In this document: positions 1 through 64,000 of the stretch, piece by piece
Layout of the letters: each line of letters begins with the position of its first letter
How positions within the stretch are numbered: position 1 is the first letter of the stretch
From: Alphaproteobacteria bacterium
GTDB taxonomy: Bacteria; Pseudomonadota; Alphaproteobacteria; GCA-2746255
NCBI GenBank assembly: GCA_965249135.1
Contig: OZ252220.1
Span: 1,920,001 to 1,984,000 of the forward strand
DNA: 64,000 nucleotides
Reading direction: 5' to 3'
The notes under the pieces: model-generated
What the model saw: only the letters and a program-made list of their open reading frames with translations
The model's database searches: none
Told to the model about the DNA's origin: nothing
Program-made: the position numbers and the translations under genes

Positions 1-230
1 CGAATGGTGATTCGTATGCCGTTTACGGGCGGCGAGTCGAAAACGACGTTGCCGCCGCTGCTGTTACCGACGCCGGTGATCGTGTAGGAGGTTGGTGTTC
101 CACCATCGTCAAAAAACACTTTGAGATCGGCGGCATCGAAGATCGGAAAGGGATAAACGAAACTGGTTTGCACGCCATCGGCTGTGTATTGCATGCGCGG
201 CCGTACGTCACCAACGGTGAGTTCACTCAT
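1..230 (-). CDS. T7 gp17-like tail fibre protein, N-terminal adaptor domain (runs off window edge)
   Basis: Not in ORF track. Read manually from ATG at 230 with AAGAGGA RBS: MSELTVGDVRPRMQYTADGVQTSFVYPFPIFDAADLKVFFD..., typical YTADG..F..PF tail-fibre N-terminus. Follows the tail genes. Confidence 0.75.
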   Translation of the reverse strand, partial: MSELTVGDVRPRMQYTADGVQTSFVYPFPIFDAADLKVFFDDGGTPTSYTITGVGNSSGGNVVFDSPPVNGIRITI

Positions 231-278
231 GCCTTAATCCTCTTCCGGTTGTTATCGGTAAATCTTCGAGAATGAAAA

Positions 279-752
279 CTAGCGTCCAAACAACGAAGTT
301 CCGGCGCTTCGCAGAAGTGGGACGCCCCTTTGCAGCGTTTGTAGCCGACCGCGCGCACGCGCATCTGCCGCCTGTAAGAGGTTGATCCGTCCCCGTGACA
401 GACGGGCGTTTTCGATATCGCGAATCTGCGCGTTGCGAAGAAAGGCATCTTCCGCACCTGCTTGCTTGCTTTCTGCGACTAGCCCGCCCAGAACGGCAGC
501 AGCGGAACCTTCTGCAGGGTTTAATCCTCGGCCGGCAAAGCGGGCACGCCGGGCTGCAAGTTCCTGACTAAGAAAACCCTTGCGACGTTGTTCCTCAATC
601 TCGCCAAGACGTCGAAGTTCGCCAATTCGTGTTCGCGCGGCTGCATCGTTTGCCGAAAGTTGGGCTAGATTCTGTCTTGCCTGGGCGCGCGCCGTCTGCT
701 GGGCAGAAAACACGTTAAGGCCAAGCGTTGCGATCGTAGCTAAAGCAGCCAT
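279..752 (-). CDS. Putative internal virion (ejection) protein, T7 gp14-like
   Basis: ATG at 752 overlaps the TGA of tail tube B (TGATG). Ala/Gln/Arg-rich helical 157 aa with hydrophobic N-terminus and RARFAGRGL..EGSA motif. Position after tail tube B. Confidence 0.6.
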   Translation of the reverse strand: MAALATIATLGLNVFSAQQTARAQARQNLAQLSANDAAARTRIGELRRLGEIEEQRRKGFLSQELAARRARFAGRGLNPAEGSAAAVLGGLVAESKQAGAEDAFLRNAQIRDIENARLSRGRINLLQAADARARGRLQTLQRGVPLLRSAGTSLFGR

Positions 753-2657
753 CAGTCGTTCACCATGATTTCGGTTGTGACGGACAAAAGGGTGAAGGGA
801 TAGGGGGTATCCTGCTCGATGCGCCAAAGCGCTTCCGTTCCCTCCGATTTCCAGCCAAGTGCACGCACGCGCTTGTTTCCGGTGAAGGCGGCGGGTGCGG
901 AGTCCAAAACGCCGGATGGCCCGAGCGTCTTGAACGGAAGCTCCTTCGGCCCCTTGCCGATATCCACCCTGAGCGCCTTCGTCTCATGGAGCCGGAAAGC
1001 CGCTTCAATCAACCGAAGCGGAGCAACCTGGCGACTTCCAAACCGACCATCAAGGACCAGCGGCAGAGGCTCGATGTCATGGGTATAGGGAAGGCCGATC
1101 TCGACGGTTGTCGCGGGTTCATTCAGGGTGACACTGCCGCTTGCTACCACCGCGTCGTCCCGAAGAATGCCGTCGGCGATAACCTTGACCGTTTTACCTT
1201 CGATGTGGTCGAGGCCGCTCCATTGGGTCGCGGGTGTACCGCTCTGACCAGTAAGGGCCGAATCGGTGTGGACCGATTCGTCGAAAAGCTCGATCAAGAA
1301 TTGGCCGTTTCGATCCACGAGAACGTAAACGTCACTGCCAACGACGGCGACGGAAAGAAAATTCCCATCCGTTTCTTGCAGCGTCCATGCGGTGACCTGT
1401 TCGGCGCGGAAAGCAGTCACCGTCGCAAGCGTCCCATCCCCCATGACGATGTGAACGAGCCGCCTGGATTGATCAAAATCTTGATCAACCGGCGCGTTCA
1501 TCAGGTGTTGGGATGGCAAGGCCAGATCGTTCGCCTGATAGGCTTGCTCGATGTCCGTAAACAGGAATTCCCGAATCTCTTTCTCGTTCCGAGCGAGAAA
1601 AAGCGTTGCCCCGCCGACGTTGATCGGCGGCAGGGTGCGATCGATGGGAGACCCGATCCGGGTTTGGCGGCGAAGCTGGACCGTCGTCGGCGTCAAGGGA
1701 TCGCCCGTCACCATCCATTCGGCGCCAGAGGTGAAGACTTGCAGGTGTCGGCCTGAAAACACCGAGCGGATCGCATTCACTTGATCGGAAAGAATTGCGA
1801 ACTCGATGGCCTCGTCATCGAGGCCGGTGCCAACATTGAAGTTGAAAATATCGGCCGATTTCGACATCCAAAGCCGGTTCGGTAAATCCCGCGATCCACC
1901 AATGATCAGTCGATCCTGATGGAAGGCGACGGAAACCGGATGGCCTCGCACCGAAGAAAAGGCCTGCTCGTCCCAATCCTTTGTGGAGTTTGTCGAATTC
2001 AAGGTCTCCTGGACGGTAGCATTTGCCAGGGTCGGCGAGACGATGGAGCTGATCAACACTTCCTTTCCCCCAAGCCGGAAGTTTGTCCCCCCGTGACCGG
2101 TCACGAAGATGTCTCCCGTTGCGGTAAGCGTGATGTTACCGGTTGTCGCGCTTGGCTGGAGCTGAATACTGTCGTGGGCAAATTTGAAGTAGGGTTGGCG
2201 CGTGCCCTCCGAATCTGACACATAGCTCCAAGTATCGATTGTCCACGCCGTATCCGACGTTCGTGTAATCTGGCGGGGTGTGTTCGGGGTGGACGACAAG
2301 GAGTGTGTCCGCGCTTTGCGTCCAGTTAATCTGAGGAAGCCTCGCCACGGTCCAAGGCGTCGACGTAATTTCCGCAACCCATTGCTCATCCCGGTAGATA
2401 TCAATCCGCGAATCGGTAAAGACGAGCAGATAAACCTGCTCCGTGTTGAACTCGAAGGAAATGAACCTGCCGGTATCTTGGGCCGTATCGATGAAACGCA
2501 GGCCCGCGCGCCGTTGGATGCCCCCTGTCGGAAAGATGAACGTGTTCCGAAGTTTTGCCGCTCCGTTTTCGTAGGCGCTAAGGTCGCCTCGGCCAAGGAG
2601 AAGCGGCGACAATTCACCGGAGGTGAAATTTGTCTGCGTTTTGTGGACGCGGGGCAT
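752..2657 (-). CDS. Tail tubular protein B / nozzle (T7 gp12-, P22 gp10-like), frameshifted near 2270-2285
   Basis: N-terminus MPRVHKTQTNFTSGELSPLLLGRGD is in ORF 2136..2657; the remainder (PRQITRT...FHQDRLIIGGS...QDTPYPFTLLSV) is in ORF 752..2617. One indel joins them. Confidence 0.8.
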
Positions 2658-3226
2658 CAGCTTCGCACACCGACAAGCGTGAAATCGTCGAGGCCTACGG
2701 GGGTTTCCTGTTGGGAATCAACGAGCCGTGCGTTCCGGAATTCCGCATTCGCAAGGCGGAAAAGGGTTTCGGCGCGACTCGTGCTCTCCGTGATGGGGAT
2801 CGTGAATTCCGCGGCAAGCCGTGTGATCAGTGCTTGGTCGAAGAAGGGTGGAAAGGTCGATTCACCGGGACGGAAAATATAGGTCAACACAACCGCCGAA
2901 GCGTTCGCGTGCAACCTTTGTTCGGCGATTCGGTAAACCAGGCCACGTCCGCGCCCTCCATCGCCTAAGGAAAGCGCGCGCAGGAAATCCGATGGCAACT
3001 GGAAGGCATACACAAAGTCCGCGACGGGCTCCGCTACCAACTGGGGAAGTTCGGCCTGGCCGGTCGCAAATATCCACGGATGCGCGGAAAGGAGCGCGTC
3101 GCGCACAGAAGGGTATAGGTTTGCTGCAACGTCCGCTTCCGCCGTTCCTTCATTGAAGGCGGCAATCGGGTTCGCACCGATCTTGATCAGTGCACGCGAG
3201 CAAAGCGCGATGCTGCTCAACGCCAT
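2657..3226 (-). CDS. Tail tubular protein A / adaptor (T7 gp11-like)
   Basis: MALSSIALCSRALIKIGA...HPWIFAT...YAFQLPSDFLR pattern; lies between capsid and tail tube B. Confidence 0.8.
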   Translation of the reverse strand: MALSSIALCSRALIKIGANPIAAFNEGTAEADVAANLYPSVRDALLSAHPWIFATGQAELPQLVAEPVADFVYAFQLPSDFLRALSLGDGGRGRGLVYRIAEQRLHANASAVVLTYIFRPGESTFPPFFDQALITRLAAEFTIPITESTSRAETLFRLANAEFRNARLVDSQQETPVGLDDFTLVGVRS

Positions 3227-3241
3227 GAAAATCTCCGTTTT

Positions 3242-3276
3242 GAAAAAGAGCAGCCCCGCGGCCGAAACCGCGGGGC
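3242..3276 (-). terminator. Intrinsic terminator after the capsid/decoration genes
   Basis: Minus-strand GCCCCGCGG-UUUCGG-CCGCGGGGC (9-bp stem, UUCG loop) followed by UGCUCUUUUU. Confidence 0.7.
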
Positions 3277-3298
3277 CAGAGCATGAAGGACGTTGGAC

Positions 3299-3568
3299 TT
3301 AGTCCGTGTCCGTACCGCCGACGGCGGTGATGTCGTCGACGTCGACAATCGTCCCCGTATTGCTTGATACGAAGAAGATTCCAGCTGCCATCGTGCCGCC
3401 GGTAGCCACGTTTGCGAGGATCATGTCGCCAACGCGAATGACATCGGCAGCGTCGTTAAAGTAGCCAGCTGTATCGACCGCCGTTGCCGCATCCGGCGTA
3501 GTGTAGTGCCAGAGTGTGAAGCCATTGGCATAACCAATGACACTTAGATCTTGTGGTTTAAACGCCAT
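3299..3568 (-). CDS. Small virion protein, possible capsid decoration/cement protein
   Basis: 89 aa MAFKPQDLSVIGYANGFTLWHYTT...; directly after the capsid gene and before the terminator. Function inferred from position. Confidence 0.55.
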   Translation of the reverse strand: MAFKPQDLSVIGYANGFTLWHYTTPDAATAVDTAGYFNDAADVIRVGDMILANVATGGTMAAGIFFVSSNTGTIVDVDDITAVGGTDTD

Positions 3569-3570
3569 GA

Positions 3571-4389
3571 TTAACTCTCCAAGCAACGCATGACGACGAG
3601 GCCGGTGGTGTCAACCAGACACGCACCTTGCGACATTGAACTGTTGACGAAGTGAGCGGCGCGATCGCCATGCCAAGTAACGTCGGTGCTGACGTCCGCA
3701 CCACTGGCATGCCCAACGGCCGTCTTGTGGTACCAGAAGCAGAACCGAACGCTCGTAGTGAGCGTCAGTCCGGAATGCGGCATCCACAAGGTCCCAAGCC
3801 AGAACTTGGCTTGAGTGCCGCGCCAGGGAAGCTCCTCACTGCCCACGAAGTCCGCATTTGCGAATTCGGGGATTTCAAGCAAATCGCTCCACTGTTTCCA
3901 GCCAATGATGGCGTGGCGTTGCCCGTCGTCGGGAACGTCTGCATCGCCAAGCATCTCGAAGGCCGTCAGTACCTTGGCCTTCGTCAGGCCGTCCGTATTG
4001 GCGCCTGCGAAGTTCGTCGACGTATCGAGTTGCGTGATGATGAGTTCATCCGCCTTGCGACCCAGTGCAAAGGCACCGGCATTCGCAATCACGTGACGTT
4101 CATCGATGTTGGTCTTCAGCTCATCCAGCTTGTCGACCCAGTCACCGGCGTAGTAATCCGCCAACGTACATTCGACCGGCGTGTGGTCGATGTTCATCAC
4201 GGGTACTTGGCCGTGACGCGCTTTCGTTGACGCACTTCCCTTGCCGACTTTCTGGAACACGGTGGACGATCCACGAACATTGTTTTTCGTGCGGACGGTA
4301 TTGCGAAGCTTGCTACCCATACGCTGGTAAGCCTCGCGCACCTCCCGCTCGAACTGCTTAATGAACGTTTGGTCGATCGTTGTGGCCAA
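3571..4389 (-). CDS. Podoviral major capsid protein (HK97 fold, T7 gp10-like)
   Basis: TTG start with GAGGA RBS; MATTIDQTFIKQFEREVREAYQRMGSKLR, DWVDKLDELK, ALGRKADELII motifs; follows the scaffold. Confidence 0.85.
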   Translation of the reverse strand: MATTIDQTFIKQFEREVREAYQRMGSKLRNTVRTKNNVRGSSTVFQKVGKGSASTKARHGQVPVMNIDHTPVECTLADYYAGDWVDKLDELKTNIDERHVIANAGAFALGRKADELIITQLDTSTNFAGANTDGLTKAKVLTAFEMLGDADVPDDGQRHAIIGWKQWSDLLEIPEFANADFVGSEELPWRGTQAKFWLGTLWMPHSGLTLTTSVRFCFWYHKTAVGHASGADVSTDVTWHGDRAAHFVNSSMSQGACLVDTTGLVVMRCLES

Positions 4390-4526
4390 TAGTAGTCCTC
4401 TCGTTTCGGAATGGACGAAGTTACGACTTGCGTAAAATCGCCCGGTTCCCGCAGTGCGGCCGGGGGCTTACGCGGATGCCTTCGGGGCCCCGTGCGGGGT
4501 TCTCCTTTGGGCGGAAAAATTGAAAA

Positions 4527-5309
4527 TCAGGCTTCGGCAGATTCCGGATAGAGCTTCTGGAATCCTTCCGATACCCGGTTGACGAAATCTGGGTCACGGT
4601 CCCGCCAATAGCGGGGATCCTTGATCATTTCTCGAAGCTGGCTCTCGTCGTTGGTCGCGGCACCTGTGCCATTTGACTGTAGGATCGCAGGCTCGCCTTC
4701 CGCCATCATCCGATGCATAACGAAGATCCCTTCGGCGGTTGTTGAAAGCGCGCCCAGGACGGCTTCCGGAAGGTGTGCCTTTCCCCATGCAAAGAGTTGA
4801 CGCGAGATTTCACGCCATTTCTCTTCACCGCCGAAATGGCGCTCGAGGCGTTCCGTCTCGCGTTCTGCTTCGAATTCGGCCCCGGCATTTTCCAGAATCG
4901 GCAGCACCTTTTCCACGGCAAGGTCGTAGACAAGTTGTGCCTGCGCAGACGTGAAGCCGGCTTGAAAGAGCTGTTCATTGACTTCCGGATCCGCGGCTAT
5001 GAGCTCGCTCTTCATTTCCAACTTGTATTCGTCCGGGGAGGTCGGTACACTAAGCGCCTTTCGGAAACTATGAATTTTCTCTTCCGTCGCGCTTTCGCCA
5101 GGCAGGGGGACCATCGTGCCAAGCTTACGTTCAAGTTCTTGATAGGATTTTAGAAGCATGCCGATACGCACTTCCCCAGTATCGGCGTTTCGAAACTTCT
5201 CGGGGATCGCTTCCGTCGTCTCCGTCGGTGTCTCATCGATTGGTTTGATTGTTTCGGGGCCAGGCGCCACCGTCTCCTCCGGCTCCGTCGTCAAAAGATT
5301 CGCGTCCAT
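4527..5309 (-). CDS. Capsid assembly scaffold protein (T7 gp9-like)
   Basis: Acidic N-terminus, IPEKF...KSYQELERKLG, C-terminal DPRYWRDRDPDFVNRV; between portal and capsid. Confidence 0.8.
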   Translation of the reverse strand: MDANLLTTEPEETVAPGPETIKPIDETPTETTEAIPEKFRNADTGEVRIGMLLKSYQELERKLGTMVPLPGESATEEKIHSFRKALSVPTSPDEYKLEMKSELIAADPEVNEQLFQAGFTSAQAQLVYDLAVEKVLPILENAGAEFEAERETERLERHFGGEEKWREISRQLFAWGKAHLPEAVLGALSTTAEGIFVMHRMMAEGEPAILQSNGTGAATNDESQLREMIKDPRYWRDRDPDFVNRVSEGFQKLYPESAEA

Positions 5310-5632
5310 AGCGATTTCCTCTTCCTAACCTTCGGTGTGGAGTCGAGCGCCGGTTCCGGCTCGATCCGGCCACCCCCCCGTTCGATCATGGCAGCGAGAT
5401 AGCCGACAAGCTGGCGCTGTCCCTCGAGATGGCGAAGGCCGCATCCGATGCGTTCGGCCCAAGATGGCGGCCAAGGGTCAACGTCGTCAGATGCCGGAAG
5501 ACCGGTTTGGCCATCCGGCGATCGAAACGTGCGGGCGAAGGCCTCGGCCGTCTCAAGCAGGACATCCTTGCCGGTCTCGCTCGGGAGGCTGGCTTCATCG
5601 AACCAGTTCCAGCCGGCATCATCCACGGCCAT
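5291..5632 (-). CDS. Small phage protein between portal and scaffold (BPP-1 Bbp19-like), with two compensating frameshifts
   Basis: FARTFRSPDG and LRHLEGQRQLV are in one frame; the plausible middle VFRHLTTLTLGRHLGPNASDAA is in the neighbouring frame. Confidence 0.6.
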   Translation of the reverse strand: MAVDDAGWNWFDEASLPSETGKDVLLETAEAFARTFRSPDGQTGLPASDDVDPWPPSWAERIGCGLRHLEGQRQLVGYLAAMIERGGGRIEPEPALDSTPKVRKRKSLWTRIF

Positions 5633-7223
5633 CCTCCTCGGCGTTGGCGGTGTCTTCCGCAGCTTGTGCCGACTCGTTCCCGCCTAGGGCGGCGGCAAGG
5701 ACGGGGGCGGCCTCCGCGACAAGGGCCTCCTCGACGGCTTCTGCTACTTCGGCAAGGGCGATGGCCGGCGCTTCCCGGATCAACTGGTTGGGCACGCCGA
5801 GTTTCCGTCCCATCCACCGGACGGCGGCAGGCAAATCGATGGCGGCCATCCCCTCAGACCCAAAGGATGCTGCCGCATTCAGCCAGGTTAAGGTGAGTTG
5901 CACGTCCTTTTGAATCTGGCTTTGGGCGAGAGGCGAGCGGTATTGCAAGTCGACAAGGCGGCCATCGATAAAGATTTCCGGGATCTCGCCGCGCCGGCGA
6001 AGGATCTGTAACCCGCGGCTCACCAAAGGCGTCAACAATTCCGACTGCAGCCGGCCATAGGTTGCCCCAAGAATGCGTGTCATCTCGGCGGCACGTTCCA
6101 GCACTTCCGTCGCCGTCATGCGGGGGCCGTCAACCTGCCCCAACTGGTCGACGAGCAGCGCCTTTCGGATGCGACTCCGCAGGTCATCGAGGACGATCTG
6201 GGAGACGTCGAAACGCCCGGGCGCTTCGAGTGGCGTAAGCCCTGACGAACCGACGGCCTTCGGGATGATGGTTCCAGGCACGAGCTTGATGTTTGCCGGG
6301 TTAAGCACGCCGTCGTCATCCGCCTGCCAGATGCCGGTCACGGCGATCGTCGCGTTTTTGAGAACGAGCTCAACGACTTTATTCGCCGTCTTAATGTCGG
6401 GTAGCGCCTTCATTACCGGCGAACGACCGTAGATTTCACCCGGCGCCTTCAGCCAGCGGAAATTAAGGAAGGGCGACGAATCGAATTCACCGGTCGCTAA
6501 AACCCATGGTTCCGCCACCTCCCCTTTCTCGCTTTCAAGAAGCGCGTAATAGGCGTACCGGACCCCATCGGGAATGACCGCCTCGATAACCGTGAACTTC
6601 TTTGGGTTGTAGGCCTCGCCCTCCGGCTTTACCCATTCCGGCAAGGGCGCCTTCGGGAAACGCGTTTGGATGGCATCCGCATCGAGCGCGTTTCTGCGAA
6701 ACGTCGTATCGAGCCTGCCGGTGGGGCCTTCGTTGAGGACGGCTTGTGAAAGCGGGATCGCGGTGAACCGAAAGGCGCTCGCCGCCCCTGGCTCCGCTTC
6801 CTCGAAAAGTAGGCACGCCGTTCCCCCGGTAACGAGATCGAGGAAACCCTGATGCATCTCGATGGCGAAGTTCGACCGGTCGAGATGCGATTGCAGCGTT
6901 TTTGCCGCCTGGTCGAGCAGATCGGTAATTGCGGCTTCTTCCTCTTCGAATATCTCTGTTCCGGCGGCGAGACCGAACCAGCGCGCCCAAGGTGGCGTAA
7001 GCTGAGCCAGCAGGCTTGCCGCCAGTTGATCCACCGCATCCGGTGCCGTGCCGCCGAACAGCTTATCCGTCTTTTTCTCGCCGGGCCGGGGGGTGCGCGT
7101 GAATTCGTCCCGTTGCGGCAAGGCAAAATCGTAAGCTTCCTGCCAGTGGCTCTCCCAGAAACTTCGCCGGACGAGTGCCTGACGGTAGCGTGTGTAAACT
7201 GCCTCGGCGGTTAAGCTTGGCAT
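5619..7223 (-). CDS. Portal / head-to-tail connector (T7 gp8-like), 534 aa
   Basis: WESHWQEAYDFALP, LTPPWARWF, GEIYGRSPVMKALPDIKTAN, MTATEVLER motifs. Start at 7223 follows the upstream stop. Confidence 0.9.
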   Translation of the reverse strand: MPSLTAEAVYTRYRQALVRRSFWESHWQEAYDFALPQRDEFTRTPRPGEKKTDKLFGGTAPDAVDQLAASLLAQLTPPWARWFGLAAGTEIFEEEEAAITDLLDQAAKTLQSHLDRSNFAIEMHQGFLDLVTGGTACLLFEEAEPGAASAFRFTAIPLSQAVLNEGPTGRLDTTFRRNALDADAIQTRFPKAPLPEWVKPEGEAYNPKKFTVIEAVIPDGVRYAYYALLESEKGEVAEPWVLATGEFDSSPFLNFRWLKAPGEIYGRSPVMKALPDIKTANKVVELVLKNATIAVTGIWQADDDGVLNPANIKLVPGTIIPKAVGSSGLTPLEAPGRFDVSQIVLDDLRSRIRKALLVDQLGQVDGPRMTATEVLERAAEMTRILGATYGRLQSELLTPLVSRGLQILRRRGEIPEIFIDGRLVDLQYRSPLAQSQIQKDVQLTLTWLNAAASFGSEGMAAIDLPAAVRWMGRKLGVPNQLIREAPAIALAEVAEAVEEALVAEAAPVLAAALGGNESAQAAEDTANAEEDGRG

Positions 7224-7225
7224 CG

Positions 7226-7444
7226 CTATTCCCCCAAGAGCTGCTTGCGACGGGGAAACGCATCCTGCGGCAGCAGCACGCCACGGAAGGAGGTGGCGAT
7301 CGTACCCGCCCGTCCGCGCCGGCGAAGGCCTTGGCTGCTCGTTGCCTTTGCTGCTTGCGAGGCCTCTTTGGGCGGGCGCGCGGGTTGGGGTAAGGCCCGC
7401 GGCCACACGGGTAGCGGTCTTGGGGAGCCAAACAGACTAGACAT
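7226..7444 (-). CDS. Small pre-portal virion assembly protein (T7 gp7.3-like)
   Basis: MSSLFGSPRP...RRRGRAGTIATS..G...KQLLGE, typical of the small gene before podoviral portals. Confidence 0.6.
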   Translation of the reverse strand: MSSLFGSPRPLPVWPRALPQPARPPKEASQAAKATSSQGLRRRGRAGTIATSFRGVLLPQDAFPRRKQLLGE

Positions 7445-7455
7445 TACTTGACCCC

Positions 7456-7489
7456 CTTTCCCGAAAGCCGATCTTTCCCGAAAGCCGAT
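7456..7489. repeat. Perfect 17-bp tandem repeat CTTTCCCGAAAGCCGAT x2
   Basis: Copies at 7456-7472 and 7473-7489, each containing the inverted repeat CTTTC-CC-GAAAG. Confidence 0.85.
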
Positions 7490-7492
7490 GTG

Positions 7493-7529
7493 AAAAAGTG
7501 AGCACCTCCCGAGGGGAACCGGGAGGCGC
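7493..7529 (-). terminator. Terminator-like hairpin in the leader of the structural operon
   Basis: GCGCCUCCCG-N8-CGGGAGGUGC then UCACUUUUU. The G-U pair forms only on the minus strand. Confidence 0.6.
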
Positions 7530-7555
7530 CGAATAGATGGGTCGTGATGGTAGAA

Positions 7556-7587
7556 AGGAATATAGTCCTATATCCCCTCGCCGTCAA
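7556..7587 (-). promoter_or_regulatory. Sigma70 promoter of the structural operon with an operator over the -10
   Basis: TTGACG (7587-7582) - 17 nt - TATATT (7564-7559); palindrome AGGAATATAGTCCT at 7556-7569. Confidence 0.75.
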
Positions 7588-8048
7588 GAGGAAAGGAAGC
7601 CAAGGACGAGACTCCGTTTACCGAGTCGATCAAGGTGCCTGTAAAGTTGCCAGGGCGTAAAGACATTTGCCGCCCTTATGCCAAGGACACGTTTCACCGC
7701 CTCGACGCAGGTGAAGGGCCGAAGCGGAAGCGATGTCCAGGAAGATGGGAAGCAGTGTGTCGGCGGTGCCGGTAAGATTTCGGTAGTGACGACGCAGAGC
7801 CCATGTTGCCGGTACCAGTCGGCAAGGTCGAAATCGAGCGGCAGATCGAGTGCGACGATCTCCGTTCGATGAACAAGCGGGTCATAAACAAGCCAGCGCG
7901 AACCTTGAAGGATCACCAAGAAACAGTGGCGGTAGCCGCGTTTCAAAATACGCAGCCAAGGAAGGTCCGTCTGATTCGAAAAGACGACAAGGACAGGAAG
8001 CGCCTGCGCCTCCCATTCGTCTCGCAAGTTGCAAGCCTTTCGTCTCAT
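7584..8048 (-). CDS. Hypothetical protein, possible permuted papain-like (His...Cys) hydrolase
   Basis: ATGA overlap with the upstream gene; GYRHCF ... FTCVEAVKRVLG ... TPWQLY pattern. Confidence 0.55.
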   Translation of the reverse strand: MRRKACNLRDEWEAQALPVLVVFSNQTDLPWLRILKRGYRHCFLVILQGSRWLVYDPLVHRTEIVALDLPLDFDLADWYRQHGLCVVTTEILPAPPTHCFPSSWTSLPLRPFTCVEAVKRVLGIRAANVFTPWQLYRHLDRLGKRSLVLGFLSS

Positions 8049-8410
8049 TGCACGATCCCCTTGCCACGCAAAACACAGGCCAGCCGATGCAGCGCTTCCT
8101 CCCATAGAAGCGCGGCCGTCTCTTCCCGTTGGCGTTTTCCGTCGGGTGGCAGCAGTTTTTCGCCATATTCCGACAGCACCAGAAGGTGTTCGCGGCGTAA
8201 TTGCCGTTGCCGGTAAAGACGGTTGACAGCCGAAAGCACATCGTCGGGATCGCAAGGTCGCAACGCCTCGCCGCATCCGGCCGTGATCCGTGCGCCCGCT
8301 CGCCGGGCTTGAAAGCATTGAACGAACCAAAACCAAGCCTCCTCGGCCGTGGCAAACGGCACGCCTGCAAGGGGGAGGTAGGGTCTTGGGGCGTAGCGCT
8401 CGCGTCGCAT
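8045..8410 (-). CDS. Hypothetical 121-aa protein, candidate activator/antiterminator of the virion operon
   Basis: Protein-like ORF (PFATAEEAWFWF...RPCDPDDV...LWEEALHRL..VLRGKGIV); first gene behind the repressor-divergent promoter. Function is inference. Confidence 0.6.
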   Translation of the reverse strand: MRRERYAPRPYLPLAGVPFATAEEAWFWFVQCFQARRAGARITAGCGEALRPCDPDDVLSAVNRLYRQRQLRREHLLVLSEYGEKLLPPDGKRQREETAALLWEEALHRLACVLRGKGIVQ

Positions 8411-8475
8411 TCTGCTTCGATCCTCGTGACCGGAAATTCAGGCCTAGGGGGGAGTAAAAACGGCCTCTAAGAAAC

Positions 8476-8536
8476 AAGGAATTTATTCCTTTATCAAGAG
8501 ACATAGGATAATATTCCTGGTGTGATGGGGGGGCAA
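8476..8536 (-). promoter_or_regulatory. Divergent control region: two AGGA-N6-TCCT operators and a leftward sigma70 promoter
   Basis: AGGAATTTATTCCT 8477-8490 and AGGATAATATTCCT 8505-8518; TTGCCC (8536-8531) - 17 nt - TATTAT (8513-8508). Confidence 0.75.
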
Positions 8537-8554
8537 GTATAAGAAAATCTTCTT

Positions 8555-9187
8555 ATGTTGCGTCATGCCGACATATGGACCGCCATCGATAACTTCGCCA
8601 GAGTTCACGGGCTTTCGCCTTCCGGGCTCGCGCGCCGCGCCGGCCTCGATCCGACGACGTTTAATAAAAGTAAGCGGATCACTCGAGAGGGGAAGCCGCG
8701 GTGGCCCAGCACCGAAAGCATTTCGAAAATTCTGGATGCAACCGATAGCACCTTTGGCGAGTTTGCCATTCATCTTGGGAACGAAGCCGCGCAAGGCTTA
8801 GTACAACGGGTTCCGGTGATTGGCTTCGCCCAGGCGGGCAATGAGGGCTATTTTGACGATGCCGGCTACCCAACTGGAAGTGGTTGGGATGAAACAGTAT
8901 TTCCATATATTGGCGATGCGCATGCTTATGCGCTTGAGGTTAGCGGCGATAGCATGCAACCGATCTATCGTGACGGGGACATCATCCTCGTCTCGCCGGC
9001 AAAAAACATTCGTCGAGGCGATAGGGTCGTCGTAAAAACGAAAGAAGGCGAGGTGCTGGCGAAGGAATTAAAACGTCAAAGCAGCAAGCGCATCGAACTT
9101 CTCTCCCTAAACCGCACCTATGGGGATCGGATCCTGCCCGTCGAGAATGTTGAATGGATGGCGCGCGTCGTTTGGGTCAGTCAGTAA
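8555..9187 (+). CDS. XRE-HTH + S24 peptidase (LexA/CI-like) repressor, RogA-like
   Basis: HADIWTAIDNFARVHGLSPSGLARRAGLDPTTFNKSKR N-terminus; AQAG cleavage-type site; GDSM (Ser) and VLAKEL (Lys) dyad. Confidence 0.85.
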   Translation: MLRHADIWTAIDNFARVHGLSPSGLARRAGLDPTTFNKSKRITREGKPRWPSTESISKILDATDSTFGEFAIHLGNEAAQGLVQRVPVIGFAQAGNEGYFDDAGYPTGSGWDETVFPYIGDAHAYALEVSGDSMQPIYRDGDIILVSPAKNIRRGDRVVVKTKEGEVLAKELKRQSSKRIELLSLNRTYGDRILPVENVEWMARVVWVSQ

Positions 9188-9296
9188 ACGAATCATAGTC
9201 ACGGGAAGGAAAACGGGTCGAAATTCCTATTCATGGGCATAGGTTCATAATCTTATTTTCTTCGATATCGCAGTTGAAATGGCGCGTTGCCAATCC

Positions 9297-10889
9297 CTAG
9301 CCGGCTTTGTCTTCCTGAAAAAGTTCTCCGGCCAGCGCTTGGCGGATGAGCCGAACCGTCTCCATCCGACCGTAAAGGGCGATGAAGGATCCCATCCGCG
9401 GTCCCCGTGACTGGCCAAGGAGGATTTCATAGAGGGCCTGGAACCAGGTCTTCAGATCCGGGAAGGGGTGGCGTTTTCCGACTTCGTAGACTTCCGTCTG
9501 GATTCCTTCCGCGTCCAGGTTGGCGGGAAGCAATTCCAGCACCTTCGCCAAGTCTTCAAGGGCAGCTTGCTCCATTTCATTTGGCGCCCGATAGTGCTTC
9601 GCCGGCTTGATGAAGTCCTGGTAATAGTTCACGGCGTGTTGCGCGAGCGCATCCAGGATAGGTTCCATCTTAGGGCTTGCCTTCGGTGCATATCGGGAGA
9701 GATAACCCCAAATCACGGAACTCTCTTCCGCATGGCAGGCGCTCGCGAGATTCAGCAGAATCGAGTAGGTGAGATGAAGCGCCTCCTTTGGCGGGCTGCC
9801 CTCGTGGATATGCCAGACCGGATTCGCCAAACGTTCGGCGGGTTCTTGCTCTTCATATTTGCTGAGGAAATTTAGATAATCGTCGACATTCCTGGGGATG
9901 ACGTCGAAATAAAGCCGCTTTGCCTTTTTCGGCGATTGATACATGAAAAGCTTAAGGCTTTCCGGCGGTGCGTAGCGAAGCCACGCCTCGACGCTCAGAC
10001 CATTTCCCCTTGACTTCGATATCTTCTCGCCGTTTTCGTCGAGGAAAAGTTCATAGGTAAAGCCCTCGGGAGGTGTGCCGCCAAGAATGCGACAAATCCG
10101 ATTGCCGAGTCGCACGGAATCGGTCAAGTCCTTCCCGGACATTTCATAATCGACGTCGAGGGCTGTCCATCGCATGGCCCAATCGACTCGCCACTGTAAT
10201 TTACAATGGCCCGCCGTAACGGGAAGTTCTGTCTTTGTACCGTCCTCATCTTCAAAGGTGATCGTGCCGGCAGTCACGTCCCATGCAATCACGGGCGTCT
10301 GAAGGACGCGTCCCGTTTTCGGCGAAATGGGCAGAAACGGGCTATAGGTTGCCCGGCGTTCTTCGCCAAGGATCGGCAATACCACCTCTAGAATTTCGTC
10401 ATAGTGCTCAAGCACCTTCCGGAGAACCGGATCGAATCGGCCACTTTTATAGCATTCCGTGGCACTCTGAAATTCGTAGTCGAAACCGAAGGAATCGAGA
10501 AAGGCATGTAGCCGAGCGTTGTTGTGGTGACCAAAGCTTTCATGCGTTTCAAAGGGATCCGGAATCGATGTCAGCGGCTTTCCGAGATGCTCCGCTAGCA
10601 TTGCCTGGTTGGGGACGTTATCGGGCACTTTACGAAGCCCGTCCATGTCATCGGAAAAGGCAAAGAGACGGGTGGGAACGTCCGCCAGTGTCGAAAAGGC
10701 ATGCCGGACAAGCGTCGTGCGGACCACTTCAGCAAAGGTTCCGATGTGGGGAAGGCCCGACGGGCCATAGCCGGTCTCGAAAAGAACATAGCCCTTCTCG
10801 GGACATTTGCCGTCGATGCGCTCGAGTACGCGCCGCGCTTCCTGAAACGGCCAAGCTTTACACGCCGCCGCAGCCTCGCGATCGGACAT
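9297..10889 (-). CDS. lysS: Lysine--tRNA ligase, class I
   Basis: ETGYGPSGLPHIGT (HIGH-like) and KISKSRGN motifs. Confidence 0.95.
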   Translation of the reverse strand: MSDREAAAACKAWPFQEARRVLERIDGKCPEKGYVLFETGYGPSGLPHIGTFAEVVRTTLVRHAFSTLADVPTRLFAFSDDMDGLRKVPDNVPNQAMLAEHLGKPLTSIPDPFETHESFGHHNNARLHAFLDSFGFDYEFQSATECYKSGRFDPVLRKVLEHYDEILEVVLPILGEERRATYSPFLPISPKTGRVLQTPVIAWDVTAGTITFEDEDGTKTELPVTAGHCKLQWRVDWAMRWTALDVDYEMSGKDLTDSVRLGNRICRILGGTPPEGFTYELFLDENGEKISKSRGNGLSVEAWLRYAPPESLKLFMYQSPKKAKRLYFDVIPRNVDDYLNFLSKYEEQEPAERLANPVWHIHEGSPPKEALHLTYSILLNLASACHAEESSVIWGYLSRYAPKASPKMEPILDALAQHAVNYYQDFIKPAKHYRAPNEMEQAALEDLAKVLELLPANLDAEGIQTEVYEVGKRHPFPDLKTWFQALYEILLGQSRGPRMGSFIALYGRMETVRLIRQALAGELFQEDKAG

Positions 10890-11019
10890 GGTTCAATCCA
10901 TTTTCACAGCGCCCAGCTTGTTGGGCTTTTTCGGTCAGCGACGAGGAACCTAGGCGGCAGATGACTTCTCGTCAACCGATGTGGTCTTCGGATGAGAAGT
11001 GACTTCTGACGGAATCAGG

Positions 11020-11059
11020 CGCGGAGGTTTAACGGAAGACGCGGAGGTTTAACGGAAGA
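11020..11059. repeat. 20-bp tandem repeat CGCGGAGGTTTAACGGAAGA x2
   Basis: Perfect adjacent duplication in the lysS-EAL intergenic region. Confidence 0.85.
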
Positions 11060-11775
11060 GAAGTCGTGAAAAGACGAAAATCGGATTCCTCGGCCCCCTG
11101 ATAGGCCGATGCGACGCTACGGTAACAGAGCGGTCCGTTCGCAGCAGTGGAATAGCTTGCTTCCTGCGCGATTTTTTGCGTGATGAAGGGAAGGGAAGTA
11201 TGGGACGAAAAACGCTCCCGATAGACAAAGACCGGAAGCTGACCGGGGGAATGTATATCACCAGATGGATCAATGGTGATGACAACCGGCTCACTCAGCG
11301 GGAATTCCGGCTGATCGTGTTGGGACGATCGGACGGGCGAATTCTCCCGTTCCGGTGGTCGATGTGAAAAGTGTGTCGGAGTGACCGATTGAATCGGCCC
11401 TCTTCCCGTTCCAGACGTTTCCATTTTCCAGCTACTTTGCGTGTGCCGTTAAGTGGTTTTTTACCACATTGTGAATGATCGAATACAAAATCAATCACGA
11501 GCTAGAAAAGTATATTCGATCATAGCAACGCTTAAAATGGTTTTTGTCAATTAACCATACTAAATCGTTTATATGTTAACCAAACTTCGAAACTTAAACA
11601 TGGTTGCTGAACGTTGGTAAACGTGCGGAGCACACATCGAATTAATCGTTTGTAAAGGGAGAGCTTCTTAACCTGTTGGGTCAGTGTGACAGATGTGAGG
11701 TGAGTCAATTCGATAGATGCAATATGGCCTTTAGGTAGTACGAAGGCATAACGAGGGAGCCTTTAGGTAAAAGGC

Positions 11776-13518
11776 ATGAGATTGCAGGATGCAAAAACAG
11801 ATAAGACGGCTCAGAAGCGTGACAAGTTAACGAGACTACACGCAGCTATAGCTATCTTGGGCGAGGTCATCTTCGAATGGGACCTTGCAACGGACGCGAT
11901 CCTTTGGTCGGATCGCGCCCAACTGATTCTTGGCTTGCCAGAGCTGGAATCGATGACGACGCGGAGTGCCTATAACTCATTAATCGACACCGACGATCTA
12001 ATCCGTCTCCAGGAGACCCTTGTCTCCCGCTATACCTCCCATGATCCATTCGAATGTGAATACCGGATCCATTCTACGGATGGAGAACTGCAGTGGATTC
12101 AGGAACGATCCGCGGTCAAATTCAACGAATCCGATGAACCGGTGAAAGTATGCGGTGTCTTGCGCGTCGTCTCCCGGCCGAGATCGGCTTCGGAGTCTGC
12201 TGCTGGTATCGTCAATTATGACGAAGCCACCGGCCAGTACAGCCGTGCCAAACTCGTTGAATCGCTCGGTGAGGCAATCAATCGGTGTCGGCGGGACGAA
12301 AGCTCGGGGGGCTATCTCGCCGTGGGCGTCGATCAATTTATGGAACTCGGTGAGGCGTGGGGCGAAGCAACCGTCGATTCAGTCATCTTCGCCCTTAGCC
12401 AGCGTTTAGAAGGCTGTTTGCGTGCGACGGACGTCATCGGATGTGTCAGTCACGATCGCTTCGGCGTCGTCCTTACCCATTGTCCGGAAGAGGATGTTCC
12501 AATCGTTGCCGAGACTTTGCTTCAGTCCGTCCGTGGCGCGACCATCGAAACGGCGAAAGGACCGGTTCAAGTCACAGTCTCGGTGGGGGGTGCCGTCTTT
12601 CCCGATGTTGCCCAGACGGCCCATGATGCCATCGCCAAGGCGGATATGGCGCTGGGGAAGGCGCGGCGCATGGGCTACAACTGCTACATTCCGTTTCATC
12701 AGGCGAAAATGCGCCGTCGCAGCCAGCGCAAAAACCTCGCTATCCTTCACGAAGTTCAACAGGCCATTCAGGAAGACAACCTCGTTTTCGCATTCCAACC
12801 AATCATCGATTGCGAGACGAATGGAGTCGCCTATTACGAGTGTTTGCTGCGTCTGCTGCGTGATGAGGAGACGGTCGTTGTTGCGGCCGAGTTTGTGCCA
12901 ACGCTTGAACAGCTCGGCTATGCGCGGCTCATCGATCACTACGCACTCGGTTTGGCACTGAAAGAACTAGGGGCACACCCGGATGTGTCTCTTGCGCTCA
13001 ACGTTTCCAGCCTCACAGCTACCGATCCGACCTGGTTGAGTAAGTTCGTCATGGCCCTCAAAAACAGGGCTGGTATTGCAAAGCGTCTTATCGTCGAGAT
13101 TACCGAAACGGCGGCCCTTCAAGACATCGCCGAATCAGCTCGTTTCGTGTCAACCCTGCGGGGTCTTGGTTGTCGCGTGGCGCTCGATGACTTTGGCGCC
13201 GGTTTCACGTCCTTCCATCATCTGAAGTCGCTTCCCGTCGACATTTTGAAAATTGATGGCTCGTTCGTCTCCGGTATGTCAAAAAATAGAGAAAATCAGT
13301 TACTCGTGAAAACCCTGGTCGATCTTGCCAAAGGTTTTCATATGAGTACGGTTGCAGAGTGTGTTGAAACAAAAGAGGACGTTGATATCCTCTATCAACA
13401 AGGTGTTCATCAGATGCAGGGCTATTACTTCGGCCGACCCGAGATTGAGCGGCCGTGGCTAAAAGAATCTAAGGTCGTGCCGATACATCGCGCGATAGGA
13501 GGTAAAAACCGCGCTTGA
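11776..13518 (+). CDS. PAS-GGDEF(degenerate)-EAL c-di-GMP phosphodiesterase
   Basis: PAS/PAC (FEWD...EYRI...W); SHDRF in place of GGDEF; ECLLRL, EITET, DDFGAG, KIDGSF, QGYYF. Confidence 0.9.
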   Translation: MRLQDAKTDKTAQKRDKLTRLHAAIAILGEVIFEWDLATDAILWSDRAQLILGLPELESMTTRSAYNSLIDTDDLIRLQETLVSRYTSHDPFECEYRIHSTDGELQWIQERSAVKFNESDEPVKVCGVLRVVSRPRSASESAAGIVNYDEATGQYSRAKLVESLGEAINRCRRDESSGGYLAVGVDQFMELGEAWGEATVDSVIFALSQRLEGCLRATDVIGCVSHDRFGVVLTHCPEEDVPIVAETLLQSVRGATIETAKGPVQVTVSVGGAVFPDVAQTAHDAIAKADMALGKARRMGYNCYIPFHQAKMRRRSQRKNLAILHEVQQAIQEDNLVFAFQPIIDCETNGVAYYECLLRLLRDEETVVVAAEFVPTLEQLGYARLIDHYALGLALKELGAHPDVSLALNVSSLTATDPTWLSKFVMALKNRAGIAKRLIVEITETAALQDIAESARFVSTLRGLGCRVALDDFGAGFTSFHHLKSLPVDILKIDGSFVSGMSKNRENQLLVKTLVDLAKGFHMSTVAECVETKEDVDILYQQGVHQMQGYYFGRPEIERPWLKESKVVPIHRAIGGKNRA

Positions 13519-13533
13519 GTAACAGGATTGAGG

Positions 13534-14148
13534 TTAGCCCTCAGACTTCTTTGTGATTTCCTCTAGTCGCTTTTGCACGTTCTTCAGTTGCTCCTGAAGT
13601 TCATGAAGCGTCTGTGCGCTGGATTTGGAGGCCGCCGCCGTCTCTTCCTCTCCCGCCGGCATCTGTTCCTTGTGGGTGTCAACTAATGGTGAGAAGAGCC
13701 CCATCATCTGTTCGAAGATGGCAAGGTTTTGTTTGCCCAGCTCCTCGAACGGGCTGAACGGGCGCGATGTACCAAAGGTATCCGATAGATGTTGGCGAAG
13801 CTGCTCTTGATTCTGCGAGAAGGCCTGCATCGAACATTCAAGATAACGGGGTAAAACGTCCTGAAGTCCGCCTTCATAGAAACCGATCAACTGGCGAAGG
13901 AAATTGATCGGAAGCAAATTTTGCCCCTTCGCTTCTTCCTCGACGATGATCTGTGTAAGTACGGATCGGGTCAGGTCTTCGCCGGTCTTCGCATCATAGA
14001 CAACGAAGTCCGTTCCCTCTTTTACCATCCGGCATAAATCTTCCAGCGTCACATAGCTGCTGGTCGCCGTGTTGTAGAGTCGGCGGTTCGCGTATTTTTT
14101 GATTGCGACGGGTGTATCGCCGTCGGAAGCGGCTTTCTTCCTGCTCAT
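13534..14148 (-). CDS. phaR: Polyhydroxyalkanoate synthesis repressor
   Basis: IKKYANRRLYNTATSSYVTL signature. Confidence 0.95.
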   Translation of the reverse strand: MSRKKAASDGDTPVAIKKYANRRLYNTATSSYVTLEDLCRMVKEGTDFVVYDAKTGEDLTRSVLTQIIVEEEAKGQNLLPINFLRQLIGFYEGGLQDVLPRYLECSMQAFSQNQEQLRQHLSDTFGTSRPFSPFEELGKQNLAIFEQMMGLFSPLVDTHKEQMPAGEEETAAASKSSAQTLHELQEQLKNVQKRLEEITKKSEG

Positions 14149-14181
14149 CGAAATTGAATCCTACGCAACTGCGAACAATCT

Positions 14182-14196
14182 TGCTGCGGCACAGCA
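14182..14196. promoter_or_regulatory. Putative PhaR operator
   Basis: TGCTG-N5-CAGCA palindrome in the phaR divergent region; PhaR binds TGC-rich sites. Confidence 0.45.
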
Positions 14197-14292
14197 TAAC
14201 AGAATTCACTTTCCCATGGCATAGGCCTGGAAAGTAGGCTGTGCGCAGGCTTGGCCTTGGCATCCGACGACGCGCTGCACTATGATCCGCCC

Positions 14293-14658
14293 ATGTCGAA
14301 ACCCCCGGATCTTGAGACCCTGGCCAGCCGCTTTCTTGAACTTTGGCAGGATCAGTTGGCGGCCATGGCACTGGACCCAGACAATGCCGAGGCCATGACG
14401 CGGTTCTACCATCTCTTTACGGATGCCGCCCTTTCCGCGGTACTAGGAGCAGGCGATGCGACCGAGCGACGAAAAGACGGAAAAAGCCCCCCCACGCGGC
14501 CGGCATCTCGGTCCGAGGCCGCTGCCGCTTCATCTGGCGGCACCGATGTTCGCTTGGATGAGCTCGCAAGGCGTCTTGCCACCATCGAAAAGCGGCTGGA
14601 CGCACTGGAATCAAAACCTCGTTCCCGACGCCGAAGCCCTTCGAAAAAGTCTCGCTGA
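14293..14658 (+). CDS. Small PHA-cluster protein with C-terminal coiled coil (mini-PhaE-like?)
   Basis: DLETLASRFLELWQDQLAAMA N-terminus; LDELARRLATIEKRLDALE coil and basic tail. Confidence 0.55.
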   Translation: MSKPPDLETLASRFLELWQDQLAAMALDPDNAEAMTRFYHLFTDAALSAVLGAGDATERRKDGKSPPTRPASRSEAAAASSGGTDVRLDELARRLATIEKRLDALESKPRSRRRSPSKKSR

Positions 14659-15727
14659 CATCGACCCACAAGCTTTTCGAAACGCCTTGGATGGTGTTGC
14701 TTCTCGCCAATTTTCGGAAATGCTGGCGGGCATTCTCGCCTATCGCCGACACCCGTATCGGCGGACTCTACCGGAACCACCGGTCGTCTGGCGTTCGGGG
14801 GCGGCGTGCCTTTATGACTACGGGACGGAAGCGACGGCAAAGGCAAACGGCGTTCCAGTTCTTTTTGTTCCCTCGCTGATCAACCGCTCTTACGTGTTGG
14901 ATCTGTCCAAGCGTGCCAGCATGCTCCGCTACTTGGCGGATCACGGAATTTGGCCGTTTCTCATCGATTGGGGAAAGCCCGGGGCAAAGGAGCGAAACTT
15001 CACGCTTACGGATTATATCGCCGGCGTACTCGAAGATGCGTTCAAGGCTACCCAGTCTTTGGCTGGCGAGCGCATCGCCATCGTTGGCTATTGTATGGGG
15101 GGCTTGTTGGCACTTGCCTTGGCACTTCGTCAGCGTAAGGTCGTGCCGGGATTGGCGCTCCTTGCCACGCCGTGGGATTTCCATGCCGGGGAAAATGGGG
15201 AGCGTGAGGGCCAGACTGCCAAGGTGGCTTTCGAATCCGTTGCCCCCTTGGTTGACGCCCTTGGCGAGATGCCGATCGATATTCTGCAAAGCTTCTTCCT
15301 TCTCCTAAATCCTTTCCAGGCAGCTAAGAAATTTCGCATCTTCGCATCGCTCGACCCGCATTCCGCGCGAGCGCAGGATTTCGTGGCGCTCGAGGACTGG
15401 GTGAATGACGGGACGGCCTTGGCGGCGCCCGTGGCTCGCGAATGCCTTCTTGGGTGGTACGGTGACAACACGCCGGTTCGGGGAGAATGGAAGGTCGCGG
15501 GCCGCAAGGTGCGTCCTGAAACGTTTGATGTGCCAAGCCTTGTTCTCGTCCCCAGCCAGGATCACATCGTGCCTCCGGCCTCGGCCCGTGCCCTCGCCGA
15601 GGTGTTGCCACGCGCCGAAAGCCGGGTCGTTGCCACCGGCCATATCGGCATGGCCGTCGGCACCCGGGCAAAGACCGAGCTTTGGCAGCCTCTCGCGGAA
15701 TGGCTTGAGAGCGTTTATGCTGTTTGA
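14456..15727 (+). CDS. Class III PhaC-like PHA synthase (alpha/beta hydrolase)
   Basis: PSLINRSYVLDL, GYCMGG catalytic Cys box, DHIVP, GHIG; upstream of phaA. Start uncertain. Confidence 0.8.
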   Translation: MRPSDEKTEKAPPRGRHLGPRPLPLHLAAPMFAWMSSQGVLPPSKSGWTHWNQNLVPDAEALRKSLADIDPQAFRNALDGVASRQFSEMLAGILAYRRHPYRRTLPEPPVVWRSGAACLYDYGTEATAKANGVPVLFVPSLINRSYVLDLSKRASMLRYLADHGIWPFLIDWGKPGAKERNFTLTDYIAGVLEDAFKATQSLAGERIAIVGYCMGGLLALALALRQRKVVPGLALLATPWDFHAGENGEREGQTAKVAFESVAPLVDALGEMPIDILQSFFLLLNPFQAAKKFRIFASLDPHSARAQDFVALEDWVNDGTALAAPVARECLLGWYGDNTPVRGEWKVAGRKVRPETFDVPSLVLVPSQDHIVPPASARALAEVLPRAESRVVATGHIGMAVGTRAKTELWQPLAEWLESVYAV

Positions 15728-16948
<1,221 letters not shown>

Positions 16949-17132
16949 ATCCCAAACCCATTCTTTCTCTTCTGAACGGTTGCTTCAGATCCGGCTGGTG
17001 GAAAGAGCCGGTTGCTGGCGACCACGCACATGTCGACAATAACGAAATTATATTTCTATTATTCCACGGTATATGTTATGTACATGCCATAAATAGGAAT
17101 TTATTATAATTTTCTTTTAAAAAGAGGCAATA

Positions 17133-17855
17133 ATGGGACGGGCGGCTTTGGTAACGGGTGGCATTAAGGGAATCGGTGCCGTCATCGCGAAGACGCTGGA
17201 TCGGGCAGGCTACAAGGTGGCCGCCAACTATCACCGGGACGATGCGAGGGCGATCCAGTTTCGGGAATCGACCGGCATTCCGGTCTACAAATGGGACGTC
17301 GGCGATTTCACCGCCTGCGAGACGGGCGTGGCCAAGGTGTCCGGCGATCTCGGTGCGATCGATGTCCTCGTCAACAATGCCGGCATCACGCGTGATGCGG
17401 TCCTGCATAAGATGTCCCCGGAAGAATGGGTCACCGTCCTTCAGACGAACCTTACCTCCTGTTTCAACATGTGCCGCTGTACGATCGAAGTGATGCGCGA
17501 GCGGGGATTCGGCCGGATCGTTAACATTGGTTCCATTAACGGCCAGGCGGGTCAATACGGCCAGGTGAACTATGCCGCGGCGAAGTCCGGCATTCATGGC
17601 TTCACGAAGGCGCTTGCCCAGGAATCTGCCGGCAAAGGCGTCACCGTGAATGCCATCGCACCTGGCTACATTGACACGGACATGGTGCGCGCCGTTCCCG
17701 CAAACGTTTTGGAGAAAATCGTCGCCCGGATCCCGGTAAAGCGGCTTGGCCAGGCAGAAGAGATCGCCCGTGGCGTTCTTTTCCTCGCCGCCGAAGATGC
17801 GGGCTTCATCACTGGCTCGACGATGTTGATCAATGGCGGCCAACATATGTATTGA
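17133..17855 (+). CDS. phaB: Acetoacetyl-CoA reductase
   Basis: SDR TGGIKGIG, NNAGITRD, GQYGQVNYAAAK, NGGQHMY. Confidence 0.93.
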   Translation: MGRAALVTGGIKGIGAVIAKTLDRAGYKVAANYHRDDARAIQFRESTGIPVYKWDVGDFTACETGVAKVSGDLGAIDVLVNNAGITRDAVLHKMSPEEWVTVLQTNLTSCFNMCRCTIEVMRERGFGRIVNIGSINGQAGQYGQVNYAAAKSGIHGFTKALAQESAGKGVTVNAIAPGYIDTDMVRAVPANVLEKIVARIPVKRLGQAEEIARGVLFLAAEDAGFITGSTMLINGGQHMY

Positions 17856-17973
17856 TGATTATTCGAAGGGCGGGCATTCGCTCGCCGTCATCCGTAACAA
17901 GGACGGACACTTTCCTCAGACGGTCCGTACCTTGCGAGCGAACGGGGACCAGGGACTGAAATAAAGTCTCATC

Positions 17974-18744
17974 TCAAAAGGCGTCCTTTCGGCGGCGAAT
18001 TTCGGCAAAGATATTGGCAGGGAGTGCGCCTTCCATGCCAACGGCACGCGCAATCGCTTCCGCGTCGGCGCGAAGGAATGGATTCGCACGACGCTCCGTT
18101 TCCAAACTCGAAGGAACGGTCGATTGCCCTTTGGCGCGCTTCTTCTCGACTTCCTGTGCGCGGGCCAGCAGATCCGGATTGTCTGGATCAATGCTCAGTG
18201 CGAAGCGGGCATTTGCCTGGGTGTATTCATGGCCACAGAAAACGAGCGTTTCATCCGGAAGGGCACGAAGGCGCTTTAGCGACTCCCACATTTCCTCCGG
18301 CTTGCCTTCGAACAGACGCCCGCAGCCTAAAGAAAACAAGGTATCCCCGCAAAAAAGCGCGTGGCTTTCCCGGAACCAGTAGGCGATGTGGCCATGGGTA
18401 TGACCATCCACCGTGATGACTTCCCCTTCGGCGTTTCCGATTCGGACCGTATCGCCATCGAACACGCCAAGATCGATTCCGGGAATTCGATCCGAGTCAT
18501 GCCGAGGCCCGATTATTTTGCAGCCGGTGGTGCGTTTAAGTTCGAGATTCCCGCCCGTGTGATCGTAGTGATGGTGTGTATTTAGGATGTAATCGAGGCT
18601 CCAATTTCGCTTTGCTAGAGCCCGAAGGATTGGTTCCGAGACGGCGGGATCGACCACCGCCGTTACCTTCGCTACCGGTTCATGAAGCAAATAACCGTAA
18701 TTATCCTGCAACAACGGGATCTGATGAATGGTCAGCCGACTCAT
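17974..18744 (-). CDS. gloB: Hydroxyacylglutathione hydrolase (glyoxalase II)
   Basis: DNYGY, THHHYDHTGG, GCGRLFEG, GHEYT. Confidence 0.93.
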   Translation of the reverse strand: MSRLTIHQIPLLQDNYGYLLHEPVAKVTAVVDPAVSEPILRALAKRNWSLDYILNTHHHYDHTGGNLELKRTTGCKIIGPRHDSDRIPGIDLGVFDGDTVRIGNAEGEVITVDGHTHGHIAYWFRESHALFCGDTLFSLGCGRLFEGKPEEMWESLKRLRALPDETLVFCGHEYTQANARFALSIDPDNPDLLARAQEVEKKRAKGQSTVPSSLETERRANPFLRADAEAIARAVGMEGALPANIFAEIRRRKDAF

Positions 18745-18869
18745 CGGGACTCTCTCTTACGAAATGCTCCGCAACTTAACATCATCCTTTTCATGTGAAC
18801 ATGTCACCAAAAGTCTTCCGTACCTAATTCCAGAAACTTGCTGCGCCTTTGTGGTAAATTTGTGGGACC

Positions 18870-19595
18870 ATGTGGCGCGACGTAGTCGATTTAAGAGATT
18901 TTTATGCGACCAGCATCGGCCATATTGCGCGCCGGATGATCTGGACGCAAATCCGCCGGTTGTGGCCGAATCTGATTGGGCAGTCGGTTCTGGGCGTAGG
19001 CTATGCGACGCCCTATCTCGGTCCTTTCCGCAAAGAGGCCAGCCGCACACTGGCCCTGATGCCCGCTTCCCAAGGGGCCCTGCCATGGCTACCGCAAGGC
19101 CCGGGTCTGACCACCTTGTCGGAGGAATCCGAACTGCCCTTTCCAGACCTTTCAATGGATCGGATCCTGCTCGTCCACGGCCTTGAATTCAGCGACCATG
19201 CGCGCTCGATGATGCGCGAAATTTGGCGCGTGCTTGCCGATGGCGGCCGTCTCCTTGTCGTCGTTCCGAACCGGCGAGGCATATGGGCGCGTCTTGAACG
19301 AACGCCTTTCGGGCATGGAAGCCCCTATACGACGTCACAACTCTCCCGACTGCTGCGTGAAAATATGTTCACCCCAGTGGAGACCAGCCGAGCACTCTTC
19401 GTACCGCCGACTACTTCAAAGGTTTTGTTGAGTTCGGCCCCCGCTTGGGAAAAGCTAGGCCTGCATTGGTTTCCGACCTTCGCCGGGGTCATTTTGATGG
19501 AAGCCAGCAAGCAGATTTACGCGGTCGCATCGATAACACCGGAACGGCGCCGGTCCTATGTGCCCATTTCCGATGGTGTCTCGCAGCGAAACTAA
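18870..19595 (+). CDS. Class I SAM-dependent methyltransferase (YafS-like)
   Basis: LGVGYATPY, LPFPD; divergent from gloB. Confidence 0.8.
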   Translation: MWRDVVDLRDFYATSIGHIARRMIWTQIRRLWPNLIGQSVLGVGYATPYLGPFRKEASRTLALMPASQGALPWLPQGPGLTTLSEESELPFPDLSMDRILLVHGLEFSDHARSMMREIWRVLADGGRLLVVVPNRRGIWARLERTPFGHGSPYTTSQLSRLLRENMFTPVETSRALFVPPTTSKVLLSSAPAWEKLGLHWFPTFAGVILMEASKQIYAVASITPERRRSYVPISDGVSQRN

Positions 19596-20233
19596 GTGCT
19601 TCTGCGGCGCAGCAGGAAGACGGCTTGTTCGCCGAAAAGATTCGGAAAGAAATGGGCGAGTCCCGATCGACCAGCTCGGCCGGAATGGTCAAGCGAAATT
19701 CGCTTTTCCATGACAATGCCGAGTTCTTTGCACAAATCGATAAAATCGCGAATCGTGCAATTGTGAATATTGGGTGTTTCGTACCACGGTCGATTAAAGG
19801 CGCCTCCAATTGGCATCTTCCCGCGCAAAAGCAGATCCAAACGGACACGCCAATAGCCGAAATTATGGAAGGAGATGATCGCCCGGTGGCTGATGCGAAG
19901 CATTTCCGAAAGCACTTCCTTTGGGGCGTGCATTGCCTGCAGGGTTTGACTGAGCACGACGTAGTCGAAGGACTGCACAGGGTAATCCTTGAGGTCCGTT
20001 TCCGCATCGCCTTGGATAACGGAAAGCCCCCGGCTGACACAGAGGTGAACGCGCTCCTGCTTGATTTCAATTCCCCGACCATCGACCTGTTTTTCATGGA
20101 CGAGATAATCGAGAAGGCCACCATCCCCGCAACCGATGTCAAGCACGCGGCTGCCGGGTGCAACGATCTCGGCAATGCGCTGCAGGTCGACACGGATGGG
20201 TGGCAGGTGATTGTTGGCTTGCGTTTCAGTCAT
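19592..20233 (-). CDS. metW: Methionine biosynthesis protein MetW
   Basis: [24 protein letters not shown]; downstream of metX. Confidence 0.92.
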
Positions 20234-21381
20234 GGCTGCGTTAGCCCCCGATGTTCGGCGGCGCCATTCAGGAATCCCTGAAGGGTTTCCATGAATTTCG
20301 GTTCGTCCAGCAGAAAGGCATCGTGGCCCATGTCGGTATCGATCTCCACGAAACTGACGTTCGCGGCGACCCCATTCAGGGCATGCACGACCTCACGACT
20401 TTCGGCCGTAGGAAAAAGCCAGTCGCTGGTGAAAGAGATGACGCAGAAGCGGGTCTGCGTTCCACGAAACGCATTCGCCAATATGCCATCGTGTTCGCTC
20501 ACGAGGTCAAAATAATCCATGGCACGCGTAATATAGAGATAGGAGTTTGCATCGAACCGATCGACAAAGGTGCTCCCCTGGTGACGAAGGTAGCTTTCAA
20601 CCTGAAAATCCGCATCGAAACCATAGGTCACGGCTTTCCGGTCTTGAAGTGCACGGCCAAATTTCCGCGTCAATGCTGCTTCCGAAAGGTAAGTTATGTG
20701 TGCGGCCATGCGTGCCACGGCCAAACCGCGTGTCGGCCGCTTTCCATGGGTTAAATAATCGCCGCCACACCAATCGGGGTCCGAGATAATGGCTTGGCGT
20801 CCAACTTCGTGAAAGGCGATGTTCTGGGCAGAATGCCGTGCCGCAGCCGCGATAGGGACGGCGGAAAATACACGCTCCGGAAAGTTTGCGGCCCATTGCA
20901 GCACCTGCATGCCGCCCATTGAACCGCCGATGACGCAAAACAACTGTTCGATGTTCAGGTGGTCGAGTAAGAGCGCCTGCGCACGCACGATGTCGGCAAT
21001 CGTGATCACCGGGAAATCGAGTCCATAGGGCTTACCGGTGGCGGGATTAATTTCCTTCGGCCCGCTCGTCCCCATGCAACCACCCAGCACATTCGAGCAG
21101 ATAATAAAATAGCGCTCCGGGTCCAGGGGTCGCCCGGCTCCGATCACCCGATCCCACCAACCAGGCTTCTCCTGCTCAGGGTGAGCGCCAGCGACGTATT
21201 GATCTCCTGTCAACGCATGGCAAACCAGGATCGCGTTCGTGCGATCGGCGTTGAGGCGTCCGTAGGTCTGATAAGCGATGGTGAAGGGACCAAGGCCGAC
21301 ACCGCGGTCGAGAGAAAGCGGCGTCGCGGTCCCCAGCTCAACTTTTCCACCCTCGCCGACAACTTCGCTGACCTGTGACAT
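20230..21381 (-). CDS. metX: Homoserine O-acyltransferase
   Basis: [26 protein letters not shown]. Confidence 0.93.
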
Positions 21382-21542
21382 GGCTGCGCTTACGGATTGG
21401 TTCCGTCCTTCGAAGACCGGTTTGGAAAGGTTGCATAGCTAGGTTCCAGGGATCGGACTGTCAATGTTTTCTTTGATTTTCCAAGCATCTCCGACTACTA
21501 CTAACGCCCACTAACGCCTCGCGAAATTTGGTTTGGAACGAG

Positions 21543-22448
21543 ATGGCGGACGGGAGATCCCTTGAGGAGCTGCGCCACGATATCGATCAGATTGACGACT
21601 CCATCCAGGAGCTTTTATGGCAGCGGACGGCTGTCGTCGAAAGGATTCGGGCGTTTAAGCACAAGCAGCGTGCCTTCCGGCGCGGCGGATTCTTTCGGCC
21701 TAGCCGCGAACATGAGGTCCTAAGGCGACTCGTTCATCGTCATCGCGGGCGTTTCCCGAAATCGGCCCTTGTCCAAATTTGGCGGGCAATCATTGCGGCG
21801 CATTTAGCGCATCAGGAAAACTTCTCCCTCTCCGTGTACCACCCGAAATCAAAAGATAGGTGCTGGGATCTGGCGCGCGAGCAATACGGGCCTATCGTGC
21901 CGATGACCTCCGAATCTTCGGTGACGACGGTTCTTAGGAAAGTTGCTGAACGCACCGCGTCCGCCGGCGTGCTTCCGGTCCCAGGGAAAAAGGAAGATTC
22001 CTGGTGGCGGCATCTCACGGAACGCTTTTCAGACTTGCAAATCGTCGCCGGTCTTCCGTTTGCCGACTTCCAAAGCGGTAGCGAAGGGGTGCAGGCCTTG
22101 ATCGTCGCGCCAATTTCAGCGGAACCGACCGGAAAGGATCGCAGTTTCCTGGTTGTTGAATCATCGGCTGGCATCAGTCCTGTACGGCTCACAAGGGCGC
22201 TTACTCGTGAAAGGATCAGCGGCCGATCCGTACTTTCATGGCGAAATGCCGCGAAACGTCAAAAGAGCCTTTCCCTGATCGAGGTGGATGGATTTTTTGG
22301 TAAAGAGGATCCTATGCTTGACCGCGTTTTAAAACGCCTTGGACGGCCGGCACAGAGGGTTCGTGTCATCGGAAGCTACGCCGTGCCGCTGAACGGCGCG
22401 CAACGGAAGCGAAAGGGGAAACCTTCCAGTGAGCGCTCCAAAGCTTAG
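21543..22448 (+). CDS. Chorismate mutase domain protein (PheA-like, degenerate PDT region)
   Basis: SLEELRHDIDQID AroQ N-terminus, RPSRE, C-terminal IGSYAVP; upstream of hisC-tyrC. Confidence 0.8.
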   Translation: MADGRSLEELRHDIDQIDDSIQELLWQRTAVVERIRAFKHKQRAFRRGGFFRPSREHEVLRRLVHRHRGRFPKSALVQIWRAIIAAHLAHQENFSLSVYHPKSKDRCWDLAREQYGPIVPMTSESSVTTVLRKVAERTASAGVLPVPGKKEDSWWRHLTERFSDLQIVAGLPFADFQSGSEGVQALIVAPISAEPTGKDRSFLVVESSAGISPVRLTRALTRERISGRSVLSWRNAAKRQKSLSLIEVDGFFGKEDPMLDRVLKRLGRPAQRVRVIGSYAVPLNGAQRKRKGKPSSERSKA

Positions 22449-23517
22449 GCCTGGCATTCTCGGGATTACGCCTTATGTCGGCGGGGAATCGCACCTTCCC
22501 GGTATGGAGAGCGCGATCAAACTCTCGTCGAATGAAGGCGCGCTCGGACCGAGTCCGAAGGCGATCGAGGCGTATCTGGCGGCGGCCGCCGATTTGCAAC
22601 GCTACCCGGATGGAAGTTCGGCCGGGTTGCGCAAGGCCATTGGCGAGCGATTCGGGCTCGACCCTGAACGGATCGTCTGCGGCAACGGCTCGGACGATCT
22701 CCTCGCCTTACTTACCCGGGCCTATGCCGGCCCGGAGGACGAAGTCCTCCATAGCGAGCATGGCTTCCTCATCTTTCCGATCTTGGCCCGTAGCGTCGGC
22801 GCGACGCCGGTTGCCGTACCCGAGCAGAACCTGACGGCCGATGTGGACGGATTTCTTGCGCGCGTGACGGCACATACGCGGATTGTCTTGCTTGCGAACC
22901 CGAACAACCCGACGGGAAGCTACCTTGATGGGGAAGCGCTTTGTCACTTGCGACAAGAATTGCCGCCGGAAGTTTTACTGGTGATCGATTCGGCCTATGC
23001 GGAATTCGTGACGGAAACGAACTACTCGGCGGGGGTTGATCTGGTCGACGCGGGCGAAAACGTCGTTATGACGCGGACGTTTTCAAAGATTTTTGCCTTG
23101 AGCGCCCTTCGCATTGGTTGGGCGTATTGCCCGCCGGCAATCGCGGACGTGCTCAATCGGTTGCGCCTTCCCTTTAACGTTGTGGGCCCGGCGCAGGCGG
23201 CGGGGGTGGCGGCACTCAAGGACGTCGCATTTTTTGATCAAGCAAAGGCCCACAACGTGCAATGGCGAACGTGGCTTGCCGAGGAATTGAAAAAGATTGG
23301 CCTTCAGGTTTATCCAAGTGTTGCGAATTTTCTTCTCGTGCGCTTTCCTGACGATCCGTCACGGAATGCCGATGCCGCGAATCAATTTCTGAATGAGAAG
23401 GGAATCATTCCTCGTAAGGTTGAAAACTATGGCCTTCTTGGCTGTCTGCGAATTACGATCGGCAAAGAAAGCGAACTGCGTGCAGTCGTGAAAGTGCTTG
23501 CCGACTTCATGGGTTAG
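22429..23517 (+). CDS. hisC: Histidinol-phosphate aminotransferase
   Basis: KLSSNE, NPNNPTG, RTFSK, LRIG. Confidence 0.92.
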   Translation: MSAPKLRPGILGITPYVGGESHLPGMESAIKLSSNEGALGPSPKAIEAYLAAAADLQRYPDGSSAGLRKAIGERFGLDPERIVCGNGSDDLLALLTRAYAGPEDEVLHSEHGFLIFPILARSVGATPVAVPEQNLTADVDGFLARVTAHTRIVLLANPNNPTGSYLDGEALCHLRQELPPEVLLVIDSAYAEFVTETNYSAGVDLVDAGENVVMTRTFSKIFALSALRIGWAYCPPAIADVLNRLRLPFNVVGPAQAAGVAALKDVAFFDQAKAHNVQWRTWLAEELKKIGLQVYPSVANFLLVRFPDDPSRNADAANQFLNEKGIIPRKVENYGLLGCLRITIGKESELRAVVKVLADFMG

Positions 23518-23520
23518 ACG

Positions 23521-24408
23521 ATGACATCAACTCCTTTGTTTGGATCGATTGCGTTGATTGGCTTGGGGCTGATCGGGTCTTCGCTCGCCCGCGTCATGAA
23601 ACGCGAAGGCCTGGCGGGCGAGATCGTCGGCTGCGCACAAAGCCAGGCAACGCGCGACAAGGCGATGGAACTTGGTTTCGTGGATCGCGTGGAAACGGAT
23701 GCGGGCAAGGCGGCGGAGGGTGCCGATCTTGTCGTGATCTGTACGCCCCTTGGCACGTACAAGGCATTGGGCGAAGCGATCGCACCACATTTGAAAAAGG
23801 GTGCGATCCTGAGCGATGTGGGTTCCGTCAAGGAGGCCGTCCTGCGCGAACTCGGCCCGCTTGTCCCGGAAGGGGCTCATTTCGTGCCGGCCCACCCGGT
23901 TGCCGGCACGGAACATTCCGGCCCGGAGGCGGGCTTCGACACCCTTTTCGAGGAGCGCTGGTGCGTGCTGACGCCGCCGAAGGGAACTTCGACGCAAGCC
24001 GTTAAACGCGTTGCCGAACTTTGGCGACGGGTCGGCAGCAAGATCGAGATCATGGATGCCGCTCATCATGACAAGGTCATGGCCATCACGTCCCATCTGC
24101 CCCACTTGATTGCCTACACCATTGTTGGGACGGCGACGGATTTGGAAGAAAGTGCGCGTGCCGAAGTCATCAAGTTTTCCGCATCCGGATTTCGTGACTT
24201 CACACGCATCGCGGCCTCGGATCCAGTCATGTGGCGGGACATTTTCCTGAACAATCAGGAGGCGGTTCTTGAGATGTTGGGTCGATTCAGCGAGGATCTC
24301 ACGGCCTTGCAACGGGCGATTCGTTGGGGTGACGAGAAAAAACTGCAGGATCTCTTCACGCGAACGCGTGCCATCCGCCGCAGTATCATTGACGCGAAGC
24401 AAGCTTAG
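23521..24408 (+). CDS. tyrC: Cyclohexadienyl/prephenate dehydrogenase
   Basis: GLGLIGSS, DVGSVK, HPVAGTE, SHLPH, GFRDFTRIA. Confidence 0.9.
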   Translation: MTSTPLFGSIALIGLGLIGSSLARVMKREGLAGEIVGCAQSQATRDKAMELGFVDRVETDAGKAAEGADLVVICTPLGTYKALGEAIAPHLKKGAILSDVGSVKEAVLRELGPLVPEGAHFVPAHPVAGTEHSGPEAGFDTLFEERWCVLTPPKGTSTQAVKRVAELWRRVGSKIEIMDAAHHDKVMAITSHLPHLIAYTIVGTATDLEESARAEVIKFSASGFRDFTRIAASDPVMWRDIFLNNQEAVLEMLGRFSEDLTALQRAIRWGDEKKLQDLFTRTRAIRRSIIDAKQA

Positions 24409-24475
24409 GACGACACCGTCGCGTTTATTTGTATAGGACGTGGGACAGGTGGGGCCGCTCGGCCGATCCAACGGG

Positions 24476-25006
24476 ATGATCGAAGACACAACTGCGTGGG
24501 TTTTTGCTTACGGCTCGTTGATGTGGAATCCGGGGTTCGAGTATCTCGAGGAACACCCGGCGCTTCTACGGGGGTACCATCGGGCCCTCTGCATTTTCTC
24601 GCATATTTACCGGGGTTCGGAGGAAAAGCCGGGCTTGGTCCTTGGCCTTAACCGGGGGGGCGCTTGTCAGGGACGCGCATTTCGCATTCCTCACGAACGC
24701 GAAGCGGAAATCCTTACCTATCTCGATGATCGAGAGCTGGTAACAGGGGTGTATGTAAGGCGGGGCCTTCCCGTGGGCATTCCGGGGGGTCGGGTCTTGG
24801 CCCATGCCTATGTGGCGAATCCGACCCACCCTCAATACGCCGGGAAGGTGGCGCCGGAAAAAGCCGCCCGGATCATTGCCGAACGGGCAGGGCCTGCGGG
24901 AACGAATCTTGAGTACTTCGAGAACACGGTCAATCATCTCGAAACCCTCGGCATCCGTGATCACGGCCTCCTTCGAATCCGTGAAATCCTTCGAACCTTC
25001 TCCTGA
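24476..25006 (+). CDS. chaC: Glutathione-specific gamma-glutamylcyclotransferase
   Basis: WVFAYGSLMW, RGSEEKPGLVLGL. Confidence 0.88.
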   Translation: MIEDTTAWVFAYGSLMWNPGFEYLEEHPALLRGYHRALCIFSHIYRGSEEKPGLVLGLNRGGACQGRAFRIPHEREAEILTYLDDRELVTGVYVRRGLPVGIPGGRVLAHAYVANPTHPQYAGKVAPEKAARIIAERAGPAGTNLEYFENTVNHLETLGIRDHGLLRIREILRTFS

Positions 25007-25026
25007 GTGCCGGCGTGAGAGAGGTG

Positions 25027-27342
25027 CTAGGCGCACCTTGAATAGTCACACGATGTGCACAGATCACACCCTTCTTGGTAGATTATGCTCGCCTCGCCAC
25101 ATTTTGGACATTGCGGGAGGCGCTGGCTGAGCATTCCGACGACCTGCCTCTCCGCCCTGGCTTGCGGTTTTTCTTCGGCTTGTGGTCCCGTCAGGAACCC
25201 GATTTCGATCATGTGCCGTTCGATGACTTCGCCAATGGCGGCAAGAAGCGAAGGCACATAACGGCCACCCACCCATTGGCCGCCACGTGGATCGAAGACA
25301 GCCTTCAGTTCATCGACGACGAAAGAAACGTCACCACCACGGCGGAAGACGGCGCTAATCATGCGGGTAAGGGCGACCGTCCAGGCATAGTGTTCCATGT
25401 TCTTCGAGTTGATGAAAATCTCGAACGGACGACGGCGACCATCCTGAACCACGTCGTTGATCGTGATGTACATGGCGTGGTCGCTGTCGGGCCACTTCAC
25501 CTTGTAAGTCTGTCCCGGAAGCTCCCCCGGCCGGTCGAGGGGCCGGGTCATGTAGACGACCCCGCCAGCCTCGAACGCGTCTCCCGGCTGTGGCCCAACG
25601 CTTTGATGGTCGAGCGGCAACTCTTCCTGCGTTTCGTGCGGCGCCTCTTCCTCGGCAACCAGCACCGCGCCGGTAACCTCGTTCGGGCGATAGGTCGTGC
25701 AGCCCTTGCAGCCCATCTCGTAAGCATCGAGGTAGACGTCCCGAAAATCTTCGAAGGATAGGCCTTCCGGGCAATTGATCGTTTTCGAAATCGAGCTGTC
25801 CACATAGGCTTGCACGGTGATCTGCATGCGCAGATGTTCGCGTGGCGTCAGGTGTTGGGTGTCGATGAAATAGTCCGGAAGGAGTGCTTTTTCTCCTCTC
25901 ATTCGGTGGTAGAGGCGATAGGCGTAATCGATTACTCCCTCTTCCCGCCGGCTACCATCCGGCATCTGGATGTTTCGCTTGTAGGTGTAGCTGAAGACCG
26001 GCTCCAATCCGGAGGAGGCATTATCGGCCAAAAGCGATATCGTTCCTGTCGGCGCTATCGAAGTGAGAAGGGAATTACGTATACCTTTCTTGCGGATTGC
26101 TTCCTGGACGTCTGTGTCGAGTTCCTGAATGGTCTGGCTGGCAAGGTAGGCTTTTGCGTCGTAGAGCGGAAAACTGCCTTTCTCCTCGGCAAGCTCCGTC
26201 GAGGTGAAATACGCAGCACGTTGGATCGTATGCATCCATTCCTTGGTCAGTTCAATCGCTCGCTTGCCGCCGTAGCGCGTCTCGCAAAGGATTAGCGCAT
26301 CCGCAAGGCCGGTTACACCGAGGCCGATTCGCCGTTTCATTTGCGCTTCATGTTGCTGCTGGGGCAGTGGGAACTTCGAGACGTCGATCACATTATCAAG
26401 CATACGAATGGCGACGGAGACGATCTTGGAAAGTTCGTCATGCTCTATTCGCGCTTTATCCGAGAATGGATTGCGAACCAAACGGGCCAGATTGACCGAC
26501 CCCAACAAGCAGGCGCCATAAGGCGGCAGGGGTTGTTCACCGCAGGGATTCGTCGCGTGGATTTCTTCGCAGTAATAGAGGTTGTTCCGTTGATTTATCC
26601 GATCGATGAAGATGACGCCGGGTTCCGCATAGGCATATGTCGCCCGCATGATTTTGTCCCACAACTCGCGGGCCGGAAGACTCTTGTAACAGACCCCATC
26701 GAAGATCAGTTCCCACGATCCATCCTCCTTCACGGCCTTCATAAACGCGTCCGTCACCAGGACGGAAAGGTTGAACATGCGCAACCGCCCGGCTTCCCGC
26801 TTTGCCTCGATGAAGGCTTCGATGTCGGGGTGATCGCAACGCATCGTGGCCATCATGGCCCCGCGACGGGAACCTGCGCTCATGATCGTCCGGCACATGG
26901 CATCCCATACGTCCATGAAAGAAAGCGGCCCGGAGGCATCCGCACCGACGCCATGAACCGGCGCACCCTTCGGCCGGAGCGTTGAAAAGTCGTAGCCGAT
27001 GCCGCCGCCCTGCTGCATCGTCAGCGCCGCCTCCTTCAAATTCTCGAAGATACCGCCCATGTCGTCCGGGATCGTTCCCATGACGAAGCAGTTGAAAAGT
27101 GTGACGCCTCTCTTGGCACCCGCACCCGCAACGATTCGGCCGGCCGGCAGAAAGTGAAAATCCGCCATGACCTCGTAAAAACGGTCCGCCCACCGATCGG
27201 GGTCTTTTTCCGGCTGGGCAAGAGCCTTCGCGACCCGCCGCCAGGTGTCCTCGATGGTTTTATCCACAGGCTCGCCGGTGGCGGTCTTCAAGCGGTATTT
27301 CATGTCCCAGATTTGTTGGGAGATGGGGGCGACGGAAACCAT
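25027..27342 (-). CDS. nrdJ: Adenosylcobalamin-dependent class II ribonucleotide reductase
   Basis: TLFNCFV, TNPCGEQ, APTGTIS, C-terminal TSCPD-like domain and Cys ribbon. Confidence 0.93.
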   Translation of the reverse strand: MVSVAPISQQIWDMKYRLKTATGEPVDKTIEDTWRRVAKALAQPEKDPDRWADRFYEVMADFHFLPAGRIVAGAGAKRGVTLFNCFVMGTIPDDMGGIFENLKEAALTMQQGGGIGYDFSTLRPKGAPVHGVGADASGPLSFMDVWDAMCRTIMSAGSRRGAMMATMRCDHPDIEAFIEAKREAGRLRMFNLSVLVTDAFMKAVKEDGSWELIFDGVCYKSLPARELWDKIMRATYAYAEPGVIFIDRINQRNNLYYCEEIHATNPCGEQPLPPYGACLLGSVNLARLVRNPFSDKARIEHDELSKIVSVAIRMLDNVIDVSKFPLPQQQHEAQMKRRIGLGVTGLADALILCETRYGGKRAIELTKEWMHTIQRAAYFTSTELAEEKGSFPLYDAKAYLASQTIQELDTDVQEAIRKKGIRNSLLTSIAPTGTISLLADNASSGLEPVFSYTYKRNIQMPDGSRREEGVIDYAYRLYHRMRGEKALLPDYFIDTQHLTPREHLRMQITVQAYVDSSISKTINCPEGLSFEDFRDVYLDAYEMGCKGCTTYRPNEVTGAVLVAEEEAPHETQEELPLDHQSVGPQPGDAFEAGGVVYMTRPLDRPGELPGQTYKVKWPDSDHAMYITINDVVQDGRRRPFEIFINSKNMEHYAWTVALTRMISAVFRRGGDVSFVVDELKAVFDPRGGQWVGGRYVPSLLAAIGEVIERHMIEIGFLTGPQAEEKPQARAERQVVGMLSQRLPQCPKCGEASIIYQEGCDLCTSCDYSRCA

Positions 27343-27440
27343 GGCAGGCCTTGGGCGTTACGAAAGGACGGTGCGTTCAACTTCCCGGAGAATCCGATAA
27401 ATTATTCTAAAAGCTAGCAATTTTTAGATACGACCTCACT

Positions 27441-27581
27441 ACTCTAGGTGGCCGGATGGTGGCCGTCAAGGGAATGTTCTTGTTATGTTTCCACACGAGC
27501 CGCAGCTTTCAATATCATGTTTCCAAGTCATATTTTTAGATTATTCCGGCTTTTCATGGACCGATTTCCCGCTTATCCACA
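27441..27581 (-). promoter_or_regulatory. nrdJ promoter region with DnaA box and possible SOS box
   Basis: TTGACG-17-TAGAGT (27469-27441); GTTC-N7-GTTT at 27476-27490; TTATCCACA at 27573-27581. Confidence 0.5.
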
Positions 27582-27639
27582 GCTTCGTCCACGCCGCGCC
27601 ATTCGGAAATTCGAAGCAGGCGAGCCTTTTCCCAGCTCC

Positions 27640-28341
27640 CTAGAGAAGCTTGGTGGTAGCGCCTTCGATTTGTCGCTCGAGTTCAGCCAGGAAGGCTTCC
27701 TTCCTGAGGCCCGTCGGGATGGGCGGCAGGAACTCAAGAATGACCTTCCCTGGCCGCTTGATGAAGCTTCGCCGGCGCCAGAAAAGACCGGAATTCAAAG
27801 CCACCGGTACGACCGGGACATGAAGGTGGGAATAAAGCGCCACAATACCCGGGTGATAGGGGCGATGGCTTCCTGGCGCCACTCGCGTGCCTTCCGGAAA
27901 CACGATAATCGGCCGTCCTTCCGCGAGCACTTCCTTGGCACGCTGCAGCATTCGCCGAACCGCGATGATGCCTGCCTTCCGGTCGATCGGGACAAGATGG
28001 GCCCTCCACACGTAAAGGCCAAAAATCGGAATGAAGAGAATTTCACGCTTGATAACAAAACTCGGGTTATTGAGGACGAAGACATACGCCATCGTTTCCC
28101 ATGCTGACTGATGTTTCGAGGCGATGATGCAAGGTCCTGACGGCAGATGTTTCCGTCCACGAATCTCGACCGTGATACCGACAACGTGTTCCAGTAGCCA
28201 TGCCATGCTTCTGGTCCAGAATCGTTGCAGAAAAATTTGTTTTTGTCTGGGGAGCAGGAGAAGCGGCAGAAAGCCAAACGCGAGGATGGCTGTCCATCCG
28301 AAGAACAGCAGATTGAAGATGGCAGAACGCAAGAAAATCAT
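27640..28341 (-). CDS. plsC: 1-acyl-sn-glycerol-3-phosphate acyltransferase
   Basis: KHQSAWET, FPEGTR. Confidence 0.88.
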   Translation of the reverse strand: MIFLRSAIFNLLFFGWTAILAFGFLPLLLLPRQKQIFLQRFWTRSMAWLLEHVVGITVEIRGRKHLPSGPCIIASKHQSAWETMAYVFVLNNPSFVIKREILFIPIFGLYVWRAHLVPIDRKAGIIAVRRMLQRAKEVLAEGRPIIVFPEGTRVAPGSHRPYHPGIVALYSHLHVPVVPVALNSGLFWRRRSFIKRPGKVILEFLPPIPTGLRKEAFLAELERQIEGATTKLL

Positions 28342-28979
28342 GACGATGCGATGTAGCCCGCAGTTTCTGATGCAAAGAAGCGCAGATGGGCCAGTAAAAA
28401 CTTATGATATTCCGCTAAAACCAGCTTTGCCGATCCTGGCCATCGCCACCACTGTTCGCGATGGAAGTTTTTCGGGAAGACGGGGTGCGGAATGATTTTT
28501 GCGCCTGGAATGGCATGATGGAATTCCAATAGGCTTCGTGGCATGTGGTAGTTTGCCGTGACCAGCCGTAACGACTGGAACCCTTCCCTTGTCATCCAAC
28601 TTGCTGTTTCACGCGCATTGCCGATGGTATCGCCTGCGGCATAACCGAGCTCGATACAGCAATCGGCTTCCTCCGGACGAATCGTCTCTGCGGGTAGAAT
28701 GTCCTTTACCTGCACGCGCCCGTTCACGCCTGAGATAAAAAGTTTTTTCCCCATGGCGGATCGATAGAGGTTCGTGCCCACTTCGAGCCGTTCACTGCCT
28801 CCTGTCAGCACGACGATGGCGTCGGTGTGCGTCTGCGTGTCGTCAATTCGTTCTGGAATCCGTTCGGTAAAACGTGTGAGCCCATAGGCCCATGCCAGGG
28901 CGAGAAAGGCCAGGAGAAGGTAGGCGAAAAGCCGAGGCTTGCGCGAACGCCGTTTGCGAAAAATGGGAGCCTGCCTCAT
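28338..28979 (-). CDS. YdcF/DUF218 family protein
   Basis: DAIVVLTGG, TIGNARE, VTANYHMPRS. Confidence 0.88.
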   Translation of the reverse strand: MRQAPIFRKRRSRKPRLFAYLLLAFLALAWAYGLTRFTERIPERIDDTQTHTDAIVVLTGGSERLEVGTNLYRSAMGKKLFISGVNGRVQVKDILPAETIRPEEADCCIELGYAAGDTIGNARETASWMTREGFQSLRLVTANYHMPRSLLEFHHAIPGAKIIPHPVFPKNFHREQWWRWPGSAKLVLAEYHKFLLAHLRFFASETAGYIASS

Positions 28980-29524
28980 TTGCCCTCCTTGAGAAGAGAG
29001 TCTACCGCCTCGGAAAGGTTCTCATAGACTGCGACGGGCAGCACGCCCTCTGGTAGCCCTGCCGCTTGGGTCACCGCTCCATTACCCGTACGGACCAGAA
29101 TGCGTGGGCAACCTAAAGCGGCCCCCGCTTCCAAATCGCGCAGCGCATCGCCGATCATCGGCGTCGTCGCCGGCGACGCCGAAAACCGTTCGAGGGCTTC
29201 CGTAAGCATGCCGGGGTTCGGTTTCCGGCGCGGGCCCGCCGCATCGGGCGTGTCGGTGCAGTAGAAGATGGCGTCCAGCCGAGCACCTTCCTTCTTAAGG
29301 GTGTGGCGGAGGTGGTCGTGAATTTGGCAAAGCATTGATTCGGCAATGATACCGCGGCCAACGACGGATTGATTGGTAACGACGGCGACCCGGATGCCTG
29401 CCTGATTCAGGCGCGCGAGCGCCTTTCCAGCACCGGGCAGTAAGACAAGTTCGTCCGGATGCTTGACGTAATCCGCGCGGTTTTCGTTTAACACGCCATC
29501 ACGGTCGAGAAGGACAAGCCGCAT
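28976..29524 (-). CDS. gmhB: D,D-heptose 1,7-bisphosphate phosphatase (HAD IIIA)
   Basis: LDRDGVLN, TNQS, RKPNPGM, IGD..RD. Confidence 0.8.
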   Translation of the reverse strand: MRLVLLDRDGVLNENRADYVKHPDELVLLPGAGKALARLNQAGIRVAVVTNQSVVGRGIIAESMLCQIHDHLRHTLKKEGARLDAIFYCTDTPDAAGPRRKPNPGMLTEALERFSASPATTPMIGDALRDLEAGAALGCPRILVRTGNGAVTQAAGLPEGVLPVAVYENLSEAVDSLLKEGK

Positions 29525-29527
29525 GGT

Positions 29528-30421
29528 TTAAACCATCCGGGCAAGTTTCCGAAGGACCGTAATCCGGGCGGCTCCCATCGCGATGAGGGCCGTCGCCACC
29601 GGTAGGGCTGCGATGGCAACCCAGTGCTGGCTCGTTAAGGAAAGGCCCGCGAGCATTTCGATGTCCAGCCGTCCAACCAACATTCCCGCAGCCATGAGCA
29701 GGACGACGGCCAGTGCCGTTCCCAAGATCCCGCCATGAAAGCCGAGGCGCATCGCGTGGGCTTGAAACTGATTGGCGATATAGCTGTCCCGTGCGCCAAA
29801 CGTGTGAAGAAGAGCGATGGTGTCTTGATGCATTGCAAGCCCGGTGCGAGTTGCGAAGGTGATCATCGTCACGGTGGCAAGCCCAATCAGCAACACAATC
29901 CCTGAAGCGACAACTTTGACGGAGCTGGCAAAGGTAATCAGCCGTTCCAGCCACAACTTATGATCGTCCAGCGAAACGCCCGGCACCTCCGCCGTCAGCC
30001 GTGCCTCGAGCTCTACCAGATTCATCCGTTGTGCCGTATCCAAGGTGACATCGATCAGCTTCGGCAAGGGGAGCTCCTGAAGGATTTTACCACTGCCGAG
30101 CCAGGGTTCGAGCAACCCTGCGATCTCGGCATCCGTCAGGGCTTCCGCACGAAGGACTCCCGGCGTGCTCTGCAGAATCTCCAGAGTCCTCGCAAGATGG
30201 TCTCCAAAGGTGCCGGGTAGCGGATTGTCTGGGCCCGGAGGCAATAGTTGCACGGTTACGGTTCCGGAAAGGCCTTGATCCCATCGTTCGAGCGCCGCTC
30301 CAAGAGAAAGAACGCCACCCAATGCCAGGCCGGCCAGGAAAACCATCAGGGCAATAATCCAAGGCAGGGTTCGCGCCGATGGATCGCGATGCAGTTGCAG
30401 CTCAACGGGTCTTGAAAACAT
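29528..30421 (-). CDS. ftsX: Cell division permease FtsX
   Basis: 4-TM topology, LLEPWLG, GARDSYIA; follows ftsE. Confidence 0.88.
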   Translation of the reverse strand: MFSRPVELQLHRDPSARTLPWIIALMVFLAGLALGGVLSLGAALERWDQGLSGTVTVQLLPPGPDNPLPGTFGDHLARTLEILQSTPGVLRAEALTDAEIAGLLEPWLGSGKILQELPLPKLIDVTLDTAQRMNLVELEARLTAEVPGVSLDDHKLWLERLITFASSVKVVASGIVLLIGLATVTMITFATRTGLAMHQDTIALLHTFGARDSYIANQFQAHAMRLGFHGGILGTALAVVLLMAAGMLVGRLDIEMLAGLSLTSQHWVAIAALPVATALIAMGAARITVLRKLARMV

Positions 30422-31165
30422 TCAGGCTATTTCCCGCGCGTCGCTCTTCGTCTGCACCACGGCGGCCTGGGTGCGAGGCGTCAGTTCACCATCTTCAAGA
30501 TGGAGTTGCGGATACTGGAAACGTCCCACTAGGGCTTCATTGTGGGTGGCGATAACAACCGTCGTGCCGATTTTGTTGAGCTCTTCAAACAGGTGGAGAA
30601 TTCGCATGGCGCTTTGTTCATCTACATTGCCGGTCGGTTCGTCTGCAAGCAAAAGACTCGGTCGTGAGATAATGGCCCGGGCAATTGCGACCCTCTGTTT
30701 CTGGCCTCCCGATAGCGTAGGGGGCCTGGCGTCTATTTGATCGGTAAGGCCAACCCATTTGAGCAACTCTGCAACGTGCTCGGCAGCCTGCTTCTTTTTT
30801 GTGCCGGCTAGCCGGAGCGGCAGGGCGACATTCTCCAGAGCAGAAAGGTGGTCGAGCAGTCGGAAATCCTGAAACACGATCCCGATACGGCGACGCAGTG
30901 CCGGTAAGGCGCGATGCGGCAAGGTAGTGACGTCCTGCCCGAACAGTCGTATCCAGCCTCGGGTCGGACGTTCCGCAAGGTACATCAGCTTTAAAAGAGA
31001 CGATTTCCCGGCTCCACTTGGGCCTGTGAGGAAATAAAAGGAACCGGGCGCCAGATCGAACGAAATGTTACGAAGGATCTCCTCGCCAGTGCCGTAGCGC
31101 ATGCCGACGTTCTGAAATCGCGCCAAGTGGGTTGTATTCACGCTCCTTCTATCTCCAAAAGACAA
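30422..31165 (-). CDS. ftsE: Cell division ATP-binding protein FtsE (start uncertain)
   Basis: GPSGAGKS, VFQDFRLL, LSGGQ, ADEPTGNVD. Confidence 0.92.
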   Translation of the reverse strand: MSFGDRRSVNTTHLARFQNVGMRYGTGEEILRNISFDLAPGSFYFLTGPSGAGKSSLLKLMYLAERPTRGWIRLFGQDVTTLPHRALPALRRRIGIVFQDFRLLDHLSALENVALPLRLAGTKKKQAAEHVAELLKWVGLTDQIDARPPTLSGGQKQRVAIARAIISRPSLLLADEPTGNVDEQSAMRILHLFEELNKIGTTVVIATHNEALVGRFQYPQLHLEDGELTPRTQAAVVQTKSDAREIA

Positions 31166-31290
31166 GGAAATTCAGCCTATAGAGGATCGCACAGAGGGCT
31201 TTACCGCGTCCAGCGCTCCCAACGATCCTTGCCTTTCAAACTTGCCTCTGCCTATAAAATCAGCCAGTTTTTCCGGGGGGCAGTTCTTAA

Positions 31291-31941
31291 ATGATTCTCA
31301 GCTGCAGTGCTTGTTCGACACGGTATCTCCTTGACCCGGACGTCCTTACTTCAGACGGGCGTCGAGTCCGCTGCACGAAATGTGGCCACGTCTGGCATCA
31401 AGAACCTCCAGGCGCATCGCAGATCCAGGCAGAACCGGTGCCTGCGGAGCCGCGGGCGATTCCACGGGACTCGGACCTTGGACAGGCTCGGCATGCAGCA
31501 GCTGGCGGACGGAACTTTCTAGGATGGGCAACATTGCTGCTTTTTGTTGCCGGGACAATCGTCATCGGGCTTCTTGCGCGTCAGCAGGTCGTTACGGCTT
31601 GGCCGCCGATCGAACGGCTATACATGCTCGTCGGTTTGGAGTCCGAGGTGGTTGGTACGGGACTCGAAATTCGCAACATCACGTCGGAACGCTTGCTTGA
31701 AGAAGGAGCTCAGTCGCTTGTCATCAAAGGTGAAGTAATAAACACTTCCGAGGCAGTTCGAGAAGTTCCTAATCTTTCCGGCAGGCTTCAGGATTCACAA
31801 GGCGGAACGGTTCACGAGTGGCGTTTTACGGCTACGGAAGCACGCCTTCTACCCGGCGAAATCGTTATCTTCGAGACAAGAGTTGAAAACCCTTCCTCCG
31901 AAGCCGAGGCGCTAGCCATCAGTTTTATTGGACACAACTAA
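31291..31941 (+). CDS. MJ0042-type zinc-ribbon / DUF3426 membrane protein
   Basis: CSAC...VRCTKCGHVW, one TM, Ig-like C-terminus; divergent from ftsE. Confidence 0.82.
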   Translation: MILSCSACSTRYLLDPDVLTSDGRRVRCTKCGHVWHQEPPGASQIQAEPVPAEPRAIPRDSDLGQARHAAAGGRNFLGWATLLLFVAGTIVIGLLARQQVVTAWPPIERLYMLVGLESEVVGTGLEIRNITSERLLEEGAQSLVIKGEVINTSEAVREVPNLSGRLQDSQGGTVHEWRFTATEARLLPGEIVIFETRVENPSSEAEALAISFIGHN

Positions 31942-31989
31942 ATACCACCTTCGTAATTTCTTTCAACGCTTCTAGTAACGATTAAGAAA

Positions 31990-32358
31990 ATGGCGCATGT
32001 GTTAGTGGCCGAAGATGAAGAGTCCGTTCGGCAATTCGTTGCCCGTGCGCTAACGCATAGCGGTCATGAAGTCACCGCTGTTGAGAATGGCCTGCTTGCC
32101 CTTGATATGCTGTCTGCGGAATCCTATGATCTTCTGTTAACCGATATTGTCATGCTAGGCATGGATGGCATTGCCTTGGCATTGAAGGTCGCGAAGGAAA
32201 GCCCAAACATACCGATCGTGCTGATGACGGGCTATGCAGCTGAAAAGCAGCGCGCTCACAATCTAAACGTTTTAATTCATCACGTTATTTCGAAACCTTT
32301 TACCCTGAAAGAGATATGCGATGTCGTTAATGACGCACTGGCAGTATCCGACGAATAG
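31990..32358 (+). CDS. Single-domain response regulator (CpdR-like)
   Basis: AEDE, LLTDIVM, MTGYA, KPF. Confidence 0.85.
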   Translation: MAHVLVAEDEESVRQFVARALTHSGHEVTAVENGLLALDMLSAESYDLLLTDIVMLGMDGIALALKVAKESPNIPIVLMTGYAAEKQRAHNLNVLIHHVISKPFTLKEICDVVNDALAVSDE

Positions 32359-32438
32359 GCCTTTCCCATTACCATGACGCCTCGAGGAGGGCGGTTTCCG
32401 TAAGGGGATAGATTCAGTCGATCGAAATTAGACATCTC

Positions 32439-35400
32439 ATGAAAGACAAAAGTAAAAAAAGAACCCTTTACGGCATACTTGGTGCACTTGCCGTCGCAGT
32501 CCTGATCGCTTTCATCGTTCCAAGTTTTATTGACGCAAATCAATATAAAGATACCATTGCCGAGAAAGTTCAGGCCGCGACGGGACGCACGCTTGCAATC
32601 GAGGGCAATATCGATCTTGCGATTCTTCCGGCGCCTACCTTATCCGTTTACCAGATAAGACTGGCAAACCTTGAAGGAGCTACCAGTCCTGACATGGTGC
32701 AACTTGCCGCGCTTCGAGTGCGGATTGCGCTGTTCCCGCTTTTTGCCGGCCGCGTTCAGGTTGAAAGCATTTTGCTAATCGATCCAATCATCGAACTCGA
32801 GATACTCGCGGACGGGAGACCGAATTGGGAATTCACGTCACAAAAGGAAGAGAACGCGACTCCATCGGAGGGGGAGGCGCAAGAAAAAATTTCGGACACC
32901 GATTCACAAGCGATCCAGGCTGAACGTTTTTCAATTGAAAATGGAACCATCGTTTATCGGGATACCAAGTCAGGAACGCTTGAGCGCATCGAGCGGCTGA
33001 ATGCCGATATTCGCGCCGAATCCCTTACGGGGCCGTTCCGTGTGCAAGGAGACCTCGTTGCGCGCGGCATGCCGGTCTCGCTCAACGGCGGATCGGGTCG
33101 TTTCGTTGAGGGGCCGGGCACACCGGTCAATTTTGAGGTCGAGTTTGAAGAGGCAGATACGACGCTTGAATTTTCTGGAACCCTTTCGGCGCCCAACCCG
33201 ACCGGCGTGCTTACCGGGAAATTGACGGCAAAAAGCGAAGATTTGGCGACGTTGATTGCCGGGGTCGGCGTGGAAAACGGGAAAAAGGCTCTGCCGGGGT
33301 TTCTTGCTCAGGAATTTTCTTACGAATCGTTGATTGTCGGCTCGTCTACCGGCATCGAACTTCGCGAAATCGCGCTTACTCTTGGGGATACCATCGCCAA
33401 TGGCGGTGTAAAAGCAAAGCTGGGTAAAACCGTCGATGCTGAGATCAATGTTCAGGTTTCGAAGATCGACCTTGACCATTGGCTGGCGATGAACGCGAAA
33501 AACGTACGTGAAAAAAAAGAGAGTAAAGCAAGTACAGCGATAGAATCAGGCAAGGCAACGACCGTTACAAGTACAGCGATAGAATCAGGCAGGGCAACGG
33601 CCGTTAAAGGAAAAAACGCATTCACGCCCCCGAAGGACCTCAACCTTTCCTTCAGCTTTGCTGCCAATTCGATCATCTTTCAAGGCGCGGAGATACGTGA
33701 AGGCCGTATCCATGCATCGCTTGCGAACGGAGAGCTTGCACTCGACCAGGCAACGGTTCAACTGCCGGGAGGGGCCAGCCTTTCCCTGTTCGGTTTCGTT
33801 TCTGCCACGGAGGAAACGCCTCGTTTCGATGGAGATCTGGATTTTCATACGGAAAATCTACGAAGTCTCTTGAATTGGTTGCGGGTGGATATCGCGAGTA
33901 TACCTGCAGACCGTATGCGTAAGTTTTCGCTGAAGTCGAAGGTTATGGCCTCTCCGGAAACGGCAAGTCTAAAAAAAGTGAATCTTAAGCTCGATGAATC
34001 GCAAGTAGCCGGCGAGCTTTTGGTCGCTCTTGTTGATCGCCCAAGTTTTCGGGGCAATTTATCGATGAATCGGCTGAACCTGGATGCCTATCTCAAGGGG
34101 GAAAAGAAAAAGAAAAGATCCGATGCAAGCTCACCCTCGCAATCTTCCGGTAGAGACGGAAAGGGAGAGAAAAATGCCTCGGAAGGCTTAGATGTGCTGA
34201 ATAGTTTCGATGCGGATCTCAGCTTTAAACTCGATCGGCTTACCTTTCAGAAGCAAACAATTTCCGGCATTCGATTCGATGGCGCCCTTAACAAGGGGAA
34301 ACTTTCAGTCCGAGAAGCAAGCATTCTGGATCTTTCGGGGTCCAGCCTGAAAGCGTCCGGGGTCGCGAGCGAATTTACCGACACACCCAAGCTCGATGCC
34401 CAATTCAGCCTGCGCTCAAAGGACGTGGGCCAACTGCTTCGCCTTGCTGCCGGCGCCTCGCCATCGCCAACGCTTACCAAGCTGGGTGCGACGACCCTGA
34501 ATGTGCGACTGGTTGGCGGCCTCGATCGCTTGGATCTTCGGGCCGAGCTTAGCGCGGCAAAAGGCGCCGTTCGTGCAGATGGGGAAATCGGAAATCTACC
34601 CGATGCACCTAATTTCAACCTTCGTGTTACGGCGGAACATCCGAACCTCGCTTCTCTTTTACAGACGTTCGATTATCGACCACAATCGTCGAGACTGGGG
34701 GGACTTAATCTCCAGACCCAACTGAAGGGAACGAACACCGCCTTCGACCTTTCAAAACTAGATGGTCGCATTGGTCCGGTTAAGTTGACCGGTAACCTTG
34801 GGGTGAAGCTGGAGGGAGCACACCCTGCTATCACAGCCAAGTTCGATACAGGTGAAATTCCTCTGCATCGCTTCCTTCCTGCCGGTAAGGATTCGAAACC
34901 TAGCGCTGCTCGGCAGAAAGGACAGCCTGCCTCAGGCCGCAGTAGTGGGGGCAATGAACGCTGGTCGAAGGAAGCACTCGATCTTTCAGGCCTTCGGCTC
35001 GTCGATGCAAAAGTCGACCTATCGGTGGCGGCGCTTATTTACGATAACGTTCGGGTCGAACGCCCTCGGCTGACGATTGCCTTGAAGAACGGCATTCTCG
35101 AGCTTAGCAAGCTTTCGGGAGGTCTTTTTGGCGGTTCCTTCGATGCGAAGGCACGGGTTATAGATAGCACGCCTGCGGTGTTAGGCGGCACGCTTACGGT
35201 GCGGAATGCGAATATCCGAAAGGCTCTTTTCGCTTCTTCCGGGTTCGATCTGGGCGATGGAAATCTGGATTTTGACCTAAAGCTCAATGCCTCGGGGAAT
35301 AGTCCCCATGAGCTCATTGCCGCCCTCAATGGGAATGCAAACGTCCTTGTCAAAGATGGGGTGGCGAGGGGTTTCGATCTCGACGCGGTCAGTGCGCGAT

Positions 35401-35873
35401 TGAAGAAGTTGGATAGCCCCGAAGCCTTCCTTGGCGTTCTAGATACGGCTCTCTCAGGGGGTGAGACGCGGTTTCAGGATCTCCGCGGCGCCATCCGTGT
35501 CACCAAGGGGGTTGCGCAAATGGAAAATATGCGCATGCAAGCGCAGTCGGGTAGCGCCGACATCTCCGGCAACGTAGACTTTCCTCGTTGGCACATGGAC
35601 CTAAGGACCGACTTCCGTCTTGCTTCCGAACCGGAAGCGCCGGTCTTTGCGATGCTCTTCACGGGCCCCCTTGATAACCCCCGCCGTCGTTTCGACACGA
35701 AACAGTTTCAGCGCCACCTTATCAAAAAAGGAATCGGTAGCCTGCTGAAGAAAGTGCTGCCGTTAAAGATCCCTGAAAGCGGAGCCCCCGCGGAAAAAGA
35801 AGGTGAAAAAACTTCCCCTATACCGGAGCCGGAAAAAATCATTCAAGATATCCTCAAAGGGTTTGGCCTTTAA
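32439..35873 (+). CDS. AsmA family protein
   Basis: N-terminal TM, YKDTIAEKVQAATGR, repeated beta-groove segments, AsmA-like C-terminus. Confidence 0.88.
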   Translation: MKDKSKKRTLYGILGALAVAVLIAFIVPSFIDANQYKDTIAEKVQAATGRTLAIEGNIDLAILPAPTLSVYQIRLANLEGATSPDMVQLAALRVRIALFPLFAGRVQVESILLIDPIIELEILADGRPNWEFTSQKEENATPSEGEAQEKISDTDSQAIQAERFSIENGTIVYRDTKSGTLERIERLNADIRAESLTGPFRVQGDLVARGMPVSLNGGSGRFVEGPGTPVNFEVEFEEADTTLEFSGTLSAPNPTGVLTGKLTAKSEDLATLIAGVGVENGKKALPGFLAQEFSYESLIVGSSTGIELREIALTLGDTIANGGVKAKLGKTVDAEINVQVSKIDLDHWLAMNAKNVREKKESKASTAIESGKATTVTSTAIESGRATAVKGKNAFTPPKDLNLSFSFAANSIIFQGAEIREGRIHASLANGELALDQATVQLPGGASLSLFGFVSATEETPRFDGDLDFHTENLRSLLNWLRVDIASIPADRMRKFSLKSKVMASPETASLKKVNLKLDESQVAGELLVALVDRPSFRGNLSMNRLNLDAYLKGEKKKKRSDASSPSQSSGRDGKGEKNASEGLDVLNSFDADLSFKLDRLTFQKQTISGIRFDGALNKGKLSVREASILDLSGSSLKASGVASEFTDTPKLDAQFSLRSKDVGQLLRLAAGASPSPTLTKLGATTLNVRLVGGLDRLDLRAELSAAKGAVRADGEIGNLPDAPNFNLRVTAEHPNLASLLQTFDYRPQSSRLGGLNLQTQLKGTNTAFDLSKLDGRIGPVKLTGNLGVKLEGAHPAITAKFDTGEIPLHRFLPAGKDSKPSAARQKGQPASGRSSGGNERWSKEALDLSGLRLVDAKVDLSVAALIYDNVRVERPRLTIALKNGILELSKLSGGLFGGSFDAKARVIDSTPAVLGGTLTVRNANIRKALFASSGFDLGDGNLDFDLKLNASGNSPHELIAALNGNANVLVKDGVARGFDLDAVSARLKKLDSPEAFLGVLDTALSGGETRFQDLRGAIRVTKGVAQMENMRMQAQSGSADISGNVDFPRWHMDLRTDFRLASEPEAPVFAMLFTGPLDNPRRRFDTKQFQRHLIKKGIGSLLKKVLPLKIPESGAPAEKEGEKTSPIPEPEKIIQDILKGFGL
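33529..33606 (+). repeat. 39-bp in-frame tandem duplication in the AsmA gene
   Basis: Encodes STAIESGKATTVT / STAIESGRATAVK; 2 mismatches between copies. Confidence 0.85.
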
Positions 35874-35878
35874 GACCA

Positions 35879-36127
35879 TTAGGCATCGCGAGATGCACGC
35901 TCGCGAAATGTTCGCAAAATGTAAACCCGGATCGCACTTGAAAGATTGTTTTGGTTTTCACGATCAATTTCCGTGACTAGGTGGTTGATCGAAACGTCGC
36001 GCTTATTAGCGAGCTCGGCAAGCGCCTCCCAGAAAGTCTCCTCAAGCGAGACGCTTGTCCGGTGGGCCGATACGATCACGGATCGCTTGCGGATTCGATC
36101 CGGTATGGGAGCTTCCGAAGACATCAT
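35879..36127 (-). CDS. Ribbon-helix-helix domain protein
   Basis: KRSVIVSAHRTSVSLEETFW...NLSSAIRV. Confidence 0.85.
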   Translation of the reverse strand: MMSSEAPIPDRIRKRSVIVSAHRTSVSLEETFWEALAELANKRDVSINHLVTEIDRENQNNLSSAIRVYILRTFRERASRDA

Positions 36128-36507
36128 TTTTCTCGTGCTACCGCCTTTTGCTTCTTGTTTCCCCCCTTCTTCTGCTCCCGAGCTCGAAGCGCCACTTCGA
36201 AAGCTTTGTGAGCCCATGCACAGAGTGCGTCGCGATCCTCCATGATATCGGCGGGAACTTCGTAATAGGAGATGGTCAAGCTCCTATCTTTCTCGAAGGC
36301 GCGGATTGAGTCATGGATTCCATAGGAACGAAAATCATCCAGGTTCGAATCATCAACTTTGAAATAAAGCGTATCATCGAAAACGATGGCAAATGGGATC
36401 CCATCCAGATAAAGGCAATGACCGCCAAACATTCCCCGTTGATTGAGTGGCCCGAGCGGTCTTAACAAATCGAAGATATATTCTATAAATTCGGAATTTG
36501 TAGACAC
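36124..36507 (-). CDS. TfoX/Sxy N-terminal domain protein
   Basis: RGMFGG, LYFKVD, SYYEVP. Confidence 0.85.
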   Translation of the reverse strand: MSTNSEFIEYIFDLLRPLGPLNQRGMFGGHCLYLDGIPFAIVFDDTLYFKVDDSNLDDFRSYGIHDSIRAFEKDRSLTISYYEVPADIMEDRDALCAWAHKAFEVALRAREQKKGGNKKQKAVAREK

Positions 36508-36549
36508 CGAACGAATACCGCTTCGTTAGGATTGATCCAACATGGATTT

Positions 36550-37062
36550 CTATTTCTTGCGAAAGGTATCCAGCGGGATTACATCCGCGGTTTGGTCGTC
36601 CCCCGTTTGATTCGTTGCGACTTCAGCACCTTTTCCATCCTTACCATTTAACGGAGGTTGCGAGCTTTGCTCCTCTTCTGGCAGAGGTGCTACCGATACA
36701 TCTTGGTCTTTTCCACCGCGGAATTGCAAGCCGAAGCGGACGGAAGGGTCAACTAAACTCGTAATTGCCGCAAAAGGAACGATCACTTGTTCCTGGATGT
36801 TATTGAAACTAAGCGTCACTTCGAACAACTCGTCCGCTATTCTTAAGTCCCAGAACTGATTTTGAAGAACGATAGTCATCTCATCCGGATAACGGCTTTG
36901 CAGGTGGTCAGGGATTTCAACGTCGGCCTGATCCGTCCGAAAGGAAATATAGAAGTGATGCTCCCCGGGAAGCCCCTCTTCTGCGACGCGTTGCAAAACT
37001 GTCCGTACGACGTCGCGAAGTGCGTCTTCAAACAATTGATCGTAGTCCAGCGGGTTTGTCAT
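36550..37062 (-). CDS. sspB: ClpXP adaptor SspB (alpha type)
   Basis: GLPGEHHFYISF, YPDEMTIVLQNQFW, C-terminal LDTFRKK; downstream of ssrA. Confidence 0.9.
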   Translation of the reverse strand: MTNPLDYDQLFEDALRDVVRTVLQRVAEEGLPGEHHFYISFRTDQADVEIPDHLQSRYPDEMTIVLQNQFWDLRIADELFEVTLSFNNIQEQVIVPFAAITSLVDPSVRFGLQFRGGKDQDVSVAPLPEEEQSSQPPLNGKDGKGAEVATNQTGDDQTADVIPLDTFRKK

Positions 37063-37084
37063 AGCTTGTCGATACGCCGAGTAG

Positions 37085-37377
37085 CAAAAGTGGGGGGCTT
37101 CTGTTGCCCGGTGCCCCCCGGACCGCGCTTGCTTAATGCTTAAGCAGCGAGTGCATAACGATTGTTATCGTTGGCACTTTCAAAATGACCCGATAACGGC
37201 GGTATCATACCGGGAAAAAGTTAAGCCTTTACCACGTGCGTCGATCCTGGTTCGCCCCCGTGAATTCTCTTTCCCTAACCAAAAAAAAAGCAAATTTGGT
37301 GGAGGCGCCGGGCACTGCCCCCGGGTCCGCTACGATTATTCCACTTAACGTTTATTTCCATAGCCGGAAGTCCGACA
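37085..37377 (-). ncRNA. ssrA: Two-piece (permuted) tmRNA
   Basis: Acceptor piece ends ...GCCTCCACCA at 37297; coding piece starts GGGGGCGAACCAGGATCGAC at 37259; tag ANDNNRYALAA* at 37175-37140. Outer ends approximate. Confidence 0.93.
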
Positions 37378-37496
37378 CTTCCTAATATAGGCACTTCGAA
37401 GGGGCATGGAAAGGCTAGCCGGTACGCGGATTGCCACTTAGTGGGGCGCTGGCGCTGGCCAGGACCAAGCGCTAAAGTGCCCGACCGGACGAACGC

Positions 37497-38447
37497 GTGG
37501 ACCGCCTAATGCCGCTTACCCCCGAACAGCTCAAGGAAGTCGAGGACCTTCGCGCGAGCCGGCAATCAACTTGTCGTACGACCGTTCCTGAACTCGAAGA
37601 GATTCTTTACCAACCGATTCCTCTGCTTGATCACGGCTTTGTCCGTGTCATCGACTACATGGGAGACGATGGCGCGATTGTGCAAGCTGCCCGCGTCTCC
37701 TATGGGAAAGGAACGCGGAAGGTGCGTGAAGATCAGGGGCTCATTAATTATTTGATGCGTCACCGGCACACCACCCCGTTCGAGATGTGCGAGATAAAAT
37801 ACCATGTGAAACTGCCAATTTTTGTCGCTCGGCAGTGGATTCGGCATCGTACGGCCAACGTGAATGAATATTCTGCCCGCTATTCCATCTTAGATCGGGA
37901 ATTCTACATCCCGGCTCCTGAGCAGTTGGGGGCTCAATCCAAGGGCAATCGTCAGGGCCGCGGGGATGTCTTGGAAGGTGAGGAAGCCGACCGCGTTCTG
38001 AAATTGTTACGTGAAGATTCGGAACGTGCTTACGAGCATTACACGGAGATGCTCAATGCGGACGAGGAAGGAAATATTCTTGATCCGAACCATTCGGGAC
38101 TTGCCCGCGAACTTGCGCGGATGAATCTTTCTTTAAATTTCTATACACAGTGGTATTGGAAGACCGATCTGCACAACTTGATGCATTTCATCTCTCTTCG
38201 TGCGGATTTGCATGCCCAATACGAGATTCAAGTCTATGCGAACGTTCTTCTCGACACGTTGAGCCGATGGGTTCCGATGACGCATACGGCCTTTCTTCAG
38301 TACCGCATGAGTGGCTTCCATCTCTCGGCAGAAGCAATGCGTATCGTTCGACGGATGTTAGCGGGAGAAAAATTGACTCGTGAAGAAACGAGTTTAAGTG
38401 CTCGCGAATGGAGCGAACTAATGACGATCCTGGAACAGGACGCCTAA
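37497..38447 (+). CDS. thyX: FAD-dependent thymidylate synthase
   Basis: [18 protein letters not shown] signature. Confidence 0.95.
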
Positions 38448-39553
38448 TCTCCAATTTTGCTTATGCTGACACCCTGGTTTGAGGAAAGCCGCTCTTCCAG
38501 CTTGTTCCAAAGTTGCTCGGCAATGGCTCGATAAGCCTTGGTGTGTTCACCAGTGGGTTCCGCAACGGTGATAGGGGTGCCCTCATCCGCCCTCTCTCGG
38601 ATCGAAATGGCGAGTGGGATCTCGCCAAGAAAATCAACGCCAAGACGGCTGGCTTCTTGCCGTGCGCCGCCGTGGTCGAAAATCGGTGTCTTGTCTCCAC
38701 AGTGGGGGCAGGTGAAATAGCTCATGTTCTCGAGAATACCCAGGACCGGTACATGAACTTCATTGAACATGTTGATCCCCTTCCGCGCATCGAGAAGGGC
38801 GAGGTCCTGCGGGGTGGATACGATAATGGCTCCGGTAAGCGGCGCCCCCTGTGCCAGGGTCAACTGTACGTCTCCCGTGCCAGGCGGTAGATCCAGAACG
38901 AGGACGTCTAGCTCCCCCCATCGAACGTTGCGAAGCATTTGTTCGATGGCCCGCATGACGATCGGGCCCCGCCAGATGACGGGGGAGTCCGGGTCGACCA
39001 GGAATCCGATGGACATGCAGACAATGCCATGATTCTCGAGCGGAAGAATCGTCTTGCCGTCCGGGGAGTCCGGTTTGCCGGTGATTCCCATCATGCGGGG
39101 AATCGACGGGCCAAAGACGTCCGTATCCAGGATGCCGATGTGCAGGCCGTTTGCCGCAAAAGCAAGCGCTAGGTTAACGGCGGTCGTCGATTTGCCGACG
39201 CCGCCCTTGCCGGATGCCACCGCCAATAGGGTTCGCACGCCCGCAACCGGTTGAATGCCACTCGATGTTTCCGGTGGATTCTGTGGCGTTGCTTCGTCGT
39301 TGCCTGCCTCGGCAGTGAGTACGAACGTGGTCGAAACGACGCCGGGAAGAGCCTGCACGGCTTCTTCGGCGGCCTTTCGGACCGCTTCCATCTCTTCCAC
39401 GCGCTCCGGGTCAATTTCAATGACGACGGCGACATTGCCGTCCTTGTTGATGACATTCGCCACAAGCCCGCTTGTCACGATGTCCTTCCCACTGGCCGGA
39501 TCGGTGATCCTGCGAAGGGCACTCAAGATTTCTGCTTCATCCGTCGTTGCCAT
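38444..39553 (-). CDS. apbC: Mrp/ApbC Fe-S cluster carrier ATPase
   Basis: [21 protein letters not shown]. Confidence 0.9.
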
Positions 39554-39702
39554 GCCCTGCATTCCGTGCCGCTGAGAGACGATTGAAACCATCGAATATA
39601 GCCGGGAAAGCCGTCATTGCACGGCGACCCAAGCTGTCATATAAGGCTATAGGAATGCCTTGGGCAAGGTAGGGCCTTCCCTAAGCCACGGAGAAACTTG
39701 CA

Positions 39703-40806
39703 ATGCCTTGGACCAGTCAGGGAGGGAATGGGGGGCAGGGCGGCCCTTGGGGCCGTGGGCCCGGTGGACCGCGTCCGCCGGATGTTGAGGACCTTCTCCG
39801 CCAAGGCCAGGATCGTTTTCGAAGCTTTTTTCCGGGCGGTGGCGGCCGCGGCCTTCTTCTTGTCTTTCTTGTCCTTTTCGCGATTTGGCTCGCCAGCGGA
39901 TTCTACCGGGTGCTCCCGGACGAGCAGGGCGTCGTGCTTCGTTTTGGTGCATGGATCAAGCCGACAATGCCACCGGGGCTTCATTACCATTTGCCCTATC
40001 CAATCGAGCAGGTCAAAACGCCGAAGGTGACGCGCGTCAACCGTGTCGAAGTGGGTTTTCGTTCCTCTTCCGAATTTGGGAACGCAGGCGCCTTGCGGGA
40101 AGTTCCCGAGGAAGGCCTGATGCTGACGGGGGACGAAAACATCGTCAGCGTCAACTCCACCACCTTCTGGATAATCAACGATGCCGGCAAGTACCTCTTC
40201 AACATTCGCAGTCCCGCCGAAACCGTGAAAGCCGCCTTCGAGAGCGCGCAGCGCGAAATCGTTGGGCAGAAGCCAATTGCGCGGGCGTTTGCGGAAGGAC
40301 GCCAGCAGATCGAGCAGGAGACGCACACCCTCCTCCAGAAGATTCTGGACTACTACAATGCCGGTATTGAGATTACGCAGGTCCAATTGCAGAAGGTCGA
40401 CCCACCTTCGGAAGTGATCGATGCCTTCCGCGATGTCCAGCGTGCCCGTGCCGATCTAGAACGGATGCGCAACGAAGCGGAAGCCTACCGGAATGACATC
40501 ATTCCGAGGGCACGGGGTCTAGCGGAAAGAAACATTCAGGAGGCGGAGGCCCATAAACAGGAGATCGTAGCCCGCGCGCAAGGGGACGCAAATCGCTTCC
40601 TTGCAGTCTACAAAGAATACCGGGAAGCAGAAAAAATCACGGAACTGCGGCTTTATCTGGAAACGATGGAAGAGATTTTCCGTAACGCCGAGAAGGTCAT
40701 CATCGATTCGGATGCGTCAGGCGGAGCTGGAGTCGTACCCTACCTTCCGTTGCCTGAAATTCAGAAACGAATCAAAAAACAAGATGACGAGGAGGCCGGA
40801 GAATAA
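39703..40806 (+). CDS. hflK: FtsH modulator HflK
   Basis: MPW Gly-rich N-terminus, MLTGDENIV, SPFH domain. Confidence 0.93.
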   Translation: MPWTSQGGNGGQGGPWGRGPGGPRPPDVEDLLRQGQDRFRSFFPGGGGRGLLLVFLVLFAIWLASGFYRVLPDEQGVVLRFGAWIKPTMPPGLHYHLPYPIEQVKTPKVTRVNRVEVGFRSSSEFGNAGALREVPEEGLMLTGDENIVSVNSTTFWIINDAGKYLFNIRSPAETVKAAFESAQREIVGQKPIARAFAEGRQQIEQETHTLLQKILDYYNAGIEITQVQLQKVDPPSEVIDAFRDVQRARADLERMRNEAEAYRNDIIPRARGLAERNIQEAEAHKQEIVARAQGDANRFLAVYKEYREAEKITELRLYLETMEEIFRNAEKVIIDSDASGGAGVVPYLPLPEIQKRIKKQDDEEAGE

Positions 40807-41693
40807 TGAAAAAAACTGCCTTTCTTGTCACAATAGGCATCGTCCTGGTTTCCGTCATTGTGGCGTTGAATACGCTCTTTACGGTGCACCAAACCCAACA
40901 AGTAATCGTTCTCCAATTTGGTGATCCAAGACAGGTAATCACCGAGCCAGGGTTAAAGTTCAAAATCCCCTTCATTCAGGATGTGATTTATTACGATAAG
41001 CGGTTACTGGACTTCCCCCATCCGGCGGAAGAAGTTATTGCCGCCGATCAAAAACGTTTGGTTGTTGACAGTTTTGCGCGTTGGAAGATTGTCAACCCAC
41101 TTCTATTCTACCAGACGGTGGCAAACGAACTGGGCGCACGCGCCAGACTGAATTCATTGATGAGTGCGGGTCTAAGACGTGTGATCGGCAGCGTGCCTTT
41201 GGCTGCGGTGTTGACCGAGAAGCGTATGGGCATTCGCGAAATGATCCGTGACCAGGTGGACGCCGAGGCGCAACGTTTCGGCATGCGTGTGATAGACGTA
41301 CGCATCCGTCGCGCCGACTTGCCTGCTGAGAATAGCCAGGCAATTTATGCGAGAATGAAAAGCGAGCGCGAACGTGAAGCGAAGGAGTTCCGGGCGCAAG
41401 GTGCCGAGATTGGGCAACGCATCCGCTCCCGCGCCGACCGAGACCGTATCGTGATTCTTGCCGAATCCCGAAAACAGGCACAAATCCTGCGTGGTGCAGG
41501 GGATGCCCAATCGGTTCAGATTTATGCGGATGCCTTTACCCAGGCACCGGATTTCTACGCATTCTATCGATCCTTGCAGGCCTATCGCGAATCATTACAA
41601 GGCGGTAATACAACGCTCATCCTCTCACCGGATAGTGCTTTCTTCAAGTTTTTCAAAGAGCCAGAGGGAAGGAACGCGAAGTCAAAACGGTAA
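40806..41693 (+). CDS. hflC: FtsH modulator HflC
   Basis: PGLKFKIPF, RMKSERERE, FYRSLQAY. Confidence 0.93.
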   Translation: MKKTAFLVTIGIVLVSVIVALNTLFTVHQTQQVIVLQFGDPRQVITEPGLKFKIPFIQDVIYYDKRLLDFPHPAEEVIAADQKRLVVDSFARWKIVNPLLFYQTVANELGARARLNSLMSAGLRRVIGSVPLAAVLTEKRMGIREMIRDQVDAEAQRFGMRVIDVRIRRADLPAENSQAIYARMKSEREREAKEFRAQGAEIGQRIRSRADRDRIVILAESRKQAQILRGAGDAQSVQIYADAFTQAPDFYAFYRSLQAYRESLQGGNTTLILSPDSAFFKFFKEPEGRNAKSKR

Positions 41694-41939
41694 AGAAACC
41701 GATTGGCAGCACGCCTCTCGATTTTGTGATCTTGCGTTTAAACTACGGCCTTGATTTTCTCCAGCGGTACCTAAATTTATTTGGAGTTCCATCCGAAGGC
41801 ATGCGGAACGGTCTTAGGAATAAGGCTCTTAGGGGCGCCAACACAGAGGTTGGCGAATCCGATCTTTCCGGAGGGATGTTTGAAAGGGGCTAGCCCTTCG
41901 AACATGAACCGAAGACGAAAAGGTAGACAGGAGACTCCT

Positions 41940-43481
41940 ATGATCCAGGCCAAGCTCTCGATGATGGCGCCCCACATGCCGACCCCAAAAAATCCATTTT
42001 CGATTCTTGCTCCATTGTTTGCGGCTTCATTTTTCTTGCTGGCCGTTTTGTTTCTTGCTGCTCCAGCCCAGGCAAAACAGGGACCGGGTAGCTTTGCCGA
42101 TTTGGCAAAAGAATTAACGCCGATGGTCGTCAACGTTTCGACGATTCGAGTCATCAAGAATCGTGGGCAGCGTGGACAGGAAGGTCAGCCATTTCCTCCA
42201 GGCTCCTCACCCTTCGAAGAATTTTTCGGGCAGCCCATGCCTCGGCAAGAACGTCGTCCGCGCAGGGTGCCGTCCGGAGGGTCTGGTTTTATCATTAGCC
42301 CGGACGGTTATATCGTGACGAACAATCACGTCATCGCAGATGCGGAAAAAATCACCGTTATTTTGCATGATGACACGAACCTGAAGGCCAAGATTGTTGG
42401 TCGCGACCCAAAAACGGATTTGGCGCTTCTCAAGGTTGAAACGAAAAAACCGCTTCCTGTCATTCGTTGGGGGGATTCGGATACGGCCGAGGTCGGCGAT
42501 TGGGTCATCGCCATCGGCAATCCATTCGGTCTGGGAGGTTCGGTGGTGGCGGGGATCATTTCGGCGCGTGCCAGGGAAATTAAGGGACCCATTTCGGGAC
42601 CCTATGTTGACTTCATCCAGACGGATGCGCCGATCAATAGTGGAAACTCCGGTGGCCCGATGTTCAACATGCGGGGCCAGGTCGTTGGCATCAACTCCGC
42701 CATTCTTTCGCCACGTGGCGTCTTCGGCGAAAATGCCGGGAGTATCGGGATTGGCTTTGCCATTCCATCTTCCCTGGCCAAGCCAGTCATTGCGCAGCTG
42801 AAGCAATATGGCCATGCGCGCCGTGGCTGGCTCGGTGTCCGCATTCAGGAAGTCACGCCGGAGATTGCCGAAAGCCTCGGTATGGGCCGTCCGCGCGGTG
42901 CAATGGTTGCGAGTGTCGTCGACGATAGTCCGGCGGCAAAAGCGAAGCTGTTGCCGGGGGATGTCATTCTTCGCTTTGCGGATAGGGAAATCAATAGAGT
43001 CCGCAAGCTTTCCCGTGTCGTCGCTGAAACTGCCGTCGGTAAAAATGTGAATGTCGAAATTTGGCGGAAAGGCAAGAAGAAGACCATGAAGGTTGGAATC
43101 GGCCTGATGGAAGAAGAGCAGGTTGCCGAAGCGGAGGAAGAGCCCTCGGAAGAAGGAACGCCAAAAAAAGGCGCGAAAGTACTTGGTCTATCCCTTGCCT
43201 CGATGAGCTCCGATACCCGCAATGCGTTCAATTTGCCACGCGATATAAAAGGCGTTGTGGTCGTTGACGTCGATGAAAACAGCGCGGCGATGAAGAAAGG
43301 TATTCGACCGGGAGATGTCATTACACTCATTGGCCAGGACCACGAGGAAGTGAATTCGCCGAAAGCAGTCGTCGAGAAAGTTGAGAAAGCGCGGAAGGCC
43401 GGTCATAAATTTTTCTTTCTGCAGGTCACGCGTAGAGGCGGCGAAGCGCGTTTCCTTGCGCTGCTAATAGAGGAAGACTGA
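41940..43481 (+). CDS. Do/DegQ family serine endoprotease with two PDZ domains
   Basis: TNNHV, DLAL, GNSGGP; AGGAG RBS before ATG 41940. Confidence 0.92.
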   Translation: MIQAKLSMMAPHMPTPKNPFSILAPLFAASFFLLAVLFLAAPAQAKQGPGSFADLAKELTPMVVNVSTIRVIKNRGQRGQEGQPFPPGSSPFEEFFGQPMPRQERRPRRVPSGGSGFIISPDGYIVTNNHVIADAEKITVILHDDTNLKAKIVGRDPKTDLALLKVETKKPLPVIRWGDSDTAEVGDWVIAIGNPFGLGGSVVAGIISARAREIKGPISGPYVDFIQTDAPINSGNSGGPMFNMRGQVVGINSAILSPRGVFGENAGSIGIGFAIPSSLAKPVIAQLKQYGHARRGWLGVRIQEVTPEIAESLGMGRPRGAMVASVVDDSPAAKAKLLPGDVILRFADREINRVRKLSRVVAETAVGKNVNVEIWRKGKKKTMKVGIGLMEEEQVAEAEEEPSEEGTPKKGAKVLGLSLASMSSDTRNAFNLPRDIKGVVVVDVDENSAAMKKGIRPGDVITLIGQDHEEVNSPKAVVEKVEKARKAGHKFFFLQVTRRGGEARFLALLIEED

Positions 43482-43569
43482 TTTACGCTCGCACCATTCT
43501 TGGCCGCAGATGGTGTCTGCGGTGAGGAATGTCTTGACGGCTAGGGATGGATTAGGGAAACGGTTTGGG

Positions 43570-44811
43570 ATGCCGTTAGTGACACCCTTCGCAGCACTCC
43601 GCCCGGTTTCGGAGCATGCCGCCGATGTGCTGGCGCCACCTTACGATGTGCTCACCAGTGAGGAAGCCCGTCACCGTGCCGAAGGACGGCCGTGGAGCTT
43701 TCTGCATATCTCGAAGCCCGAGATCGACCTGCCGCCGGAGACGGATGTCCATGCGCCGGAAGTCTATGGGAAGGCGGCGGCAAATCTGAAAGCCATGCTG
43801 GCAGCAGGCATTCTTCATCGCGATCCGACGCCTTGTTATTACGTCTACCGGCTTCGAATGGGCGGGCATACCCAGACCGGGATCGTCCTTGCCGCCTCCG
43901 TTACGGCCTATGACGAGGGCCGTATCCGCCGTCACGAATTGACGCGCCCCGAAAAAGAAAACGACCGCGTTCGTCAGATCGAGGCTCTGGACGCCGAGAC
44001 CGGGCCAGTGTTGCTTGCCCATCGGCGTGCGCCGGCGCTTCCACCCTTGGTTTCGGAAGTCACCGACAGAAAGCCGGCCTACGATCTCACGGCCGACGAT
44101 GGGGTTCTGCATACACTGTGGCCGATCGAGGATCCGGCCGCGATCGACAGGATTAGCGAAGCCCTCGAGGCGATGCCGACGCTTTACATCGCTGACGGCC
44201 ATCACCGTTCGGCTGCAGCCTCGCGGGTTGCGGCGGCAAAACGTGCGGCCAACCCGCACCATACTGGTAACGAGCCATATAACTATTTTCTTGCCGTCGC
44301 CTTTCCGTCCGATTCGCTACACGTGCTCGACTACAACCGCGTCATTCGGGATTTGAAGGGGCTCACGAAGCAAGCGTTTCTGGAGCGCATTCAGGAAGCT
44401 TTCACGATTACCGAATGCAAAGAGGCGGTGAAACCCGCCCATCCGGGCGAGTTTGGCATGTATCTCGAGGAAAATTGGTATCGGCTTGCGATACACCCGA
44501 CACGTATGCCAGAGGCGGATCCCGTCGCCAGGCTAGATGTGAGCCTCCTTGCCGATCATCTGATCGCTCCCATCCTTGGCATTGAGGATCTGCGTCGCGA
44601 CGACCGGATCGATTTCGTCGGTGGCGTTCATGGATTGGACGGGCTTGCGCGCCGGGTCGATTCGGGTGAAATGGCCATTGCTTTTTCGCTTTACCCGACA
44701 CGGCTCGACGATCTGATGGCCGTTGCCGATGTCGGCGAAATCATGCCGCCGAAATCCACTTGGTTTGAACCGAAACTTGCCGATGGGCTCGTCTCGCTCA
44801 TGCTATCGTGA
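43570..44811 (+). CDS. DUF1015 family protein
   Basis: PPYDV, IRRHELTR, IADGHHR, MPPKSTWFEPKL. Confidence 0.88.
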   Translation: MPLVTPFAALRPVSEHAADVLAPPYDVLTSEEARHRAEGRPWSFLHISKPEIDLPPETDVHAPEVYGKAAANLKAMLAAGILHRDPTPCYYVYRLRMGGHTQTGIVLAASVTAYDEGRIRRHELTRPEKENDRVRQIEALDAETGPVLLAHRRAPALPPLVSEVTDRKPAYDLTADDGVLHTLWPIEDPAAIDRISEALEAMPTLYIADGHHRSAAASRVAAAKRAANPHHTGNEPYNYFLAVAFPSDSLHVLDYNRVIRDLKGLTKQAFLERIQEAFTITECKEAVKPAHPGEFGMYLEENWYRLAIHPTRMPEADPVARLDVSLLADHLIAPILGIEDLRRDDRIDFVGGVHGLDGLARRVDSGEMAIAFSLYPTRLDDLMAVADVGEIMPPKSTWFEPKLADGLVSLMLS

Positions 44812-44848
44812 TTCTTAAAAGCTGGGTCCGCTTCCAAGGCCGATTGAC

Positions 44849-45781
44849 ATGACAGAACGCGTTCTCGTCATCTGTGGCCCGACGGGGAGTGGGAAGTCCG
44901 CGCTTGCACTTGCCGTTGCCGAGGCCTTCGATGGCATCGTCATCAACGCGGATAGCATGCAGCTTTACCGCAACCTGCGTATTTTGACGGCGCAGCCAGG
45001 TGAGGCGGATCTCGCACGCGCACCTCACCGTCTCTATGGGGTTTTGCCGGCAACGACGCCTGCTTCCGCCGCCAAGTGGCGGGCAATGGCGCTTGAAGAA
45101 ATTCATGCGGCGAGAGAGACGGAGAAGCTTCCCATCCTGGTCGGCGGCACCGGATTATACCTTCACGTCCTTGTCCATGGCTTGGCGGCCGTGCCGGACA
45201 TTCCACCGGAAGTGCGCGCCGAGGCGGCACACCCCCTTGAGGAGCTTGGGCCGGCCGGCCTTCATGCAAGGCTTCAGGGGTGCGATCCAGTGATGGCGGC
45301 ACGCCTCCATCCGAGTGACCGTCAGCGGCTTCTCCGTGCCTGGGAGGTGATCACCGCCACCGGCCGGTCCTTGGCCGACTGGCAGCGTGAGGAGGGCGAG
45401 GAGATGCCTACCGAGCTTGCCCCTATCGTCCTCTCACCCTCCCGGGAAGTCCTCTATGAGGCGTGCAATCAGCGCTTTCTCAGGATGATCCAGGCAGGGG
45501 CCCTGGCCGAGGTAGCCGCTCTTGAGGGGCTGGATCCGGAACTTCCTTTGATGAAGGCGGTCGGCGTGCCTGAACTGCTCCGGCACCTGCACGGGGAGAT
45601 CACGTTGGAGGCCGCGATATCCCTTGCTCAACAAGCCACACGAAACTATGCGAAGCGCCAGCTCACCTGGTTCCGTCACCAGATGACAGGGGCGCACTGG
45701 GTAAATGAGCAATATTCGGAAAGTTTACACCAAAAAATCTTTTCATTTATTCGTCAGTTTTCATTGACCCCGTCCGACTGA
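44849..45781 (+). CDS. miaA: tRNA dimethylallyltransferase
   Basis: GPTGSGKS, NADSMQ, GGTGLY, YAKRQLTWF. Confidence 0.95.
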   Translation: MTERVLVICGPTGSGKSALALAVAEAFDGIVINADSMQLYRNLRILTAQPGEADLARAPHRLYGVLPATTPASAAKWRAMALEEIHAARETEKLPILVGGTGLYLHVLVHGLAAVPDIPPEVRAEAAHPLEELGPAGLHARLQGCDPVMAARLHPSDRQRLLRAWEVITATGRSLADWQREEGEEMPTELAPIVLSPSREVLYEACNQRFLRMIQAGALAEVAALEGLDPELPLMKAVGVPELLRHLHGEITLEAAISLAQQATRNYAKRQLTWFRHQMTGAHWVNEQYSESLHQKIFSFIRQFSLTPSD

Positions 45782-45879
45782 CCGACTAGGTTGTGCCGCT
45801 TGTCGGTGAAATCTGAGGGATTCCGGCCCTCTCCCAACTCGCAATCAAAGTTCGTCAACGCGCTGAGAAGGACGCGGGA

Positions 45880-47637
45880 ATGAGTCAGGATCGGATCATA
45901 GGATCGGAGATCGTCCTCAAGGCCCTGATTGATCAGGGGGTTGAGGTTATTTTCGGCTATCCGGGCGGCGCCGTGCTGCCAATCTATGACGCGTTGTTCC
46001 GGCAGAAGGAACTTCGGCACGTCCTCGTTCGCCACGAACAGGCGGCGGCGCACGCGGCGGAAGGCTATGCGCGCTCGACCGGCAAGGTAGGCGTTGTCCT
46101 GGTGACCTCTGGTCCTGGGGCGACGAATGCCGTCACTGGCTTGACGGATGCCCTCATGGATAGCGTGCCGGTTGTTTGTCTGACCGGACAGGTTCCGACG
46201 CATCTTATCGGCACCGACGCTTTTCAGGAAGCGGACACGATCGGCATTACGCGACCGTGCACGAAGCATAATTATCTTGTGCGCGAGGCGGATAAACTTG
46301 CGCACACCGTGCACGAGGCCTTCTACGTCGCGCGCAGTGGACGCCCAGGGCCGGTTGTTATCGATTTGCCGAAAGACGTTTTGATGACCGGCGGCTCTTA
46401 TTATGGGCCTACGAATGTTGAGCATAAAACCTACAAGCCGACGGTGAAGGGGGATACGGAAAGTATCCGCCAAGCGGTCGAGCTTATGGGATCGGCAAAG
46501 CGGCCCCTTATCTATTATGGCGGCGGCGTCATTAATTCTGGCGTAGCGGCGTGCCAACTGCTGACCCAGTTCGTTGAAATGACCGGTTTTCCCTGCACGA
46601 GTACGTTGATGGGGCTTGGCGCCTTCCCTGCCTCGCATTCCCAGTTCTTGGGCCTAGTCGGCATGCACGGCACCTGCGAATCGAATTGGGCGATGCATGA
46701 CTGCGACGTCATGGTCAATATCGGGGCTCGATTCGATGACCGTGTGACCGGTCGGCTGGATGCTTTTTCGCCAGGATCGAAAAAGATCCACATCGACATC
46801 GACCCGTCCTCCATCAACAAGAACGTGCCGGTCGATTTGGCCATCATCGGCGATATCGCCCATGTGTTGGAGGACATGATCAAATTGTGGAAGGCCGCTC
46901 AGGCGCGACCGGATAAGAAAGCGCTGAAGGAGTGGTGGGAACAAATCGACGAGTGGCGGGCAAGGGATTGCCTGCACTACATGCAATCCGGCGAACTCAT
47001 CAAACCGCAATACGCTATTCAGCGGCTTTATGAGCTAACGAAGGACCGGGAGGCTTACATCACGACCGAGGTTGGGCAGCATCAAATGTGGGCCGCCCAA
47101 TACTACAAATTTGAAAAGCCGTTCCACTGGATGACGTCCGGCGGACTCGGAACGATGGGCTATGGCCTGCCGGCCGCGATGGGAGTCCAAATCGCCCATC
47201 CGAAATCCCTCGTCATCGACATTGCCGGCGAGGCCTCCATCTTGATGAACATCCAGGAAATGTCGACGCTTGTTCAACACCAGTTGCCGGTGAAGGTCTT
47301 CATTGTCAACAACGAATATATGGGGATGGTCCGTCAGTGGCAGGAGTTGATGCATGGCGGCCGCTATTCCGAAAGTTATACGGCGGCATTGCCGGATTTT
47401 GTGAAACTTGCGGAATCCTTCGGCGCGGTTGGCCTGCGTGCGACGAAGCCGGAGGACGTCGACCCGGTCATCAAGGAGATGATCGGCGTCGACAAGCCTG
47501 TCATCGTGGATGTCCGCGTTGATCCAGCGGAAAACTGCTTCCCGATGATTCCATCCGGCGCTGCCCATAACGAAATGTTATTTGGACCGGAAGACAAACC
47601 GGGCGAGGTCTCTGAAGAAGGAATGGGCCTTATCTAG
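45880..47637 (+). CDS. ilvB: Acetolactate synthase large subunit
   Basis: FGYPGG, RHEQ, TSGPGATN, SGGLGTMG, GMVRQWQ. Confidence 0.93.
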   Translation: MSQDRIIGSEIVLKALIDQGVEVIFGYPGGAVLPIYDALFRQKELRHVLVRHEQAAAHAAEGYARSTGKVGVVLVTSGPGATNAVTGLTDALMDSVPVVCLTGQVPTHLIGTDAFQEADTIGITRPCTKHNYLVREADKLAHTVHEAFYVARSGRPGPVVIDLPKDVLMTGGSYYGPTNVEHKTYKPTVKGDTESIRQAVELMGSAKRPLIYYGGGVINSGVAACQLLTQFVEMTGFPCTSTLMGLGAFPASHSQFLGLVGMHGTCESNWAMHDCDVMVNIGARFDDRVTGRLDAFSPGSKKIHIDIDPSSINKNVPVDLAIIGDIAHVLEDMIKLWKAAQARPDKKALKEWWEQIDEWRARDCLHYMQSGELIKPQYAIQRLYELTKDREAYITTEVGQHQMWAAQYYKFEKPFHWMTSGGLGTMGYGLPAAMGVQIAHPKSLVIDIAGEASILMNIQEMSTLVQHQLPVKVFIVNNEYMGMVRQWQELMHGGRYSESYTAALPDFVKLAESFGAVGLRATKPEDVDPVIKEMIGVDKPVIVDVRVDPAENCFPMIPSGAAHNEMLFGPEDKPGEVSEEGMGLI

Positions 47638-47668
47638 GGTGGGGACGTGATCGGTCGAGGAAAGAAGC

Positions 47669-48172
47669 GTGGATAAAATCGCGAAACATACGATTGGGGT
47701 GCTCGTCGACAACGAGGCGGGGGTGCTGGCACGCGTCATCGGCCTTTTCTCCGGCCGCGGCTACAATATCGAAAGCCTTACTGTCGCCGAGGTGGATGCC
47801 AAAAAGGAGCTCTCCAGGATCACCGTTGTTACGTCCGGCACCCCAATGGTGATCGAGCAGATCAAGGCACAGCTTGGTAGGCTCGTACCGGTACACAAGG
47901 TGAGCGATCTCACGACCGAAGGACCGGCCGTTGAGCGTGAGCTCGCGCTTATCAAGGTCGAAGGCAGTGGCGAGCAACGGGTCGAATCCTTGCGGATCGC
48001 CGATATTTTCAGGGCGCGCGTTGTCGACAGCACGAGCCACTCCTTCGTATTCGAAATGACTGGCTCGACGGATAAACTGAATGCCTTTATCAATTTGATG
48101 ATTCCATTGGGGCTCGTCGATGTCTCGCGTACCGGCGTCGTGGCGATTTCAAGGGGGCCTGAAGCGCTGTAG
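47669..48172 (+). CDS. ilvN: Acetolactate synthase small subunit
   Basis: DNEAGVLARV..LFSGRGYNIESL. Confidence 0.93.
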   Translation: MDKIAKHTIGVLVDNEAGVLARVIGLFSGRGYNIESLTVAEVDAKKELSRITVVTSGTPMVIEQIKAQLGRLVPVHKVSDLTTEGPAVERELALIKVEGSGEQRVESLRIADIFRARVVDSTSHSFVFEMTGSTDKLNAFINLMIPLGLVDVSRTGVVAISRGPEAL

Positions 48173-48206
48173 CCCGCCCGGTTGGGCTGGATAGCAAGAG
48201 GATTGA

Positions 48207-49229
<1,023 letters not shown>

Positions 49230-49294
49230 ATAAATCAATTGGTTAATGGCAACGCCAAGGCCGTCCGGCGCTCTGTCTGATGGAAAGGTTTTAG

Positions 49295-49310
49295 TGGACC
49301 AAATGGTCCA
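49295..49310. promoter_or_regulatory. Putative TetR operator
   Basis: Palindrome TGGACCA-AA-TGGTCCA upstream of the TetR gene. Confidence 0.65.
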
Positions 49311-49353
49311 AAAGCCCTATATTGGGCAGACTGGATTGAAATGGGTTGGGACC

Positions 49354-49938
49354 ATGGTGCGACCACGGGAATTCAACAAAGACGAAGCCCTCGAACAGGC
49401 GATGCACGCCTTTTGGGCGAAGGGCTATACGGCAACCTCCCTCCTCGATCTCATCGCGGCCATGGGCATCAGCAAGAGCAGCTTCTATGAGACCTTCGGC
49501 AGCAAGCATGAGCTCTTCGTCACGGCCCTAGACCGTTATGGGGATGAAATCGTCCGGCAAGTCGCCTTGGGACTCGAGGGCGCCCTTTCCCCGCGCCAGG
49601 CGATCCGGGATCTCTTCGATATGGCCGTCGACGGCATGTTGACGAAAGAAGGACGTCACGGATGCCTCGCTATCAACACGGCGGCCGAGCTCGCAGCACA
49701 CGATCCCCAGGTCGCGGCTCGGGTGAACGCCATCTTCGATCGGATCGCGGATGTCCTTCAGAAGGTGATTGCCCGCGGCCAGGCGGCAGGTGAGATCCGG
49801 GCCGACCGCCGCGCCGGCACCCTTGCGCGCTACCTTATGAGCACCCTTACCGGCCTTCGGGTGGTCGGCAAGGCGAAGCCGGATCGGACGGCATTGGACG
49901 ATGTGGTGCGGGTCGCGCTGTCGGCCCTCGATGGATGA
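49354..49938 (+). CDS. TetR family regulator (NemR/ComR-like)
   Basis: MVRPREF...FWAKGY..TS...MGISKSSFYETFGSK, GCL motif. Confidence 0.9.
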   Translation: MVRPREFNKDEALEQAMHAFWAKGYTATSLLDLIAAMGISKSSFYETFGSKHELFVTALDRYGDEIVRQVALGLEGALSPRQAIRDLFDMAVDGMLTKEGRHGCLAINTAAELAAHDPQVAARVNAIFDRIADVLQKVIARGQAAGEIRADRRAGTLARYLMSTLTGLRVVGKAKPDRTALDDVVRVALSALDG

Positions 49939-50514
49939 TCGCCCCATTTTGGACTAGATAGTTCATAATCATTTCCCGCGCGATCGTCTGCCTTTCGGGT
50001 AGTCCAGATACATGGCGCCAGCCTTCTCAATTTTGAACTGAAGGGTTCAAAACTAGGTCATGGCCAGGGCATGGGAGGGCCGCCGATGGAGGAAAAAGTT
50101 AAAAAATTGCTCCCCGGGCGTTGCAAAAGGACTCGGAGAAGCGCACATTTCCTTGGATTACAAAGAAAGTGTTAACCAATTTTGTTGACAATTCTCTTCG
50201 GTTGTTAATCCTAACCACAAGGGATAAAAGGCAATTACTTGGTTTGGCACAGTGTCGAACCGGTGGGAACGCGGCAAAGATGCACGAAGAACCGAAAGAT
50301 CGATTCGGTTTCACACCCGGCGGAACGATTCGCCTGTGCGGGGCCCACAGCTTTGCCACATTCCCGGCTCCTCTGCCGTTCCCTGCTGCCGCGAATTCGC
50401 TCGCGGAGATTCTTCGACTTAGGCGCCCTGAGCGTCACTGCCGCATGCCAGCAGACGTTCAGGGAGTTCGTCTTTAAGCCTGAAGTCATACGAAGAATCT
50501 GAAGGGATACCCCG

Positions 50515-52068
50515 ATGAGCAAGAGCACGGATAAAAACCGAGTCATCATTTTCGATACGACCTTGCGCGACGGTGAACAATCGCCGGGCGCGTCGATGAA
50601 TCTCGAAGAGAAATTGCGCATCGCCCAAGTGCTGGCAGAGCTCGGCGTCGACGTTATCGAAGCCGGCTTTCCGATCGCCTCGAAAGGCGATTTCGAGGCT
50701 GTGCATGAAATTGCAAAGACGATCGATGGGCCTACCATTTGCGGGCTTGCGCGTTCGGGCCGAGAGGACATCGATCGGGCGGCCGAAGCGCTGAAGCCGG
50801 CGAAGCGTAAGCGTATTCACACCTTCATTTCGACGAGTCCGCTCCATATGAAATACAAGCTTCAGATGGAGCCGGAGGCCGTCCATCAGGCGGTGATCGA
50901 CAGCGTCACGCGTGCCCGGAATTTTACGGACGATGTTGAGTGGTCCTGCGAGGACGGTTCGCGAAGCGAGCGTGACTTTCTCTACCAGTGCATCGAAAGC
51001 GCAATCAAGGCAGGCGCAACGACCATCAATATCCCGGATACGGTCGGCTATACGGTTCCGGATGAATTTGCCGATTTGATCACGTCGATCATGAACCAGG
51101 TGCCGAATATCGATAAGGCAACTATCTCTGTTCATTGCCACAACGACCTCGGCCTCGCCGTCGCCAATTCTCTGGCGGCGATCAAAGTGGGGGCACGCCA
51201 GGTCGAGTGCACGGTGAACGGCCTTGGGGAACGAGCCGGCAATGCCGCGATGGAAGAAATCGTCATGGCGCTTCGGACGCGTTCGGACGTGCTCGGTTAT
51301 ATGACAGGGATCAAAGCGGAAAACATCATGAAAGCCTCACGGCTTGTCTCAACGGTGACCGGTTTCACGGTTCAGCCGAACAAGGCCGTTGTTGGTGCGA
51401 ATGCGTTCGCTCACGAATCCGGCATTCATCAGGACGGCATGCTGAAACATGCTGGTACTTACGAAATCATGACTCCGGAATCGATCGGCCTCACCCAGTC
51501 AAAGTTGGTGATGGGCAAGCATTCTGGCCGCCATGCCTTCCGGGTGAAGCTGAAGGATCTGGGATATGACCTCGGTGATAACGCAATCGAGGACGCCTTC
51601 CGGCGATTCAAGGATCTCGCCGATAAGAAGAAGGATATCTATGACGAAGATATCATCGCGCTCGTCGACGACGCGCTCATGCAGGTGAACAATCGGATCA
51701 AATTTGTGTCGCTACGGGTTGTGTGTGGCTCGACGGGCCCGCAGACGGCAGAATTGGAGCTCGATATCGACGGCGAAGTACATAAGACGAAGGCAACCGG
51801 CGACGGGCCGGTCGATGCGACTTTTAATGCCATTCGCGAGCTGTTTCCCCATGATGCCCGTCTGCAGCTTTATCAGGTGCATGCGGTGACGGAAGGGACG
51901 GACGCCCAGGCCGAAGTCACGGTGCGGCTTGAAGAGAAGGGCAAGACCGTGAACGGACAAGGGGCAAACACCGATACCTTGGTGGCTTCCGCGCGCGCCT
52001 ACGTCATTGCGCTGAACAAGCTTCTCGTTAAACGGGAGAAGACCGCTCCGGCGGCCCTCTCAGCGTAA
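50515..52068 (+). CDS. leuA: 2-isopropylmalate synthase
   Basis: [31 protein letters not shown]. Confidence 0.95.
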
Positions 52069-52134
52069 GTTTAGGTCATGGCGGGAGAGAAGGTGGGAAC
52101 ACGCCCCTTCACTACCCAATAGAAAGCAGGGTGA

Positions 52135-53181
<1,047 letters not shown>

Positions 53182-53239
53182 TCAAGCCCTGTTCCGCTAA
53201 GGTTTGCTCGGCGGAGCTGGCAGTTCAAGGAGAAGGAGG

Positions 53240-54130
53240 ATGGCAAGGTCGCGCGCTGGGTCGTTCCTGCGTCTTACGACACCAGTAAGATCGCTTGCCC
53301 ATCGCTTTCCTTTTCTTCTTCTCATTCTAGCTGCACTCACCCTCATTGCGGTTGGACGGGTAGAAACGGCCTTCATGGAGCGCTTGCGCGCAAACGTGAC
53401 GGATGTCGTTACCCCGATCATTGATCTTGTTTCCCGTCCGATCGTGGCTACCCGGACACTGCTTGAAGAAATATCAAGCTTGGTGCTCATCCGAGAAGAA
53501 AATCAGCGGCTGCATGCGGAGGTGGCGTCTCTTCAGCAGTTGAATCTGACGTTGGAACGGCTTGCAACCGAGAACGACAGCTTAAGAGCCCTTATGAATT
53601 TTGTTCCGGATGCTTCGATCAGTTATGTCACGGCCCGTACGATTGCCGATTCCGGAAGCGCCTTCGTCCGTAGCGTTCTCGTAAATGCCGGCGAACGCGA
53701 TGGGGTGAAGAGGGGCGATCCGGTGATCAATGGCGAGGGCGTCGTCGGGCGGATTGCCCAACTTGGAAAGCATTCTTCCCGCGCCATTCTGATGACGGAC
53801 TGGAATTCGCGGATTCCCGTTCTCGTGGAATCATCCCGGGAAAAGGCGATTCTTGCGGGGGACAACACAAACCGCCCGCGTTTGCTGTACCTGCCGGAAG
53901 GGGTCGTGATGGCCCCTGGGGACCGGATCGTCACATCCGGTCATGGCGGGGTGTTTCCCCCCGGCCTTCCTATCGGCACGGTGGGCTCCGTTGGTGAAGA
54001 GGGGGTCCGTGTGCAGCCCTTTGTCACGTGGAACCGCCTGGAACTTGTCCGCGTCGTGAATTACGGCTTGAAAGGCGTGTTGCCGTCCTCGCCGGCAGGT
54101 CCGGACGCCAAAGAGGGCTCCCACAAGTGA
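53240..54130 (+). CDS. mreC: Rod shape protein MreC
   Basis: TM + coiled coil, TSGHGGVFPPGLPIG. Confidence 0.92.
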   Translation: MARSRAGSFLRLTTPVRSLAHRFPFLLLILAALTLIAVGRVETAFMERLRANVTDVVTPIIDLVSRPIVATRTLLEEISSLVLIREENQRLHAEVASLQQLNLTLERLATENDSLRALMNFVPDASISYVTARTIADSGSAFVRSVLVNAGERDGVKRGDPVINGEGVVGRIAQLGKHSSRAILMTDWNSRIPVLVESSREKAILAGDNTNRPRLLYLPEGVVMAPGDRIVTSGHGGVFPPGLPIGTVGSVGEEGVRVQPFVTWNRLELVRVVNYGLKGVLPSSPAGPDAKEGSHK

Positions 54131-54642
54131 CGGCTTCGTTTTGGCACCGTCTTGAACATTATTTGCGGAATCTTGTGCCATTTATAACGGCGCTTGTCTT
54201 TCTCCTTCTTAGTCTCATACCGTTTCACCTCCCCGGTTATGCCAGCATCGTTCCCATGCTGACGCTAACGGTGGTTTATTACTGGGGGCTTTATCGATCC
54301 GATCTGTTACCGGCGACGGCGGTGTTCTTCATTGGTCTTCTTCAGGACCTGCTTTCCGGAGCCCCGATTGGGTTGAACACCGGCATTTTACTTCTCGTCT
54401 ATGGGGTTGTTGTTTCTGAGCGTCGCTACTTTCTCCATGAATTCTTTTCCATTGCCTGGATCAGTTTCATGGTGGTGGCTGCCGGCGCGTCGGTGCTTCA
54501 GTGGGCAGTTCTTTCGCTGCTCGATTGGACGATTCATGATCCCAGCCCGGGAATCTTCCAATATCTCCTTACCATCGCTCTTTATCCATGCCTTGTCTGG
54601 GTTTACGCCCGCACTCAGCAAGTTCTTTTTCGGCAGACCTGA
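54127..54642 (+). CDS. mreD: Rod shape protein MreD
   Basis: Hydrophobic, YYW, GLLQDLLSGAPIG; GTGA overlap with mreC. Confidence 0.9.
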   Translation: MTASFWHRLEHYLRNLVPFITALVFLLLSLIPFHLPGYASIVPMLTLTVVYYWGLYRSDLLPATAVFFIGLLQDLLSGAPIGLNTGILLLVYGVVVSERRYFLHEFFSIAWISFMVVAAGASVLQWAVLSLLDWTIHDPSPGIFQYLLTIALYPCLVWVYARTQQVLFRQT

Positions 54643-56501
54643 TGTATCGGGAAGGTGACCGGTATCGCATGTTCAGCCGCCGGGCTGCGATTCTGGCGGG
54701 GGGCAAGCTGACGCTTGCCATGGCGCTGATCGGCCGCATGTATTATCTGCAAGTCCTCGAATCGGACCGCTACACGACGCTGGCGGAGGAAAACCGGGTC
54801 AACCTGCGTCTGATTCAACCTCCTAGGGGCTCGATCGTCGATCGCTTCGGAACGCCGCTGGCGGAAAATAGGAAGAACTACCGTGTCGTTGTTATTCCGG
54901 AGCAAACGGTGGATATCGAGGCGACCCTTGACCGACTCAGCCTCATCTTACCGATTGGCGTTGCCGAGCGTCGGCGGATTTTTCATGAGATGAAGCGGAA
55001 GCGTGGATTCGTTCCGGTCACGGTTCGGGAAAATCTAAGCTGGAAGGAAGTTTCACGCGTCGAGGTGAACACGCCGGACTTGCTAGGCGTTCTGATCGAT
55101 GTTGGGCAAAGCCGCTATTACCCCTTAGGTGATTCTGCAGCTCATGTAGTCGGCTATGTAGCGGTGGTTGCAGAAGAAGAGCTGACGGATGATCCGTTGC
55201 TCCAGCTTCCAGATTTTCGTACCGGAAAGAATGGGATCGAGAAGGTTTACGACCTTGCCCTTCGTGGGAAAGCCGGCAGCAGTCAGATGGAGGTCAATGC
55301 CGTAGGGCGTGTCGTCCGTGAGCTTTCGCGCGAGGAGGGAAAGCCCGGTCATCAGGTAGCCCTAACGCTGGATTCCAATTTGCAGAAATTTGCAAACAAA
55401 CGTTTCGGGCGCAAAAGCGGTGCGGCCGTCGTCATGGATGTGCATAACGGGGAGTTGATGGCGATGGTTTCCGCCCCTGGTTTCGATCCAAACGAATTCG
55501 TAACCGGCCTAAGTGAGGAAAGCTGGCAGCGACTACTCGCCGACAGGCGTACACCGCTTACAAACAAAAGCATCGCCGGTCAGTATGCTCCCGGCTCGAC
55601 CTACAAGATGATCGTCGCCGTCACTGCGCTGGAAGCTGGTCTGATCACGCCAGAGCATCAGGTTTTCTGTAAGGGCTATATCGAGCTTAGCCGGGACCGG
55701 TTCCACTGTTGGAAGAGGAAAGGTCACGGCCATATGCGTCTGTTCGAGGCGATCCAACATTCGTGCGATGTCTATTTCTACGATCTCGCCCGTCGCTGTG
55801 GGATCGACCGCATCGCAGAGATGGCGCGCCGATTCGGATTGGGAAAGGCCTTAATCGAGGATCTGCCAGGCGAACAGGCTGGCCTTGTGCCAGATCCCGA
55901 TTGGAAGATGGCTGCCTTGGGCTCCCCCTGGCAGGGAGGGGAAACCCTGGTCACGGGGATCGGTCAGGGCTATGCGCTGGCGACCCCGTTGCAGCTTGCC
56001 GTTATGACCGCCAGGCTTGTGAATGGGGGCTATGGGGTTTTCCCCCATATTACGAAGGAGATTGTCCGACCAGAAAGTACCGGAGCTCGCGCCGATGTTG
56101 AATTCGAATCCTTGGGCATTCGCCAGGCGACGCTTTTGTTCGTCCGCGAGGCCATGGTCGCGGTTACGAACAAGCCGGGAGGAACGGCCTATGGTTCCCG
56201 GATTCGGAACAAGCGGATGGCTATGGGCGGCAAGACGGGGACCTCCCAAGTAATGCGGATCACCAAAAGAGAGCGGGAGGAAGGCGTTCTCAAGAATAAA
56301 GAGCGCCCCTGGCATGAGCGCGACCATGCGCTGTTCGTCGGTTTTGCGCCGGTTAGTGCCCCGAAATATGCAGTCTCTGTCATCGTCGAGCATGGTGGCA
56401 GCGGTTCGTCCGCCGCCGCACCGATCGCCCGGGATATTCTACTCGAAATTCAACGGCAAAACCGCAAGTCGGAAGCAAGCTTAGAGCAAGGAACAGCATG
56501 A
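54642..56501 (+). CDS. mrdA: Penicillin-binding protein 2
   Basis: PGSTYK, SCD, KTGTSQ. Confidence 0.93.
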   Translation: MYREGDRYRMFSRRAAILAGGKLTLAMALIGRMYYLQVLESDRYTTLAEENRVNLRLIQPPRGSIVDRFGTPLAENRKNYRVVVIPEQTVDIEATLDRLSLILPIGVAERRRIFHEMKRKRGFVPVTVRENLSWKEVSRVEVNTPDLLGVLIDVGQSRYYPLGDSAAHVVGYVAVVAEEELTDDPLLQLPDFRTGKNGIEKVYDLALRGKAGSSQMEVNAVGRVVRELSREEGKPGHQVALTLDSNLQKFANKRFGRKSGAAVVMDVHNGELMAMVSAPGFDPNEFVTGLSEESWQRLLADRRTPLTNKSIAGQYAPGSTYKMIVAVTALEAGLITPEHQVFCKGYIELSRDRFHCWKRKGHGHMRLFEAIQHSCDVYFYDLARRCGIDRIAEMARRFGLGKALIEDLPGEQAGLVPDPDWKMAALGSPWQGGETLVTGIGQGYALATPLQLAVMTARLVNGGYGVFPHITKEIVRPESTGARADVEFESLGIRQATLLFVREAMVAVTNKPGGTAYGSRIRNKRMAMGGKTGTSQVMRITKREREEGVLKNKERPWHERDHALFVGFAPVSAPKYAVSVIVEHGGSGSSAAAPIARDILLEIQRQNRKSEASLEQGTA

Positions 56502-57649
56502 GCGTAATTGACGACGTTCCCGGTGGTTCGCTCCGCTTGACGGATAAGATTCGGCAAGTGCACTGGGGCATGGTTTTCCTTCTCTGCCTTGTCGCCGCGA
56601 TCGGGGTTGCCATGCTCTATTCGGCTGGCGGTGCGAACTTCACGCCTTGGGCCGGCCGGCAGGCGCTTCGCTTTGTCGTCGGGCTCTCGGTTCTCTTCGT
56701 GGTAGGGCTTACGGATATCCGATTCTGGCTCCGGCATGCCTACGCTATCTACGGCGTCTCGCTCGTGCTTCTGCTGGCCGTCGAGGTCGCCGGCATCGTC
56801 GGGATGGGGGCGCAGCGTTGGTTGGATTTAGGCTATTTTCAGATCCAGCCTTCCGAAATCCTGAAAATCACGCTCGTGCTTGCCCTTGCCCGGTACTTCC
56901 ATGGAACAAGCCTTGAGGATGTCTCCCGGCCTGCTTTTCTCGTCGTTCCCCTTGTGCTGATGGCGTTGCCTACCTTTCTGGTTCTCCGTCAGCCTGACCT
57001 TGGGACGGCGCTCATGTTGGGCATAGGCGGCTTAGTGATCTTCTTTCTGGCAGGGGTCCGGATTTGGAAGTTCGTAGTTTTGATCGGAGGGGCGCTTGCC
57101 ACGATGCCGCTCATCTGGATGGGGCTGCACGAGTATCAGCGGCGGCGCATCCTCGTCTTCCTCGATCCGGAAAGCGATCCCTTAGGCGCCGGATACCACA
57201 TCCTGCAATCCCAGATCGCCCTTGGCTCGGGTGGACTGTGGGGCAAGGGGTTCCTTCAGGGGACCCAGGCGCATCTCAATTTTCTGCCCGAGAAGCAAAC
57301 GGATTTCATCTTCACGATGCTAGCCGAGGAATTCGGCATTGCCGGCGGCCTCGTCCTGCTTGGCCTTTATTTGCTTCTTGTCCTTTGCGGTTTCATGATC
57401 AGCCTGCGCAGCCGCAACCAGTTTGGCCGCCTGCTTGGCATGGGCGTGACCGTTACCTTCGCGCTCTATTTCTTCATCAACATTGCCATGGTTACCGGCC
57501 TGATCCCGGTTGTCGGCGTGCCACTACCGCTGATTTCCTATGGTGGGACCGCGCTTCTTACGCTTCTTTTCGCCTTCGGTCTCCTGATGAGCATCCACAT
57601 TCACCGCGACATCCGTATGAGCCGCCGCGGCGCTGCCGAGGACTTCTGA
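56498..57649 (+). CDS. rodA: SEDS transglycosylase RodA
   Basis: GAQRW, QPSE, QPDLGT, PEKQTDFIF, SYGG. Confidence 0.93.
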   Translation: MSVIDDVPGGSLRLTDKIRQVHWGMVFLLCLVAAIGVAMLYSAGGANFTPWAGRQALRFVVGLSVLFVVGLTDIRFWLRHAYAIYGVSLVLLLAVEVAGIVGMGAQRWLDLGYFQIQPSEILKITLVLALARYFHGTSLEDVSRPAFLVVPLVLMALPTFLVLRQPDLGTALMLGIGGLVIFFLAGVRIWKFVVLIGGALATMPLIWMGLHEYQRRRILVFLDPESDPLGAGYHILQSQIALGSGGLWGKGFLQGTQAHLNFLPEKQTDFIFTMLAEEFGIAGGLVLLGLYLLLVLCGFMISLRSRNQFGRLLGMGVTVTFALYFFINIAMVTGLIPVVGVPLPLISYGGTALLTLLFAFGLLMSIHIHRDIRMSRRGAAEDF

Positions 57650-57700
57650 GTGAAGCCTATCGACAAGCGAAGATGGCTTTGCTATAGGGGCAGCCTCTTC

Positions 57701-57777
<77 letters not shown>

Positions 57778-58431
57778 TTTTTCTTTAAGAACTTATCCCA
57801 CCTTCTTGCGCATGGCGATGAACCGTTCGATCAGATCTTCCAGGGTCTGTTCAGACTGAAACCCTGTCGCGACCTGGAATTTTTCGAATCCGCAAAGGAA
57901 CGAGACTGCGGCAGGCGGAACTCCCCCGGTTCCCGTCGCGCGACGGAGTCACTATGATCAGAGATTTCCGGTCACTTGCCATGTATAGCGGCTTGTCCGC
58001 TAATGAAGATTACAGCTCGTGCCAAGGGGCCTAATTTAGGGGGATTATATACGAAAGTCACATTTTGGCGGTATTAGGCAGCAAGCGCATCAATGTACAT
58101 TGATGTACATCAGCACTATGATGCGATTATGGCGAAGCAAAAGAACAGCGATGCGCCTGCGCGTTATGAATTAGGCAGGGCCCCCGACAGTGATCTAGCG
58201 GACCTAAGCGAAGGCTACAAGGGTGCGCAAATAACGCGTTACAAGAGGACGGATCATGAGCAAGAAAGCGCCGGGAAAGAGCCACCGCTGAACTGCCAGA
58301 GATGTGGCGAAATCGTGACTTAAATGACACCTTTTCTGTTGCAGATGCACCGGCCATCCTCTTTACCGGTAAAATGTGACTTTCGTATATAATCCCCATT
58401 ACTTCCGCATAGCCCCGATGTTCGCGCCTTC

Positions 58432-58782
58432 CTAGGTTCCCTCTCGTTTGCCAAGCTCTTTGGCAATCACAGCAGTTACAAACTGATTGATACTGGTTCT
58501 CTCCGTTTCCGCCCGTGCCGCGAGTCGCGTGTGAAGAAACACCGGCATTCTCACCGTGAATATCCCACTGTGCGAGGGAATTGACGAAGGTTTTGGCGTG
58601 GGCCTCCCCATTTTAGCGTTCGCATCCAACCACGCCGCCTCGGCCCCCTCCCAATCCTTCAGGGCTTCCTCTGGCGTTTCACCGTCAGCCATGCAGCCAG
58701 GAAGATCGTCAGAGGTTGCGAGCCACCCACCGCCGTCTTCCTCTGACAATTTCGATAAAACAACCCTATAATCACTCATCAT
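58432..58782 (-). CDS. hicB: HicB family antitoxin
   Basis: EEDGGGW...DLPGCMADGETPEEAL, C-terminal RHH SGIFTVRMP..LH. Confidence 0.9.
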   Translation of the reverse strand: MMSDYRVVLSKLSEEDGGGWLATSDDLPGCMADGETPEEALKDWEGAEAAWLDANAKMGRPTPKPSSIPSHSGIFTVRMPVFLHTRLAARAETERTSINQFVTAVIAKELGKREGT

Positions 58783-59012
58783 TCTATCTCCTCGATCAGC
58801 GCCAGTAGCCTCTTGACGTAAACCGGCTTCACTGGCCGGCTGGCAGGGATCGTTAAAATGTCCCTCAAGTTTTCATGACGAAAATGCCAGTGGCTACCAT
58901 CTGGGTTCTCTACCGTGAAGCCATGCGCCTCAGCTACAGTGCGGAGTTGTCCGATCCGCCAATCACGGGGGTTCCGCCTCAACTTCTCCAGGGTCTTTTC
59001 TGCCCGTGCCAT
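58779..59012 (-). CDS. hicA: HicA family toxin
   Basis: GSHWHFRH...LTIP...VKPVYVK; overlaps the hicB start. Confidence 0.85.
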   Translation of the reverse strand: MARAEKTLEKLRRNPRDWRIGQLRTVAEAHGFTVENPDGSHWHFRHENLRDILTIPASRPVKPVYVKRLLALIEEIE

Positions 59013-59119
59013 GAAGATATGATACCGTGGGCGGTGGCACAAGTCAATTAAAACTGCACCAAAAGTGCACCAACACACCTTTAATTACTACTAATTATCA
59101 TGCTAACTATTTGAAAAGA

Positions 59120-59164
59120 TGGTAGGCGCTGCTGGGATTGAACCAGCGGCCCCTGCCGTGTGAA
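59120..59164 (-). pseudogene. 3' half of tRNA-Val(CAC), att-site remnant
   Basis: TTCACAC-GGCAG-GGGCC-GCTGG-TTCAATC-CCAGC-AGCGCCT-ACCA; the 5' half is absent. Confidence 0.8.
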
Positions 59165-59205
59165 AAATGTGACTTTCGTATATAATCCCCTAATTTAGCT
59201 ACTAT

Positions 59206-61572
59206 TTGATAATAGCTGCTGACCAACATAACCGCTCAAGAGTTCTTCAGAATCGAACCGTTTCGATGGATGTGGATGTAAAGCCCGATATTGAAAAAAC
59301 CTTTGCCATTAGCGAATCGGCTTGCGCATGGACGGTGCGCGTCATGTCCATCTTGGAGTCCAGGCTAAGCATCAATATCAACTTGCACGATCCGGACCAT
59401 TGCGCAGAAAGCGGTCAGATATTCCTGTTCAATCATTTCGCGCGTTTCGAGACTTTTATTCCCCAATACCTGATTCATAAAAAGACCGGCGCCTATTGTC
59501 GCTCTATCGCATCGCGAGAGTTTTTCTCTGACAATAGCGTCTTGTCCAATTATCTTCTAAGTCTCGGAGCGGTGCCCAACGATTATCCTCCTTTGCTTCC
59601 GTTTCTGGCCGCAGAGATCCTTCGAGGGAGAAAAGTCGTCGTCTTTCCCGAGGGCGGCATGGTCAAGGACCGGCGGGTGATTAACAGAAAAGGTAAATAC
59701 AGCGTCTATTCGAGGGTCGCGAAGGAGCAGAGAAAACACCATGCGGGGGCGGCCGTTTTGGGCCTGACGCTCGATGCCTTCAAAACGGGTCTTCTGGAAC
59801 TTGCGAAGGCGGGGTGTACCGATCATTTGGCGCGGTGGGTCGACCAACTCGGGATCGAGAGCGTCGAGGCTCTCATGAAGGAGGCCCATCGCCCCACCGA
59901 GATCATACCATCCAACATCACCTTTTACCCCATTCGGATCGGCGACAATCTTGCCGTGAAATCTGCCGAATTCTTCAATGCCGGGATGCCGAAGAAATTT
60001 TCCGAGGAACTGCTCATCGAAGGAAACCTTCTGCTTAAAGATACCGACATGGATATCCGGCTCGGTACGCCCGTTCGGCAGGGCCAGTCTTGGAGCTGGT
60101 GGGAACGGAAATTGCTTGGTCATCTGCTGCGGCGCGTCGAATCGATGGAGGAGTTTTTCCGCAGAGAAACGGGTAAGGGCACACCCGTGGATCGCCTCTT
60201 CAGAATGTGCATCGAACGTAGGGTTTCTCCCGCTCGCGACGCCTACATGCATGAGATGTATGACAACCTCACCGTCAATCTGTCTCATCTTGCATCGCAG
60301 CTCATCGTGTGCCTGGTCGATGCTGGGAAAACGAAGATCGAGCAGGAGGCGTTTCGCAAGATCCTGTATCTAGCCATCAAAACGATGCAGGAGCAGCCGA
60401 GCGTCCATCTTCATCACAGCTTGCTGAATCCGGACGACTATGGCGGCATCCTGGAAGATCGATGTGGGGGACTTGACCAGTTCATATCCTCGTCGATCCG
60501 AGCCGACCTCCTGGCAACGGACGCAGATTGTTACAGTTTTCTGCCAAAACTTTGTGAGGAACATGATTTCGATGAAATCCGCATCGAGAATCCCATTGCC
60601 GTTTACGCCAATGAAGCGGCTCCCATTGCCGAAACGACACAAGCGATTAGGAAAGCGATGGACGAAGGTGAGGATATCACCAAGCAACAGTGGGCCGAGG
60701 CAGCGTTCGACGACGCACGTTTAAGCTTTGCCTGGGAGAAGAAGAGGTTCTCAGATCCGCGCTACGATGAGATCAACGAACAAGAAACCGCAACGGAAAA
60801 TGCCGAACCCTATCTTCTGGTTCCTAAGAACAGCAACGGTCTCGGTGTCGTACTGGTTCACGGGTTTCTGGCATCGCCGGCGGAACTTAGTGCGTTCGGA
60901 CAACGCCTGTTCGAGGACGGCCACCCGGTGATCGGTGTGCGTTTGAATGGACACGGGACGTCACCCTGGGATCTCCGGGGGCGGACCTGGCAGAACTGGA
61001 TGGAGCCGGTGCGTGAAGGCTATCGTACCCTGTCGGCCTTCGCCGACCGGATCTGCATGGTAGGGTTTTCCAGTGGCGGTGCCTTGTCCTTGATCCTGGG
61101 TGCCGAAAAACCAGCCAACCTTGCTGGTATCGTTGCCGTTTCGACACCGATGAAATTCGTGAACAAGAATATGATCTTCGTGCCGCTGATCCACGGCGCC
61201 AACAAACTCGCCCAGTGGGTTTCGACCCTGGAAGGCATCATGCCCTTCCGCGAGAACGATTCAGAGCATCCGCACATCAATTATCGAAACATGGCGATCC
61301 GTGGATTGTTTGAACTACGTCGCATGGTCGATGAATTGGATCGTCGGCTGCCCGAGATTGATTGTCCCGTTGCCCTCGTTCAGGGGGATGCGGATGGCGT
61401 CGTTGATCCGAAAAGCCTCGAGCTCATCTATGAAAAACTGACCACCAAGGAAAAGACCGCAAAGCTGGTTCCTTCCGAAAGGCATGGGATCCTGAGCGAA
61501 GACATCGGCCACACCCAGGAAATCGTTCGATCCGCACTCGCCGCCCTTCTCCCGCAGCGCGCTTCCGGGTGA
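59206..61572 (+). CDS. Glycerolipid acyltransferase - alpha/beta hydrolase fusion (start uncertain, possibly ATG 59266)
   Basis: NHFARFE and VFPEGG in the N-terminal part; HGFLASP, GHGT, GFSSGG, DGVVD, RHG in the C-terminal part. Confidence 0.75.
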   Translation: MIIAADQHNRSRVLQNRTVSMDVDVKPDIEKTFAISESACAWTVRVMSILESRLSININLHDPDHCAESGQIFLFNHFARFETFIPQYLIHKKTGAYCRSIASREFFSDNSVLSNYLLSLGAVPNDYPPLLPFLAAEILRGRKVVVFPEGGMVKDRRVINRKGKYSVYSRVAKEQRKHHAGAAVLGLTLDAFKTGLLELAKAGCTDHLARWVDQLGIESVEALMKEAHRPTEIIPSNITFYPIRIGDNLAVKSAEFFNAGMPKKFSEELLIEGNLLLKDTDMDIRLGTPVRQGQSWSWWERKLLGHLLRRVESMEEFFRRETGKGTPVDRLFRMCIERRVSPARDAYMHEMYDNLTVNLSHLASQLIVCLVDAGKTKIEQEAFRKILYLAIKTMQEQPSVHLHHSLLNPDDYGGILEDRCGGLDQFISSSIRADLLATDADCYSFLPKLCEEHDFDEIRIENPIAVYANEAAPIAETTQAIRKAMDEGEDITKQQWAEAAFDDARLSFAWEKKRFSDPRYDEINEQETATENAEPYLLVPKNSNGLGVVLVHGFLASPAELSAFGQRLFEDGHPVIGVRLNGHGTSPWDLRGRTWQNWMEPVREGYRTLSAFADRICMVGFSSGGALSLILGAEKPANLAGIVAVSTPMKFVNKNMIFVPLIHGANKLAQWVSTLEGIMPFRENDSEHPHINYRNMAIRGLFELRRMVDELDRRLPEIDCPVALVQGDADGVVDPKSLELIYEKLTTKEKTAKLVPSERHGILSEDIGHTQEIVRSALAALLPQRASG

Positions 61573-61643
61573 GAAGTATTTATTATTTATAATCAATTAG
61601 TTCCATCTCTCCGCGTCACCTGATCCACTGCAGCCTCCTGCAT

Positions 61644-61679
61644 GTAACGTTAACGTAATCTTCTTTTCGTTAACGTAAA
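61644..61679. promoter_or_regulatory. Tandem LiuR-type (MerR) operators
   Basis: GTAACGTTAACGTAAT and TTTTCGTTAACGTAAA resemble TTTACGTwwACGTAAA; a MerR gene is in the same operon. Confidence 0.7.
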
Positions 61680-61708
61680 TCTAAGGACGAAGCCCCATAT
61701 ATTAGGGC

Positions 61709-63436
61709 ATGAAGTTGACGAAGCTCATCTGGGGCGATCAGCGTAGCCACGGGGACAAACGTGGCAAATTACCTGAACCATCCTTGTATTCCCTGATTGA
61801 CGACGCCGTTGCCCGGTTCCCCGATCGTCGTTGCTTGGATTTTCTTGGCAAGGTTTACACCTACGGCGAGGTCGGCGATCTCGTGAACCGTGCGGCCAGA
61901 GGATTTCAACTGCTCGGCGTTAAGAAAGGCGTCAAGGTGGGGCTGTTCCTGCCCAACACGCCCTTTTACGTCATTTCTTACTACGCAATTCTCAAGGCCG
62001 GCGGCACGGTCGTCAATTTCAATCCCCTCTACGTCGAGCGGGAGATCGTTCACCAAATTGAGGATTCCGGCACCAAGATCATGGTGACGCTCGACCTTCG
62101 ACAACTCTATCCCAAAATCGCCGCTGCCTTGGAGGACTCCTGTCTCGAGAGGGTCGTGATTTGCCCGATGCGGGACATCCTTCCTCCTGTCAAGGGTCTG
62201 TTGTTCTCGGTCTTCAAACGAAGTGAGATCCTGGCAATTCCGGCAGATCTGCAACATGTGCCGTTCGACATGCTCATTCAAAACAATGGTGATGTAGAGC
62301 CAGTCAAAATCGATTCGGATAAAGACATCGCCGTTCTTCAATACACCGGGGGCACCACGGGAGAGCCCAAAGGCGCCATGCTGACTCACAGTAACCTGAT
62401 GGCCAACACGCGGCAGACGGGACAACTCATCGAAGGACTCGTGGATGAGTCCCTGAAGATCCTGGCCGTCCTACCGCTGTTCCACGTTTTCGCGATGACG
62501 ACGATCATGAATCAAGGGATCGCGGCCGGCGCCGAACTCATTCTTCTGCCGCGGTTCGAGTTGAAGCAAGTTTTAAAGACCATCGCTGCGAAACGGCCGA
62601 CGGCCTTTCCCGGCGTTCCTACCATCTATAACGCGATCAACGGTTATGCGGACACACCGAACCATGACCTTTCAAGCTTAAAGGTTTGTATTTCCGGTGG
62701 CGCACCTCTACCGATCGAGGTTAAGAAGGCGTTCGAGTCACTAACTGGGTGCAGCCTGGTCGAAGGCTATGGGCTCAGCGAAGCCTCGCCGGTAGTGACG
62801 TGCAACCCAATCGGCGGCCTCGTCAAGGAAGGCTCGATCGGCCTTCCGTTACAGGACACGGTGGTTGAAATCCGATCGCTCGACTCCCCGAAAAAGAAAC
62901 TAGCCGTAGGCGAGACCGGTGAAATCTGTGTGTCCGGGCCTCAGGTGATGGCCGGTTACTGGAAGCGTCCGAAAGAAACGGCAGAAATCGTACACGAAGG
63001 CCTGCTGCATACGGGTGACGTAGGCTACATCGACGACGATGGCTACGTGTTCCTCATCGATCGGGTGAAGGACCTGATCCTCTGTGGCGGCTACAACGTT
63101 TATCCGAGGGCCGTCGAGGAAGCCATCTACCTTCATCCGGATGTAGCCGAGGTGACAGTGATTGGGGTTCCCGACAGTTACCGCGGGCAAACCCCGAAAG
63201 CGTTCGTCAAATTGCGCGACGGGGCAAACTTAAGCGAAGGGAACTTACGCGCCTTTCTCGTGGACAAATTGTCGCCAATCGAGAGGCCGAAATTCGTCGA
63301 GTTCCGTGACGAGTTGCCGAAGACCATGATCGGAAAGCTCTCCAAGAAGGAGTTGGTAGCCGACGAGACGACTAAACAGGCCATCGAAGAAGCCGAAGAC
63401 TCGAACAAGGCTAAAGCTGAAAGCGAGGTGTCGTGA
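61709..63436 (+). CDS. Long-chain fatty acid/dicarboxylate--CoA ligase
   Basis: YTGGTTGEPKG, EGYGLSE, TGD, GK motifs. Confidence 0.9.
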   Translation: MKLTKLIWGDQRSHGDKRGKLPEPSLYSLIDDAVARFPDRRCLDFLGKVYTYGEVGDLVNRAARGFQLLGVKKGVKVGLFLPNTPFYVISYYAILKAGGTVVNFNPLYVEREIVHQIEDSGTKIMVTLDLRQLYPKIAAALEDSCLERVVICPMRDILPPVKGLLFSVFKRSEILAIPADLQHVPFDMLIQNNGDVEPVKIDSDKDIAVLQYTGGTTGEPKGAMLTHSNLMANTRQTGQLIEGLVDESLKILAVLPLFHVFAMTTIMNQGIAAGAELILLPRFELKQVLKTIAAKRPTAFPGVPTIYNAINGYADTPNHDLSSLKVCISGGAPLPIEVKKAFESLTGCSLVEGYGLSEASPVVTCNPIGGLVKEGSIGLPLQDTVVEIRSLDSPKKKLAVGETGEICVSGPQVMAGYWKRPKETAEIVHEGLLHTGDVGYIDDDGYVFLIDRVKDLILCGGYNVYPRAVEEAIYLHPDVAEVTVIGVPDSYRGQTPKAFVKLRDGANLSEGNLRAFLVDKLSPIERPKFVEFRDELPKTMIGKLSKKELVADETTKQAIEEAEDSNKAKAESEVS

Positions 63437-63825
63437 GTAAACTGTTTTCCGTTTCCGAACTGGCCTGTGAAGTCCAAGTCACCCCACGTACGATCCGATT
63501 TTACGAATCCAAGGGCCTCCTGAATCCCCAACGAGCGGGCCGACACCGGGTCTTCACCCATCGCGATCTGGCACGACTCAAAATCATCCTGCGAGGCAAG
63601 CGTCTTGGCTTTAGCCTAGCCGACATCAAGGCATATCTCGACCTTTATGACATCGATCCGACCCATGCAAGCCAGGTTCGGATGCTGCGCGAAAGGGTGC
63701 GCGAACGAATCATCGAATTGGAAGGACGGCGTTCCGATCTGGAGGATGTGCTCCGTGAATTGAAGAATATCGAGCAGCAGGCCAACGAGGCCCTGCATAG
63801 CAAGCAAGCCGTGGGAGGAGCCTGA
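63433..63825 (+). CDS. MerR family regulator (LiuR-like)
   Basis: VTPRTIRFYESKGLL, LILRGKRLGFSL pattern. Confidence 0.85.
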   Translation: MSKLFSVSELACEVQVTPRTIRFYESKGLLNPQRAGRHRVFTHRDLARLKIILRGKRLGFSLADIKAYLDLYDIDPTHASQVRMLRERVRERIIELEGRRSDLEDVLRELKNIEQQANEALHSKQAVGGA

Positions 63826-63871
63826 CGGCTGGAGTTGAAAGGTGCGCGATTAAGCCGATGAGGAAAACGCC

Positions 63872-64000
63872 ATGAAGAACGTAGTCATCGCTGGATATGC
63901 GAGATCTCCCTTTGCCTTCGCGAACAAGGGCGAGTTGATCAAGGTTCGACCGGACGATCTGGCTGCCCAGGTGGTCAAGGGATTGATCGAAAAAACCGGG
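63872..64000 (+). CDS. Thiolase, 5' part (truncated by window edge)
   Basis: MKNVVIAGYARSPF..ANKGEL..VRPDDLAA; AGGA RBS. Confidence 0.8.
   Translation, partial: MKNVVIAGYARSPFAFANKGELIKVRPDDLAAQVVKGLIEKTG

Follow-up and report, generated by a model that had tools for sequence, protein, structure and literature searches.

Organization of the Particle Gene Cluster

The analyzed stretch of 64,000 bases (hereafter the window) contains a T7-like particle cluster of ∼13 kb, which is faced in divergent arrangement by the gene of a repressor with HTH and S24 domains (Table 1). The cluster extends from a holin gene of the GTA_holin_3TM type to the repressor gene and is located between pyrD/groEL and lysS. 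Leftward of the portal gene lie the scaffold, capsid, tail tube, and internal virion genes. Integrase, excision, and replication modules were not found in the cluster, which consists solely of head, tail, packaging, and lysis genes and of three further genes designated A, B, and C. Since integrase and replication genes are missing, the cluster, which is inherited with the chromosome, looks GTA-like. In the window genome a frameshift interrupts the tail-nozzle gene, and the element may therefore be decaying in this strain.

Table 1. Features of the repressor-facing end of the particle gene cluster (positions in the window).
Feature	Position	Strand	Description
T7-type portal gene (Head-tail_con)	5619..7223	-	PF12236 E 2.8e-138, PF05396, PF19821; phrog_394, phrog_376
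Gene C	7226..7444	-	72 aa; first gene of the virion operon; conserved C-terminus; tblastn matches in 7 other loci
17-bp tandem duplication	7456..7489	-	CTTTCCCGAAAGCCGAT x2 (letters of the + strand); between terminator and gene C
Intrinsic-terminator-like hairpin	7492..7530	-	12-bp stem with 8 G-C pairs, then U-run; ∼20-60 nt downstream of P_late
Putative operator O1	7556-7569	.	AGGAATATAGTCCT; covers the P_late -10
Predicted late promoter P_late	7559..7587	-	-35 TTGACG (7587..7582), 17-bp spacer, -10 TATATT (7564..7559); 10/12 matches
Gene B	7584..8048	-	154 aa; start overlaps gene A stop (ATGA); invariant H41, C42, C114
Gene A	8045..8410	-	121 aa; four-helix protein, C-terminal half sigma-region-4-like
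Putative operator O2	8477-8490	.	AGGAATTTATTCCT; exact GGAA-N4-TTCC; starts 1-2 bp past the conserved leftward -35
Conserved -35-like hexamer of the A-B promoter	8491..8496	-	TTGATA in the window genome, TTGACA in four congeners
Putative operator O3	8505-8518	.	AGGATAATATTCCT; at -50 relative to the repressor ATG; conserved TATAAG 19 bp downstream
Second leftward promoter-like site	8508..8536	-	TTGCCC-17-TATTAT (8536..8508); 9/12 matches; over O3
Candidate repressor -10 and degenerate fourth palindrome	8538..8554	+	TATAAG (8538-8543); AAGAAAATCTTCTT (8541-8554), abuts the ATG, PWM 15.1
Repressor gene, RogA orthologue (HTH + S24)	8555..9187	+	210 aa; Ala94-Gly95, Ser133, Lys170 intact
Class I lysyl-tRNA synthetase gene (lysS)	9297..10889	-	convergent to the repressor gene, here and in Caulobacter

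The order repressor-A-B-portal was found in loci of many families. In a class sample of 401 genomes with 110 RogA-like genes, the cluster adjoins 50 of these genes, and gene B lies at most 3.5 kb from a repressor gene in 50 of the 401 genomes. The literature search returned no paper in which RogA, "gene transfer agent", and "T7-like" occur together, the retrieved passages of PMC10386132 contain nothing on the window element, and no passage retrieved from PMC13236601 matched RogA binding or cleavage.

Orthology of the Repressor to Caulobacter RogA

The repressor shows a Peptidase_S24 match at residues 87-206 (E 1.2e-25) and a weak HTH_26 match at residues 11-72. Its best match in C. vibrioides DSM 9893 is a 213-aa open reading frame (ORF) (E 9e-65; next match 8.9e-6), and the reverse search returned the window repressor as the best match of this ORF (2.3e-65; next match 9e-7). 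In BLASTP, the two proteins are 52% identical over 211 columns, i.e., over the full length (E 1e-75). As the gene is convergent with a class I lysS in both genomes, the orthology is reciprocal-best as well as positional. RogA has been described as a 213-aa protein with an HTH and an S24-like domain devoid of the key residues, according to the available passages of PMC9632790. The C. vibrioides ORF carries Asp and Arg at the places of Ser133 and Lys170 of the window repressor, and we infer from its length and the missing catalytic residues, not from a locus tag, that it corresponds to RogA (CCNA_00080).

The original prediction had ascribed a Ser-Lys dyad and an Ala-Gly cleavage site to the repressor, and both are found in the alignment: Ala94-Gly95, Ser133 (GDSM), and Lys170 (AKEL), the latter two aligning with Ser119 and Lys156 of E. 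coli LexA. Because these residues are retained, unlike in RogA, self-cleavage of the repressor is plausible. The dyad is kept in 18 of the 20 orphan and 19 of the 20 cluster-linked family members sampled and thus represents the majority state; the idea that dyad loss tracks cluster loss was rejected on these counts.

The LexA-like architecture of the protein raises the question whether the palindromes described below are SOS boxes of the host LexA, which would make the cluster an ordinary member of the SOS regulon. A true LexA is indeed encoded elsewhere in the genome, but it reaches 169 bits against the lexA equivalog, while the window repressor reaches 35.4 bits at a cut-off of 110.95. The LexA box of alphaproteobacteria is the direct repeat GTTC-N7-GTTC, unlike the AGGA-N6-TCCT of the palindromes, and we regard this explanation as extremely unlikely.

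No convincing homologue of the RogA-controlled GafY or GafZ was detected in the window genome by tblastn (GafY, 69 residues at an unrelated locus with E 1.3e-5; GafZ, E 0.021). The other HTH + S24 protein of the genome, referred to as the paralogue, is a 237-aa protein encoded at genome positions ∼1,134,4xx-1,135,1xx.

Occurrence and Conservation of the AGGA-N6-TCCT Palindromes

The three AGGA-N6-TCCT palindromes that the original prediction had reported are present exactly as written there and are the only matches to this pattern in the window. Their number compares with an expectation of 0.63 (sd 0.76), and at least three matches were reached in 2 of 100 shuffles of the window. The sites, designated O1, O2, and O3, span 963 bp and are placed in both intergenic regions on either side of the A-B operon. 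O2 matches GGAA-N4-TTCC exactly, as had been noticed for this middle copy, while O1 and O3 are each one base off; all three fit the extended AGGA-N6-TCCT. A genome-wide scan, which had been suggested for finding further sites, revealed no enrichment of the bare core (19 sites in 2,118,282 bp vs 30 for the reversed-pattern control), and an A/T-rich spacer with at least five A/T was found in 7 of the 19 sites. What is unusual about the palindromes is their clustering, their A/T-rich spacers, and their conservation rather than their genome-wide number.

Conservation was assessed in a genus set of five genomes, consisting of the window genome and the congeners L002-L005. As the original prediction had anticipated for orthologous loci, all three palindromes are found at the same places in 4/4 same-genus loci, i.e., at 12 of 12 positions, with seven exact copies and five copies carrying one mismatch. 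The G/C half-sites AGGA and TCCT are conserved in this alignment, while the A/T spacer is variable.

For a more distant comparison, box-like sites were counted in 26 distant loci with the repressor linked to the cluster. The two intergenic regions contain 29 such sites in 8,971 nt (3.23 per kb) vs 14 sites in the other 143,615 nt of these loci (0.097 per kb), corresponding to a 33-fold intergenic enrichment. A box is located exactly 50 bp before the repressor ATG in 11 of the 26 loci and at -51 in one more, and the box also occurs upstream of orphan RogA genes without A or B nearby. The promoter-distal half-site is often weak in distant families (ATGA or AYGY), often with the TTCCT half alone kept, so that part of the conserved signal could be promoter, not operator.

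This last observation, together with the lack of a genome-wide enrichment and the fact that all three palindromes overlap or abut promoter-like elements, would fit palindromes without operator function, namely A/T-rich promoter cores that are symmetric by chance and kept because the promoters are kept. Such an origin is nonetheless very unlikely, given that it is the G/C half-sites that are conserved and the A/T spacer that varies, that O2 lies in a promoter spacer and not over a -10, that the motif equals the box of a different promoter in Caulobacter, and that the intergenic enrichment extends to 26 distant loci.

The similarity to the Caulobacter box that had been put forward in the original prediction was confirmed: the available passages of Gozzi et al. 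(2022) (PMC9632790) describe two GGAA-N4-TTCC inverted repeats at the RogA-bound gafYZ promoter. According to these passages, purified RogA bound three overlapping fragments of ∼40 bp from the gafYZ core promoter containing the two repeats, and the box was assigned from these fragments, not by base-level mutagenesis. The text of the S4 figure in PMC9632790 contains AGGAATATCTTCCT, an exact AGGA-N6-TCCT, which is also found at the gafYZ promoter of the Caulobacter type strain. An exact search with 40 nt of the published promoter gave no match owing to a single-base difference in the type strain, located between the boxes; a gapped pattern retrieved two loci. Taken together with the orthology of the proteins, these findings lead us to infer that the window repressor recognizes the same box as RogA, AGGAA-N4-TTCCT.

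Promoters, Terminator, and Assignment of the Putative Operators

Two leftward promoter-like sites with a 17-bp spacer, as named in the original prediction, were found vs 0.4 expected. In both of them, the end of the -10 hexamer lies 3 bp within the palindrome (O1 and O3), so that the proposed identical register holds in the window genome. The first of these promoters, P_late, whose -35 overlaps the stop codon of gene B, is present in 5/5 genus genomes, and distant loci share the GTCAAG at the end of gene B. The second, over O3, was not found in L002-L005 and is restricted to the window genome (1/5).

A GTCAAG between the O2 and O3 boxes, at the conserved leftward -35 of the A-B operon, recurs throughout the genus and in many of the distant loci. 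In the window genome this -35 is followed by a poor -10 (TTTCTT at 17 bp), which leaves the A-B start site uncertain. Since the conserved -35 is located between O2 and O3, O2, lying in the spacer of this promoter, more likely serves as operator for the A-B operon, and O3 for the promoter of the repressor itself. The predicted direct silencing of the two-gene operon is thus consistent with boxes at the A-B promoter, but with O2 rather than O3 as the likelier operator. O3 is probably autoregulatory because its position at -50 before the repressor ATG recurs in distant loci, and this fixed place supports, in silico, the autoregulation that had been proposed. In addition, a TATAAGAAGATGTTCCCATG-like sequence is found upstream of many repressor-family members, linked and orphan alike.

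The terminator-like hairpin downstream of P_late folds with -22.7 kcal/mol (z -4.33), a value matched by 0 of 200 shuffles, and equivalent hairpins are found in 5/5 genus genomes. Outside the genus, a crude scan for a terminator past the late promoter detected one in 9/30 loci, which is indistinguishable from the antisense (8/30) and coding (8/29) controls. Because the hairpin is located between P_late and the virion genes, derepression alone may not suffice for virion gene expression. Direct control of the virion operon, as originally proposed, is therefore supported insofar as promoter and box of O1 are kept in 5/5 genomes and two unlinked promoters are built alike, yet a strong terminator intervenes. 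The repeated 17-bp unit CTTTCCCGAAAGCCGAT is present as a single copy in L002. A search of the region 7150-8650 against Rfam gave one sub-threshold match (15.6 bits vs a gathering score of 58.7).

Predicted Functions of Genes A and B

No family was found for A, B, or C in Pfam, NCBIfam, or PHROGs. Neither A nor B had a Foldseek match in the PDB at E <= 0.001, and profiles compared with PDB sequences gave no match for A and one chance-level match for B. The structural model of A (pLDDT 81.8) was compared with 48,161 chains using VIA, and the top two matches were the Q21 antiterminator (6jnx_P, Z 6.2, rmsd 3.5, 88 aligned) and AlpA (7xyb_G, Z 5.6), followed by chains of sigma region 4; all Z values are middling, and values below 8 may reflect merely a common helical arrangement. 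The Atlas search gave a weak lead at 0.80. Based on this model, A is a candidate activator or antiterminator.

The model of B (pLDDT 83.5) matches TseH (Z 7.6), YiiX (Z 6.3), and the cysteine peptidase 3kw0 (Z 5.6), one further search gave a weak lead, and B is predicted to be a permuted papain/NlpC-P60-like cysteine hydrolase. The label of a regulatory operon given to A and B in the original prediction does not suit B, which resembles a cysteine hydrolase and no regulator. An identification of A and B with GafY and GafZ was rejected at the sequence level (BLASTP E 3.0 and 1.6).

The sigma-region-4-like and Q-like fold of A, the position of its gene between the sites, and the conserved GTCAAG alongside the boxes are also compatible with binding of the palindromes by another protein, be it the product of A or the 237-aa paralogue, a third S24 protein being encoded in the genome; the adjacent repressor would then act elsewhere. 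This is unlikely, as the same box lies within the fragments bound by purified RogA in Caulobacter according to the available passages of PMC9632790, and neither gene B nor a T7-type portal was found when the Caulobacter genome was searched for them. Moreover, orphan RogA genes with neither A nor B in their vicinity are preceded by the box as well, and the paralogue is just 31% identical to the repressor over 79 residues.

Unlinked Members of the Putative Regulon

A composite of the box (at most one mismatch), 12-15 nt, and GTCAA occurs three times in the genome vs zero times in the reversed control. Two of the genomic sites are unlinked to the cluster, and in both of them the box encloses the -10 of a promoter. 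The site at genome position 43743 is exact in 4/5 congeners, the fifth locus being cut by a contig end, and the site at genome position 2052693 is found in 5/5 with the same single mismatch throughout. An M23 peptidase gene lies downstream of one of these conserved promoters and a Laminin_G-like operon downstream of the other. Candidate unlinked members at promoters, for which the genome scan had been suggested, were thus found with the composite pattern.

A further site, at genome position 922490, carries the O3 sequence on the other strand ahead of a small truncated ORF; one of five congeners has it exactly and another with one mismatch, it was not found in three, and it is retained as a possible regulon member. 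The site at genome position 184176 was rejected as an operator, since its location within overlapping long reading frames looks like a chance match in coding regions.

A Proposed Repressor Circuit and Its Relation to Known Systems

Taken together, our results suggest, with a probability that we put at roughly 80%, that the palindromes are operators of the adjacent RogA-orthologous repressor, which would hold the GTA-like cluster off at several promoters, with cleavage as the inducing event and read-through needed in addition. The repressor bound to O2, in the spacer of the leftward promoter, would keep A-B off, while binding to O3, and perhaps also to the weak fourth palindrome at the start codon, would act on the repressor's own promoter and thereby confer autoregulation. 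At O1, where gene B ends, the repressor would cover the -10 of P_late, and through the same box it would likewise cover the -10 of the two unlinked promoters of the M23 peptidase gene and the Laminin_G-like accessory operon. Induction would most likely proceed by self-cleavage, stimulated by RecA as in LexA and lambda CI, because the Ala-Gly site, Ser, and Lys are intact. As a strong terminator follows right behind the late promoter and nothing promoter-like lies between this terminator and the virion genes, full expression probably also requires read-through promoted by early products, for which A is the candidate.

The RogA/gafYZ system of Caulobacter crescentus (Gozzi et al., 2022, PMC9632790; Tran and Le, 2024, PMC11150451) is alike in the length class and HTH + S24 architecture of the repressor, the lysS neighbor, and the AGGAA-N4-TTCCT box. 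Alike are also the placement of the boxes, which lie within the core promoter of a small operon of two genes ahead of a particle gene cluster, and a terminator that has to be passed for cluster expression. In contrast to gafYZ, A and B have no sequence similarity to GafY and GafZ, and the particle genes are of the T7/podovirus type in the window vs the RcGTA/HK97 siphovirus type in Caulobacter. Unlike Caulobacter RogA, the window repressor adjoins its cluster and would also act directly on the late and the two unlinked promoters, and it has kept the Ser/Lys dyad that was lost in RogA.

The arrangement is also reminiscent of phage lambda. An HTH + S24 repressor that carries both the Ala-Gly site and the Ser/Lys dyad corresponds to CI, the several operators lying between divergent promoters, including one on the promoter of the repressor itself, correspond to OR/PRM-PR, and a late promoter followed at once by a terminator, with a candidate read-through factor encoded just upstream, resembles Q with PR'-tR', the similarity of A to Q being a middling fold match of Z 6.2. 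Unlike lambda, the window element lacks modules for integration, excision, and replication and is passed on together with the chromosome, and its repressor would also cover the late promoter.

With RcGTA-type agents, the element shares the size of its head-tail-lysis cluster, the absence of replication genes, and the GTA_holin_3TM. As in RcGTA under GafA/GafYZ, unlinked lysis and tail-accessory genes share the cis-regulatory signature of the cluster. Its structural lineage, however, is T7-like (portal, scaffold, capsid, tail tube A and B, internal virion proteins), and control would be exerted by direct repression and not solely via an activator.

A tentative scenario, which we consider possible but less than even in likelihood, is that RogA began as a CI-like self-cleaving repressor of a podovirus-derived GTA-like cluster beside lysS in an early alphaproteobacterium. 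The cluster would have been lost many times, leaving orphans by lysS, and the Caulobacter orphan would have lost the dyad and been rewired onto gafYZ of an unrelated GTA. The window genus would have kept the ancestral circuit, comprising the repressor, the Q-like A and the cysteine hydrolase B, an antiterminated late operon, and unlinked lysis/tail genes with the same box.

RogA has so far been known from one organism and one target logic, the repression of gafYZ, the activator of an RcGTA-type agent. In the window, the RogA family and the same box appear wired to a structurally unrelated T7-like cluster. If the proposed circuit is true, RogA would gain an origin and a far wider regulon logic, and a link to DNA damage would be predicted through the intact self-cleavage motifs that are absent from Caulobacter RogA. 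A second class of GTA-like elements, widespread among Alphaproteobacteria, would then likely be switched by A and B, two conserved proteins without a family.

The repressor and its probable box

The three 14-mers of the original prediction (O1, O2 and O3, putative operators of the adjacent repressor) are present exactly where they were reported (table). They are the only AGGA-N6-TCCT sites in the window, where 0.63 are expected and three were reached in 2 of 100 shuffles. The bare core is not enriched genome-wide, since the 2,118,282-bp genome holds 19 sites vs. 30 for a reversed-pattern control. What stands out about O1 to O3 is their clustering within 963 bp, their position, which is intergenic in all three cases, and their A/T-rich spacers; just 7 of the 19 genomic sites have at least five A/T in the spacer. 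A promoter scan returned two leftward promoter-like sites (0.4 expected), which are just those predicted at O1 and O3, each with its -10 hexamer ending 3 bp inside the palindrome.

Features of the repressor region and candidate unlinked sites (window positions unless marked as genome positions)
Feature	Position	Orientation	Sequence or size	Remarks
O1	7556-7569		AGGAATATAGTCCT	exact AGGA-N6-TCCT
O2	8477-8490		AGGAATTTATTCCT	exact AGGA-N6-TCCT
O3	8505-8518		AGGATAATATTCCT	exact AGGA-N6-TCCT
Fourth palindrome	8541-8554		AAGAAAATCTTCTT	degenerate; abuts repressor ATG, overlaps TATAAG
Promoter-like, at O1	7587..7559	leftward	TTGACG-17-TATATT	promoter scan
Promoter-like, at O3	8536..8508	leftward	TTGCCC-17-TATTAT	promoter scan
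Gene C	7226-7444		72 aa	left of O1
Gene B	7584-8048	minus	154 aa	start overlaps gene A stop as ATGA
Gene A	8045-8410	minus	121 aa	
Repressor	8555-9187	rightward, divergent from A-B	210 aa	S24 peptidase domain, weak Cro/C1-type HTH
Site 43743	genome 43743		TTGACG-17-TACTAT	box over -10; then Peptidase_M23 gene
Site 2052693	genome 2052693		TTGACA-18-TAAAAT (11/12 matches)	box over -10; then hairpin and U-run
Site 922490	genome 922490-922503 (L023:2490-2503)		O3 sequence on other strand	then truncated small ORF

The middle copy of the box had been likened to the inverted repeat of RogA, the Caulobacter repressor of gafYZ. Gozzi et al. (2022; PMC9632790) describe RogA as LexA-like, 213 aa long, and composed of an HTH and an S24-like domain in which key residues for cleavage are missing. 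In their experiments, the purified protein bound each of three overlapping gafYZ core-promoter fragments of ~40 bp, and the comparison is borne out by the promoter sequence in the S4 figure text, in which AGGAATATCTTCCT is an exact AGGA-N6-TCCT. With a gapped pattern from the published promoter, gafYZ was located in C. vibrioides DSM 9893. Searched with the window repressor, this genome gave one strong match (E 9e-65; next 8.9e-6), an ORF of 213 aa that is transcribed towards class I lysS in convergent orientation. The two proteins share 52% identity over 211 columns (BLASTP, E 1e-75), their helix-turn-helix stretches are closely alike, and the reverse search from the Caulobacter ORF returned the window repressor as the best match. 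By these sequence comparisons, the window repressor is a RogA orthologue and the box of O1 to O3 is the RogA box. The rogA gene of C. vibrioides DSM 9893 is itself preceded, 51-64 nt before its start codon, by a box with one mismatch, AGGAAAGTAAACCT (L019:2190-2203), hinting that rogA may be autoregulated in Caulobacter too.

The predicted Ser-Lys dyad and Ala-Gly site could all be located in the window repressor (Ser133, Lys170, and Ala94-Gly95), and its GDSM and AKEL stretches align with LexA Ser119 and Lys156; at Ser133 and Lys170 the Caulobacter protein carries Asp and Arg. The repressor is not LexA itself (35.4 bits vs. a cut-off of 110.95), and a true LexA is encoded elsewhere in the genome. 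A literature search with incomplete journal coverage returned nothing linking RogA to a T7-like cluster.

Gene setting

O1 to O3 flank the minus-strand operon A-B, and class I lysS lies beyond the repressor gene and convergent with it. Left of gene C, the first gene of the virion operon, lies a T7-type portal gene (PF12236, E 2.8e-138), followed leftward by T7-type scaffold, capsid, tail tube A, nozzle and internal virion proteins and, past the left edge of the window, by a tail fibre, a small gene, the large terminase and a holin, whose end of the cluster adjoins the host genes pyrD and groEL. This last gene (L022:14031-14582; genome 1,916,031-1,916,582) matches Pfam GTA_holin_3TM (E 4.2e-12), a holin family whose name refers to gene-transfer-agent release. 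The whole element spans about genome 1,916,031-1,929,187. Since neither integrase nor replication genes were found within the particle cluster, it resembles a gene transfer agent more than a prophage.

The nozzle gene (phrog_376, minus strand, 752-2657) is split into overlapping frames at 2136-2657 and 752-2617. Immediately after 2282, contigs of the public runs X5 and X6 have 2 additional bases; the near-identical run X1 matches the window sequence. The split is either a true frameshift of the strain or an error already present in the source data. Because of this split, the element may be impaired in the source strain. In L006, a locus of another family, long near-repeats rich in G (GGC/GGA runs and units resembling GGGGGCTGGGTCAC) enlarge the gene C region between gene B and the portal, and the length of gene C is thus very variable between families.

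Conservation and proposed roles of the operators

In a sample of 61 genomes of relatives, gene A homologues were found in 13, the window's own genome counted. Among these 13 are four of the five other species of the genus; the genome of the remaining species is 88% complete. In all four genus loci the three palindromes occupy the same places (7 of 12 sites exact, 5 with one mismatch), with constant half-sites and variable spacers, and the order repressor-A-B-portal recurs in loci of other families. We compiled 26 distant linked loci, in which the repressor gene adjoins a particle cluster: 20 of the 50 adjacent cases, picked for their long contigs and their high scores, together with L007-L011 and L013; L006 and L012 were excluded as the repressor was found in neither. 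Box-like sites number 29 in the 8,971 nt of the two intergenic regions vs. 14 in 143,615 nt elsewhere, a 33-fold higher density.

At O1, 5/5 genus genomes have a TTGACG-17-TAnAnT promoter whose -10 is covered by the box, and this part of the predicted register between boxes and leftward promoters holds; the promoter at O3 occurs in the window genome only (1/5). In the distant linked loci, the box at the late promoter tends to overlap the -35 side (GTCA-AGGA-N6-TCCT), not the -10, and in 6 of the 26 it lies 15-23 bp beyond the end of gene B. An 11-13-bp G+C-rich hairpin with a U-run follows the late promoter in all five genus genomes (-22.7 kcal/mol, z -4.33 in the window). Gene C starts only about 45 nt beyond the hairpin, a 17-bp tandem duplication included, so that on this layout transcription of the virion operon must pass through the terminator, and expression of the operon would require read-through. 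The duplication (7456-7489, CTTTCCCGAAAGCCGAT twice) is perfect in the window; the congener L002 has one copy of the unit.

Throughout the genus, O3 starts 50 or 51 bp before the repressor ATG, with a conserved TATAAG 19-20 bp downstream of it, and in the distant linked loci a box with at most one mismatch lies exactly at -50 in 11 of 26 and at -51 in one more. We read O3 as a putative autoregulatory site of the repressor gene. Sequences like the fourth palindrome are found upstream of many members of the repressor family, linked or orphan (without a cluster nearby), and this palindrome is perhaps likewise autoregulatory. The GTCAAG between O2 and O3, which is conserved across the genus as well as at many distant loci, corresponds to a minus-strand -35 TTGACA (TTGATA in the window). 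O2 starts 1-2 bp downstream of it, within the spacer of the predicted A-B promoter, which is a classic repressing position; the -10 of this promoter is poor in the window genome.

Genes A and B

Searches of Pfam, NCBIfam and PHROG returned no family for gene A or gene B, and neither resembles GafY or GafZ by BLASTP. The best two of 48,161 chains matched by the AlphaFold model of gene A (pLDDT 81.8; VIA search) are, at Z 6.2, the Q21 antiterminator from an RNA polymerase complex and, at Z 5.6, AlpA; sigma region 4 chains come next. With such middling Z values, these matches may stem from an arrangement of helices that is common among proteins. The Atlas gave a weak lead (0.80) to a cluster carrying Phage_antitermQ. 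Together with the layout of promoter, terminator and late operon, the fold matches and this lead make gene A a tentative candidate for the read-through factor, at odds that we put somewhat below even.

Gene B has 582 relatives at E ≤ 0.001, with His41, Cys42 and Cys114 invariant, and the best matches of its model (pLDDT 83.5) are TseH at Z 7.6, YiiX at Z 6.3 and, at Z 5.6, a cysteine peptidase. Combined with a weak Atlas lead to YiiX-like NlpC/P60 hydrolases, this suggests that its product is an enzyme, with the features of a permuted papain-fold cysteine hydrolase, and not a regulator. It might act in lysis, in processing or in removing the repressor.

Unlinked sites

The genome-wide scan that had been suggested for unlinked members yielded three candidate sites. 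A position matrix built from 15 genus sites ranked 922490, 43743 and 2052693 directly after or among O1 to O3, and a composite pattern (box with at most one mismatch, 12-15 nt, GTCAA) found O1, 43743 and 2052693 in the genome and nothing in a reversed-genome control. The box at 43743 is exact in 4 of 5 congeners, the fifth locus being cut by a contig end; within this box there also lies the -10 of a promoter-like TTGTCA-17-TAGTAT (L024:2225-2253, genome ~43725-43753) that runs rightward, towards a gene that we take, from its sequence, to be a tRNA-dihydrouridine synthase. Site 2052693 is kept in 5/5 congeners, each with the same single mismatch. Its hairpin (-19.9 kcal/mol, z only -1.29) precedes genes for a 111-aa product, a Laminin_G_3 protein and an 89-aa product. 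Site 922490 is exact in one of five congeners, has one mismatch in another and was not found in three. The 46-aa ORF ~55 nt downstream of it has a much longer counterpart in the congener G004, and an indolepyruvate-oxidoreductase-like gene ~115 nt downstream is broken into several frames in the window genome.

Distribution and possible history

Among 401 genomes drawn from the class, a RogA-like gene (E ≤ 1e-20) was found in 110, the unpublished G045 included, and gene B in 72. Both occur together in 55, at most 3.5 kb apart in 50 of these, and 55 genomes have a RogA-like gene without detected gene B. C. vibrioides, in which a search found neither a T7-type portal nor gene B, is of the latter kind. 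The repressor gene lies within 3 kb of lysS in 12/20 orphan, 5/20 new linked and 4/4 genus loci, as well as in Caulobacter; the adjoining lysS is of class I in many families, with or without a particle cluster (L045-L084, L019). In a quick maximum-likelihood tree of 52 repressors, selected like the distant linked set for long contigs and high scores, linked and orphan members are interspersed, with nine changes between the two states on the best tree and at least two forced by well-supported branches. The tree has no outgroup; the pattern fits one possible history, in which the particle cluster would have been lost repeatedly beside a stationary rogA.
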